From positions 682,001-746,000 of the forward strand of contig BQFW01000003.1 in the NCBI GenBank assembly GCA_020891255.1: 64,000 nucleotides of DNA, in the 5' to 3' direction. Shown piece by piece: positions 1 to 64,000 of this stretch. This stretch comes from Entomortierella parvispora E1425 (lineage: Eukaryota; Fungi; Mortierellomycota). The notes beneath the pieces were generated by a model. The model was given only the letters and a program-made list of their open reading frames with translations, had not been told where the DNA came from and made no database searches. The number at the start of each line of letters is the position of its first letter. Within the stretch, counting starts at the first letter, position 1. Made by a program: the position numbers and the translations under genes.

Positions 1-1315
1 ATCGTGGAGCATGAGAATCGGGTCCGGGAGTTGGAGGATCTTGCGAATGAGCAAGTGCAGGATGCTTTGGATCGGGTCGAGGGAGAATTCGAAAGGAATC
101 AACAAATAATGTTGAAGAGTCAAGAAGAAGAGAAGAAGAGGTTGCAAGTAGAACACGAGTTGATTCTAGGAGCGCTGGAAGACAAGTTGACAGAGGCAGA
201 AAACACCCTAAAGGCCACGATGGAGAATACCAGAAAGTCTAGAAAGGTGATTGCGGAGCAAATGGAGGAGCTGAAGAAAGAGACTGAGCAACAGTTGATC
301 TCTGTGAGAACGTCCATGACAACCTTGATTGTCGAACACGAAACTCGTGACAAGACCGAATCAAAGGTAAAGACCTTGCTTTGTTTTGATACAGGAGACG
401 TGCAGCGTCAGATGGCGACATTTAATCTAATGTTGCTTTTTTTCTTCTTTATTATCTTCTCAGGAGCAAGAGACGAGCCGTGTAGAGGCAGTTGATAGAC
501 AAAAGCTAGTCTATCAAAGAGCCCACGCAGCTGCATTGATCAAAGCAGAGGAAGACGCGCGGGTGCGCCGAGAGAAACTGGCCCAGGAGATCCAGGCTCT
601 CAAGAATTCAGTCAAGACGGCCCATTCTGAACGTGACAAGGCTCGTGCGGTCATCAAGGCCAAAGAAGCACGTTGGCATGAGGTAATCATCTGAATCCAT
701 AGTCTGTTACTGTTCTCACCATTTGTGTCGCCCTTGCTAAATAGTCGATCCTCTTTCCTCCTGTTCATCTGGTAGGGTCACTCTGCGGCCTGCAAGGGTA
801 TGGATGAAAATCACGAGTCTATTCTCAAGGATGTCCAGCAAACTGCCCAGCGTCGATTGTCAGAGATGACCCGAGAACACAGCCGAATGGCCGAGTTGTA
901 TGCAGACAAGATCTCGAGCGTGATGGGCGCTCACCAGATGGAACTTCAATCTGTCCATACGAAATTGTCCGCGCAATTGAAATCAAAAGAACAATTTAAT
1001 CAACAAGAGATTCGGACCCTGGAGAGTCGATTGGCGGCCGCCATCGCTCGAGCATCCTCGTCCCCTCCCTTCGTTTCAGTGAACAAGGACTCCAACAGCA
1101 GCAACAGGGAGCAGCTTGAGAAGCTGACTACCAGTTTAAATAGATTGCAGGTAAGTTGGCCTCTAGTCCAAGATGTACTTTGTCCAGCGTTCTCAAAGTT
1201 TCAAAGATAACTGACCAGCATTCCGCCAAACTTGTAGAAACAAAACCAAACTCTCAAGAACGAGAACGAGCAGATCGTCATCATGATGAACAAGCTTCAA
1301 GAGGCTCGTGCTTAG
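1..1315 (+). CDS. Coiled-coil protein, 5'-truncated (exons <1-366, 464-682, 776-1150, 1238-1315)
   Basis: Heptad-rich E/K/Q/L ORF segments joined in frame by GT..AG introns (367-463, 683-775, 1151-1237). Ends KQNQTLKNENEQIVIMMNKLQEARA* with TAG at 1313-1315. No recognisable domain. Confidence 0.8.
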
Positions 1316-1439
1316 AGCATCGAAATGAATAAAAAACTGATCATTTCCTGTTACCAAATTTTATTACAAAGCTCCATGCCATTTGCATGCATGCTCAAGG
1401 CAATTGTGTTCTGAAAAGAGGCCAAATGTTGAAAAGCGG

Positions 1440-4293
1440 TTAGGCCGACGTATCCATATCGGTCTCCTGGGCAGTTTTAAAAGGGATAGAAAGAGATGAT
1501 GTTAGTGCAACGATTCTCTTTTTTTTTTTTTTTTTTTTTTTTTGTTCAAATGATCTGCTATCAAGAGGACAATTTGTCCTCGTGCACATACCTGAATATA
1601 TGCCAAAGCAGTTGGCGCGTCCTCAACCTTCAACCGATATCTTCCATTGCTGAAGTGTGCTGCGTCTGTAAAGATCCTGGTCATGATTTCCCGGACTTCG
1701 GCCTAGAGATGAAGAAAAAAAAAAAAAAAAGGGGGGGGGAATGAGTTTTCTCCTTGTCAAGTAGACATACGGCCAGAGAGCATACGAGGCCTCCTTATCA
1801 AAGGTCTCTTCGGGCTTCTTACATTTTGCTTCCTCGAGATCCTGTCAACAGGGCGGTTTGCGTAAATTGTCTCTAACCAACGTCCAAGATGAAGGAATCC
1901 GTTTCCAATCGCTCCTGCCTTTCCAGATGACGCCACCAATCTGAATGACTCTGATAGGAACAAAATGACTTGTTCGTAAACCGAGCTGTCAATCTCGGCC
2001 GCTGGCAACAAAAGGTCATTCATAATCACTTGCTGCCACTTGGCAGATGTCAAAAAGCGCGTGATCTGAAGCTGCCTCATCAAAAGACCCAGGAATGAGT
2101 GGAAAAAGCTCTGGTAGGTGACGTGCAAGGAATCCAGGACTGAGTTGGCGGGGTTCTCATAGTCATAAGGAGAGTTCTTGGCCAAACTCTGGTAGATGCA
2201 CGGCAAAGTCCTTGCTAGTGAATGAATGTCGGTATGTTCCAGCTTGTCGAGGATATAATGGCAGAGTAACTAGACGTGCGCAAAGCAATCAAACGAGGTT
2301 AGATATTCCGCTGACCCCTGACCGCTGACCAAAAATTATCTTGAAATGCACAGGTATTGTTTTACCTTGCGGGCAACCTCACTATCATCCAACGACTCGA
2401 TCATGCCGTCGGCAGAGGCAACAGAGTCCAGCTCTGCACTGTCATCTGCTTTTTGAAGTTGATTAAGCGCGTCATCCAGGATACAGTTCGACAGCACTCC
2501 CAAGAATTTTTCCGTGACAACCGCGTCCACTTTGGGGATCCTAAACTTTTGTGTCTGAAGGATTTTTCTCGCATGCGCACCCAGGTTCAACATCGTAGCC
2601 GTCCAGATCAAGGTAGAGTCAGTCTATTCATAGGTTGATAAGTCGGTCAGAAATCGCTCATACCAAAACAACGCTCAGAATTCCTTTCATGGCTCGGTCA
2701 ATATACCTGGGCGGCCCTTCCGCTATTAGTAACCTCGTTTGTAAGTTCCAAAAGTCGGGAGGCAATCATGTTGGATGTGAAAGGATCGTTCAGAATCATG
2801 GCGATATCACTAGATGAAAAGCAGAAAATGTCAGGTCCAGTAATAAATTTATCACTGTAAATTCATCATTGTTCTTACCCATAGACTGGATCGTCTCTAT
2901 CAATCTTGTCAAAGAACTTTCGAATATTTTCTACACGGCGTTCATCCATTGACAGCGTTCTGTTACAGGCATCCAAATTCCAAACAAGCTCATGACATGG
3001 ATCAGCTTTTGTAATCTAGGTATCGAAAATAGAAGATTCTAAATTAGCTACGAGTTTTCTGCTATTATCCAATCCTCTCAACAGATACTTACAGCGCCAA
3101 GGTTCGCCTCGTGCATGGACATCAAAAGGTCGAATCGCAGTGTGCAGTAGACAGTATCGTTGGTTGAGAGAAAAAGGGAGCGAAGATATGTGCCGATATG
3201 ATTGTACAACTTCAAGTTGCCACCAACAAAGTCCATAAGCTTCTTGATGCTCTGATGACTACGCCTAAACATCATGATGGGAAAAAACGGTCCGTCAGCA
3301 ACGTCCAGGCGATCGCGCATTTTTCCTGACTCCGAGGGTATTTTACATACCTCTGTGAGATAACCTTGGTAGGCTGATCTATACTCATCTCCTTGGCCAT
3401 TCTGATCACATCTGGATCGTTCTTGTACTCCATTACAATAGGAATAACGTCCTCTTTGAATTTGTTTGAGTTGGAAAGCCAGATCCTGCGTTGAACTTCC
3501 TTAGGTGCAATCTAGAAGGATTGTATTATACAATAGGGTCAGTTTTTTTTGGCGAGGAATCCCCTGTATAGCCAGCTCTCATCTATAAGTGGGGTCGCTC
3601 CCTACTTTGAACAGGTCCTGATCAGCACCAATTTTGTCGATAATATCCTTCGACATCCTGTCAGGGTGGCGTCCGAGAAGGGTCAAAGGAAGCTCCCTGA
3701 GCCCTTTGACATCAATGTATGGCAACATAGCCTCCAGGGTGGAGTCGAACCTAGATCGAGGGATCCAAACAAGAATAAATACCCGATACGCCTTTTGTCT
3801 CGTTAAACGTCTCCTGGATTCCGGGAATGGGAGTCTTTACCTTTTGTCGTCCATTGCAGCCGTCTCCAACTTCTGCAAGAGCTTCGCCTTGAGTGCCTCC
3901 ATGCATGCAGAGTGGACCGAGTATCTGGACTTGCCGTGGTGATCCAAGAGTGGGTAAATCGATTCGACATCCTGGAGTAATAACGAAAATCACAAGCAAA
4001 GCGCGCCACACAGTGTCATACGAAAATCTCAACGAGGTTGATCCAAGCGGGATCAAAAATACAGAAAGCGTAACCCACAATGAACAACAAGGACAAAAAA
4101 AACACGAAAAAGGATGCATGCATTCATAAAAATAAAAAAAAATAAAAAAGCAAGAACTGGCATGCGTGTTGGAACTGTTATCACTTAGACGCTTGTTCTC
4201 CTGGATCTGACGAATGGCGGTAATGGGGTTCTGTTTGACGAGCATATCCCGAATCTTGTCGCTCGAGCGAGCTCCCAAGAGTTGCTGGTCCAT
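1440..4293 (-). CDS. NELFB: Negative elongation factor B (COBRA1) homologue, ~11 exons
   Basis: Spliced segments match the metazoan NELF-B order: PITAIRQIQEN, DVESIYPLLDHHG, EVQRRIWLSN, KLYNHIGTYLRSLFLSTNDTVYCTLRFDLLMSMHE, DPCHELVWNLDAC, DIAMILNDPF, LNLGAHARKILQTQKFRIPK. ATG at 4293. The last short exon (ETDMDTSA*, stop 1440-1442) is less certain. Confidence 0.88.
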
Positions 4294-5110
4294 GACGAAG
4301 GGAGTGGAATGAGGCCAAGGGAGTAAGATTGGGAGGAGTGAGGAGCAGAATGAACAATGAATGCAGAAATGTGGTGGCAACTGGCGAAACACTGAGTGCA
4401 CGTGATCTCCACAATAGGGGTAATCAATCTGTGCCGTGCCACAGTACTGCATGGCACAGAAGCCCCTTCCATTCAATTCTCGAAAAAGGATCCTCGCCCG
4501 GCATCCACCCACCCACCGTCCTTTTGCGCGTGTCTCAACCCGGTGTCTCGCTGACTTCATTTCCTCCCTGCTTTTTTTGCACTCCTCCTGACTTCCCTCT
4601 CGACTGTTTGTCCTCTTTGTCCTCTTTGTCAGCTTTGTGTCCCCTCCTTCCCTCCAATCTGAATCTCGTTCCTCCGCCATTCAAATCTCATCCTCTTCAC
4701 CCGCATCCCTTTTTATTTAGTTTCGCCATTCTACCACCGGTCCATCGACTTTTCTTCTTCTGTCGGTGCGACTCTCATTCCTCCCTTCTCCTTTTCTCCC
4801 CCTTTTGCCATTTCAAAAGGACAACAACCAGACCAGTAATCTCGTCACCTCTTCGTCCCCCCGACCCCAAAACCAGACCACGGACGGAGAACGGCCCCAG
4901 CAACACTTTGCTCCTTGTCCTGTCTGTGCCCCTCACGCTCCTCGCTCCTCCAGACGATCTTATTTCAATCCGGGCGTGATCGTCTTTACATGAGCCTGGA
5001 TTTCTCCAACGTCCACCACCACCATTCGCCCGTGCGTGCAGGAACAACGACCCCTCTTTCTCCACAGCTGTCAACTCGTCTCCTCACTTTGAGTTCTCTT
5101 TGTATTCACA

Positions 5111-8100
5111 ATGTGGAATCCGCCTCCGCCAGATATCCTCTATAACACGAAGCGGAAAGTCGCTGGGAACAAACACCCGGGCAGTCCTCACAACGAAGGC
5201 TATGCATCACCCAGAGTCAGCACGGAGCAGCAACAAAGGCAGCTCGTAGAGACGCTTCGTACCTCAAGCGAACATGACGGACCATTCTCCCCCACCACAG
5301 AAACAAGTAGCCGTGCTAACAATAACTATCTCAACAACGGGAGTATGCAGGACCTGCATAGTGGTGCAGGATCGCCCCCTCAACAAGCAGAGCCCTCACA
5401 GCCTGCCCTCTTCCCTTCCATCCACAGAGAGAATCTCTCCTCAGCAGTACCCCATCCTCGCCTCGGAAAAGTAGGCCCATACCTAGCCGTTGCAACCCTG
5501 CAGGCCTACACAATCTTGACAGTAGTCCGTTGTTTAGCAGACCCGGTGTGGATTGTGGTCCGAACGGGAAATGACACGCTGCCGCATGCTCCTAAAGAGG
5601 TACAACAGCTCGCCGAAATTGGTCATTTGGAAAAGTCGTTCCTGGCCTGTGCTATTGCCTTCACGATGCTGAGCTGTGTGGGAGTCACCCTCCGTATCCT
5701 TGACAAGTTTCCGTGGCTCAGGCGCATCCCTGTCATCACGGCGTATCTTGAAGGTAAAGCTTTTTTTCTTGCGTGTTGACCTGTTGTGTGCCTTGGCCAT
5801 CTGCTGGATTAAATTCATGGTGCCACCAAAATCAGCCCGCCTTCCTTTCGTGGCAAACAATTTGCCAGCTCGAACCAACTCAATGTCACTCACAATGTGC
5901 CTTCGTCTCCCGTCCATACACCGTCCATACAAATAGCCGTCTTTTGTGCGGCTGCATTGGCGTCCTTTCTCAGGACGCACTCCCTCCCTCCTGGTGGACA
6001 GTTCTCACACGGATTCCTGACCTGTGTCATCACCGTCGCCTTCTCGTCCATCGTCGCCATCATGTTGACAGTGGATTGGTGGCGGGGCTTTCCGTCAGCG
6101 GGGTTATCTGCTACACTGAAAGCCCTTATTATTTCATCCTTTGTCATGACAATCGTCATCATCATCGGTGCCGCCATTTACTCCGCGCTAGAACCGTGGT
6201 CTTTTGATCAAGCCGTCAACTTTTGTATTGTGTCTTTCGCAACAATAGGTAAGATTCAAGATTCACTTGTTCCTTGGACTGTCTTCTTGATTAAACCTGT
6301 GTGAATGGTGTCCTTACATGAGCAATATTTGGTAAATATAGGATATGGCGATCTAAGTCCGAAATCAACAGCCGGGCGTATCATTTTTTTCTTTTATGGA
6401 CTGTTGGGAATCAGCTCTTTGGGATTCTTTGTTGTGTCACTCCGCAATGCTGTCATTGAGCAGTTCCAGTGGCGACTAGTCGACCGCTTTTCCAAGCCGG
6501 CACATTTGACAAGAGTCCAAACGCGCATGTCTGCCAAAGATATTCCGTTCCCAGTTGCGCGTCTAGAGGAAGAGCAGCAGGTCAAGATCTATGTCAAACG
6601 GAAAATGATTGTTCGCATGGTGTTTATCTGGATCTTCATGTGGTTTGGCGGAGCTGGAGTCTTTTGCGCCTTGGAAAACTGGACTTATCTCGAAGCTCTT
6701 TATTTCTGTGTAAGCCTCCCTCCTTTGTTCTTTGGCGCCGACGGACGGCCCAACTTCATGAACGACAGGCTGAAGGAAGCAAGATGTTAACCTGTAGCGC
6801 TCTAACCATACAACAAATAGTTTGTCACCCTGACCACCATCGGATTTGGCGACTATGTCCCGAACGAACCAGGGTCGATTGAGTTCTGGAACATTTACGT
6901 GTTTGTGGGACTTTCGGTATTTGCCTACATTCTCTCGCTTTCCTCCGAGTCTATGGCTTCACAAATCCACCTAGTTGACGATCAGGATGAGGATGATGAC
7001 GCAGACATGTACGGCTGGGAGCGAAATGAGGACCCCAATGCCCCGTTGACGACTCGAAGCGGAATTCTAGGACTGGAAGGCCTAAAATGGCTTCAACAGC
7101 AACAACAGTTACAGCAACAGGGCATTGACCCACAAACATTGGAAGATCAAGAAAGGAAACCTATGGAGCATCAGAACTCGATCCCTTCATTTTATGGAAC
7201 TGGCAGCATGGATGGTCTTTCTCAGTCGTCTATTCAGAACAATAAGCCTAAGCGCAAGAGCTCTTCAGGACGTGTTCTCATGGTCACTGCGAAGGAACGG
7301 AAGCAGATGTTGCAGGCCGAGTACTATGCGGCGCACTCTATGCCGACGACCATTCGATTTGTGGACACTCATGGAGTTCCTCATCAAAAGACCATTAAGC
7401 GAGGGCTGAGTCGAAACGACTCCTTGGCGGAGCCCGGCAATGACAGTCAAACGGGAGACTCAATCACGTACGGCACTGTTGGATACTATGGTACAGCTGT
7501 TCGACGAGATCCTAGTGGCTTGAGACATAGTGGAAGTATCCTGAGGAGTACACCAACTTTCAGAGGCGTTGGCGTTGCGAACCATGGTACTATGTACGGG
7601 GCAGGAAGTTCTCAGCTTTTGAATGCTGTACAAACACAGCAGTTGCAGCATCAGCCCTTGATCAAGTTTGATTCTCCAAAAGGTGGTGTGAGGAATGGAG
7701 AGTCTCTGGATCGCGGAAGGACAATGGGAGAAATGAGTCCACAACAGGAAGAGGCAAGGCTACAGGGCTATATACCATCCTGCATGGAAGTCTTTCAACA
7801 AGGCCAGGGTAGTGGCACAGGACTATCTAATCAACAACAACAACAACAGCAACAACAACAGCTGCAGCAAGGCAGAACATCTGATTTCCTGTCGACACCT
7901 ATCACTCGAGTGAGGTCTAATAGCTGGGATGTAAATTCTAGTCAGCGGACGCCAGGACCTTCAGAGAATGATATCCATCGATGGCTTGCCGAAGGCGCAG
8001 GAACATTGGCGGGACCTAATTTTGATTACCCTGCCAGCCAGTTACCAGGAGGAGAAGCATCCATTGCCAGTTCCAGATCTGATCGCCTCAGACAGAGTCA

Positions 8101-9196
8101 AAGCAGCGAAGTGACTAGGGTAGTCAGTCCCCCCATCCAATCAACAGCGCCCATGAAAGACATCAGCGCCTCGCCCGGAATCAACCTTGCAAGCGAAGAG
8201 CGCGTGGCTCCAGATGAGATTAGGATCCCCATCACTCTGGAGCCGGCCGAGATGACTGAGGAAGAGGAGCAGAAATTTGAGGGAGGCTCTGGACAAGAAA
8301 CAGTTCGTGGAATGGCCACGCGTCTCCGGGAGCCAACTATGCCCTCAACAACGGACGCAGAGCAGACTCATCAACCAATGCCGGAGTTTCCTCAAGGAAA
8401 CAATTTGTTCCTTGGAGGAGGCGTCGGCGCTGGATATGGACCCTTTGCCGCCGGTGTGCCAATGCCAGACTCACGAACAGGGTCTGAATATGGATATTCC
8501 CCAGCAGGATCCAGAATGGGGTCTAGGGCAGGCTCTACAACTCAGCTTCAGGGCCTTTTCCTCGCACCCTCAACACACCAAGCACTCTTTGATGAGGACA
8601 TGGACCACCAAACAACGCTCCACGCATCCTCAGCGTCCAGACCGGGATCACTCTTCTCTAATCACCCACAGGGTTCAAGACTTCCTTCGCCAGCGGGCTC
8701 TGCTCAATCGTCTAGAGCACCCTCAGTGCTGATGACCATATTTGATGAACCTGTGCATCATCTCCCTGGATCGAGGGCAGTCTCGAGAACCAACTCTGTA
8801 GCAGGAGGCTCCTCATCACGGCCCATCTCTAGAGCAAACTCCTTCTCGCGCAATGGGCAAGGTCTTGGTCAGGTGCAACAACAAAACATGACCCCTCCAT
8901 CCCTTTCGGATGTCAATTATCAAGTACCATTGCATCAGGCGCGGTCTCCCCTGTCAGGATCTCCGCCCATCCGGTCGCTAACCATCTCGGAAATCAGCGT
9001 AGGGCCTTTTGGAGAACCCCGTGATCCAGAATCAATACACCGTTTCGGAGATGAGGTCGATTTGAACCATGCAGAGATTAATCCCCAGCAGGTGGAAGAA
9101 GAACGGAGGTGGCGCGAAGAGATGGGGAGACGAAGACGAGAATTGGAGGCGCGGATGATGACCGATCAGCAGGGTCGTGAAGGAGGATCGTCGTAA
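5111..9196 (+). CDS. TOK1: TOK-family outward-rectifier two-pore K+ channel, 8 TM, ~1232 aa (exons 5111-5753, 5937-6248, 6342-6709, 6821-9196)
   Basis: Two pore loops, SFATIGYGD (split by an intron) and YFCFVTLTTIGFGDYVP. Four hydrophobic helices precede the first pore domain. Long disordered polyQ C-tail. Start codon is not certain. Confidence 0.9.
7829..7868 (+). repeat. CAA/CAG microsatellite encoding polyQ in the TOK tail
   Basis: caacaacaacaacaacagcaacaacaacagctgcagcaa (QQQQQQQQQQLQQ). Confidence 0.85.
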
Positions 9197-10580
9197 AGAA
9201 GGAAGAAAAAAACCGTTCAATCATCCTATACCAGCTCCAGCACATTCACCATTCATAATACACATATCAAAACATAATTTACACACACCATTGTCAACAG
9301 TTGTTTCTACAACGGCATTCCTAGACTGGGTACTCCTTCAGAGGCTCTGTGTATTCTTTGTGTGGAGCGAGGGCATGGCCACCACATCGGAAACATGAGT
9401 TTCTATTCAATTGAAAAGAAGATGTTAGGAAATAAATCTCGAAAACAGCGAAAAAAGCAAGACGAAATAACCAGCAGCAAAAAGAGCAGCCTTTTAAGAG
9501 TCGCCGCTGTCGTCTGCTTACATCAGATTTGAGGACATCGGAAGAGTCCTTGACATATGATGTCGTGGCCAAGTTTCTTGACAGCGTACACTAGACCCTG
9601 GAGTGGCCTGTCTGCCACCACCCTCTTTTGGCCATCGCCAGCAGGCCTCCTTATTCCTTCGCGCGAAAAGAGCGTCGCGTTGTTGACGCGCGTTGTCATC
9701 GCCCCTGACGATGGCCTGCCTGTTGCACCTGCTTCGAACTGCCAAGGAACTGGCCCGTCACCGAAGACAATGATCAATGGCTCTATTACTTGTGGCTCCC
9801 TTCGGTGAATCTGTGAACGGTGCGGCTCGTGGTTTTCTACATTTTGTGTAACTGGTGGGAGGGCGCCATCTGACCATCCACATCCTCTTCATCTTCCCAT
9901 TCGTTTGTTTTCTTACATTGACCTCCATTCTCCCCATTCCTTCCTCTCCCTCGATCTTGATTCTTTTGCTTCCAACTTTCAATCCTGGATCTGTCTTGCA
10001 GCTGACCATTGGTATGACGATGAATATAGAAAGAAGTAACAACTTGCACAAAAACCGTATTTAAGGAGACCAATGCATTTTTTGACTTATACAACTACCA
10101 GCCCTTGCTCGTCTAGAGCAGGCGACTTGGAGTAGACAGTGATATGTCCTCGCTGCTTTCCGGACTCCTACCTTCTGATCCCTAACTATCCTCCCGCTTT
10201 TCCTAAAAGTTACAGGCAAAGGTAGCGGTCTTTCAGTTGACGGCACTCTCGCAATTGACCACTCCAGGGAAAACTTTGCCATACCCCCGGCCCATATCTT
10301 TGCATGCAGGCGCTGGTAAAGATTTTTTTTTCTCATAAACAAACTGAAAAAATGCTTTCTGGCACAAGCGCTAATGAAGAATGAGCGGGAATGGTCTGTC
10401 CGTATCCTTTCCCAATAGCCAGCTGCTTTTCTGATCCAGGCCAACAGTTTTGAATTCAAAAAGTCATCAATTGCCATCCAATGTGAGTAGAGGAGGATCT
10501 TGCTTAAGAGATGTAAGTTGCTTCGAGACTTCTAATAGCCTGCACTCTTTTCTCTATATTCCCTGTCAAGACCCCAGGCA

Positions 10581-13500
10581 ATGACAAAGTCACCTCCTCC
10601 GTCAAAGCCGCCGCTTTCAACAAAGTCCCATACAAATGGCATCAGCTCATTTGGACAGAAAAAAAGTATAGCTGCAGCCCTTCTCAGCATCGGCTATGTG
10701 TCAGTCTCAATAGCTGCTCCACTGGCTAGCAAGAGCTCAAAGGCAAGACTTTCGTCAAAAGTCCTCACCACTCCCAGCAATTCGACCTCTACAGCAATAC
10801 AAACAGGACTCAAAACTCACCCTTCTTCAGATAATGAATCGTCTGATTCTCGTAAGGCGACCCACACTTTGAGTTCCTTAGTGATGGATGTAGCATCGGA
10901 CATCTTTTCCGCGAATGCCTCCAGGATCAAGCAAGATATCCATCCACCAAAGGTTGGGGAAGACATCAAAACAACTGCACAGCTAGCTACTTGCGCCGAA
11001 CTTCTTCCAAAGATCCCCCCAAAAGCGTCAAAAGATCTAGCGTTGAGTAGCAAGGATATATGTACGGACGGTCTTAGCCCTTCTCAAATCACATGGATAA
11101 AGGAGATGAAGGACCATCCCCTTGAGAAAATTTACATCCTGCAGCTGTTGAGCAGGATGGTCGATAGATTTATCAACCTTCCAATCAAAACCTCTGATGA
11201 CATTTGCGAAGTCATCCTCCTTGGACCTGTCCTAGACAAGCAGCACTACCAGGCCTTGATCAATGAGTTTCTCCACCAACTACAGAGCAAGATTATTCTC
11301 AACCCTGACCTCCTTCAAGGACTTGTTAGTTTGATCGAGTGCGCTCCCCCATTCCATCTCCGAGTAGACGATCTTATGATGATTCTTCGAGTCATCCGAC
11401 AACATCTAGCGGACTCCACTCAAAAGGACACATTATACACCATCCATTTGACCGCCGCCATCTCGAGAGTACTAGTAATCATGGTAGATTGTGGAGTGAA
11501 AGACCTCAACCGCGAGCAGGAACACGAACCGTTGCTCGAGACTCTGTCCAAATTTAGAAAGCACACGGATCCATTGGTACGATACCATGTTGAGTACGCG
11601 TGCAGAGCCTTGCAGCTAATCCCTGACGACGAAACTGTGAGACAGGGCTTTACTCGCAACGCCATTGGATTCGCAGGTGGGCTGATGACAGTAGCTGGGG
11701 TTATTCAACTGGACTTTGGCGGTATACCCGAGGGCCTTCCTGTCTTGATCAAAAGTGGACAAGGACTTGTGGAGAATCTGAAGAAATATTTTGGATATGT
11801 GGACAAAAATCCATGGTTCCAGGCAGTTCGTGAGGCGGAGGCTATGGCGCGCGAGGGCCTGTTCGTCGATTTCAACCGTTTGGTCTGCGAGGTCAATTGC
11901 CGCCAGGATCCGTTTTTCCAATGGGGCATCTGCTTGATTCTCGGCGAAGTGGCTATTGATCAGTCATGGGATGCTACAGTCCATGAACAGGCCGTCAAAC
12001 TCCTTGGCGAAATGTTCAGGGCCATTACAGGATCAGATCAACACCAAGATGTCCGAAGTTGGATTCTGACGCTCCTTCATGACATCTCTGAACCACGAAA
12101 AACTGATCCGTCCACTTCTACCGACAATGACGAGATCAGGAAGCAGGCTTTCGACATGGCGCTAAAGTTCAAAGGCGCTGTGAATGAGAAAGCTTCCCCG
12201 CTTGAGCATTCGCATCATGCGATGACATTCCGTCGTTTACCAGCACTGTCAAAGTTGTTGAAGCAGATTGACCACAAACCTGATATCGAACTTGCCCTTG
12301 ATCGCCTTCGACGCTACCGGCAGGAACTTTACGATCGACATGCTGTTTACGTCGCGCCAATGTCAAAACTCAGCTTGGACGTCTCGGACGAGGACTCGGA
12401 GTTTTTAAAAGAACGCGTTTTCCAATTTTTAGAAGGTAGCGGACTGGTCATGCTCATTTTGGGTGACTCTGGCGCTGGCAAGTCTACTTTCAACGCTAGA
12501 CTAGAGCAGGATCTGTGGGTCTCTTACAAAGCTGGCGGCCGGATTCCACTCCTCATAGACCTGAAGGCCATCCGAGATCTGAATCAAAATTTGATCCTAC
12601 AGCATCTCGACAGCACGAAGATGTTTGCACCATCTCACCTGAGTGATTTGCGGCGTCGAGAGTTCATTTTGATTTGTGATGGATACGACGAGAGCCAGTG
12701 CCGATCCAACCTTCATACCAACAGTCAATTCAACAGGACGAATCAATGGAAGGCCAAAATGGTGATCTCATGTCGAACCCAATACCTCACACGAGGATAT
12801 CAAACCTCTTTCGCACCTCAGCAGGATGCCGTTGCTCATCTTGACCTGCCTTCAAACGAACTTTTCATGGAGGCCGTCATTGTTCCTTTCAAGCTTGATC
12901 AAATTAAGGACTACGTCGAACAGTATACAGCCAGTAGAGAACCAGGCGACAACGAACCAAGACGGACCACTGAGCAGTATCTGGAGCAAATGGAAACAGT
13001 CAATGACTTGATGGACCTAGTCAAGAATCCATTCATGCTGAAAACGGCCTTGGAAATTCTTCCAAGTGTGGCCTCAACGACTTCTCAAATCACGCGCGTT
13101 GAGCTTTACGACTCTTTTGTGAATTTTTATTTCAGAAACGAATTGGATCGGCTGAAAGAGCAGTTGTCCAGAGGCAAGATGGGGGCAGCTCGCCTTGCAG
13201 CCTTCCAAGAGATGGAACCGCTCAATTTTACCGACCTTTGCATCGATTTCTCGAAACGTCTCGCTGCTGCGATCGTCGGGCAAGGGGAAGAGATCTACTC
13301 TGTAGAGTATGGGAGTCTCGCGGACAGCACATCATGGAAGTCGCGATATTTTGGTTCTGAGCCCAAGACACTCATGCTGATGGAAGCAAGTCAACTGGTT
13401 CGTAGAACCAGAGCATTAACTTCCCAGGTGCAAATCAGGGGCAGGAGGCGTCCAGCCGAGAGCGGGGAGACGTTTAAATTCAGTCATTTGTCTATTCTAG

Positions 13501-15251
13501 AGTATTTTTACGCTCTTTCGATCTATGATCCCAAGGAAGGCTTGCCACGACTCGATTCTTCTCCTACCGACAATCCAGATTATCTTGCTGATCACCCATT
13601 GGGGCGACAGAGCTTCACCAAGCAGCCGGCGATCATCCAGTTCCTTGCTGACCGTGCCCAGTATATCGATGACTTTAAGGACCATCTCCACTCGCTCATT
13701 CGGCTATCCAAGGATCACAAGTCTGATACACCTGTCAGCTGTGCGGCTGCCAATGCAATTACAATTTTGATTCGAGCTGGCGAACGGTTTAATGGCGTAG
13801 ATTTGAGAGGCATTCGCGTTCCTGGTGCGGTTCTGAGCTGTGGTGACTTTGATTCGGCTCAGCTCCAAGGTGCAGATTTGCGAAACACCACTCTTTGTAA
13901 CGTCTGGTTGCATCAGGCCGATATGAGCTTTTCCCGAATGGAAGGAGTTTCGTTTGGCGACTGCCCGTGTCTTGAGGTGGAAAAAGTAGAGCGACATCCT
14001 GTATTCTCGCCTGATGGCAAGTATTTTGCTGTCGGTCTCCACAATGACACGGTCACCATATACTGCACGTCTTCGTGGAAAGAGGTTCTCTCTCTGAAGA
14101 ACGCTGGAGGTCTTACGAATGAACCCTCAGGCGACGGTGACGAGGCCGCAAGCGGTGATGAATCCTCAAGCGAATGTGAGCAGGCAACAGGTGCTGGCGA
14201 TAAGACCTCGGGTGGAGGTGATGTGGCCGCAAGCGGTAGTCATGACGCCCCAAGCGATGGCGGCGAGGCCATTGGAGACGATGATAAAACTTCAGGCGAC
14301 GGTGAGGTTGTGCAACTACAGGAGGCACAGAATGGTGCTCTTGACTCTTCCTTAAGAGAACATACCAGCCTTGCTGTCCCTGTGGCGTTCTCATCGAACG
14401 GACACCAAATTGTTTCGGGCTGTGGAGACGCAATTGTGCGACTGTGGGATGCACAAACAGGCACTCTTATCTTTTCCTTGAATGGCCACACCGATGGGGT
14501 TACCTCTGTGGCATTCTCACACGATGACAACTATATCGTATCGGGCAGCAAGGACGCGACTGTGCGACTGTGGGATGCACAAACCGGCGTTCCCGTCTTT
14601 TTTCTCAGCGGTCACACCGACACTGTCAATTCTGTGATATTTTCACCCAGCGGCCATCAAATCGCCTCAGCCAGTAACGATGGAACCGTGCGACTGTGGC
14701 ATGCAGAGACCGGCACTCTTGTGTTTTCCTTGAGCAACCATGCGGATGGCATTCTTTCAGTGGCTTATTTGCCTAATGGCAAAGAGATAGCCACGGGAGG
14801 CGCTGATGGGATGGTACAACTGTGGGATGCAGAGACCGGGGACCTGAAATCTTCTTTGATCGGCCACACCGGCTGGGTCACCTCTGTGGCGTTTTCACCT
14901 AAATGTGATATGATTGCCTCTGGCAGTGATGACAATTCTGTGCGGCTGTGGGACTTGGATTCTGGCCATTGTCTTTATAAATTGGTTGATTTTGACGATG
15001 CCACCTTTGGTATCGCTTGGAAGGAAACCTGCGGGGACCTCTATCTCGTAGTTGGAGGTAGTGCCAAGTCTGTACGCTCGTGGAAAATTACCAAGGATGA
15101 AGGAGAAGTTAAAGTGTATCTGAACTGGCGATCGGCTCCAGATACACTTGTCCTGGTGAACGCTTCTATCCAGGGGGTGCAAGACTTGAGCGAGATCAAC
15201 TCGAAACTGATGCAGCAGCGGCGCGCTATAGGCGGTCCCATTACTCTCTGA
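10581..15251 (+). CDS. NLR-like STAND protein: helical/ARM-like N-terminus + NACHT + pentapeptide repeats + WD40, 1556 aa, single exon
   Basis: Walker A ILGDSGAGKST, Walker B FILICDGYDE, KMVISCRTQYL. Pentapeptide repeats FNGVDLRGIRVPGAVLSCGDFDSAQLQGADLRNTTL. Five 42-aa WD repeats of the type GH..V.SVAFS...IVSGS.D.TVRLWDAQTG. Confidence 0.93.
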   Translation: MTKSPPPSKPPLSTKSHTNGISSFGQKKSIAAALLSIGYVSVSIAAPLASKSSKARLSSKVLTTPSNSTSTAIQTGLKTHPSSDNESSDSRKATHTLSSLVMDVASDIFSANASRIKQDIHPPKVGEDIKTTAQLATCAELLPKIPPKASKDLALSSKDICTDGLSPSQITWIKEMKDHPLEKIYILQLLSRMVDRFINLPIKTSDDICEVILLGPVLDKQHYQALINEFLHQLQSKIILNPDLLQGLVSLIECAPPFHLRVDDLMMILRVIRQHLADSTQKDTLYTIHLTAAISRVLVIMVDCGVKDLNREQEHEPLLETLSKFRKHTDPLVRYHVEYACRALQLIPDDETVRQGFTRNAIGFAGGLMTVAGVIQLDFGGIPEGLPVLIKSGQGLVENLKKYFGYVDKNPWFQAVREAEAMAREGLFVDFNRLVCEVNCRQDPFFQWGICLILGEVAIDQSWDATVHEQAVKLLGEMFRAITGSDQHQDVRSWILTLLHDISEPRKTDPSTSTDNDEIRKQAFDMALKFKGAVNEKASPLEHSHHAMTFRRLPALSKLLKQIDHKPDIELALDRLRRYRQELYDRHAVYVAPMSKLSLDVSDEDSEFLKERVFQFLEGSGLVMLILGDSGAGKSTFNARLEQDLWVSYKAGGRIPLLIDLKAIRDLNQNLILQHLDSTKMFAPSHLSDLRRREFILICDGYDESQCRSNLHTNSQFNRTNQWKAKMVISCRTQYLTRGYQTSFAPQQDAVAHLDLPSNELFMEAVIVPFKLDQIKDYVEQYTASREPGDNEPRRTTEQYLEQMETVNDLMDLVKNPFMLKTALEILPSVASTTSQITRVELYDSFVNFYFRNELDRLKEQLSRGKMGAARLAAFQEMEPLNFTDLCIDFSKRLAAAIVGQGEEIYSVEYGSLADSTSWKSRYFGSEPKTLMLMEASQLVRRTRALTSQVQIRGRRRPAESGETFKFSHLSILEYFYALSIYDPKEGLPRLDSSPTDNPDYLADHPLGRQSFTKQPAIIQFLADRAQYIDDFKDHLHSLIRLSKDHKSDTPVSCAAANAITILIRAGERFNGVDLRGIRVPGAVLSCGDFDSAQLQGADLRNTTLCNVWLHQADMSFSRMEGVSFGDCPCLEVEKVERHPVFSPDGKYFAVGLHNDTVTIYCTSSWKEVLSLKNAGGLTNEPSGDGDEAASGDESSSECEQATGAGDKTSGGGDVAASGSHDAPSDGGEAIGDDDKTSGDGEVVQLQEAQNGALDSSLREHTSLAVPVAFSSNGHQIVSGCGDAIVRLWDAQTGTLIFSLNGHTDGVTSVAFSHDDNYIVSGSKDATVRLWDAQTGVPVFFLSGHTDTVNSVIFSPSGHQIASASNDGTVRLWHAETGTLVFSLSNHADGILSVAYLPNGKEIATGGADGMVQLWDAETGDLKSSLIGHTGWVTSVAFSPKCDMIASGSDDNSVRLWDLDSGHCLYKLVDFDDATFGIAWKETCGDLYLVVGGSAKSVRSWKITKDEGEVKVYLNWRSAPDTLVLVNASIQGVQDLSEINSKLMQQRRAIGGPITL
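14124..14309 (+). repeat. Degenerate 21-nt tandem repeat (9 units, higher-order 4-unit period) inside the NLR
   Basis: Units PSGDGDE / AASGDE / SSSECEQ / ATGAGDK / TSGGGDV / AASGSHD / APSDGGE / AIGDDDK / TSGDGEV. Confidence 0.8.
14385..14990 (+). repeat. 126-nt WD40-coding repeats (about 5 units)
   Basis: Recurrent gtgcgactgtgggatgcacaaac(a/c)ggc-like cores at ~126-nt spacing. Confidence 0.85.
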
Positions 15252-16566
15252 GCCGTAGTGGATGTGATGATATAGTCAGTCCTTTGCTTCTACACCAAAT
15301 AAATTATAGGTCCCCAGCTGGTGGTGACTAGCTCGCACAACAAAAATGTTATCATGTAAACAACCGTTAATCACATCTGTCCTTGATGCAGTTCTGCTCT
15401 TTCTTATTTCGGGTTTTCATAGCTCAACCGGGCCTATGTGGCTAGATGCGTTCATGATGTTCAACTTGATTGAGGCACGTATCAACTTACTTTTGAGAGT
15501 TCGAGATTCGTATGAGAGATAGCCTTGCGTGCACAGCAAGAGCCAGACGCGTCAAAAACAAAGAATGGATAAGTGAGGACTCTGCCTGTTGAGATTTTGC
15601 GATTTCTCATGTAAGCAAAGGTACTACCAAAACATATAAAAAGATCTGCAAAAAAAAAAAAAAAAAAAAAAAAAAGAGTCATCATCGATCGGCTCTCGAC
15701 CGATAACTTTCATCATTGAATTGCAAACTTGTCAGGAGCGACAGGGACCTTATCCCCGCAAGAAGTCATTCAGTAGTGTCTCTCAACCGCAAGACTGTCG
15801 CTTGAGCTCATAGTTTTCCGGAGAGTCCCTTCGCTGCCGTGTCCTGTGGACAACACAGGCCATATTAAACTTTGTTTTTTTTTGTTGAGATATTTCAGGT
15901 TCGTTATGTGTCAACTATTGTTATCATTGTCCTGACGAGCTTTTCTTGCATCGCTTCCAATTGTAGCGCTGATGCCAGATAGCTTCCTCTCCGCTTGGTT
16001 TAGATTCATGGGAGTACTGTAAACTAACCGTCAGAGAGGCTGTAAAGGAGAGAGGAGTCGGCCTGACCTTGCACATGCACACTGACAGCCTCAAACATGT
16101 CTACGCAACGGTATTCCAATGGGCAGACTGAAATCCGGTTTTTGTCGCCCCAGTTGTCAAAGTGCAGAAATGATAGCGAATGAATGATGTCTTGGGCCGA
16201 TGGGAGGGTGCTTCATTGCCGCTAGGGCTGTTTTATTGCCTAATGGACTGTTGTCTTTCTTGAGCATCAATTTTTTTAGAATAGAGTCTTGCTTGGTAGG
16301 ATAGGAAGCATCTGCGAGCAGTTGCAAATGAGCAACAATAACGGGTCCTCGAAGGATGCACGTTTTCAACACAGATTGACAAAAAAAGTGTTTTGTATTT
16401 TGATGTGTGCGTGTGAGTTCTATGTACACAGGTCTCCCGTCCATTCTTTGCGCAATGGTAGCTAGACCATTTCGGCAAAAGGCTGAAGGATCCAAGGATG
16501 GGGCAGAAAGGATGACCCTTCTTTATTGTGCTGCTTCTTTTTTTTGCCATTCTTTTTGCCATCGTT

Positions 16567-16940
16567 TTACGAGGTAGGGCTCTTGTTCTTCATATACTTG
16601 GAAGCCAAGTGAAGAAATTCTTCAAAGTCGATTTGCTTGTCACCGTTGGTATCAAACTCTTCAAGAGTATCAGCGACCGAGGTTGAGTGCACCTTCTCGC
16701 CTACAATCTTGAGCAACGAGCGCAGCTCGGAGACGCTGATGGCTCCATCGCCATTGCGGTCAAAGACATCAAAGCTCTCCTTGAATGAGGCAATCTCCTG
16801 CTCGGAGAAGGTGGTGGTGTTGGGGGCCTACCCTCGGAAGTAAGAAAGATTAACGTTTAGCGTTTCTGGATCCAGTGATCAATTGGCCTTGGGGCAATAT
16901 AAGCGAAACAAAGCGAGAGTGGAGGTTAGCTGCTTACCAT
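16567..16940 (-). CDS. Single-lobe (2 EF-hand) calmodulin-like protein A, 87 aa (ATG 16940-16938; exon 16827-16567)
   Basis: ATG|GTAAGC intron, then APNTTTFSEQEIASFKESFDVFDRNGDGAISVSELRSLL...EFDTNGDKQIDFEEFLHLASKYMKNKSPTS*. Two canonical EF loops. Confidence 0.85.
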
Positions 16941-17883
16941 GTTGATAATAGTGGGGTGTGTCGGATAGAAGGTGGGAGCAAGAAGTGGAATGAAGATGAG
17001 GAGATGAATGAGACGAATGAAAAGAAAAAAAAGAGTAAAAGAAAGAATGGAAGACCAAGAAAAAAGGAAGTGGGAAAATAAAGGTACACCCCTGCTGCTC
17101 AGCACGCGCGTTGTTGTTATTGCCATGGACAGGGTTTGGAGTGGACAAACAGATTGAGCCCAATCAACGCAGAGCTGCGTAAACTTGTACAATTGAATCT
17201 GCCACTAGTTCTCCCATCCTTGCATTGCTGCCGTGTCTTGCCACCACTATTTCTGCGCTTGTCCTTTTTGGTCTTTTGTTGGAGAGGTGCAGCGGAACGA
17301 TGAAGGGTCCTTTCCAGCAGAACAGCAGAAGAAACATACCCCACTATCGCGTTGCGGCCATTGGCCTTGCCGTGTTGGTGCATGTGCAGACTCAGATTAG
17401 CAAACATCTTTTTTGTGATTTCAGTCGGAGGATGTTTTCTCTTTTTCTTTTGAGGACTCGAATTTCAGGGGCCGTTCGGTTGCAGGGGGGCCATCCCTCG
17501 ACCCTCTTTGCTCCTCCAAGCCATTAAGCCGTCTGAGGCGGGGTCAAGGGTTCGCTGTCCATCCCTCTTCGTAGGGCCTGCCGCCCACTCAGTTTTAGTA
17601 AAGTCAACTGCACAGACAGACACAAAAATCTGTCCTGGTCCCCGGGAACAGACCCTTTTTTTCAATCGCCATCGGGGATATATTTTTATTTAAATAACTG
17701 TAGTCGAAGAATTGGGGAAAAAAATGATTTTTTCGTTTCTTGCAGCTCTGAGCCAATGGGTAAAAATTGAGGCGGAGAAGGTCTGGAGCAGTGTGGCTGA
17801 AATCATGCAACAGCCAACATTCGACGGAAGGAATAGAAGATTAAGAAATAGAAGATTGGAAGGGGAGACAGTTTTTAGGCAGT

Positions 17884-18294
17884 TTAGACCTTGTGGTCAA
17901 TGAAACGGGTGGCGAGACCAAGGAACTCGTTAAAGCTGATGGTACCATCGGCGTTGGTGTCATGTTCGGCCAAAATAGCCTCAAGGCCCTTGGTATCGAC
18001 CTTGTGGCCGATGGTGTGCAAGAGGGAGTGGAGCTCGCGGCGCGAGATGGTACCATCCTTGTTGTAGTCAAAGGCGTCAAAGCTCTCCTTGAGGTCGGCA
18101 ATCTCGGAGGGGCTCAAAGTATTAGTAGTCTGGATACAAGTTCAGGAGAATACAAGCGAGGTTAGCCAACGCTTTCAATTGCAGTAGGAAAAATAGGGCA
18201 GACGCCGGGCTTGAGGTAGAGCTGCCGGGAGATCGCCGAACACTATCGGGACGGTGTGAAGAACATGAGTGCAAAGGAGGGAGAGGGTTACCAT
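17884..18294 (-). CDS. Single-lobe (2 EF-hand) calmodulin-like protein B, 82 aa (ATG 18294-18292; exon 18129-17884)
   Basis: ATG|GTAACC intron, then TTNTLSPSEIADLKESFDAFDYNKDGTISRRELHSLL...HDTNADGTISFNEFLGLATRFIDHKV*. Two canonical EF loops. Confidence 0.85.
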
Positions 18295-18923
18295 AGTGGA
18301 GTTGGAGTGAGGTAATAGCGAGAGGGAAGAGAGGGGAAAGGATGAGGAAGTGAATGAGTGAAGAATGAGGAGAATGAAAAAGAAGAAAAAAACTGAGCGG
18401 CAGTTTTTAAAGAAAGTTTGCGAAGTCCAAAAGAACGAAAGTACAGAGCGAACAGGCCTTCAATCGAGGAGACAATCGACGTTTCCGATCAACTTGCCGT
18501 TGACAGAGAGTTCCCGCCATTTCCGAGATAGTTCCCTCGCTTTTTCTTCTTGCTTCGCCCTTTCTCTCCGCGGAGAGAATGGATAGAGAACCAGCCCAAA
18601 GAATGGTTCGGCGAATTAAGGCAAAGTAAGGCGACATGGGCCTGGCCCTTGGCGAGTGTCGTCCAATTGTTGGCTGCGTGTGGTTGTGTGTGGCGTGGTT
18701 GTGTGTAATGTGGTGTGGCGTGTGTGGTGTGTGGGTCTTGTGTCTGTGTGTCTCTGGCACACGAGGATGAGACCCAGTTGGGAGTGCGCCACCAAATCGA
18801 AAGAAAAGGGAAAAAAAAAAAGTTTGATTCCTTGATTCGCGGTTCGTGATTCGTGTGTGTCCAGCTGGTTCTTGTTCTCTTCATTCTCTTCATTCTCTTC
18901 ATTCCCTTCAGTCACTTGTCGCC

Positions 18924-20624
18924 ATGATCCTCAATCCCGTGCTCGAGAGTGCAGAGTTCATTCACAACGTAACTTCATCAATGAACATGGCATTCTCATC
19001 ATGGCGTAATGACAATGATATCAAGTGCTCACATATCTTCCTCTTTCTCTCCTTGTTTTCTTTTCACACGCTTTTCAAACAGCATAGCAAACATGTGTCA
19101 ATACCTAAGGATGGCATTGTTCATGGAGCAGCCAAGGTAGGCGTACATCACAGACACCAGGGGGTATTATAAGGAATCGTCAATTGAACCGGTTAAAGTA
19201 CAGCTTTGATATGAACATATTCTCCATTTTACCCGCTCCGCAGATTTTTGAGGCCATGAAAAAGACTCATTACGATACCAGCAAGTGGAAAGAGCATCCT
19301 CTGAATCCCAAGGAGTGTAACGCTAACACTGTTGACTGGTATGTTACTTCTGAAAGAGCAGTGAACGCGTTGCTATAACATTACTACGATCATTGCTCTC
19401 CTGTCTAACCTTTTTCATTTTTATTCTTTATCGATTTCAGGATTTTCTTGGTCGATCTCCTCAACTTTTCATTCTGGTCCGATATTGATATCGGCGACAC
19501 TGGAGTCCCCCACCCTGATCGCTACCGCGTTACTTTCCACGGCGTTGGGTATACGGGTTATTGGTCCATGGTCGCAGCCGTCAACAGAGGTACGCGACAA
19601 GGGAGTATCATATCGAACTATTTATTATCTTCAGACTAGACCGGGGCTGGGATGCTAACCTTTATTTCTTGCCGATGACGATTCTTTCAACTAGCGTTGG
19701 AGGAAGGTATCCCCATCACCACACCATCTTTCTTTGCTTCCGAAGAAAAGTTGCCCGACAAGGAGATTGAGCGTATTTTCAGATCAGATACCAAGGAGCA
19801 GGTTCCTTTGTTACAGGAGAGAATCCGCGTCATTCGCGAGGCTGGCCGAGTGCTTCTAGAGGTAACGACCTCATTTTTCCGTTTTCGTATGGTTCCATAG
19901 CAGTGAACAGAGTGCTAACGTTCGAAGTCATACATTCAAATAGAAATTCGATGGTCGATTCACAAACTGCATTGCACAGGCAAACGGATCCGCGTTGAAG
20001 CTGGTCGAGTTGGTGACCTCCAACTTTTCGTCCTTCCGCGACGAGGCTACGTTTTGCGGACGAAAAGGTATGACTCTTTCCACTCATTCTTGCTGAAGGG
20101 TGTAGACCACAGAGTCTGGGATTCTAAATAATTCTCCAAAATCACCTGTAGTTCAAATCTTCAAGCGTGCCCAAATTCTGGTGGCTGATCTATGGGCCTG
20201 TTTCCAAGACAAGGACTATGGCCATTTCAAGGACATTGACGAGATCACCATGTTTGCGGATTACAGAGTGCCCCAAGCCCTTTACCATTTCCATTGTCTG
20301 CACTACTCGCCCGAGCTGCTTCTGATCCTGGATCGAGGCGAGCTCCTGCCCAATGGCTCTGAGCTCGAGGTCGAGATCCGTGGAAACTCTATCTGGGCTG
20401 TGGAGTTGATCCGTCGTCGTATCTTGGAGCTGATTGAGCAAGAGGTTATCGAGAAGCAGAAGCAGCTTTCCGGGGACGACGATGCACCCCTGCCAAAGAT
20501 GATGAAGGTCAATGCCATTCTGATTGACTTCTTTATCTGGGACTTTGCCAAAGCTGCTCAGTTGGATTTGACTCTTGGGCAACGACCTGTCAAGGTCCAT
20601 AGGACTCGCTCAGTGTTTTATTAA
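18924..20624 (+). CDS. QNG1: Queuosine salvage protein (queuosine-5'-phosphate N-glycosylase, DUF2419/C9orf64), 7 exons
   Basis: MILNPVLESAEFI; WIFLVDLLNFSFWSD; YTGYWSMVAAVNRALEEGIP; FKRAQILVADLWACF; ITMFADYRVPQAL; EIRGNSIWAVELIR; NAILIDFFIWD; HRTRSVFY*. All introns GT-AG. Confidence 0.92.
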
Positions 20625-20744
20625 ACTCCACACAACAATGGAGGGGAAAATATGATAATTAAAACCTCAAGACAAACTCATCCGAAGTCCCTGTACTCTT
20701 TTACAAAATGCCTTGCCCCAAAAGTGGAGTATAGCTTGGGATCC

Positions 20745-22496
20745 CTAGTTGACAGTCTCCGAGGGAGTCTCCACTGGTGGCTCCTTGAGGGCCTTATAGT
20801 ACAATGCAGGTTGTGCCGTTGTCATCTTGAAGAGATCAGTGGGCTGGACGACTTGTGCGGGTTCGGCCTGGTTTCGCTTGAAAATCACTAATTGTTGGAT
20901 GGGGGAAGAGAGAAGAGTGGTTAGTCATGCAGATATACACAATCTGTAATCCTGCCCCAACTTTACAAGTGAGAAGATTGCTTTACCCTCCACTTCCTCA
21001 TTGCGGACAGCAATAGGTGCTCCACGCTTGGGTGTAACGATGGCGGCAGCCTTTCCGGTGTAAATCACAGGCTTTCTTCCATTCTTCTGAGCCTCCTCTG
21101 CTGCTTCCACGCATTGGGCTGCGGTCTCGGGTGACAGGTACATTGCCTCCAGAGCCTTGCCGGTTTCCTTGGGGAACACTTGTCCGACAACTTCTTTGAA
21201 TGCCTGTTTTGCTGATTCTACAGTTTTGAACTAGAAGGTGGATATGGCACAAGGAGTTTCCGGACATATCAGTTTCGTGTTACCTTTGAATATGAATCAT
21301 AACAAAACAAGAGTACGCAACTTACTGTGACATAACAATGAGTCCTGATGCTGTCCATCCAGAGCATCTCAATTTCACCAAACTCTGCCAGCATTCTCTT
21401 GACCTGGTTCACGGTCAAGGGACGGACGAAATTCGTAATCACCAAAGACCGAGAAGCGTCTGCGGATGAATCAGTCTCACCGTCTGCATCTATGTATCGA
21501 AAAAGATAGCAGCCAAAAGTCGTTAATAACCATGTCCATTTGTCAAAAATAAGAAAAAAATAAGAAAACAATAACAAAAGGTGTTGTCTCAGCAAGCAAA
21601 TAAAGGCAGCGACATCTGATTGTTTCGGTACCTTCAGTCACGGAGGGCAGAGCCGGCGTGGGCTTGAGCTCTACAGGAGATTGCAATGCTGCCTCTGGCT
21701 GTCGATCCTGAACCGCCATCTTGATCTGTCGCTCCATCAATGAGCGGGCATCAATCCTGCGCGGTGCCGTTGCAGAGACTTTGTCCGGTGATCCAGGCTG
21801 AGCATTCTCTTCGCTAGACGGGGCAATAGAGGCGACAGATGCAGATCGGCCAGGTGCAGGTGAAGGAGAAGGGGCAGCACTGCGCCGACGCGCATCTGCT
21901 TCCACGGCTTCTGTTGCTGCAGCTCTGATCCTTGCATGGTCTTCTGCTCCGCTGTCCTGTCGAGTCCGCTTGACAGAATCCTTCGCAGGTCCATGGGATG
22001 TGGCGTCATCCGACTCTAGAGAACGCTTCTTTGACGAATCCACAGTTGTTGCAGTGTTTGTTGTGGAGGTGGAGGGTGTGGATGTTGCGTCGGTTGTTGT
22101 TGTCGTATCGACCACGCCTTCTTGTGATAATGTTGGGGTGCCGACCACAGGTTCAAGGACAGTGGTTGACACTTCTACTGAAGAAAGAACGTCGGGAGCG
22201 GGTGTAGATGATACAGAGTCGTCAGGAGCAGGCACAGGTGCCATGACAATATCTGACTCTGCAGCGGCAGCCACTGGTTCCTCCACTGGTTCAACAATCT
22301 GTGAAATCTGCTCTGCCTCCTTGGTGACATTGTCCGTGTCCATGGGCGTGTCTGATGCTGATGTGGACTGTGTCTCTGTGGCCAATGCCTCTTCCAAACG
22401 GGTGACTAATTCTTTCTTGAGGCCCTTGGTGGACAGTCCACGGGCGGTCAGCTCTGTCTTCAGCTCTGTGACCTTGAGTGTGTTGGGGTCAACCAT
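20745..22496 (-). CDS. ACIN1: Acinus-like SAP + RRM + RSB-motif protein (ASAP complex), 4 exons
   Basis: SAP: TLKVTELKTELTARGLSTKGLKKELVTRL. RRM: SLVITNFVRPLTVNQVKRML...LWMDSIRTHCYVTF. RSB-like C-terminal motif: TDLFKMTTAQPALYYKAL. Confidence 0.85.
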
Positions 22497-22959
22497 TTGC
22501 TGTGTGAGGTGTGGTAATGGATAATGTGAGGGAATGTCTGAAAGAAATGATCCCGCACAAAAGAGCAGGCGCGCACCATTTTTGGAAGGCGTGGATCAAG
22601 GTCACGTACAAATCGTGAGGGCAAGTTGGCCTTGTGTACGTGAATATTGGATTCCAGGACCAAAAGAGCGAGAAAAACAGTCTGGTGAAGATCAAAGGGA
22701 GGAGGCGGACTGCAGGGAAAGAAAATGATGAGCAGAGATGCCAATCAAAACGCCATCCCGACCTCTCGCTCTTGCGGTTCTAGGCTTCTAGCGTCCTCTT
22801 TTTTTTTTGGGGGGGGGGGGGGTTCTCTTGGAGCACCACCGTCCTGCTCAGTCTTTCATTGAGAAACAGTTGTCCACGATCATCTTTCTTCCTTGAGTGC
22901 ACTTCAGCTATGTTTATGACCAGTTTAATGTAAGAAAAAAAACTACGGGGGTACGAATT

Positions 22960-24960
22960 CATCGGCCTTTGCTTGAAAGTCGCTGCATCTATCTGAAATG
23001 TAGAGGACTGCAGTATGGTCAGTGGACGCTGTAAAGACGCGGTTGACCTCTGGGCCATTACCATCTTCCGTAACAGCAACCGTCACAGAGATCATTCTCA
23101 GGGTGATACCCCACACCGCACCGCACCACACCACACCATCCTCACCCTTCCCCTCTTGACTCTCAACCCCCCAACCGAGTCCTTCGTTGAACCACCTCCA
23201 ACTATTAACCTCCTCGTGGGCAGAGGCCCCCGAACGTCTTCCGGAACGTTGACAGCCGCAGAGACGAATTCTCAGGAATCACCCACGCCACTATCACCTC
23301 TCACTCTCCCCAGCCCTTCACTGAACCTACTCTGATCACTATTACGCTACCCGAGGGTAGGGCACCATCGTCTTCCGTAACAATGGTCGCCGCAGAGATG
23401 ATTCTCAGGGTAATAATCCACACCGCCGCCACCCCTCTCACCTCCAATCCCAATCCCACCCTCAACCTCCAACCCATCACTGAACCCGCATGGGCGCTTG
23501 CAGACGCCTTGTCCTGGAGCGCTACCCACTGCCATACTTTCGTACCTTGATCAAGCTCGCAGGCAACCAGCCAGGCACAGCGGAACTTGTTGGCAGCATC
23601 ACGTCATCATATGGATGAGGGCCAGAGAAGAGGAGGGCGGCATCTGTTCTTGAATCCACGAGTAGGTGTTGATCGTCGACAATAACCTCCGATGACTAGA
23701 AGAAAGGAAGACGGAGCTGTTCACGACAAGAACAAAAAGAGAAGTCTCTAGACAAAAAGTACCTCACCAAGGGCCAGGACCAACCCCTCATACACAAATC
23801 CAACCCATCAAAATAGCTAAAAGTACACACCAGTCTGCAGAGGAGGATATGATGAAAGACTCTGAAGAGTCTTTCGATCCTCGCACCACATCTGGCTCCA
23901 CGCGCACTCTTTTTCGCCTAGGATAGGAAGGTATAGGGCAGAGTTTGGATCTCGGACAAGGGCTTCAGAGGACTGACGTTGAAGAGAGGGAGCCTCTTAT
24001 TGCCACGCGTTGACAATCCTCCTTTCAGCACTGCAAAGGTATCGCAAGGAAGCGGCTGCAGTGCCTGGGCAGGATCTTGACTGGATGGAAGGCCGCTGTT
24101 CTTGATTTTTTGCTATCCGTAATGGAGAGGACTCCAGTATGGTCAGTGGACGTTGTCAAGACTCGGTTGATCTCTGATGCCGCAGATATTATTCTCAGAG
24201 AGATACTCCACACCACTCTCACTCTTCCCCTCTTGATTCCACCCCCAAACCGAATCCTTCATTGAACCTACTCTGATCACTATTACGCTACCCGAGGGCA
24301 GGGCACCACCGTCTTCCGTAACAATGGTCGCCGCAGAGATGATTCTCAGGGAGATGCCACACACCACCCTCACCCTCACCCTCACTATCCCTCTCTTCAA
24401 CTCCCAACCCCCCAGCCGAGTCCATCTTTGAACCACCTCCAACTATTAACCTCCTCGATGGGTAGAGGCCCCCGAACGTCTTCCGGAACGTTGACAGCCG
24501 CGGAGACGAATTCTCAGGAATCACCCACGCCACTCACCTCTCACTCTCCCCAGCCCTTCACTGAACCTACTCTGATCACTATTACGCTACCCGAGGGTAG
24601 GGCACCATCGTCTTCCGTAACAATGGTCGCCGCAGAGATGATTCTCAGGGTAATAATCCTCACCACTCACCACTCACCACCCGCCACAACCACGACCACG
24701 ACCACTTCCCTCACTTCGAGATCTCCAATTCATCATTGAATCCGCATGGGCGCTTGCAGACACCTTGCCCCGAAGCGCTACCTACTGCCATACTTTCGTA
24801 CCTTTTCAAGCTTCTAGGCAACCGACCAGGCACAGTGTAACTTGTTGGCAGCATCATGTCCTCGGACAAGGGACGTTAGATGACTGCCGTTGAAGAGAAA
24901 GGCACCGCAAGGAGGCGGCAGCGGTCTCTTGACAGAATCTTGACTGGATGGAAGGCGCGC
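22960..24960. repeat. Nested tandem duplication (two ~0.9-1.1 kb units) containing 7 copies of a ~90-nt core separated by C-rich spacers
   Basis: Core TCTTCCG(T/G)AAC...GCCGCAGAGA...TTCTCAGG at 23064, 23237, 23371, ~24180 (truncated), 24312, 24479 and 24611. Duplicated flanks at 22990/24125, 23476/24733 and 23950/24862. Confidence 0.85.
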
Positions 24961-26751
24961 ACTTGTCTCCCAGGCCTTGGAGAGATGGATGGACAGACGC
25001 GTCGATGGCCAGGACGGATTGGCCAATTTTAAGGGGCACAGCCGACGTGGGACTGCTTTTCGTTGTTGACCCAAACGCGAAACGGGCAGTGGCACGGCCA
25101 GGAAGCACAGCCAGGGAGGGTGCTCTGGAGGAGGGCGCCTTGGAAGAGTGGCACGCAGAGGGCTTGAGAGGGCCGAGCATGCTCCAGAGAGTGGTCTTGC
25201 TGTAGAGTCCCCCGAGGCACAGCTGGTCTTGAAGGCAGGGAGCGTGGCCTTGCTTGCTCAGAGGTGGAACTTGTGTGCTTGGGAGGTTGCACTCAAGCCC
25301 GGACCACTCTGGGCAAGAAACGTTCTTGAAGTGCGGAAGGTACCAAAGGGAAAGAGCTTCTTTCTAAAGGGCATAGCCATCTGTCAGGGAGGCAGAGTCT
25401 TGAAGACCTTGGAGGGCAGAGAGGCGTTCTGCAAGGACTGCGCCTCACAAAGTCAGCTTGCACAGGTGGCAACGAAACGAACAGCGACCGAGACTCGGCT
25501 AAGCAACGTGCAGGCTGGCAGTGCTGCAAAAGAAAAGAGGAAACGGGAAAAGGAACGTAGCATGCAGGGGGCGTCAGAGACCGAAAGGGATCAAAGTGTT
25601 TGGCCAGGCTGTGTTTGTTTGGCTGGATTTCAAAATACCTTAAAAGCGCGAGCTGTGCTCTCGTGTCTGAATGTAACGCGAGTGTGGTGCAACCTTGGGT
25701 CATGGGCGTGGACGGACCGTGATCCCTGTGGAGTGTGAAAGTGAAGGTGGATAGTGGGTGGAGATGGACTGGGAGGGGTGGTGGTGGTGGACTGGGAGTG
25801 GAAGGTGGGTGGGGGTGAAGGAGAAGCGAAAAAGAGAGAAGGGGGAAAAGGCGAAGCAGATAAACACAAAAAAGCAGCGGACATCCATCGAGTGCGTCCG
25901 GGTCATTCTCGCCATGTAACAATGGCCGTCCTTTTCACGCACTGTCGATGACAACTGGCTTGCGAGTCGCTGATTGGCTGACAAGCCAAAAAGAGAGAGA
26001 GAGAGAAGAGAAACAGAGCATCCAACATCTGGTATGAAGTGCCAGCTCTGTCTTCAAAGTTCTCGGCGACGCAGAGTCGTGGAATGGAACGGACAATGAA
26101 TGCAGGACCTTGCGAGAATGGAGAATCAGATGGAGGTGGTTGCATTTCACCATGTCGCATGCGAATTAGCTGCATTAATTTTTTTTGTTTACGTGGGAAC
26201 TTCTACAAGCCAACAAAGCAGTCTGGAAGAAGGTCTTCGGCCACTTCGCATGCTGAGGAAGGTGTCTTCATAGAGGACATGTCTTTAGCATCAGTATCCG
26301 GCTTCTACCCTGTAGTCAGCGGTCATTTAAGATCAAGCAAGACAAAGATAGATACAAGCTTGGTCAATACGGTTTGATTATCTCGAGATGTCAACACAAG
26401 CCATGGGTCATGCGTATTTTATTGCGTGCATGTGCAAGGTGGGGAGCAGAGGGAACAGTCTCAGAGTTCAGATCTGAGCTTTTTAATGTTGGCTATGAAC
26501 AAGGTCGCGCTTGTTGACTTGGCATCAAAGGCAACGGCCTCTTGACCTCAGCCCTGCTTGAGGTTTAATATGATGGGACACATTCTTGACACGATTAGAG
26601 ATCGCCAATCCAGTCACTGGGTCCGCTAAAAACTCGACATGGTGCTCATCCTTGAACTCTCCGGCACGGAACGCGTGAATGATCGCCCGCGAGTACGAGA
26701 TCCGATCTCCGTTTGCAGATATTACAAAATCATATAATTTATTCCAGAATT

Positions 26752-29113
26752 TTACTCCTTGACAACTTTGGCCTCTGGTGCTGGAGTCGCATCCTCAACA
26801 CTCTCAATGCCACGCTTTGCTGCACCGTCCTCCTTTGCGTCAGTTTCAGAAGAAGTAGCTGGGGTGGCTGGGGTTGAAGCAGCAGGAGTGGTCGCCGACG
26901 AGTTGGCCTCCGACTTTGTGGTGTTGAGACTGGCCTGGAATGCAGCAGAGGTGTCTTGTTTGCACACCTCACGGATCGCCATCGTGGCATACTGACTCGA
27001 CTTCAAGGTCAAGTTCAGGACCAGGGCCAGGTACTGACCAGTCTCTCCAACACCGTCGGGTTTGGTTTTGCCTTGCATCTTCTCCTGATCCGTCAAGGTG
27101 AGGGGGATTTCAGCGTCATTGTATCTGACTACTTCCCACTCCACATTCTCGGGCTTGCTCAAGATGCAGCGGTACGATCCAACGAGGGCATACTCCTTCT
27201 GGGGTCGACGCATTGCATGGGGGTTCAAGCCATCCTTGGCCATAAACTCCTTGTACAGATCGCCGATGGCATGCTTGGGGTAGATCACATCATAGCCGGG
27301 CAAGGGCAAGATAACGTCGTAGATTGAGTAGTTGTCGACATCCTCTGCAGTCAAGACCTTGGCCCGGACGACCTCACCCTTGATGTTGCCGTTTCCTGCT
27401 CCTTCTGATTCCTCGTCAGCCTTGTCCAAAGCGGCCTTGTTCTCCACCACAAGATCACCAACCACGGGCTTGTCACTTCCATAGAGGCGGACACGTTCCG
27501 TAACCATGTTGTTCCATACCAATGATTGATAAGCATGAACGTACATCAGCCTCAAGTTCCGGGGAATGCTGTTCAAAGCGTCCATAGGTGCGCTAGTGCT
27601 TCCGGCCTTCTGAAAGGAGTACAAGATCTGTGACTCTGCAACCCATCGACGAGGGAACATCTTGCAGGCAGCAGCAGCATCCTTGTGCTCGGCCCAGTGT
27701 TGACGTGCCTTGGTAATATCGGGGCCCTCGCCCAAGCGAGGCTTCAAAATCAGATGCACAGCTTCAGCCCATTCGCCTCTGAGCAAAGCTCTGCCGACAT
27801 CATGTGTGCCAACGGATCCGGTGCCGAATCTCTGCATACCAAAGTAGTTCATGAACCCCTTGTCCCTCAAAGAGACCATGGAACGGTTCAAGGTTTCTTC
27901 AGAGTCCACAATCACGTTACGGAGAGTGATCATGAAGCGGTTTCCATTGAGATCGCCCAGTTTAAGACCCTTTTTCACATAGCTGAAGTTGCCGACGCAC
28001 ATGTTACGGAGTCCATTGTTCAATGTAATCAAGCGCTCAGCCTTGACTTTGTGACCAGTCACCCATTGTGTCGTAACACCACGTCTGTCCTTGGTGCCTG
28101 CAATCGAAAAGACCTTGTTTGGTACTCTATGGAAACACATCAATGGTTAGTAAGCGTATTCTCTAAGTCAGACACATCTCAAGATGGACTGGCACTATTG
28201 ATTACCTCAACATAGTAGCGATGTGAGTCAGGGCTTCCATAGTTTCACGGTTCTCCTTGAACAAGCAGAATCGACAGAATTCACCTCCGGTGACGCTCCA
28301 GTGATCAGTCTTTCCCTTGCCCCTGGTATCTAGATACAATAAATAGGACAAGGATGTTTCATGAGTTCATTGGTCATATAATTCGCTATGGACAAGGTAA
28401 CCACCTATATCTCAAAAATGAACTTACCGCGATCATCCTTCTTCTGGTGCATGCGGAGGCGCATGGTACCATCTGAAGTCTCGGACACCATACGCCTGTT
28501 ATATCTCTCCTTGACAACTCTGTGAATAGCAGTACGCTTGGCCTTGTCAGCCTGAGGCTATAGTAGCAAATAAAAGGAAATAATACGGTAAGTACACTAA
28601 GGATCGATATCAATTCATGTTGCGGGGACAAAAAAAAACAAGAGCGTTCCAGTTACCTTGAGGTTAACAAACTCAAGATCGTTTCCATAGCTGTCAAGCA
28701 TCTTCTTGATCTGGGCCATAGTTTCCTCGTCGTTATCGAGGACTGCGGCCAACTCTGCCAGCTTGGCGGCTTCATCCATCTCGCTGTTAGCCTGCTCAAG
28801 GTCATCCTTGGCCTGAATTTTATCGTCACGCGCCTTCAAGGCCTCAGGGTCCAGCTCTGGAAGATCAAAGGAGGTGAGATGGACGACCTGGTTGTCTTGG
28901 TCGACCTCGTTCACGATAAAATCGGAATACCTGCATGAATGGAAAAGAAGTATTTTTTTAGAATAAATTTACGCGGCTGTCGAATGACCAAAAACACACA
29001 CGGTACCTCTGTTTGATAATGGCAGAGAATCCAGGAATGGAGGGGTCGACAAAGGTGGTGATGCCAACGAGGGTCTCGCTGACGACGGTGTCGGGGCTCA
29101 TTTCAGAAGCCAT
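26752..29113 (-). CDS. PUS7: TruD-family pseudouridine synthase Pus7
   Basis: GFSAIIKQRYSDFIVNEVD; IAGTKDRRGVTTQW (catalytic Asp); LGDLNGNRFMITLR; GFMNYFGMQRFG; SQYATMAIRE. Several GT-AG introns. Confidence 0.95.
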
Positions 29114-29226
29114 TGCGTGATCTGGAAGCGGTGGTGTGGAGAGTGGAGGCAGCCAACAACAACGCTCTTGCCTTCTCTGCAAAGGTGCGATCCAAGTGGC
29201 AAAGCCACCGGGGACGGCCTATTTGA

Positions 29227-29258
29227 TTTTCGCGCCTGGTCTCTTCATTCCCTCGCGT
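29227..29258 (+). promoter_or_regulatory. E2F-like TTTCGCGC site plus a second CGCG in the PUS7/CENP-K divergent promoter
   Basis: TTTTCGCGCC at 29227-29236; CTCGCGTC at ~29252. Confidence 0.3.
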
Positions 29259-29383
29259 CCATGAATGCAAGCAAGGACCCTGAAGGAAACCCCCCAAGTG
29301 ACAACCAGGAAATTAGACATCTAGACAAGGAGAGCAAGCACGCCATCATTCCCATTGGAAACTAGACAGGACTCAATGCAACC

Positions 29384-30740
29384 ATGACACCAACATCTAC
29401 ACCAACCTCATCATCAAAATCACCCAGCCGCACCACTCCTTCGCTGTCACAACAGTCCTCAGCAAGCAGTAGCAGCCATGATCAAAGACGGGAAGCCAGT
29501 CTGAGGGAGACAGGCGAAATCTTGCGTCAAAGATGCCTCACCAAGATTGAGAAATTGAATGAAGTAAGGACACGGATACTGGATTGTTGTCCTTTCGACA
29601 GCTGCCATCACCTTACTGATGATATTTGGTGTTTCTTTGCTATTCTTTGGCGGCGGCTAGCTCAAGGACCAGATCGCAAAGAAGCAATCCAAGGACCAAT
29701 CCGGGATGAAAACTGGAGACCCTGTAGGTGTTTCTTTCTGGATGAAAAAATAAGGGCCTCGCTTGTTGCCCCTAGTGGATCCACCATCCACTTACTAAAC
29801 CCATAATTGATCGATCATATTAGGCAACAGAGATCTTGAAGCTTGAAGAGGCGCGCCTCCGGTACGACCTTAACCTTGTTAGTTCAAGTACGTATTCAAC
29901 AGGAATATCTAGGACGTTTCTTTTGACTCAAGACCATTGGATGTTTACTAAATTCATCTGCTCTTTTAGAAACGGACCCAGATGTAGAGCCACTACCAGA
30001 ATTGACAAAGATCCGAGTCCAGCGCATGGTTCAGGATTCGATACAGGACTATGCAGTTATGACGCCCCTTATTCGAAAAGAACTTGAGGATACCCGGAAG
30101 GATCTGACGGCCGAGAAACTATTGCTCAAAGAGCTCAACGAGATCAACCGTGCGTTGCAGACCAGGAGAAAAGAGCTGCAACAAACGATCGAATCCGGAA
30201 CAAGTCAAGAGAGCAGGTACTTGTTTAGTTTGTCCTGAACATTTCTGCATTGGAGCTATTACTAACCATACTCCGCTTTCAAAAAAAAAAAAAAAAAAAA
30301 ATAGTCAAGGACGACAAAAGGTGCAAGAAATGAAGAAGCAAGTTCAGGGCTTGATGCGAGAATTAACAGGGTTTCTTACAGAGCATCACCCCCCATATCA
30401 GCCAGACGTAAGTATCCCTTTTTTCTTTCTTTCCTCCACATTGGTCATTAGTGCTTTGCGTCCTCATTGTTATTTATCATACATGATACCCACAGTCGAC
30501 GGATACTAACTGTATACACAACCATCGATGAGATAGCCTGACAGTCCTGATGTTTTTGAGTTGAAGCACATTCTTGAAGACATCATGAATAGCTCTGTCA
30601 GTCGGCCAGCTGACCCATACATCGTATTAGTTCCAGGAGAGTACTATCCTCCTCACGTCGAACAACTTATCAATGCTGGTATTGCAGTGCGACATCCAAG
30701 AGACGCACAAAAGCTGCGACTTATCGACTTTTACTCTTAA
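29384..30740 (+). CDS. CENPK: Centromere protein K (CCAN subunit; Mcm22/Sim4 family), 6 exons
   Basis: Coiled-coil N-terminal half. C-terminus ELKHILEDIMN...DPYIVL...YYPPHVEQLINAGIAVRHPRDAQKLRLIDFYS* resembles the CENP-K C-terminal motif (DPYV..WPPYVELLLRNGIALRHP.D..RIRL). Confidence 0.82.
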
Positions 30741-30878
30741 AGCCTCTCCACATTTGTAAAATATATATTTTTCCGTCATCCATCCATGCTTTCTTTTTTT
30801 GTCCGATTTATTGCGTATTATATGAGGTGAAGATGTGCAGCTGTTCTTTTGTTTTTGGTCATATCCTTTGTTGGATGA

Positions 30879-31672
30879 TCACAGTTTGTCGAGATGGTCC
30901 AGTCGTGTCAGCACCACGTTTTTGCTCGTCTCCTCGATCTCGCCTGCGAGAAAAACTTCATCCAGAATTGAGTAAACCTATGTTGTTTTTGGGCAACAGA
31001 AAAAAAAGGATTAGTCTTTTTCCAGGGTAACCTATTATCCGTCATTTCCGAGAAGCAAGGGGGTCCAGAAATAAATATACCTTGTAAAAGTTGAAGACGA
31101 GGTCCAGTTCGCAGACATTTCCAAAGAAGGCATCGAGGACCTCGACGAAAAAGTGAATGGCTTCCAAGTATGCAAGCTCATTATCGTTGGCATCGACACA
31201 CAGGCAAAAGAAGAGACCAGCATAGCGACGGTACACAATCTTGAAGTTGCGGAACTATTTTTTGGACACCACGACAATAACGATGTTTGGTGAGATGAAC
31301 ATGAACAAACACACCTTGAGGTTGCCCTTTGAGAACTGATAAAAAGGACGACTAGCCAGGTTCAGGGTATCGCCAGGTTCAGGGTATCGCCTAGTTCTTA
31401 CCTCCACAAAGTTGGACTGGTATTTCTGGTCCCTGGGTGCCACAAGACGGTGGACCTCGCCCTTGAGCTTCAATTTCTCGTCGTCTTCATAAGGAGCATA
31501 CCACTTTGACAGGCGGGTCTTGCCCTGGCGGTTCTGGACGAGGATGAAACGAATCTGTGAAAGGGGGGTTGATTGAGCGGAATAGAATGAGATGGACAGG
31601 ATGGATTAGTACCCAAGGATTACATGCTGGATGAAAAGGCTGCTGGGTGAGGTGGAGAGAATCAAATACCAT
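30879..31672 (-). CDS. APS2: AP-2 adaptor complex sigma (small) subunit, 4 exons
   Basis: M|[19 protein letters not shown]; [74 protein letters not shown]. Confidence 0.93.
31356..31393 (+). repeat. Perfect 18-nt tandem duplication in the AP-2 sigma intron
   Basis: gccaggttcagggtatc gccaggttcagggtatc gcc. Confidence 0.7.
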
Positions 31673-32100
31673 GGGAGGACTGGGTATATTAATAGCAGGG
31701 ACTGAGTGTGTGTGTAATAAAGAGATGAGCTCGACGAGGAGTGGTGGTGCGAACACGGGTGACGATGAGCGGATGGAGAAGAGGAGAGGAGAGGAGAGAG
31801 TGATGAAAGGAGGGATGGGGATAAAGGGATGAGTGAGGAATGGAGAGAAGGAGAGGAAGGGCAATGGATGCGAAGCGAAGAGAACAATGCAAGAGAAAGA
31901 AAGAAAGAGCGACCTCGGTCCTGTGTTCTTTCCTGTCCTGTGTGCAGGTCTTTTTTTCTTTATCTTCTTTGCATGCATTCCCATCTCCATCCTCTCAGCT
32001 AGTCCGTTGTCTCTCTCTTCTCTCTTCTCTTCCTCTTTCTCTTCCTCATCCATCTTCAGTTCGCCTCCACCTTCACCACCTTCACCCGCATTACTCAACG

Positions 32101-34488
32101 ATGGTGGACGCAAAGTCCGTCATCTCCATCGCGCCTGATGCCAAGGTTGCTGTCATTGCCGCGATGCTCAAACATCCAGACGACCTCTCCACGCTCACCG
32201 CCATGCGTCAAAAGCTCATCCGCGAGAAAGCCATTGTCGACCAGCAACTCAAGATTGGAGTCCAGAACCAGATGGAAGAGACGCGCGAGGCCCTGGATAT
32301 CCTCGGCACAACCAAGGAACAGGTCCTGGGCATCCGCTCCAACATGAAGAACATTGACTCGCTGTGCAAGGACGCTCAGGGACTGATCACTGACTACCCT
32401 CGAATTCGCAAGGTAAGGAGCAGCACCTACCTGGTGCTATCGCATAACGCACGCTTTTATGCTCTTCCGCTCCTGGCCCTTGTTACTTGGTACTGACTTT
32501 TGTTTCCTTACCGACATCAATAGATCTCGCAAACACATCAAAACTTTGTCGCGACACAAACGTTGGTCAGCCAGTTTCAGGACTTGTACACTGACTTGGA
32601 CAGGATCCGGGAGATGATGGACGAGGACAGGGCCGATATCTTGGGACCTGCACCTAATCTGCTCAAGGTTGCCTTCCAACTCCACAAGCTGGAGCAGCTT
32701 CGTGACTCTACTCTGCACATGGCTAGGGACGAGACTTTGGACGTCAAAGAGACTCTCAAGTCGTACTTTGGAAAGCTGGACCAGGTTGTGGTCGAGTTTG
32801 AGGTGTACCTCTGGGAACTCACACGGAACATTATTGAACTCATCAAGAACAAGCAGGCGCCCGTCGTTGTCCTGCTCATCAAGATTATTGAACGAGAGGA
32901 GCTGGAGGACGCAAAGGCAGTATCTGTTTCGACAAAGACTGAACGGCGAGGCTCGCGACAGGGACTTGGCGGCAAGAAGCTGGACAAGCCTCCTCGCAAA
33001 GTCAAGTCATTGCGGAGCAAATTCTTTGATATCCTCCACGATGAGGTCTCCCGCAAGTTTGGCATCCTCATGGAAAATGTCGACACAGAACCACTCGAAT
33101 GTCTGGAAGCAACGGATTTTGTGTTCCCAGATTTGGCTCTGGTTTACGACGATTTATACCCTCGCACGCCCTCCAACTTCAAGATTTTCCCCTTCTTTGT
33201 GCTGGAGTACCATCGACATGTCTATGAGCTCTCAAACAAGATTGTCAACTCGCCCGACTTGGATGGTGGAAAGATTTTGCATCTGCTTCGATGGGTTCGA
33301 GAGTACTATACCAACATGAATCACCAGTTGGGTGTAACAGAAGAATTGCTCGAACCTCAGTTGCTGGATGGAAACGAGCAAGGATTGCTGGATGAATACC
33401 TCAAGTTGGTCCGAACCAACCTCGTAAAGTGGACCAACAACATGATGACCACGGCCACAAAAGAGTTTACTGAACGTCAGAATCCCCCCGAAAAGGACTC
33501 GGACAGATTATACCACATGCAGACGGCCAACATCTTGTTTGAGATGGTTCGTCAGCAACTGACCCTGGCCGCAGACTCTCAGCAAGCCAAGATTATGGAG
33601 CAAGTCGTGAATGAATGTATAGAGGTTCTGAAGGACTACCAGAAGCGATGGAAGGCCCTGATCACATCGGAGATGCGCCAACAGATTGACGCACCTGGCA
33701 CCACGCCTGCAGGTCTGGCCGAGTACATTATGGCGGCGACGAACGACCAGATCAAGTGTGCTGAGTTTGCGGATGCCATGCTGCAGATGATGATCTCGGA
33801 GAACATGATCCGGAGTGCAAAGACAATGGAAACAATCCAGAAGGTCATGGAGGAGACTATGGACGACTTCTTCGCGGTGGCTACTCATGGAGCCAATTCA
33901 CTCTTGGACTTGGCCTTCAACGATGCCAAGGATCCTTTGAGCAAACTGCATACATCTTCATGGTACACATCGGACGAGACCAACGATCCTATGGGCTTGA
34001 TTGTCGCGACCCTCAAGGACTACAACGATGACTTCAAAACGCATTTGAACGATTACATGTTTTCCAAGTTGGCAGACTGGATGTTGGAGCGCCTCATGGT
34101 GGCACAGATTGATGCCCTGAGAAACCGAGGCGCCAAACTCAAGTTCCCTCAGATTCAGGATAGGCTGGAGCAGGACCGTGCCAAGGTCTTCAACTTTTTC
34201 ATGGAGTACAAATCCCAATCGGAATTGGAACAGGACTTTGATGCCATTGAGAAACTTCACACGTTTGTGTGCAGTCCAAAGCGATCCGCCTACTTTGATT
34301 TCTTTGCGCTCAAGAGAATCTACCATGACCTGCCTCTGTCACTGGTTGAAGATATTTTGGGTCGGAGAGATGATCTGGATCGATCTGCAAGCAAAGAAAT
34401 CTTGGAGTCGATTCGCGAAAAGTACAAGGAAAAGGATCCTAACGAGGCACCAAGATCAGCCACTATCTTTAGCAAGGTCAAGCAGTAG
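32101..34488 (+). CDS. SEC6: Exocyst subunit Sec6 (exons 32101-32412, 32524-34488)
   Basis: LKHPDDLSTLTAMRQKLIREKAIVDQQLKIGVQ; LLKVAFQLHKLEQLRD; EYLKLVRTNLVKW; YIMAATNDQIKCAEF; LVEDILGRRDDL. Confidence 0.92.
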
Positions 34489-34878
34489 TGTAAAAGACGG
34501 TCGAGAATACAGATTTTTTTTTTTCAAAGTCAGTTTTTTATTGGCAGGACGGAGACAGGGTAGGGAAGAAAAATGTATCAAAAAGTGGGGTAAAGAGAAA
34601 GGACATCGCTTTGAAGGGTAACCAAAGATAAAAGGATGTTCACAGAAAGAAAAAAGCTGTACAAGGTGAACACCGCTATAGAAAACTTGGCCACGAGACA
34701 TTGGCGCTGTGATCTTTCTTGGAAACTTTTCTTTTTCTTTTTCCTTGTTCACACTGATCCTTATTTTTTTTTTGTTCGTGAAAGGGACGAGAGAAAGAGA
34801 AAGAAAGGAAAGAAGAGAGAGAGTGGTAAACAAAAGAAGTAGCAAAGAACAAGACTGATCAAGAATTCACGACACGCC

Positions 34879-37413
34879 CTATGCAAGAAGGACGATGGTC
34901 AAGGCCAAAAGGGCCATCATCTTTACAGCAGAGCTCGCGACCTCCTTGGCGGAGTGGCTGTTACCGCTGTTGGTCTTCTTGCTCTCACTGGAGATTTCCT
35001 CGGGTTCGACAGCGGTGGTGTCACTGTCCTCTTCAGTCGGACCATCTTCTTTCGTGATCGAAGAGCCCTGAACAAAGTTCTTGGTCAAAGACTTGTGGAT
35101 CGAAGTCGTCAACTCGTGGTTGGCCGAGTCCGAGTCCATGGACCAGATGCTGACACCTCCAAAGCCATAGTTCTTCAAGTACTCAACCTTGAGCGCGTAG
35201 GTCTCGGGGGTATCATAACCCACCCACTGATCCTCATCGATGACCATGTACATGCACTTTCCGACATTGTCCATCTTGGGCTCCTGAGTGACGGTGCGGT
35301 GGAACTGATCAAACGCGCGCGACTTGACATCCGAGATGTGCAAGTTGTTGGCCAGCTTCTTGGCCTCAAAATACGCCATGGCGCCCTTCTCTTGGCATCC
35401 TTGTTTTCCAGGTCCGCCGGCGGGGGAGCCGGGAGAGGTCTTCTTCTTGTCCTTGAGGGTGAAGGTGACACCGGAGAGGGAAAGACCAAGGTTGAACTTC
35501 TTGGGGTTGACGGTACGGGGAGCCATGGATTTGGCAGCATCGTCCACAGAGTAGCCGTTGTACTTTGTGTGAGCGGCAGTATCGTAGAGAGGAGCAGCGC
35601 AGAAGACCATATCTTCCCATTGACTATTTTTATGGGTTGAAAGTGAATGAGTGAGTATCTTTGAAAACGCGTGTATTTCCTGTATTCATTATTTCTCGAA
35701 CACGTTTCTTCTTACCCATGAAGGTTGTAGGCCATGATGTTGAACCAGTCAACTAAAGAGAGGGAGGATGGAATAGAGGGAATGTATCAATGGCCAAGAA
35801 ATTTAGATCGGTCTCGTTCCTGTTCATCCTCCTAGCTACACGAATGACGTTTGTTCATACCATATTGGGCCAGCTTGGGAACAGTAAAGTATTGACCATG
35901 GTAAGGCCCTCCGGGCAAAGCGATACTGAGGATCAGACGCTCCTGTCCACCCTTGAGTACCTCTGAGTTGGCAGCGTCACGCATCTCCTTCAAGAACGCG
36001 ACAAAGTTTTGGGGGTCATTGTCGTGTCCTCCACGCAGCTTGTCTGATGGGCTAAATAGGGGTGGGTACAGGTTATTACACGTGTAAATCCTAGAAGATA
36101 AACATGGAGCAAAAAGATGATGTTGTCTTACTATTCCCAGTCAAAGTCAAGGCCATCGAATCCATGCTTGCGGACAAAGGTCATTGCCGACTTGATGAAC
36201 TTTTGGCGGTTCGCGGCAGTGGAAACCATCTTTGAGTAATGGGCCATATCCATGTCCCATCCACCTAAAAGAATGTGAAAGGCAAAAAAAAGTGGAAGGC
36301 GAAGAGATACAAGAACGCGTTTAGAAAAATACTTACTTGAATAACGCGACAAAAGATCTGAGGGAACAAAAGACAAGGCATCTAAATTGCTTTACCGACA
36401 GTTACGGCAGTCCTGAGACTTGGCTTCTTGATCTTGAGGTCATTCAACTCTTTGTAGAGCTGAACATCCTCAGGGTGTTGCATCTCCACCACGCCGTCGT
36501 CATTGATCATCACGAACGCAAAGTTGAGATGTGTGTAGAGATCATAGGGCAGCTGTGCAGGGGCGAAAGAAGGATAATCGGGGCAGTCTCCTGCAGTCTA
36601 TCGTAAAGTAGGAACAAGGCAGGGCAAAGTAGAAGACGTCTTTTTTTGTTAGGGTTGTCTGTCTGTACCCTATTTTCGAAAGAACATGCCTGGGGTTGAG
36701 CCTCATCACAGGTTCTAAAGACCAACACACACAAAAAAAAAAAAAAAAAAAAGCGCGCGCAAACACACACGCATGCAAGCGTGCATGCAACAAAGCACGC
36801 CGAACAAATAAAGGGACAAGACGCGTCTCGGATTGACTGGGTGCATAAACACAGATTCCACATTCCCGTCACAAGTCCAGAAAATTCTTGGATTCTTGCT
36901 CGTTGCAAGCTCATTCTCTCTTGCTCTCACTTTTCACCCTTCTCCCATTCACGAAACATGGGTAAAAACAAGGAACATGGGCCGATGGTGGTGGGGACTA
37001 GCTGTTGGACACTGGTGGGCTGTTGGCCCCATGCAAGACCAACGGAGGGATAGACGAAAAGAAAATAGCCGTTTCGAGATAGATCGACAGTTTGTCATCG
37101 ATGTGATCAATGTTAACCGTCCAGCACCCACGCAAAGAATGGCGATCAGTCCTCTCTTGATATATCCCTTGTACCGCTGTCCTCTGTTTTGGGTCAGTGG
37201 ATGATGGAGAGTAGCGCTTTCACAAGAGACATGGTTTGGATGGTATCATGGGAACGGTGTAGATCAAGGGCTGACTGCGCGTGTTATGGCGCAAGGAAGC
37301 AGGGAATCAAAAATGTTTACCTTTCCATAGTACCCAACAACACGCTGGGCCTCTGCGACGAGAATAGACGGAACTACGAGCGCAAGACTCGCAAGAATGA
37401 CTGGTAACCTCAT
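34879..37413 (-). CDS. GH18 chitinase, secreted, probably GPI-anchored
   Basis: Signal peptide [29 protein letters not shown]; YTHLNFAF; catalytic FDGLDFDWE (DxxDxDxE); DWFNIMAY; [29 protein letters not shown]; S/T/E-rich linker and hydrophobic C-terminus ([13 protein letters not shown]). Confidence 0.92.
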
Positions 37414-38411
37414 GATGGGGCTAGTGTATATAACGTGTTTTCTTTCGTAGTGAGAAGAGCGTGTGTCTGCAAGAAAGAAACTGAACGTCCCAATCAGAGT
37501 CTTAGTTTGTGGAGGAAAAGAGAAAGTATGGGTTCCAACAAGGGATGATGTAGAGGAAGACAAGAAAAAGAAGAGACGAAAAAACAAAACGATCGAGATC
37601 ATCATGACTCGATTTATAGGTCGCCAGCCAAGCTCGTCCAGTAGACCAGGCTAGGACCCCGGAAAAAGAACCTTCAGATGAGTACACGCCCAGGAACAGG
37701 CCAATTCACATCTACCCTGAAGGAATGGATGTGTGTAAGCTGTAGAAGGGATAGAACAGGCTGATAAGGGACAAGGGAAGAGGGGAAGGTATCGATCATC
37801 GTTCATCCCGACCTTCAAAGGTCAGAGCGAGAATCCTGAATAAAAATAGTATTCCCGTTTTGCGCTGTTCTGCAGTACTCACGAAAAAAGTATGTTTTTT
37901 ATTCCGATGAACGGTTTCTATCGCGCCCAGCGCGTTTCATCCCCCGTTGGGATTTTGGCGATGACATCGCCAGCGGTTGGCGTTTGGGATGATGCAGGCA
38001 CACACAGCTCCATGGCTCTTGACAGAGAGAGCGAGGTGCGAGTCAGAGTCAGTCGTGTGGGCAGGAATGTATTCGAGCGTTTGCTGGGCTATGACTTGGC
38101 TCTACTTGCGACAAGGAGTGAATTGTGCTGCAGCTCAAGGATTAAGCTGGGGAAGGGATTGATGCAGAAGAGGCTCGAGCATGGCATTGGAGGTAGAAAG
38201 AGGAGAGACGAAAGAGAGGAGAGGAGGGGGGACCAGCGTGGGACCAGGCACCCTCCGCACGCGCCCCATGGCTTGCAATAGGCAGGTAGACAAATAGGGT
38301 TTGTACCCACCCCTGTCGCTCCACGTCCTCGTCCCACCTATTAACATTCGGTTCTTTCCTCATTCATCACTTCTTTCCTCATTCACTCTCTCCCAGTCTC
38401 CCTTCATCATC

Positions 38412-39072
38412 ATGCGCTTCTCTCTCATCGCCATCATCTCCACCCTCGCCATCGCGTCTCAGGTCGCTGCCGAGAAGACCACGCCTACGAAGCTCCAGAT
38501 TGGTACATTCTTGGAATGCTTGTTACTTCGAGATCAACTTTTGGAAGCATTGCTCATCTTCTTTTGGAGAAAGAAAAACCACCAAAAACATATCCCCTGA
38601 CATCCCGTTTCCTTGGTATCTGTGATGATAGGTGTCAAGGCCAGAAACCCTGACCCCAACTGCGTCAAGAGCAAGGATGGCGATTCTTTGTCCATGGATT
38701 ACACTGGCACCCTCTTCACCACTGGCGCCCAGTTTGATTCCTCGATCGGTCGTGGTCCCTTTGACTTTGTCCTCGGTCAGGGACAGGTCATCAAGGGTAA
38801 GCACTTCAATTGACCTTTGCTCTTTTGACTGTGTCCTAGGTCTGCCCTCCCAAGTGCTTTCCGAACTCACGGGATTTCGTTATCTTTTTTCATTGTTAGG
38901 TTGGGACTTGGGACTTCGTGGTATGTGCGTCGGTGAGAAGCGCAAGTTGGTGATCCCCTCCGACTTGGCTTATGGCGATCGTAGCATGGGTGCCTCCATC
39001 CCTGCCAACTCGGCTCTTGTCTTTGAGGTCACCATGCTCGCGATCAACGGTCAGCGCCACGATGAACTGTAA
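38412..39072 (+). CDS. FPR2: ER-resident FKBP-type peptidyl-prolyl isomerase (exons 38412-38502, 38632-38796, 38900-39072)
   Basis: Signal peptide; KLQIGV; [58 protein letters not shown]; C-terminal HDEL. Confidence 0.95.
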
Positions 39073-39136
39073 AAAAAAATATATACCTTTTCCAGGAATA
39101 AATCCCGGCGTTTTCTATTTTCACAAAAGAACATAT

Positions 39137-40309
39137 TTATTTGCAGTACCGATCTGACTTGAGTTTTTCTCTGCGGTCCAAAAGGGCTTCTGAGTAACGA
39201 CCCTCCTGTTTCGCCTTTTTCAACTTGCCAACGTCCTCCTGGGATACCACAACCTTTCCATGATTCCATGTCTGGAACTTGCGACTAGGTTTTTTAAAAG
39301 AAAGACAAGACGAAAGAGGTTAGGAAAAAATGCATTTTGAGTAGATACAACAAAAACGTAGACTGCAGTAGAGTGTCTTCCTTACGTCTGATCAAATTCA
39401 TAGTCCTTGGAAGAAATCTTGGCCTCTGTAGACTTTTTGGCCTTTTTCCTGTACTTTGCCTGGATCTTTGCCTGAAAGACTTCACAGAACCCAATAACAT
39501 CCGAATCAGCTCTGATCTGAAATCCTGCAATGCCTCCTCTTCCAGGGCCTTCACTTGCTACTTCATCCACGCTCAAAAACTTTCCATAATGACTTTGCAA
39601 AGAGATCCCGCCTTCCTCGTCTGGTTTGATAATAGCAGTCCATTCCTCCTGCATGCCGATCGCCTCCGAATCGGCAGAGACGATCCCAAACTTGTCTGAA
39701 CTCAAATATTTGCCATTGAAGGCCTTCAAGGTCAAGCGATCCGAGTCTGGAATCATGGTGACGACGAAAACTTGATGGACGGTGGCGGGTTCCGCAGTCT
39801 CAAATGAGGGGACAGACGTAACAGATCCTGCTCCTTCTGCCAAATCTGAGGAAGGATCAAGGGCTGGTCCCATGACGACTTTGGACTTATCGTCCACCGA
39901 AAGACAGGAAGGTGGATCTGACGAGAATGTGAGAAAGATGGGACCACCGAGATCCGTCAGAGCCTTCACAGGCACCCAGCCTAAACAAGAATAAAAATGT
40001 GAGATCGACGACACTTGATGATCTTTTCCTCTTTTTTTTGTCAGTTGGAATCCTGTCTAAAGCTTACCATCGGCATTGGCGTTGGAGTCGTCCTGAGGTT
40101 TATCGTCCTCGGCTTTTCTCTTCTTCTTCTTGCTAATTGTTCAAAATATCAAGGTGTGAGCACAAAACAAAAAAAAAAAGAACCGCGCAAAAAACTGAAC
40201 AATTCCCGAAACGCCATGCCTTGCATCGCATTGAAACAAATGTCTACCTCTTTGTGCTATCGCCTTTGAAACTAAGCTTTGACTTCCTGACAGTATATTC
40301 GTCTGGCAT
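39137..40309 (-). CDS. FRG1: FRG1-like protein (fascin/beta-trefoil; spliceosome/nucleolar)
   Basis: MPDEYTVRKSKLSFKG + KKKKRK NLS; LTLKAFNGKYLSSDKFGIVSADSEAIGMQEEW; C-terminus EALLDRREKLKSDRYCK*. Confidence 0.92.
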
Positions 40310-40517
40310 GGTGGTGGTAATGGCGGCGGTGGTGGTGTGGTGTTGAGATGTCGAAATGCTCGAATGGAGGAGCAACAAAAAGCTGGCAAGCAGAAGTCGT
40401 CACGTGCCCAAGAGATGCAAGTTTGTGAAGGATTGATGTCTGTTTCTCCCTCCATTTGTCAACACAACAGCAATCACATTTCCCTTCATTACTACGCGGA
40501 GGAGTGCCTACTCTGCA

Positions 40518-42631
40518 ATGACACCCCCAATACTTGCAGACACCATTGGGAGCAGTCAAGGGCCTGATGGCGCAAGTTCACCGAAAAAGCGCAAATCCGA
40601 ATCCGCCCATGCTGCTTCGCCCAGCCACCTCTCCAACATTCCTGCAGCTGATCCGACCGACTCTACCAGACCAAGCACTCGGAATAACAGCTTGAGTTCA
40701 TATTACGAAAGCGAGGACAACGATATGGAGGAGCATGGCAAAAGTCCAGACAGGTTCCATGACGACAAACAGGATACACCAAAAAACCCACTCTCTCATA
40801 GAGCTGCACGCTCGCGCCGATCTTCCAAGAGGACAAAAGTTACCGGAGAGACTACGATACCCAAGCGAGCACTCCATAATGACTTTGATGAAGACACCGA
40901 GTCTTCTCTGGAAGAGGATGATTCAGACCATTCCCCCTTTGGAGATGAGGACATTCAAGATAAGCACTCCCCTTTTGACGACGAGGAGAGTGAACAGAGC
41001 AGCGACTATGACAGTAGTCATGACGACCACCATGAGGAGGAAGAGCTGGAGGATGATATACCCAGTCAAAACAAGACTCGGCCTGGAAAGATAACCCTGC
41101 TGAAAGGAACCACCAAAAGACGGGCATCGGCAGCTGGACTGCAGGACAAAAAGTACAAGTGTGTGTACCCAGGCTGTGACAAGTCGTATACAAAGCCATC
41201 CAGGTTAGCAGAGCACGAGCGTGCACATACTGGCGAGGTAAGCAATCGGCATGACTATTAGGATGAATCGTCAGTGAAGAAAACCACGACACCATGAGAA
41301 CTGATTGTAATTTGCAATATTTAGCGACCATTTATTTGCCATGAACCTGGATGCAACGCAGCTTTTCGACGGGAATCTCATTTTGCGGTACACTGGATTG
41401 GTCATGGCTCTACAAAGGCCTTTACCTGTCCACAGCCAGAATGCGAGAAGGCCTTTTACACAGAGGACAAGTTGATTCGGCATTTGGTTGTTCACGACGA
41501 CGAAATTGCGAGACAATTCCCTGATTCCGATCACGCAGAGGAGATTATCAAGCGGAAACCTTACGTTTGTACCTGGGAGGGTGGTTGCTTCAAGCGATTT
41601 ACAAAACATCAAAAGCTCAAAGCCCATGTGTGCATGGTCCATGAAGGTCGTAAGCCGTACCCATGCACACATGAAAACTGTGACAAGAGTTTTCAGACGC
41701 CAAGCAAGCTTAGAAAGCACGAAATGACGCACAGCCGTAAGAGATATCGCAGCACGATGGGATGATCTCAGCATGGAGCTTGTTTAATATGATGCCTAAT
41801 CTCTTTTTTTCTACTGCATCTAGAGGAGAAAAGGTATGGCTGTGGCGCTGAGGGATGCGGGGCTTTCTTTTCAAAATGGTCACAATTGCAGCAACACACG
41901 AAAATGAACCACAAGTCTCTACCCTGCGCCATCTGTGGGAAACGTGTCCTGAAACGCAATATGGCTGCCCATATCAAGATCCATGACTCTTCCCGACCAG
42001 AAGTCCCATGCCAGCACGAAGGGTGCACCAAAGTCTTCTCAACAGTAAGTTCCTCTCTCGCCTTAGTGGTCCTCTGCACCTTACGTTGGCCAAAAGAATT
42101 CCTAGGCTAACTCAGATTATCACTCTTATTTAGGAACAAACGCTGGCAGCCCATTTGAAGAAAGCACACGCCGAAACTGACAGCAAGGAAAAGCCATTCC
42201 GATGTGATTTTGACGGCTGTGGAAAGTTTTTCGAGTACAAGCATGTCCTGGAACGTCACGTCAACCGTACTCACATCAATCCAGCACCACAAAGAAAAAA
42301 GCGGAGTGACGCGCTCGACATCAGTGCAGTTGACTTGCTTCTTGGCTTGACAGAGGAGGATGCAAGGATCAAATTGCCATTTGCTTGCCCGATACCAGAT
42401 TGTGGAGCTCGATACAGTCGTCAGCATCTATTGGACCGACATCTGGCTAGTCGAGTGCATACGGAGGATGAGTCGTCCATGCAGTTCTTGGAGGAGATGG
42501 GGGATATCGAGGAAGCGACGCGTCTCTACGAAGAGCAGGATATCAAGAATATGATCAATGCGAATTTTAAGGGCTTGTCCTCCTCGCCGACATCGACCAC
42601 CGGGGACGTGGATAAAGGCGGAGACGTGTAA
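40518..42631 (+). CDS. TFIIIA: Transcription factor IIIA-like, 10 C2H2 zinc fingers with an acidic N-terminal extension, 4 exons
   Basis: YKC.YPGCDKSYTKPSRLAEHERAHTGERPF first finger, fingers 2-9 in series, and a separated tenth finger CPIPDCGARYSRQHLLDRH. Introns at 41238, ~41737 and 42046. Confidence 0.8.
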
Positions 42632-44228
42632 ATTATTTAATCCTGTATAAATCTATACCCATATTACCAAAAAAAAAAAAAAAAAAGGTACGATTCTCGA
42701 CGATCGGCAGTAGAAGAAGCCCGCTAATATGGCTGTGGACTTCTGGGGCCGCGATTCCTGGCCCTTATTCTCAGTTCAATCTCAAACACCTTCGATTTAG
42801 AGGATCATAGTCTCGTGATTCTCCCGCGTGGTCCACCGATCTCTCATTACGACTACAAGATTCTTGAAAAAGAAGACAAGTATTGGCGCCATCCCTTTCA
42901 ATCGTCAGAGGCTTTCTGTTGCGTTTGAAGGAGTGATACTCCGCTTGGGTACGATTTTCAATCGGCACTTATGGTGGAAGTATATGACATAGCTGCTCAC
43001 GAGGATCCTAATGTCCAAGAACTGGGACAAATCCCAAGGGTCGGAGGAACTTCCGAGTCGAGAATGATTTACATGATCAGACTCACAAGCTCATGGTGGG
43101 AGCCTTGAAATGATGTGTCCTTGTGACGATGTCGGTCTCGCTAACTGACGGTTGCGGTCTGATAACAAAACATTCTACTGTATCCGTCAGTCTAACGATA
43201 TCACGATTTGTGCAATTCTCAGCAGTCCACGCTTCTTTCAACCACATCACAACGATGCCTGTGACGCTGAGAACTTTATATGGTCCGGCACAAGGTCGCC
43301 TCTTACATCTTCCATGAGCTATACAGAAAGTGGATGATCCAAAAAGAGCTCTAAAAAAATTGGAACTCGTCTCAGCAACACGTTTGAGGAGTCCGTGCGA
43401 TAGATAAATTGAAAGACATGGATGTTAGAACGCGCCTTGTTTCTGCAACCGTCAATCCTTCAGGCTTCGCTTCTGTTTTCCCGTTGATGCCCTTGCTTGG
43501 TCGTGGTTGACTTTTTTTTTTCTTCATTTCTGCTGAGCTACAATCATGTAACGCGATAGGGCTGACGCCCTCCATCGTGACAAAGATCTGGTGCTGGATC
43601 GAGAAGGCGGAGTCCAAAAATAACCGACACGAAAATTTTGGTCGTCGTGCTCCCCCATGCAGGAATGCATGAGCGGCATCACATTCTGGTCACCAACTCG
43701 TTGCTCGCGAAATGAAATCTCTCGCGACGAGTTGAATATCTACCTTCATCGCATTTGTTACTCTGCAGTAAATACGATTGCTTGCAGCAAATACGATGAC
43801 CTGTAGAAAATCTTCTTGTCATCGTAATTGCTGCGTCTCCTGCTCGCTGGTGCGCGTTGAAAAAATCATTCCGTCGTTGGGATCTGCATAACAGTCAAAT
43901 AGAACCAAGTATATGACTGAACTCGCAGGGCTTCTCAGCGGCGAGCTGACTAATCCCAACAATGATCTCGTGAAGAACTCAGTTGAGAACAAGGTTAAGT
44001 CAACTATTTCCGAATGAAGCATCGAATAGCACTGTCTTGAACACAGAGCCTATGAAAACGTCTGTTCTGCTTCAAGATTCCGCTTTCACCTTCACATCAA
44101 ATACTCTCCAGAAATCATAAGTAACATCCAGCATGAAAAGTGTCAGGGACAGACTCTTGGAGGAAAAAAAAGTGATTGTGAAACCCTAGAAAGGTCTTGG
44201 AACGTCTTTGAAATCATAGGAAGGTCCA

Positions 44229-44432
44229 TGGAGGGGCACTGCACAGCATGAGAGATCTAATAGGTAGTCTGTGGAAGGGATAGCCCGTCATTAGAAATCT
44301 AATGACCGCTCTGGAGGGGACTAGCCCGCCATTAGAAATCTAACGACAGCTTGTGGAGGGGGATAGACCGTCATTAGAAATCTAATGAACGCTTGTGGAG
44401 GGGTAACTGCACGAGTGAAAGCCTGGAGGGGC
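44229..44432. repeat. ~42-bp minisatellite with an internal palindrome and TGGAGGGG boxes
   Basis: TGGA(G/A)GGG at 44229, 44272, 44312, 44354, 44396 and 44424. GTCATTAG-AAAT-CTAATGAC at 44287, with variants at 44328 and 44370. Confidence 0.85.
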
Positions 44433-44718
44433 AGCGTTCTTGATATTATCCGGAGAGCACCCATTCTGCATAGCATTTTACTAGCCCCAATAGTTCATGA
44501 AGACAAGAGGTTCACGAGGGAAACTGCGTCTGCTGTCGCGCTTGGCTGGACTGCAACGTAGCGGCCATTTGACACGAAATTGGCATTGCGCACGTGACGC
44601 GAATGAACAGAATGCATGCATGCACAAGGACTTGTCTTCTCTCATTGTTTCGCAAGATCCCTTTCCTTACGCCCTATCAGACAATAACCCTTTCGCTCCA
44701 ACGGCCTGCTACACACTC

Positions 44719-47700
44719 ATGGACGACTTTGAGAACTTTGAGTTCATTGACTACACGACCTCGGGGCCATGGGAGCGATTCATCACGCAGATTGAGGACA
44801 CGCTTCGAACCTGGGGCCTCGTTGACCGGAGTCTTGGCCTCTTGGATCCGGCCCTTTTGTCACAGTCAAGTACGAACCCATCCAAAGGAAGGGGGAAGCA
44901 CTCCAAGGACACAGAGCATGGTTCCCAACCACATCCAGGGCCTGATCAGACTGAAGCTTCAAAGCCTAGCAACCACTCCTCGCAAAAGAAGAGCCCTGTC
45001 TATCACCTTCGGGAAATGATCAGCTTGGATGATGCCCCCTACACGCTCTCTTACCAGTACCATCCAGGCGGGACCAAAATGGCAGCAGGAGATGAGCGGA
45101 TCGACCCTAACTTCCTGCCTACGTTGCTGGATGGCGTCCAGCACCACAAACTTCACCGCTGGACAGGGCTCACACATATCCTCACTCTCACGCCAGTGAC
45201 CATCTCGGATATTTTTGCGTCGTCTGTATCCTCGGCGGCATCGGCCATTATCGACCTAAGCAGCGCTAAACTGCTGTTGTCATCGTTTGCAATTGCCTTT
45301 CAGAATACAGGATGCAAAGTTCCCGTGTTTGTGCCCACAGGTCAGCCTTGGAACTTGACGTTTACAGGACTTGGCATTCTTCCTCAGGCTCCACTTCTTA
45401 CTCCAGTAGTGCAAGACGAAGAAGAGGAAGGAGAGGATGAGGCACTCGAAGTACGATACAACACTGTGTTGGTCCCGCACCCTCCGTTACAATATACGAA
45501 TCTAGGCGGGATCATGGATCTTTTTATTGAGAGGATGGGTCTGGAAGACATGGATCCAGCAAGATCACCAGGAGTACATGGCCAGATCATCAAGGAGCGG
45601 ATCAAGGTCTCAGCCATGTTCAACTATGGTCTAGTAAACTGGTACGATGAGGACTGGCGACGATGGAAGGAGGATGACGAAGAAGAACGTCAGGACGTCG
45701 CTGACTCGACAGAGAAGCTGCAGGACTCGGATATGCCGTTCAAGACGGACGAGGACGAGAAGCAGACTGATTTAGACGCTAGCATGAACATGCAAAATAT
45801 CAAGACTGAGGAACACACATCAACCACATTACCTCTACCAACCTTGCCCTTCGGGCCTGTCCAGGATCCGCTGCGGTCAATGCGCCTCTCTGCAAGATTC
45901 TGTAAGTGGGAATTTTGAAGATTAGTGACATGATCACATCTTGGGAGTAAGGACAAAACAGACAAGGTCCTGACCGTTCCCTGTGATTACGATTAGCTTC
46001 AGCTCCAAGTACAATGTATTTGGATAGCCAGAGTTTGACTGACATGGATGCAAGCCACGCAAACTATTGGCTGTTGAACGCAACTTTCAAGGAGGATGAC
46101 TATGGCATCCTGAGTGGGATTCTGGAGGATGCAGTTGCTTCATGGAGCACGGAAACTTCCCGAAGTGTAGGCAGTGATCGAAAATCAAACAGGGACCAAA
46201 ACTATGGATCCTTACTTCACAAAGGAGCGCGCTTGATTCAAGGAACGATCACAATGGTGGACGCAGTCGACGTGGAGAATATTGTGGATGCGCTCTTTGA
46301 CCCAGTACCACGGAGCCAAAGCCCAGCGGGCGAACAAAAGTCAAAGGAGAAAGCCGAGCACCCCACAATCCGCCTTGTGCCTACGTCTGAATTGAGCTTG
46401 CATTTCCGACACGCGACTGCAATCCCATACGACTCTTTTCTGTGGCGCATGGTCCAGTACCTTGTGGATGTCATCTCACCAAACTCGGAAATCTCTTATG
46501 CAACATCACTCATGGGCTTTATGAAAGTTCTTTGGTCAGAGTTACTCAAGAAGTTTTATCTGCACTGGGAAAACAGCGAGTTGATTCCCCTAGTGGATAT
46601 CTTTGGAGATGGTCAACGCGATAAGGACGGCGCTTCGTCGGACGATTCAGATCAGGAGAGGAAACCCATCGCCATTGATTTGAGGTATAATCTGCTGCAT
46701 CAAAAGCTATCGATGCTCAACTGTTGCATTGCACGACAGATTGCAAGAAACAAGGACACTGCAGGACAGGTGCATTCAATAACAACAACAACGAAGCGCA
46801 GAAAACAGAAATCCGTCGATTCAGATCTCTCTCTTGAACAACTTCAGATACCGTCAGACACAACCTCTCTGGAACCATCATATGGAGCACAATTTCAAAA
46901 TCTACTTCATGGACTCTCCGACATGCCTCGACCCAGGTCAGCAGATGTCGTCCCCATGGCGAAGCGGATTCTGGAGACGGTCAAGACGAAAGGCGTAGTC
47001 GGGGCCGCCAGCTCTCATATGCGATCAGCTCGCAACTCTATGCTTTCTCCGCCACCGCCGCCGCCACCCGAGTTGTCCACATCCTCACCTATGCAGTCAG
47101 GATCATCCTCATCAAAATCAGCTTCAAGAACGGCGCCAAGCTCTCCTACAGCCTCCATGCCTATACCCCGAGGATCGAACAGACCTCTTCGCAAACGGAG
47201 AAGTAGCAGCTACCAACTGAGCGGCCATCACCCCCGCCCATCAAAGTCTTCAGTCGATAACTGTTTGGAAAGCGATGGAGATGACGACGAGGATGTGTTT
47301 TATGATCCAATGGAAACGAGTGAGGCTCTATTAGACGAATCCGAGCTCGTGTCGAGAAGAGGGGCGCATTCTTTGACAGAATCCTTTGTGGCTCTAAAGT
47401 ACTCTTCCAGCGCAGACTCACAATCCGGCGTAATGGTACACGACTTGGATCAGACTTCTGTGACAGCCACAGGTCCGGATCCGAGAGAGGTTGCCGACGA
47501 GACACAAAGCGAAGGTGGTGTCAAGCCACTTAAGGATTTGAAGTTGCTAGAAACAGGAAAGCCATTGCTGATCCCGAAATTGCAGGTATGAAATCATTGA
47601 AGGATAGGATTCAAAGGTGACAGGGCCTTTCATTAACCCCTGATGTTTTGTATTTGACAGGAACCTGGTTATATGACCGAAGATATGATCCAACAACAGG

Positions 47701-49097
47701 AGGAGCTGTTTGAAACCCTAGGGTCGTCCTCGGATGCGGCCAAAATGCGAGCCAAGATGCAGTCCATGCAACTCATCTCAGGTATTTTACGTCTGGATAA
47801 TGTCTACTTCATCCATCCATTTTTCATGTGGCCATTTCTAATACAGCGTCATTTTTCCGGTGCGCTTTAAATCGTAGATATGGAAGCTTTTAAGGCAGCG
47901 AACCCTGGCTGTGTGCTTGGTGACTTTATCCGATGGCACTCGCCAAAAGACTGGGTTGAGGACAAGGGAGAAATGAGTGCCCGTATGGCCGATGCTGGAA
48001 ACTATTGGCAAGAGCTGTGGAGTGTAAGTCTTTTGCAAGTATATTACGGCAATACAGCTTAATAACAACCCTCGGCAACTACTTTGCTAATGGATTGGCG
48101 CGTTTTCCTCTCCAACTTTAGAACTCCAAGAGAATTCCCGTGGCACGGCAAACGCCATTGTTCAACCACAACCGGGAGGCTGCCAAGGTGCTGTTCTACC
48201 TTGATAGTATCTCTGGCGATCAATTGTTTATTCTGTAAGTGATCTCGCAACTGGATCTGACTTCTTTGAAAAAAGTTTCTTGTTGATTTATTCCCCTTTT
48301 TTTCGTGTCTCCATTTGCTCCAGATTGCTTCCAACAATGTGTTTGTTGGCCTATGACACTCTGGTTTCACATCCCGTGGCGGCGTGCATTCAAACTGTAG
48401 CCAAGGGTCTACAAGAGTTGGGTCGGACGATGACGACTTTTCCTTGGAATGATATTACCTTTGGCGAAGGCGAGGGTGCGCACTTTGAAGTCATTCTTGA
48501 AAAATTCCGCAAAGTGGAACTTGTCATGGGCAGAGCTATTTCTCTGATCCGGAAGGTTGGTGAATTGTCTTTTTGAAGAATTGGATCTCGCCAAGGCTCT
48601 TCATGCTAACCAAGGATTTGGAATATACGTTTCTGAATAGTTCCCTGGACAGTTTGCACTAGTGGATCGGATACTGGGAGAACAGGAGACTGTGGTCAAT
48701 GAAGGCACAGAGCGAGAGAGCGTCTACGACCTCTTTTCTATAGGTGGTAAGAATGAAGAGCAGGAGCAAGAAAGGAGAGGGGGATAAAGGAATTCTTGGA
48801 AAGAACTGCGCTCTTCATTCCACTCGCTGACTTTGTGGATCTATCTACATTCCCTTACTTTTTTTTTTCTGCTGAGTAGGATCTATGCAATCGTCATTCC
48901 CACAACCAACATCGCGCGAGTTTGTGCTTGAAGTGCTGGATCCCATGCCAACCTCCCCAGACGGTCACGGTGAAGAGGAAACCACTATCCGTGGCATCTG
49001 GGACACTAGGCCGCTCACCAGAAGGATGTACGCCTGTTTCAAGGAGTCAGAGGCGCGCTTTGTAGAATCAGTCACCAAAGATAGTCTGTACGCGTAA
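44719..49097 (+). CDS. RAB3GAP1: Rab3 GTPase-activating protein catalytic subunit
   Basis: N-terminus FEFIDYTTSGPWERFITQIEDTLRTWGL; IDLRYNLLHQKLSMLNCCI; QEPGYMTEDMI; SDMEAFKAANPGCVLGDFIRWHSPKDW; MSARM...NYWQELW; LFNHNREAAKVLFYL. Confidence 0.9.
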
Positions 49098-50871
49098 AAT
49101 TTTTAAGTTGCTGGTCCGGATAAAAACCTACTTCAAAAAAAAAAAGAAATGTCGCGCGACCAGCCGCACCTGCCTGCTGCCAGGATGGGCTTGAGGGAAA
49201 AGTGCCGAGATGTAGGAGCTTGTCTGGTGCTTCGCAGTAGAGGAGAGTGTTTTTTTTTGCCATTGGTTTTGTTCATGTGGCCAAAAACCCATGAGAAACG
49301 GTGCAGAGGGTAGAATAGGAGGCCCTTTTGAATGTTGCAAGGGTGCACCACATCCATGCAACTCTATTGAATCTTTGGATGTCTCGAGGAAAGAGTTTAT
49401 CCTTTGTGAGCAAGCCAGCAAAAAGAAAGAACGTTTCCCCCCCTCCCTCCCACACTTTTTTTTCTGTTGTTGTTTTTTTGCGCCACGTCCATCCGAAAGG
49501 GTCAATCAATTGAGGTCAAAATTGCTCAGATTTTCGCACCATCTGACCTTGTGCTTATCTCATCCCAGGCCGGATTTGGACCGTTTTCTTCCTTTGACCG
49601 TGGAAGAAATTCCGGTGTCGACCATTTCCTTCCTTTTGGGTCCTTTGAAAAGAACAGCTGGTGGCCAACAGCAACAACAAGAGTTCTCCAGTCATGATTT
49701 CAAAAATGTGAAAGCGGTGTAAGTTTATTGTCGCCGGAGAAAGAGCGGCAAGACAGACCAAAAACAGAGAGGTGTGATGAAGGGTGGTGGTAGGGAGGGG
49801 AAAGGATGATGGACTGAAAGAGAGAACAAGCAGGACAAGCGGCAGTTTACGACCTATCCTTCCGTTGAAAGCATCTCTCTTTTCCTTGTTAAACAATGGC
49901 CTCGTAACCTGAGCCAGCGTTGTGCTCCTCGCGGTTTCCGAACAAGAAGTAAAGGACGAGACCCAAGATGGGGAACAAGAAGATGAGGAGGGACCCTATG
50001 TATCCGTATCAGGAAGAGAGAGAGTGAGAGAGAGAAAGAGGGAGAGAGAGAGAGGTGAGTTACTCCGTGTTGCCTGACCCTGTGGAGAAGCAGAAAACAA
50101 CAACAAATAAACAGGTTCTTGGGCCTGAGCTTGGCGCCAAACGAGAAAAGAGAGCGGGAAACTTACAGCCGAGCTTGGAGACGGTGGTGCGGTTCGAGTT
50201 GATGACCTCAAAGATGGCAATCAAGTCGAGGATGAAGATGACCTGGAATGAAAAGAAAAGGACAGGAGGTTGCGGTTAAGCGGTTAGGACTAGGGACAAA
50301 AAAAGGGAGGGGACCCATCATGACGTGAACGAGTCTTGGCGAACATGAAGACCCTTGTCCATGGACACATGGACACACTGGTTCCCATGACGCGAGCGAG
50401 AGCGAGAGCGAAGCGGTGGCATCGACCGTCGAGAAAACTCACCAAGCCAAAGAAGCTTCCTCCGTAAGTGGCAGCAGGATGCATGTTGAGAATGAAGAAG
50501 GGGGGTGAAAGAGGGGTGAATGAGAAGAAGAAAGGAAAAGAGAAAAGAGAAAAGAAGAGAAAGGGAGAAAGGACGGACAATCCTTTTCTGCTTTTGCGCG
50601 TGGGTGTTTTTTTTTTCTCTCTTTGTCCCTCTCTTTTTCTCTTTGTCTGCACGTACACTCAACCACCACATCAAAAGCGCAAAGCGCGGGCTGGGCTTGA
50701 GCTGGGCGTGTGAGCGTCCATTCGACGCTGTTGTGCTTTGTCCCACCACTTGCGTCTGTGCAAAGGCCCGCCGCCCATCTGTCCATTGGGGGTCTACGGA
50801 TCTTTTTTTGTATGATCTTCCGCGGTATCTTATTAAAGGTATTGTGGCCCGTCCAGGTCTACAGTACTTTT

Positions 50872-53147
50872 CTACTCCTCGCGCCGTCCGAGATCACCTG
50901 GGAGTCGGACAATCACTTGACCGTCCTCGTCCTCTTCTTCGTCATCCTCATCCGACTCCAGGTCGTGCTCGTCCTCTGCCACAAACGTGGCTTCCTCTTG
51001 GATCCTCACACGCCGAGATTGCTCCCGAGCCAGCCCTTGCTGAGCCCGCGGCTGTGCCTGCAAGGGTCGTCGCCCGCTTGTCGTGGGGTTCGCTTGCGCC
51101 TTGGACAATAATCCCACGCTGTGGTCACCCTCTTCCTCAAACGAGTCCCGGTCATCCTCATCCTCATCCTCCGCTTCGTAATCCTCCTCCGAGTCTTCAA
51201 AGATGATTTCTGACTGTAGGCCCTTGGGTGTCCTCATGAAGTGAGCTCCTGCACCCTTGGAGTCTCCACTCTCTGACTGGTACTTCTTTTTCAAAATCGA
51301 GGGCAAATCCTGCGCGGCTCTTCGTCGCTGCTCTTCCAACTGGAACATCTCGTCATTGACCTTGGTATAGTTTCTCTGATTCCATTTCCGGAGGCAGCGG
51401 GTGGAGCCTGCAATCACCAGCAGGACAAACCCAAACACCACTGTGCCAATGATGATGGCAGTGCGGGTAATATTCGAGATGTAGGTCGATTCATCATCGA
51501 TCGTGGCCCGGATGTGATGAGTCCAGGTGGACTGGTTGGTATTGTAAGCCAGGATCGGAAGGACGGACGTCAAAGGCACATTTCTTCCCATGTCGAACCC
51601 TAGGATGGAGGCAGAGAAGGTTAGAAACATAATCTTATTCCTCTCTTACTGAAACCGTTTGAGAAAAGTACGTGAAAAAGACCCCAGGGAGAGCGAGGCA
51701 TGAAAACTTACCGGATACGCCCAAGATGTATTCGTGGTATTGAAGTAATGTGTGGTCGGCTCTGGGTCCTGGTCCGTCGGGTCCACGTGTCCAGACCCAT
51801 CGGTCCGTATCCAAAATCCAGAGATCATTCAACACGTGTTGGTAAGGCTTGACTCCTCCGTGCATGTAAATCTTGTTGTCAATGGCCAAGAATGCTGCCT
51901 TTTCGCGAGTATCAGGTAACGGTCCATTGTTTGCCACAGTCTAGAAAGAACCCCCAAAAAAGAACCAATTATCCTCTGTTAGACTGTGATGCTAAATGAA
52001 ATAAAAAGCATGGACCCCCATCCACGCCTCGATCTACATTCTTCTTACCAACTCCCTCCTTGACCATGTGCTTGTCACGGTCGAAAACACATAGGCATGA
52101 TCGCATCCTCGAAGCTCTCCTTGGTCTGCATCGCCAGGTGTAAAGGAATTGGCCGTTCCGGAAATGATTACAATTTCGTCCCCTACCACCGTCGCAACGC
52201 CTTGGCCCACGAACGGTGCATTCTCCTCCAAGATGCTGACCAAGGTCCATCCTTGCAACAGGAATGAAGTGGGGAACAAAGTTGAACTGCTCTCCTGGAG
52301 GTCAATCCGACCCATAAATGAATTCAACGTGGCAAGATCCTTTCGGAGGATCACCTGTCGCAAAGGGGCTGAGCTCTGCAAGATAATAAACCAAGCCAAC
52401 TTTGAATTGTCGACCGCGACCACGGGTGCCATCCAGTTCCCCAGAACAAGTGCCGTTGTTTTGTTAAAGCCCAGATCCTCTGTAGCGTTGACCAGGTCGA
52501 TGGATTGCCATGTATTCATGATGGGATTGTACATGTTGAAGCCGATCCATGGTAGTTGTGATGACGGCGTGGCTGATGGTTGTGCCGCTTCTTCTCCCTC
52601 GGCGGGGGTTTCTGTTGTGTCCTTGTCAGCATCGTCTGCACATCCAGCTCGACCAAACTCGATCAGATAAGGCGAGATGTTCTCGGCCGAAAGGGTGTTG
52701 TTATTGTTGAGTGTTTGGTTGCGAGGTATCGTCAAGGACCGGAGCCCTATCCCTGAAACTGGAGGAAGATCTATGGCGTGATTCTTGAGCGGAACAGATT
52801 CCCATGTGGCCTCGGTCAGGTTCCAGGCATGAAACTGTCCGAGCCGAAGCCGCCAAATGTCAGATATACATCCAGATTCAAGAAAGCCATCAGACTTGGA
52901 TCCTATCAGGAGGAGAAGGAAGAGGGCAAGGGGGTGAGGTCAGAGAGGTGTAAAGAGAAGGAAGCGGACAGGCCAAGGACAGCAGGACTCTTGCTCTACC
53001 TCCGTGGACATAGAGTTCGTCGCCGAGGATCGCGACTGTCTGTGAAGAGAGAACAGGACCGGGTCCCGTCTGGGCCTCCATTCCCTTGAGCATCCCGAGC
53101 ATGAACGAAAAGAGCGAGAGTCGCGCCCAGCATCGTTGTTGTCTCAT
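50872..53147 (-). CDS. Type I membrane protein with kelch/galactose-oxidase-like repeats and an acidic cytosolic tail
   Basis: Signal peptide MRQQRCWARLSLFSFMLGML; kelch signatures ELYVHGG, KIYMHGG...NDLWILDTDRWVW, DEIVIISG; TM IIIGTVVFGFVLLVIAG followed by RCLRK; D/E-rich tail. Internal exon limits approximate. Confidence 0.78.
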
Positions 53148-53630
53148 GGTGTAGGTGTGTATGTCAATATAGATGTTGCTGTGCGTTGGCTGACTGAGAA
53201 GGAAAGGGGATGATGAAGTCGATGAGGGATGGCCCAGCGCGAAGGGTGCGAATAATTGAACGAGCGGATGAGTGCGTGCGTGAATGGAGAAAAGAGAACA
53301 AGGGGGCAAAGTGCAAGCAAGAGAACAAAAGAGAGAAAGTCGATGGATGCAACCAGCCATCCAGCCATCCAGCCATCCATCCATTCATGGATGAAACTGC
53401 CTGGGCGCAGTGATGAGCCCTCCTTCCTCTCGACTCTCTTTCGCTCTTCCTCTCTTTCGCTCTTCCTATCTTTTCTCGCGCTCTCTCCTATTTCTCTCCT
53501 ATCTCGTCGCTGCACGGCCTCTTGCCTCGGTCACACCGCCGAACCTCACTCCACTCTACTCCAGCCCATCGATGCCCTCTATCATGTTACATGGGTCGTA
53601 TATTATGTTACAAAAGGAGTCTTTCCGAAA

Positions 53631-55186
53631 CTACTCTGCAGAGGCGGTAGGGGTTGGTGCCTCACTGTCCGCTGGCCTCGATGCCTTCTTGATCGCGACC
53701 TCCAATCCAGGAGGGGCGTCGCGACCAAAGACTTCCTGGATAAACTTGACCATGTTCTCCTCGGGTATCTCCACCCTGGCACGTGCTCCCCAGCGGTATT
53801 CATACTCAACTTTCTCGCCTGATTCATCCATATGGTCCAGTTTGAACTTTTCCAGGTAACGTTTCTTGATCAACACGTCCAGTTTCCTTGTAATATCTCC
53901 AAATGATGACGACTCTTCCAAAAGGGACAACCGGCGGAGGTTGGAGATCAAGACACCTTTTTGTTTTTGAAAGAATACAAACGCAAACGTTAGTCACCGA
54001 AAACCCTGTATCAAGATCAAAAGGGACGACGACGACCCCCTCCCCTTATTTTTTTCTAAGAAAAAAGAAAACTTACTCTCCTGAAGGGTGCCTTCGCGAA
54101 CCATGATAAAACTCAGGATCACCATCAGCAAGCCCATGTCCTCAACTTCGCTTTCCCAGTCAATAGCGGACCCTTGCAAAAGCTGGGTCGGCAGAATGTT
54201 CTTGAGCATGTATGATTTAGTGCCTATGTTGAGCAAGCAATGAGCGGTGTTAAACATAATCCTAGCTCTTCATCAAGATGCCATGAAAAGGATACGGGGT
54301 GGTTGACTTTATGTTCTTTACCTTTCTCTGCTGACTGTCCACCACGACCTTTGGAAGTGAGCTCTACCAACTCCATACCAAAGACATCTCGCAAGCGCTC
54401 CTGGGCCTTGTTAAAGACATGATCCAATGCTCTTCCATGGTTCCCCAAAACTAAAAGAAAATCGAAAAGTACATGAATAAGGCGACTCTTTCATCACAAG
54501 ATCTTTGTACAAACTTCATTCACATCATTGTTTTCATTCTCCTTACCCTCCTTAATATCCTCTCTCTTCAAGGCCGATTCCGAGTGCGCTGTAAAGATGG
54601 CCAGGCGGACCACATCCTTGATCAATCTCTCCATGTCCTCGGCAGGGATTGCAGCTGCGGAAGCCGCACCGCGAACGCCAGAAGTGGCCGCCTGTTTGCT
54701 AACTGGAACATGAATGTCGGATCCTTGATCACTGTCGTCCTCTCTCATGGCTCTCTTTTGGGAACCAGATGACTGGCTCTGTGCTGGACGCTTGTTTCTC
54801 TGCGAACTACTACTTCCGCCATAAGACTCGTCGTCCTAGATAAGATGGAATAGACGAGGGGTGAGTACAAATTACATAATATTCAGGGAAAACCCTTCTG
54901 TCGAGTATAGCTTTTTTTTCCCGTAGGAAACCAAGAAAAGAAGGATCCTTCTCGGGCCATTGATACTTTTGCTGACTTACATCAAGGATACGCCGCCTTC
55001 CGCTCTGCAATGAGAGAATGAATCGAGTCAAAAAAACAAGAACAAGTAGACGAATGTTAATCATCCGTACAGTTGGCTGAATTAGAGTATTTCCTCTTCA
55101 TGCTCGGTATCATCCAGTTCCAGTTGCAATGGTTGTCCTGGTCCAATGTCCGTCTTTGCTTCCTATGCCTCGGTTGTCATTACCAT
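53631..55186 (-). CDS. NSE3: MAGE-family Smc5/6 subunit Nse3
   Basis: LIKDVVRLAIF...LKREDI; VFNKAQERLRDVFGMELVEL; TKSYMLKNIL; GLLMVILSFIM; YLEKFK...YEYRWGARARVEI. The start M|SGRRRILD|DDES is inferred from phase-0 introns. Confidence 0.9.
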
Positions 55187-55284
55187 GGTGTGTATATGTG
55201 TTGTATAAAGAACGAAATGAAATGCGTGGCAAAGATGAATCGACTCAAAGTTGGGCCTGATGTCGGCTTGCCACCAAAAAACAG

Positions 55285-55360
55285 AACTCGCGTTTCCTGA
55301 CTGTTTGATAATCTAAGCCACCGGTGTTTTTTCACGCGTCAATAAACTGACCGCGACTTT
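55285..55360 (-). promoter_or_regulatory. Cluster of MCB/SCB-like CGCG elements upstream of NSE3
   Basis: CTCGCGTTTC at ~55287, ACGCGT at 55334-55339 and CCGCGA at 55351, 100-170 bp upstream of the inferred ATG. Confidence 0.35.
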
Positions 55361-55677
55361 TTTTTTTTTTCTCAAAGTATCCGGTGCTGTAAGGGTCCGA
55401 GTGCAAACAAGGTCATCCCGTCCTCGGCCGACACAACGGAACTTTTTTGATAAAAAAAAAGTCATAAGTGAACAACAAAATGCAGTTTATTAAGTAGAAT
55501 TACTGAGTAGAAAGAAAATGCCACAACAACAGACGATGAAATTACGGTACTGAAAAAAAGAGTCATTCAAAAAAAAGGTCATTAAAGAAATAGGGATGAA
55601 CAGGGTCATGAAAAGAAAAGGACGATGAAGAAGAGTCATGAAAGAACATCAAGTTGAAAAGTCATTGCTGCTGTTTT

Positions 55678-58240
55678 TCACAACAACTTCCCAGTGCCTG
55701 TGGGAGGCGGAAGGAAGGTCAGCCCGGGTCTGATACCCGTGGTAGTACCTGTAATCATTCGAAGGAGCCACATGGGTGTGAATCGAAGCACAATGCTTCT
55801 GGCCACATCTGCCTTGAACCCCTACAGATCATTGAAATTGTAAAAAGCACAAATAGTGGATGAGTCCTACTTGCTACTCTTGGGATATATGCACCCATAT
55901 GGAAAACACGTCAATTTTTTGTTACCTGGTCATAAATAAGATCGGCAAACTCTCGTGAACTGTCCGAGGCGACCCGAGCGGGTCCAGACCGCTGCTCAAC
56001 ATAACTTTTGAAGATTGCAGTCAAGTCTGCAGAGGAGCGCGAAGGGAGATCATATAACATGTTCACAAGACAGGCAGCATCCAAGATGGCTTGCGAGGCA
56101 CCTTGGCCAAAGAAAGGCACAATCTATGTAAACAATAATCAAGAGATTTAACATCCCATCGCTCTAACTTTTGATTGTCAACCATCGATTTCAATCTATG
56201 AAACCGTACCTTGTGGCACGCGTCTCCAATAAGGACAATTCGTCCGTGGTACCAAGTGCAACACATCTTTTCTTCCAAAAGCACCTTGGAGACCAACCCC
56301 TTGGGTGTGGCATCAATAATATCCATGACGGACCCCCCGTAAGGGCACTTGAAGTTTCGTACATCTTCACAAATCTCGACGGCCGTTTCAGGATACCAAT
56401 CCTGTGGAGAATTACGGCCACTAGAGGTTGGGGATTGACGACCTCGGCCAATGGAGGAAGGAGGTGATTGACGGCCGCTGCCGTGGCTATGATTTGAGGG
56501 AGAGGAGCGGCCTGACCCAGTATCTTGCATCATCATCTGAGGGTCAGGTCCTCCAACGCACCACGCCAATCGGTTACCTTGCAAAGGAAGGATCCACATC
56601 TAACAAAGACGCGCGACATTTTAAAAAAAAATGGAACGCCAAGACGGAAAAGAAGGAATGGTAAACAAATAAGCATGATGATCGAGTTTTTGGATTCAAA
56701 AGACGTTCCACTCACTCTCCCCTTCCTAAAGAGTGTATTTTCCCCTCTTATTCTCAAAGGTCGGACATCGAGTCGGACCTCAAGAACACAAGGAAACAGA
56801 GTGTGGGTTTGTGCCATGTGTCCTCCATGCAATGTTTCGCTTCGCCTGGCCCGCACGGTAAAAAAAAGGAGTCAGGCCCCAACTCCGACGTCCATGATGG
56901 AATCCGGCAGGGGCAAGCAGAGGATGGGGGCAAAGAGGGCAAAGGGCGTAAACCAAGCCAAACCCTGTTCCCAAGAACACCGCACCCACCCCATCGGTCT
57001 TTTTTCTTCTTTGTGTTCTCTTTGTCAGTCCCTTTTTTTTTTCCTTTCTTTCTTCAAAAGTCAATCCGTGTACTTGTACGACATATACTTACAGAGGTGT
57101 GTTGGTCCTTCCCAAGAAGAACCTTGACTTCGCAGCCGCTATCCAAGAGCACAGGGTATTTCACTGGGTCTAACGGACATGTCATCCCTGTTGTGCCACA
57201 AAGAGACTGTGTTGTGAGTAATCAACAAAAGACAAAGCAAAGGCAAAAAAAAACTGTCGCATGCACGACAGGGTCACTTCCGTAATGAAACCCACACACC
57301 CTCCAGGTACCACAGATCATAATAACAACAAAAAACGTCAGTCAAGTCTTTTTTTTTTGTTTTTTGTTTTGACTTACCAACCACACATTGCTTGTCCACA
57401 TAAAGTGGCGTCTTGTCCGCCTCTGGGAGCAGTCCTTGCATCTTCAAATCAGAATACATGATCCGTCGTGTTGCACTGTAAGCGCCATCGGCACCCACGA
57501 CCAAATGACCAAAAAAAGTGGATTCGTCCGCACAGGTCACCAACACCCCTGACTGGGTCTCGGTCATGCCCAGGACGCGCATCCCCGTCGTCAATTTTTG
57601 AGCCGGAATCTTTGAAAGGAGCAACTCGTGCAGATCTGGCCTATAGGATCGGGTGATCAAGGTGGGGTGGGGAAGGGAGGAGATCAAAAAAATAATGTCC
57701 AGTCAGGAATCAGGAGGAGGGTCCAATTATTTTTACAGACATCCCAAAAGAGGCCAGGCCGACCGGGGTAAAGGGCTGTTTCCTTTCTCTCTCTCTTTCT
57801 CTTACCTGCTCATCACCATGGCTTGATGTCCTCTCCTAAAAATCGATGGAATGAAATAATGCAGCGAGAGCGAGTCAGCGGAGAGAGCGATAGCAATGGC
57901 TATATACTTTTTTTTTTGGACATGCATGTTAACGAATATCAATGTACTTTTGCTTCTTGCTTCGGGTATCAATGCGTCCGACTTTGCGGCCTTTGGAGGA
58001 CAAAACTGTGATCCCACGGAGGGGTTTAGACATGGCCACCATCTCGTCCAGCAGACCAAGCTGATCCACAATGTCCAGGATCACTGGATGCAACGAGATG
58101 GATGTGCCTAGAGGACGCAGACGTGAAGCCTGTTCCAAGATGTGATAGTCGATGCCGGCCTTCTCGAGCATGATGGCCATGATCAGACCAGCCAAGCCAG
58201 CGCCGACAATGATAACACGGAGGTCTGAAGGTGGGGGCAT
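55678..58240 (-). CDS. FAD-dependent monooxygenase (FAD_binding_3; salicylate hydroxylase/zeaxanthin epoxidase-like), ~7 exons
   Basis: VIIVGAGLAGL (Rossmann GxGxxG); RPDLHELLL; LVVGADGAYS (DG motif); RIVLIGDACHK.VPFFGQGASQAILDA (GD motif). Stop at 55678-55680. Confidence 0.9.
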
Positions 58241-59321
58241 TTCGGAATGTAGGGAGTATGAAAGGAGGGGATAATAAAATGAGAAGGGTCGCGTGTGTGT
58301 GCAAGTGTGTTTTGTGTAAAAACGTGTGTGGATACGGGGATACGGGTGAAGGAGGATCGATGTGTTCAAATAGGGAGGGTGTTTCTACAATTGAACAAAA
58401 GGGTCAATTGACTGAATGGAGAAGAAAGAGATGGTGATGAGGAGAGGAAGAAGATCAGACAAAAAGAGCATAGAGAAGAGTAAGAGAAAGAAAGAGAGAG
58501 ATAGAGAGAAGGGGATGAGTGGGGTTGCAAATAAGGAAGCGGAGGATCATCCCCACCATGTGCACCGTTCCCTCGTCCGTCGTCATTTCCGTCCCACCCG
58601 TATTTGTCCACTTTGTCGCTTTCCCTCCGTTCCCTCTGTTCCGTCTGACTTTGAGGCCAAACTTCGGGGCGCACTGGATTGGAGGAGAAAGCCGGGGTGG
58701 TTCTCGTTGCTGCAAGTATTAATACGACTATACCACGCCACCCCTTCGGGGGCGAACACATGCACAGCTGGGCGAACACAGAGAGCTGCCGCCAGCCTGA
58801 AGAGGTTGCAAGGCCGAAGAAAAAAAAAGCTTCTTATTCTTAACTGTTGGGCTGCTCTCAAGGTGTCGGATATGACATTTTGTTCTTGAACTGAGCTGAG
58901 CTGAATTGAGAACAAGGTGGACATGGCGTTGCGCCCACATCTCCTGCGACCCAGTCCCTGCTAAGCGGGTACCACTCTCCTTCAATGACGCTATGCAGCA
59001 GCACCCCATCTAATCGATTTCACATCAACTCATAAACCAATTTTAACGGTGCGCTCAGATGCACATGTCGGAGACTGAGAACTGAGGATGGATTGCAGAT
59101 TGAAACTGCAGAAGGGTCTCTTTTTTCATGTCTTTTTTTTCTTTTATGATTTTGTTACAAACACACAGCTATGGAGGGTGCGAGGGGTGGGCGGCAAATT
59201 AGTGCTTGTACGCCAGGCAAACAGTCCGTCGAAGGCGGCGTTGGTCATCAGTCCTAGTTGAATTCGGTTCTTTTAAACTGCTCTGACTTGTGGTCATAGC
59301 CGAAAGAGAGTGCTTTGAGAC

Positions 59322-62300
59322 TCAAGCGGCTCGGTTTCGAAGGCGACGAGGTCCATAGTCCTTCTTTGATTTGACTGCCGACATTGCCTTCCCATTCACC
59401 GCACTGTCCTTCGAGAGATGAAGGGCCTCCGTATCTTCTACCAGGGTATCTGTTGATGCACTGTTGGGCGACGAAGAGGAGGCAGCAGAAAAGTCGGTTG
59501 TCGCCGCAGTACTGGCGCCGTTGAAGGACAACTTGGCGGCGGCGTAGATTGACAGGGCCTCTAGATCTGGTGTCACCTCCAACACCTCAACCACATCCTC
59601 GTCTTCCGATTCATCAGTCTCAATCTCGATGGGGTACTCTGGCGCATCTATGAAGTTCTCGTCATTGTCGTTGTCCTCAGCCAGATCCTCGCCGAGGTAG
59701 TCGTCCTCGTCCTGTACTATTGAATCGTCTGGAGTGCCAGAAAGTGACGACAGCTCCTCCTCGTCATCACTGCTATCGTCCTCTTCTTCAGAGATAGGCG
59801 CCTGTTCCGCTTCCTCCCGCTCCAACGCCTGGGCGCGAAGATCATCAATGACACCATCAAGGCTACGCTTGCGACACTGCCGTGCTTGCATCAACCAAGC
59901 CCGATCCACCTTATCCTGATAACTTCTCGACTTTGTCTGAGCGTATTTGACGTACTATTGTAGGGCAATCATCCATTAGTCAGGTACATCAACAAAAAAA
60001 AAAAAAAAAAAATACTTCTTGAATCTTACCTTTGACTCCACCAGGCGCACATTGCGGAAGAGGAAAAGCCGGGTGTATCGAATAGCAATCATTTTGCCCA
60101 ACTTGTACTTGTCTGACTGACGCATTCGAATCTGACCAATACTTGGCATCTGTCCCAAACGTTGTGAACTTTGCTCCATGTCGTGTACCTAAATAATACC
60201 ATAGTGGATGTCGCCCACAAGAAAACCATTAGATTCTGTCCAGCGATGGGATAGCTAAACCCACAACTGATGTTTTGGACTTACTCTGCGGTGGCCTCCT
60301 TTGCGTTTGTCGCCCTTTTTCTTTCCAGATTTTGAAGACGAGCCCAGAGCGCCAGACTCTGGAACTGCTTTCTTTGAGCTTGTTCGTTCACCGATGTAAC
60401 CGCGGCAGTTGGGTGCATCACAGCGACAGAGTTGTTTTTGAGCACCACTGAAGGAAGAGAAGTTGTAGTCATAGCTGATCTCTGCGCCAGCGGGAATATC
60501 CTGAGAGGCAAAAATTCCAATGCTCATCTCGCCGTTCAAGAACCACTTTTCGATTTGACTGTTGGGTGAACAACTAGAAGAAAGTAATAGAAAACAATAT
60601 TCGATGAGACTCCATTGCGTTTGCATGACCTGCGAGTAGATCGTATTATAGCAGTCATTTTACCTGTGATTAACGAATCGAGCGTTTGTTCCCTTCATAC
60701 AGGCATCGACAACTTCACCCTTCTCGTACTCCAAAAAGTAAAAGTTCTTGTTGTTTTTGTAAATGCCCTCCATGCGCTCATGGCAAAGCGCCTGAGAAAT
60801 GACCTCTCCACGGTACTCGATAACAAGATTGCCCTTCTTGATAGGTTCCAGTGTTTGAATACCAAATCCACGCTCTGGCGTCTATTAGGTGATATTAGAT
60901 GGTACAAGGTTAGTGAGTGTCACTAATTAAAACTCCAAGCGATTCACATATAACAACTGCTCTTCTTACGTAAATGACGCGAAGATGGTCTTCGCTGTGC
61001 TTCCTTTGGAACCGCTGATTAGAACATTGATCTCCGCAAGGGCAATGGGCAGAAATGCACTCGTAAAACATGACGCGATTATAGCAATCTTCGCCGCATC
61101 CTACTCGGCCAGCTCCTGGAGGAGGTCGAACACAGTGACAAACCATCGGACTAGTTTCTGTTCTACGTTTACGTTCCACGAAGATATCTAACAAAAGAGT
61201 ACATGAGGCTCGGTGAGTTGTTCGTCAAGAGAGCAGCAAGAGACATATTTTCCAAAAAAAAAAATTCTTACTGCTTCTGATTTTGGTAAATGGCTCGGGT
61301 TGTTTAGTCAAGCGCAAAAGACCATGTTTCCAGGCATGCATGATATCGTAGGGCAGGACGAAATCTCGTTGCTTCTCCAACAATGTGGCGCCATAGTTGA
61401 TCGGCAAAGGGAATGCCCTGTTTCCATGCTCAGGTGCCTTTAAGACTGCCCGAGTTCCCGCTCTTGTTGGCTTGGTTGAATTCTTTGAGGTCGCTGGTGC
61501 GGGGGCAGGGTTCACCTTTAAATCTGATGAATACAATCCTGATTTCAGATATGTCTTCTTCACAAGTCGGGCAACCACCTTGGCCGATTCGTCATTAATA
61601 GATGATTCGTCATCCTATATCAAGAATTAAAGAAAGGTGTTAACAGAAGAAACATGAAGAAAAAAAGAAGAAACAAGGCATGTTCCACACAATCAACATA
61701 CAGAATCGGACTCTGGGTCATTTTTCGTCTTTGATGATGTTGCAGCCGAGGTTTGCTTCGTGCTCTGTTTTCCTGCGTGCATTGCGACGGGCGCTTTTTT
61801 AACGGCAACGACCTGCTTTGGCTTTGCTTTCTCAGCTAGTTTCGCCTTTTCAACCAGCTTCGCCTTTTCAGCCAGTTTCGCTCTCTCGACCGACTTTGCC
61901 TTCTCCACCAGCTTGGCCTTTACGATCGATTTCGGCTTTGGGCCTGGCTTGCCTTTTTCAATGTCCTTCTGTGGCTTCACGGACTCCTCGTCCTTGGGTT
62001 GCTTTTTGTACTCGGTTTTAAATTCCGGCAGGATCAATCCATCTGGACCTCTAGGGAGCGGAGGTCGACCGGGACCACGCTTTACTCCATTGGCGTCATA
62101 TCCTTTGATAACCCTGTTGGGGTTACGGGGTCTGCCAACACTTCTCTTGGGGGGTGGAGGTGGAGGGATAAATCCAGGAGGGTACTTCCATGGTGGTCTT
62201 CCTGGTCCTCTTTTAACTGGGGGCGTCACGACAGCTGGTATTAACGAAGCCTGACTCGAACCGCCGGCTGCGTTGTTGTTCAGGAAAGCGACCTGGTTGG

Positions 62301-63885
62301 CTGGGGTAAGGACCTGGGCCATAGGCTGTTGTGCTGACACGGACATTCGAACGGGGAATGGAGGAGGGCGCCCTGCTCCAAGGGGTGGACCAGGAACAAG
62401 AACAGGAACAGGGGTCCGTAAAACTCTGCGTCGCAAATTTGGCATGTTGGGAGATGTAACAGATGATGCTGTCTCAGGGGTTGATTCCTGCATACCCGTA
62501 GATCGCGCTTTGGATGAAGATTGTGAAACTCCTCCCACGGAGGCTCTGTCATCCTCCGCCATGTCAACATCCACTACCGAGGAAGTATCGCTTGTTGAGC
62601 GCTCTCCTGATTTGTTCGAGTTGACTTCTTTCTTCATACTTGAAGTTGATCTAGATCCTCGCTCTTGGTTTGTGTCATCCGCCCTCGCGCCATCAACGGA
62701 TCCTGTGCGTGAAAGGGACTTGCGATCGTCTACTTTGGCTGCCACCTTGGCAGCTTGGACGGCGGCTCGCTGCATCCAGTTTCCTTTTGGTGTAATGTAA
62801 ACACTGGGGTCGAATTTTTGAATGGGCATTACAGCCGCCCTTCTCTTGGATCGTTGTTCAATAATGTTGTCCCTGCAGACATCACTCGGACTTGGCGTTC
62901 GGCGTCTCTTGACACTAGCAGCAATCCCTTCTGAGATGACAGACTCGGCTGTCGAGTCGGCACGTGCACGTGATTTGGGTTCAATGGGGATAGCCCATCC
63001 TGCTGCCACAGCCGCTGCAACTGCAGCCTGTGCCTCGGCCTTCACCGCAATTCTGGCTTCACGAACAATCACTGAGGGGCGATCCACGGTATCGGATCGA
63101 TCACATGGAATTTTAGCCTTAACGCAGCGATGACATACAGTATTGTAGTCGCATCGACGATGTGATTTGCGGCAATGGGCACACGACGTAGGGCCCAAGA
63201 AATAGCCGGGAGGTCTTCCAGGTTTTCTTTTTTGGGGCATCGTCGATGCGCCATTGTCAGAAGATGTTGAGCTCATGGCCGTGCTTGGGTTAGGTGCATA
63301 CGTAGTACGGGCCTTGTCTGCGATCAGCGCATGTGTAAGTCGTGGTTTAGCAAGCACGCTGAGGGGAACTCCGAATCCGGGTACGGTTGTCGACTCTGGA
63401 GCCAAACTGCTATCGATTTTGAATATTGGGACATCCCGCAGTCGCAGATCATCTGAATTAGCGAAAGAAAAGACATCCAGTCTCTCTTCCTTGTCTGATG
63501 CTGCCTCCAGATCGGCCTGTGGTGTTTGGGGACCTGAGGACGATGCATTATCAGCGGGCTCTTCCCTCCATTCTTCTGGATTGGAGTTGGTGACCAAATG
63601 CTGGGTCTGCGGATCAGGCATTGGTACAACCCTCTTAAGTCCAGATCTCAAAGTGGACACAAATGTCCTCCTGGGTCTTTCTGTCAAAGTCTTTTCGGCT
63701 GTGACCGTTGCCGCCCCGTTGGCCTGAAGACGCTCTTGCAGATCTTGCTCCTCATGGGCTCGGTTTTGTCGCTGCATGTTGGCCACCGTCAGATCGGCCA
63801 ACCATCGCCCGCCTACTGGTGTATCCGACGATCCTGAACCATTATCCTTTGTGGGCACTGTTTGATCTAAGGTTATAAACTTCAT
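59322..63885 (-). CDS. ASH1: ASH1-type (AWS-SET-postSET) histone H3K36 methyltransferase with an N-terminal Zn(II)2Cys6 cluster and AT-hooks, ~1350 aa, 7 exons
   Basis: ASH1L-like pre-[15 protein letters not shown]...DFVLPYDI...PFTKIRSNIFV; AWS CHC...[12 protein letters not shown]...[13 protein letters not shown]; SET RGFGI...EYRGEVI...ARFVNHSCSPN...EISYDYN; post[16 protein letters not shown]. First exon (63885-61702) joins in phase 0 via GTATGT..TAG (61701-61615). Confidence 0.88.
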
Positions 63886-64000
63886 GTCAGAAATGTTCAA
63901 GATCGGAACAAAACAGTCATCTCAACTCTAGGCAACATTTGGTAGTTTTCTTACCAAAGCTGACAACTCGCTTACTTCGGGTGGCACGCGTCCCTGTGAC

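Follow-up and report, generated by a model that had tools for sequence, protein, structure and literature searches.

It is an outstanding question what directs ASH1-type histone methyltransferases to their targets (Bicocca et al. 2018, PMC6251624). A gene of the soil fungus Entomortierella parvispora, located at the end of the 64,000-nt stretch of contig analyzed here (the window), bears on this question. From the DNA letters alone, the original prediction placed a Zn2Cys6 cluster of the Gal4 type, several AT-hook-like motifs, and an ASH1-type catalytic module in a single protein. Two points must then be settled: whether such a protein exists, and what the cluster would do in it.

The ASH1-type gene lies on the minus strand and comprises 9 exons encoding 1467 amino acids, with the stop codon at 59322 and the ATG approximately 730 nt past the window end (Table 1). 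Our own 9-exon translation is identical to the public E. parvispora protein P0021; the annotation of this species was made with AUGUSTUS and RNA-seq-derived cDNA hints (PMC8759367). The N-termini of the orthologues (MAVKAKKRKL...EMLAMTR) align with the two upstream exons in the family alignment. The full gene is longer than the span first proposed (60285-63885): all of the elements described there were found where they had been placed, but the boundaries were incomplete at both ends. The proposed start ATG at 63885 falls inside the 88-nt intron at 63954-63867, the exon in question starting at 63866, and two more exons follow the proposed 3' limit at 60285. The intron at 61701-61615 was called correctly (87 nt, GTATGT donor, phase 0), its AG acceptor being present in the sequence; it lies between the exon of the cluster and the exons of the ASH1 catalytic part. 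Exon 3 encodes a long N-terminal arm in which low-complexity stretches accompany the AT-hook-like motifs, the Zn2Cys6 cluster, and a predicted helix. Exon 7 further encodes the post-SET CxCx4C motif and a basic tail, and the block encoded by exon 8 follows the pattern QMPS..QIR.RQSDKYK..IRYT.LFLFRN.RLVESK.

Table 1 Features of the ASH1-type gene of E. parvispora, in window positions (window-equivalent positions for the part beyond the window end).
Feature	Position	Strand	Basis
Coding exon 1, with ATG (MAVKAKK)	window-equivalent 64726-64704, outside window	-	upstream ORF and sequence
Intron 1, 393 nt	between exons 1 and 2, outside window	-	
Coding exon 2	window-equivalent 64310-63955; in-window 3' end 63955..64000	-	P0021 identity
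Intron 2, 88 nt, GTAAGA...TAG, phase 1	63867..63954	-	fitting phase; P0021 identity
Coding exon 3 ("exon 1" of the original prediction)	61702..63866	-	P0021 identity
AT-hook-like motif KRKPGRPP	63208..63231	-	8 residues upstream of Cys1
Zn2Cys6-type binuclear cluster, Cx2Cx6Cx5Cx2Cx6C	63103..63183	-	Pfam Zn_clus; invariant Cys
Predicted long Ala-rich helix (IVREAR..AKAEA..AVAAG)	63004..63078	-	AlphaFold models; near-invariant columns
AT-hook-like motif KRGPGRPP	62214-62191 (within 62059..62214)	-	
AT-hook-like motif KRSVGRPRN	62148-62122	-	
AT-hook-like motif KRGPGRPP	62082-62059	-	
Intron 3, 87 nt, GTATGT...TAG, phase 0	61615..61701	-	sequence; P0021 identity
Coding exon 4, pre-AWS segment with FPLP and FVLPYDI (61362-61342)	61272..61614	-	
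Intron 4, 84 nt	61271-61188	-	
Coding exon 5, AWS domain	60970..61187	-	Pfam AWS 59.8 bits
Intron 5, 88 nt	60969-60882	-	
Coding exon 6, SET N-terminal half to NH(S)	60664..60881	-	Pfam SET 32.4 bits, profile 1-67
Intron 6, 90 nt	60663-60574	-	
Coding exon 7, SET C-terminal half (..CSPN, YDYNF)	60285..60573	-	Pfam SET 29.7 bits, profile 69-105
Intron 7, 96 nt	60284-60189	-	
Coding exon 8, conserved C-terminal block, no known family	60030..60188	-	
Intron 8, 75 nt	60029-59955	-	
Coding exon 9, remainder of conserved block, acidic tail, stop codon	59322..59954	-	

The catalytic part was examined with an exon-by-exon Pfam scan for AWS and SET and by alignment to ASH1L for post-SET (CxCx4C); the three elements are contiguous and intact, as had been predicted for the exons following the 87-nt intron (scores in Table 1). 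The catalytic and SAM-binding motifs are also intact, with NHSC divided after the S by the exon 6/7 junction and YDYNF present. A phmmer search of PDB sequences yielded human ASH1L as the best match with 248 bits, against 177 for SETD2 and 162 for NSD3, and the SET/post-SET portion aligns to ASH1L with 71.5 bits, including YDYNFxSF...QLCxC..CRGxIG. Upstream of these domains, DFVLPYDIM aligns with DFQLPYDIL of human ASH1L in chain 6INE_A of the ASH1L-MRG15 complex (68.7 bits), and the FxLPYDI motif is common to animal, chytrid, and Dikarya ASH1. The FxLP motif of ASH1L is reported to bind MRG15 (Schmaehling et al. 2018, PMC5963871), and FVLPYDI is the predicted counterpart of this MRG15-binding motif; a gene encoding an MRG domain is present in the E. 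parvispora genome. Only one other gene in the genome encodes an AWS domain, and it is assigned to Set2 because it bears an SRI domain. The locus is thus the single predicted ASH1-type histone lysine methyltransferase gene of E. parvispora, and we infer that H3K36 is its likely substrate.

The N-terminal arm does contain the exact Gal4-type cluster claimed at nt 63183-63103, both by its sequence and by a score above the Pfam cut-off. The spacing of the six Cys residues fits the general Zn2Cys6 rule (Cx2Cx6Cx5-12Cx2Cx6-8C), and the match to Pfam Zn_clus (PF00172) reached 22.5 bits (E = 1.2e-4) exon by exon and 27.7 bits in a genome scan, narrowly passing the gathering cut-off of 21 bits; the orthologues scored 19.7-25 bits, some of them below this cut-off. 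In the genome scan, the cluster ranked 23rd of 26 matches, and the presence of at least 25 other Zn_clus loci indicates that the Zn2Cys6 fold is in use in E. parvispora. Among sequences of solved structure, the nearest are those of Pho7 (6E33, 6O19), in which the spacing is identical, and of PPR1, and the invariant or near-invariant residues H, R, and R before Cys3 align with N299, K300, and K301 of Pho7. An AlphaFold model of the fragment, in which zinc is absent, shows helices at residues 19-23 and 35-40 (at the Cys1-2 and Cys4-5 CxxC pairs; pLDDT ~73-77), with a pLDDT of ~70-77 over the cluster, i.e. moderate confidence. The modelled core superposes on GAL4 with 1.4 Å over 31 columns, and the best 16 Foldseek matches among 350,542 PDB chains were all Zn2Cys6 DNA-binding domains, the best having an E value of 0.12 and none being below 0.1. 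A 25-residue helix, also predicted by AlphaFold, begins 8 residues after Cys6 and is predicted to sit where Gal4-type factors have their linker and dimerisation helix.

The AT-hook-like motifs that had been reported are present, four in all (KRKPGRPP, KRGPGRPP twice, and KRSVGRPRN). None has the R-G-R-P core, the cores being P-G-R-P three times and V-G-R-P once, and the Pfam scan of the exons returned no AT_hook match. These motifs are best called AT-hook-like, since they are degenerate relative to the RGRP core. The stretch from the first motif into the start of the cluster is invariant or nearly so across the family, and the GRP cores of the three downstream motifs are conserved in the orthologues (alignment columns ~860-940).

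Given these features, we consider it probable, with room for doubt, that Mortierellaceae ASH1 is a DNA-sequence-guided chromatin writer acting through the cluster and the AT-hook-like arm. The cluster would bind two zinc ions, and its first helix would dock into the major groove at a CGG-like triplet, with the invariant His-Arg-Arg at the Pho7 DNA-contact positions. The AT-hook-like arm would enter the minor groove next to it, in the manner of the N-terminal arm of Pho7. The enzyme would thereby be tethered to particular DNA sequences and, stimulated by the fungal MRG protein, would methylate H3K36 there independently of RNA polymerase II. The protein could bind DNA as a monomer, in which it would resemble Pho7, or dimerise via the following helix, in which it would resemble Gal4.

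Some Zn2Cys6 proteins function without the need for DNA contact, and the fusion could be real although the six-Cys module does not read a particular sequence. Stabilised by zinc, the module could have a structural purpose or bind other proteins, or it could anchor the enzyme to DNA or nucleosomes with low specificity, the AT-hooks raising general chromatin affinity. The marginal Pfam and Foldseek scores are compatible with such a role, the presence of four AT-hook-like motifs suggests a generic affinity for the minor groove, and the binding of Drosophila ASH1 to mitotic chromatin is reported to require its AT hooks (PMC8426247). Nevertheless, the His-Arg-Arg contacts and the spacing from AT-hook to cluster are invariant while the flanks have diverged to ~40% identity between genera, the closest relatives with solved structures are without exception genuine sequence-specific DNA-binding domains, and the ASH1 relatives of Mucoromycotina have GATA fingers, likewise a sequence-specific module, in the same arm. 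We therefore regard a structural or low-specificity role as possible but doubtful, and favor the sequence-guided writer.

Both of these proposals assume a real fusion, whereas the cluster exon could be a separate transcription-factor gene that software merged with the downstream ASH1 gene. Merged models do exist in the annotations of this family (P0035 with a neighboring kinase; P0013, P0018, and P0019 with a MAGE gene), and no RNA run is listed for the E. parvispora genome, so that the case for splicing in this species is drawn from the public model with its RNA hints and from orthologue mRNA. Such mRNA is available for Linnemannia elongata, of a sister genus, where the orthologue P0022, which has 99% identity to P0025 of L. 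elongata, forms a single unbroken ORF of 4377 nt in contigs of ~5 kb that come from six sequencing runs. The contigs map to the genome as nine blocks separated by eight intron-sized gaps of 80-331 nt, which are GT..AG wherever the block ends are clean. One of them is the intron that separates the exon of the cluster from that of the FxLP motif; this orthologous intron, 92 nt long, is spliced out in the contigs. One mRNA therefore joins cluster and SET. The E. parvispora gene itself argues in the same direction: the cluster exon stays open in frame up to the phase-0 GTATGT donor, the next exon is only 87 nt away, the model was built with cDNA hints, and the junction is kept in all full-length orthologue models. 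An annotation artefact is thus very improbable, and the first large exon is not a gene of its own. The cluster-SET fusion is real and conserved in Mortierellaceae, and the combination of Zn2Cys6 cluster, AT-hook-like motifs, and ASH1-type module in one protein is confirmed by the identity with P0021, by the L. elongata mRNA, and by its retention across at least 10 genera of the family.

The original prediction had left room for the Cys residues to vary among orthologues, but all six are invariant, with identical spacing, in every one of the 41 Mortierellaceae sequences that include this part of the protein. Within the N-terminal arm, conservation is highest in the block made up of AT-hook, cluster, and helix, with a mean column identity of 79% vs 44% overall, and the 46 codons of AT-hook and cluster show 22 synonymous and 6 replacement differences between E. 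parvispora and L. elongata. The invariant Cys residues and flanks, along with this excess of synonymous change, indicate purifying selection on the cluster. A functionless relic of an old fusion, as the divergence of the cluster and its low rank among the Zn_clus matches of its own genome might suggest, is hardly credible when Cys and flanks have stayed invariant despite abundant synonymous change.

When 1.84 billion proteins were searched with a profile, all matches to the cluster block came from Mortierellaceae. The chytrid, Dikarya, animal, and plant ASH1 relatives sampled have no Zn2Cys6 cluster, and those from chytrids and Dikarya have no GATA fingers either; the architecture is therefore not a common one among fungal ASH1 proteins, an eventuality that had been considered at the outset. 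In the two ASH1 relatives sampled from Mucoromycotina, those of Endogone sp. (P0039) and Spinellus fusiger (P0040), two GATA fingers are found in place of the Zn2Cys6 cluster. The Mortierellaceae proteins are already in public databases, named ASH1L, and the zinc cluster is flagged in the precomputed Pfam column for only 1 of the 38 full-length family models listed; we found no publication that mentions a zinc cluster in Mortierellaceae ASH1 proteins.

A broader idea, which we put forward tentatively, is that ASH1 of Mucoromycota, as an RNA-polymerase-independent H3K36 methyltransferase, might be guided by DNA sequence via independently acquired built-in modules: AT-hook plus Zn2Cys6 in Mortierellomycotina and two GATA fingers in Mucoromycotina. 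The parallel GATA-finger version suggests a possible general solution in early-diverging fungi. If Mucoromycota ASH1 were sequence-guided, cis motifs would hard-wire the chromatin domains that ASH1 marks. A chromatin state for which the targeting in Neurospora and animals lacks an explanation would then be reached by genetic instruction. A conserved, family-wide module inside ASH1 makes the targeting question directly testable with an 80-residue fragment.

Compared with ASH1/ASH1L, the Trithorax-group H3K36 methyltransferase of animals, and with fungal ASH1, the Mortierellaceae protein has the same AWS-SET-postSET cassette, the FxLPYDI motif just upstream of AWS, the YDYNFxSF...QLCxC region, and AT-hook-like motifs in a long disordered N-terminal arm, and it is likewise a second H3K36-type enzyme beside Set2. 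It differs by the Zn2Cys6 cluster, found in no other ASH1 sampled; in Neurospora ASH1 (NCU01932), the AT-hook is the only telling conserved domain and the targeting is unknown (Bicocca et al. 2018, PMC6251624). Animal ASH1L further differs by having a bromodomain (PF00439), a PHD finger (PF00628), and a BAH domain (PF01426), for which the C-terminal exons of E. parvispora gave no Pfam match. Other fungal ASH1 proteins also lack these domains, which thus define the animal subgroup only.

With Pho7 of Schizosaccharomyces pombe (PDB 6E33, 6O19), the cluster shares the Cys spacing (x2, x6, x5, x2, x6), the RCIKAK motif, polar or basic residues at base-contacting positions, and a basic N-terminal arm beside the cluster. 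In the solved structures of Pho7, N299 and K300 make base contacts, K301 makes a phosphate contact, and an Arg of the N-terminal arm lies in the minor groove. In contrast to the E. parvispora protein, Pho7 is a conventional transcription activator without an enzyme domain, and the sequence match, at 18 bits (E = 0.016), is weak. [quoted passage not shown] Moreover, Pho7 binds as a monomer, whereas the E. parvispora cluster is followed by a long helix, as in the dimeric Gal4, PUT3, and HAP1.

Outside Mortierellaceae, no ASH1-type relatives are nearer than the Endogone and Spinellus proteins, with 52% identity over the catalytic part, and these too have sequence-specific zinc DNA-binding modules N-terminal to AWS-SET. 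They differ by the GATA fingers and by their shorter length (820-864 aa); there are only these two examples, each of them a predicted model with several exons.

The original prediction had likened a possible self-targeting, sequence-specific H3K36 writer to PRDM9. This and other PRDM proteins combine a histone methyltransferase domain and a sequence-specific zinc DNA-binding module in one polypeptide. The likeness to the Mortierellaceae protein is one of concept, an analogy rather than membership: PRDM9 has PR/SET instead of AWS-SET-postSET and a C2H2 array instead of a binuclear cluster, and it belongs to another kingdom with another likely mark. Mortierellaceae ASH1 would offer a compact design from nature in which a writer comes with its own DNA-binding domain.

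The ASH1-type SET methyltransferase gene lies on the minus strand and comprises nine exons, which give a coding sequence of 4404 nt and a protein of 1467 residues identical to the public Entomortierella parvispora protein of this gene (P0021). The original prediction had correctly recognized a multi-exon minus-strand gene within its span, together with an 87-nt intron at 61701-61615 (minus) that runs from GTATGT to AG and is joined in phase 0; both of its gene ends had to be revised. The ATG at 63885 that was taken as the start codon was rejected, as it lies inside intron 2, and the long exon carrying the cluster therefore begins further downstream, whereas the end placed at 60285 was rejected because two further 3' exons follow it. 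Alignment with the orthologues revealed an N-terminal extension (MAVKAKKRKL...EMLAMTR...) that was missing from the exon originally predicted. A Lys/Ala-rich six-residue repeat at the end of the long exon (~61816-61923, minus) is absent from the aligned orthologues.

Revised features of the ASH1-type gene; coordinates above 64000 are window-equivalent and lie beyond the window end
Feature	Position	Strand	Source
Coding exon 1, begins ATG GCC GTG AAG	64726-64704	minus	DNA upstream of window
Intron 1, 393 nt	after exon 64726-64704	minus	DNA upstream of window
Coding exon 2, 356 nt	64310-63955	minus	DNA upstream of window
Intron 2, 88 nt	63954-63867	minus	sequence
Long cluster exon	true start 63866	minus	
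Coding exon 8	60188-60030	minus	
Coding exon 9	59954-59322	minus	

The Gal4-type cluster is present at 63183-63103 (minus), exactly where it had been placed, and the same exon encodes four AT-hook-like motifs, also as claimed. When the E. parvispora model was scanned with Pfam exon by exon, Zn_clus (cut-off 21 bits) matched residues 233-264 of the long-exon translation with 22.5 bits (E = 1.2e-4). We compared a profile of the cluster block (AT-hook-like motif, Zn2Cys6 cluster, and following helix) with PDB sequences, and solely Zn2Cys6 factors were matched, i.e. Schizosaccharomyces pombe Pho7 and PPR1; Pho7 (6E33, E = 0.016; 6O19, E = 0.021) exhibits the same Cys spacing and has RCIKAK in common with the block. 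In an AlphaFold model of 86 residues (mean pLDDT 69; 73-77 across the cluster), short helices begin at Cys1-Cys2 and at Cys4-Cys5, a 25-residue helix is predicted 8 residues past Cys6, and the cluster core superposes on GAL4 at 1.4 Å over 31 columns; a larger model of 224 residues was poor (mean pLDDT 58). A Foldseek search of the cluster model against 350,542 PDB chains gave no match at E ≤ 0.001, leaving the rank order alone usable, and the best 16 of these chains, none significant, are all Zn2Cys6 DNA-binding domains (PUT3, Pho7, PPR1, GAL4, HAP1, LEU3, 1CLD, and AlcR among them). Besides this gene, the E. parvispora genome has at least 25 loci with Zn_clus, and a single one of them, G000:C2:449009-449143 (+), matches the block profile (31 bits, E = 1e-5). 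This locus, a distant paralogue of the block, lies within a 558-aa open frame with a Zn_clus match of 37 bits and may be its nearest stand-alone zinc-cluster relative.

Cluster and AWS-SET are transcribed as one mRNA in the orthologue of Linnemannia elongata. The orthologue P0022, 99% identical to L. elongata P0025, is encoded as a single uninterrupted 4377-nt ORF on contigs of ~5 kb from six separate sequencing runs (SRR6256850-55). Alignment of such a contig with L. elongata genomic DNA yields nine blocks, in agreement with the nine exons of the E. parvispora gene, and eight gaps of 80-331 nt, whose borders are GT..AG wherever the block ends are clean; a 92-nt intron occupies the place of the 87-nt intron of the window. 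The uninterrupted ORF and the genomic intron gaps therefore reveal a spliced mRNA linking the cluster exon with the AWS-SET exons, and a model in which the cluster exon is a separate gene is rejected on this basis. The L. elongata contig also continues ~920 nt beyond the stop codon, antisense into a convergent NDUF_B7 gene (L003:4540-5460 vs L008:6961-7885), which reflects a long 3' UTR that overlaps this gene or else a merge during assembly. Some orthologue models are merged, i.e. P0035 of Linnemannia zychae (2251 aa) and P0013, P0018, and P0019 of Mortierella alpina, with a protein kinase gene upstream fused in for the former and a MAGE-domain gene downstream for the latter three. The same two genes flank the ASH1-type gene in L. 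elongata (L008), which points to conserved synteny, together with annotation artefacts in the merged models.

The combination of a Zn2Cys6 cluster with an ASH1-type catalytic part is conserved in the Mortierellaceae. From two word searches and one exhaustive profile search, we collected 41 sequences of this family covering the region (Entomortierella, Mortierella, Haplosporangium, Modicella, Dissophora, Linnemannia, Lunasporangiospora, Gryganskiella, Podila, and Actinomortierella), and all 41 keep Cx2Cx6Cx5Cx2Cx6C. The stretch comprising the AT-hook-like motif, (T)SC, the cluster, and DR..TV.RP..IVREAR is invariant or nearly so, with a mean column identity of 79% compared to 44% for the whole alignment. 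Over the 46 codons of AT-hook and cluster, E. parvispora and L. elongata differ by 22 synonymous-only and 6 replacement changes, indicating purifying selection on the protein; a functionless relic is rejected accordingly. Our own Pfam scans detected Zn_clus in each orthologue scanned (19.7-25 bits), whereas PF00172 appears in the precomputed Pfam column for one orthologue only, that of Actinomortierella wolfii, because the scores hover near the cut-off.

When 1.84 billion representative proteins were searched exhaustively with the block profile (HMMER), 12 proteins were retrieved at E ≤ 0.001, 9 of them known from the Mortierellaceae set. Of the three additional matches, two are Mortierellaceae fragments (Podila epigama and Mortierella sp. 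AD032), and one is an unnamed protein of 790 aa, encoded on a Logan contig, with the same cluster and AT-hook-like motifs. The nearest ASH1-type relatives outside the Mortierellaceae lack the zinc cluster, in line with the view of the original prediction that such a cluster is not known from ASH1 proteins. In the proteins of Endogone sp. FLAS-F59071 (P0039) and Spinellus fusiger (P0040), two GATA fingers (PF00320; 76 and 55 bits) precede AWS-SET, so in Mucoromycotina the same enzyme is joined to another sequence-specific DNA-binding module, on the evidence of two examples, both multi-exon predicted models (the Spinellus locus is L009:1001-3878). Relatives from chytrids (Spizellomyces and Irineochytrium) and Dikarya (Orbilia and Elsinoe) have AWS-SET alone.

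Of the AWS-SET-postSET part claimed downstream of the cluster, Pfam recovered AWS with 59.8 bits and the two SET halves, on consecutive exons, with 32.4 and 29.7 bits. The best solved match of this catalytic part is human ASH1L (248 bits, compared to 177 for SETD2 and 162 for NSD3). The ASH1L match reaches upstream of AWS into the MRG15-binding segment of chain 6INE_A of the ASH1L-MRG15 complex, where DFVLPYDIM of E. parvispora aligns with DFQLPYDIL, and FxLP[YF]DI is common to animal, chytrid, and Dikarya ASH1 relatives; according to Schmaehling et al., MRG15 binds Ash1 close to its SET domain, at a conserved FxLP motif (PMC5963871). An MRG-domain gene is present in the E. parvispora genome (G000:C10:1297372-1298007). 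In the alignment to ASH1L, the SET/post-SET junction parallels YDYNFHSFNVEKQQLCKC. The genome has one other AWS gene, with an SRI domain 3.5 kb downstream on the same strand, which identifies it as Set2. Compared to animal ASH1L, the E. parvispora protein lacks the bromodomain, PHD, and BAH domains by Pfam. A strongly conserved C-terminal block follows the post-SET (60030-60188 and 59800-59954, minus), matching no Pfam family, and then an acidic tail. ESM Atlas look-ups of P0021 and P0040 gave only generic SET clusters with uninformative scores below 0.85.

The public title of P0021, '[histone H3]-lysine4 N-trimethyltransferase ASH1L [Entomortierella parvispora]', is probably misleading as to lysine 4, because SETD2, NSD, and yeast Set2, its nearest relatives among solved structures, are chains labelled H3 lysine-36 specific; ASH1L is likewise described as H3K36-specific in the literature found. 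The E. parvispora annotation used AUGUSTUS with RNA-seq cDNA and names from KofamKOALA (PMC8759367), which explains the KO-style 'lysine4'.

These proteins are already public under the name ASH1L, and the Zn2Cys6 fusion is not described in the literature found. In our search, which included Mortierella and Mucorales, no publication came up that describes ASH1 with a Zn2Cys6 or GATA module, and the words zinc, Mortierell, and architecture are absent from the main text of a survey of 18,718 fungal SET proteins (PMC12581908). Bicocca et al., working on Neurospora ASH1, explicitly left its targeting open (PMC6251624).

We propose that the cluster and AT-hook arm would bind DNA at a composite site, to which the ASH1 catalytic cassette would be tethered; the cassette would then methylate H3K36, aided by the MRG protein and independently of RNA polymerase II. 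Binding may be as a monomer or as a dimer; a homodimer prediction for residues 338-423 of P0021 scored 0.01 and 0.00, i.e. the predictor returned no answer. The main alternative is that the cluster would anchor the enzyme to chromatin without specificity or would mediate protein interactions. For the proposed binding of a composite site, Pho7 provides the comparison: in its DNA complex, N299 and K300 read bases, K301 and Q296 contact phosphates, and the N-terminal arm inserts Arg284 into the minor groove (PMC6265462). Aligned to N299, K300, K301, and Q296 stand H, R, R, and R, which vary little or not at all in Mortierellaceae, and the counterpart of the Pho7 arm is the invariant AT-hook-like motif.
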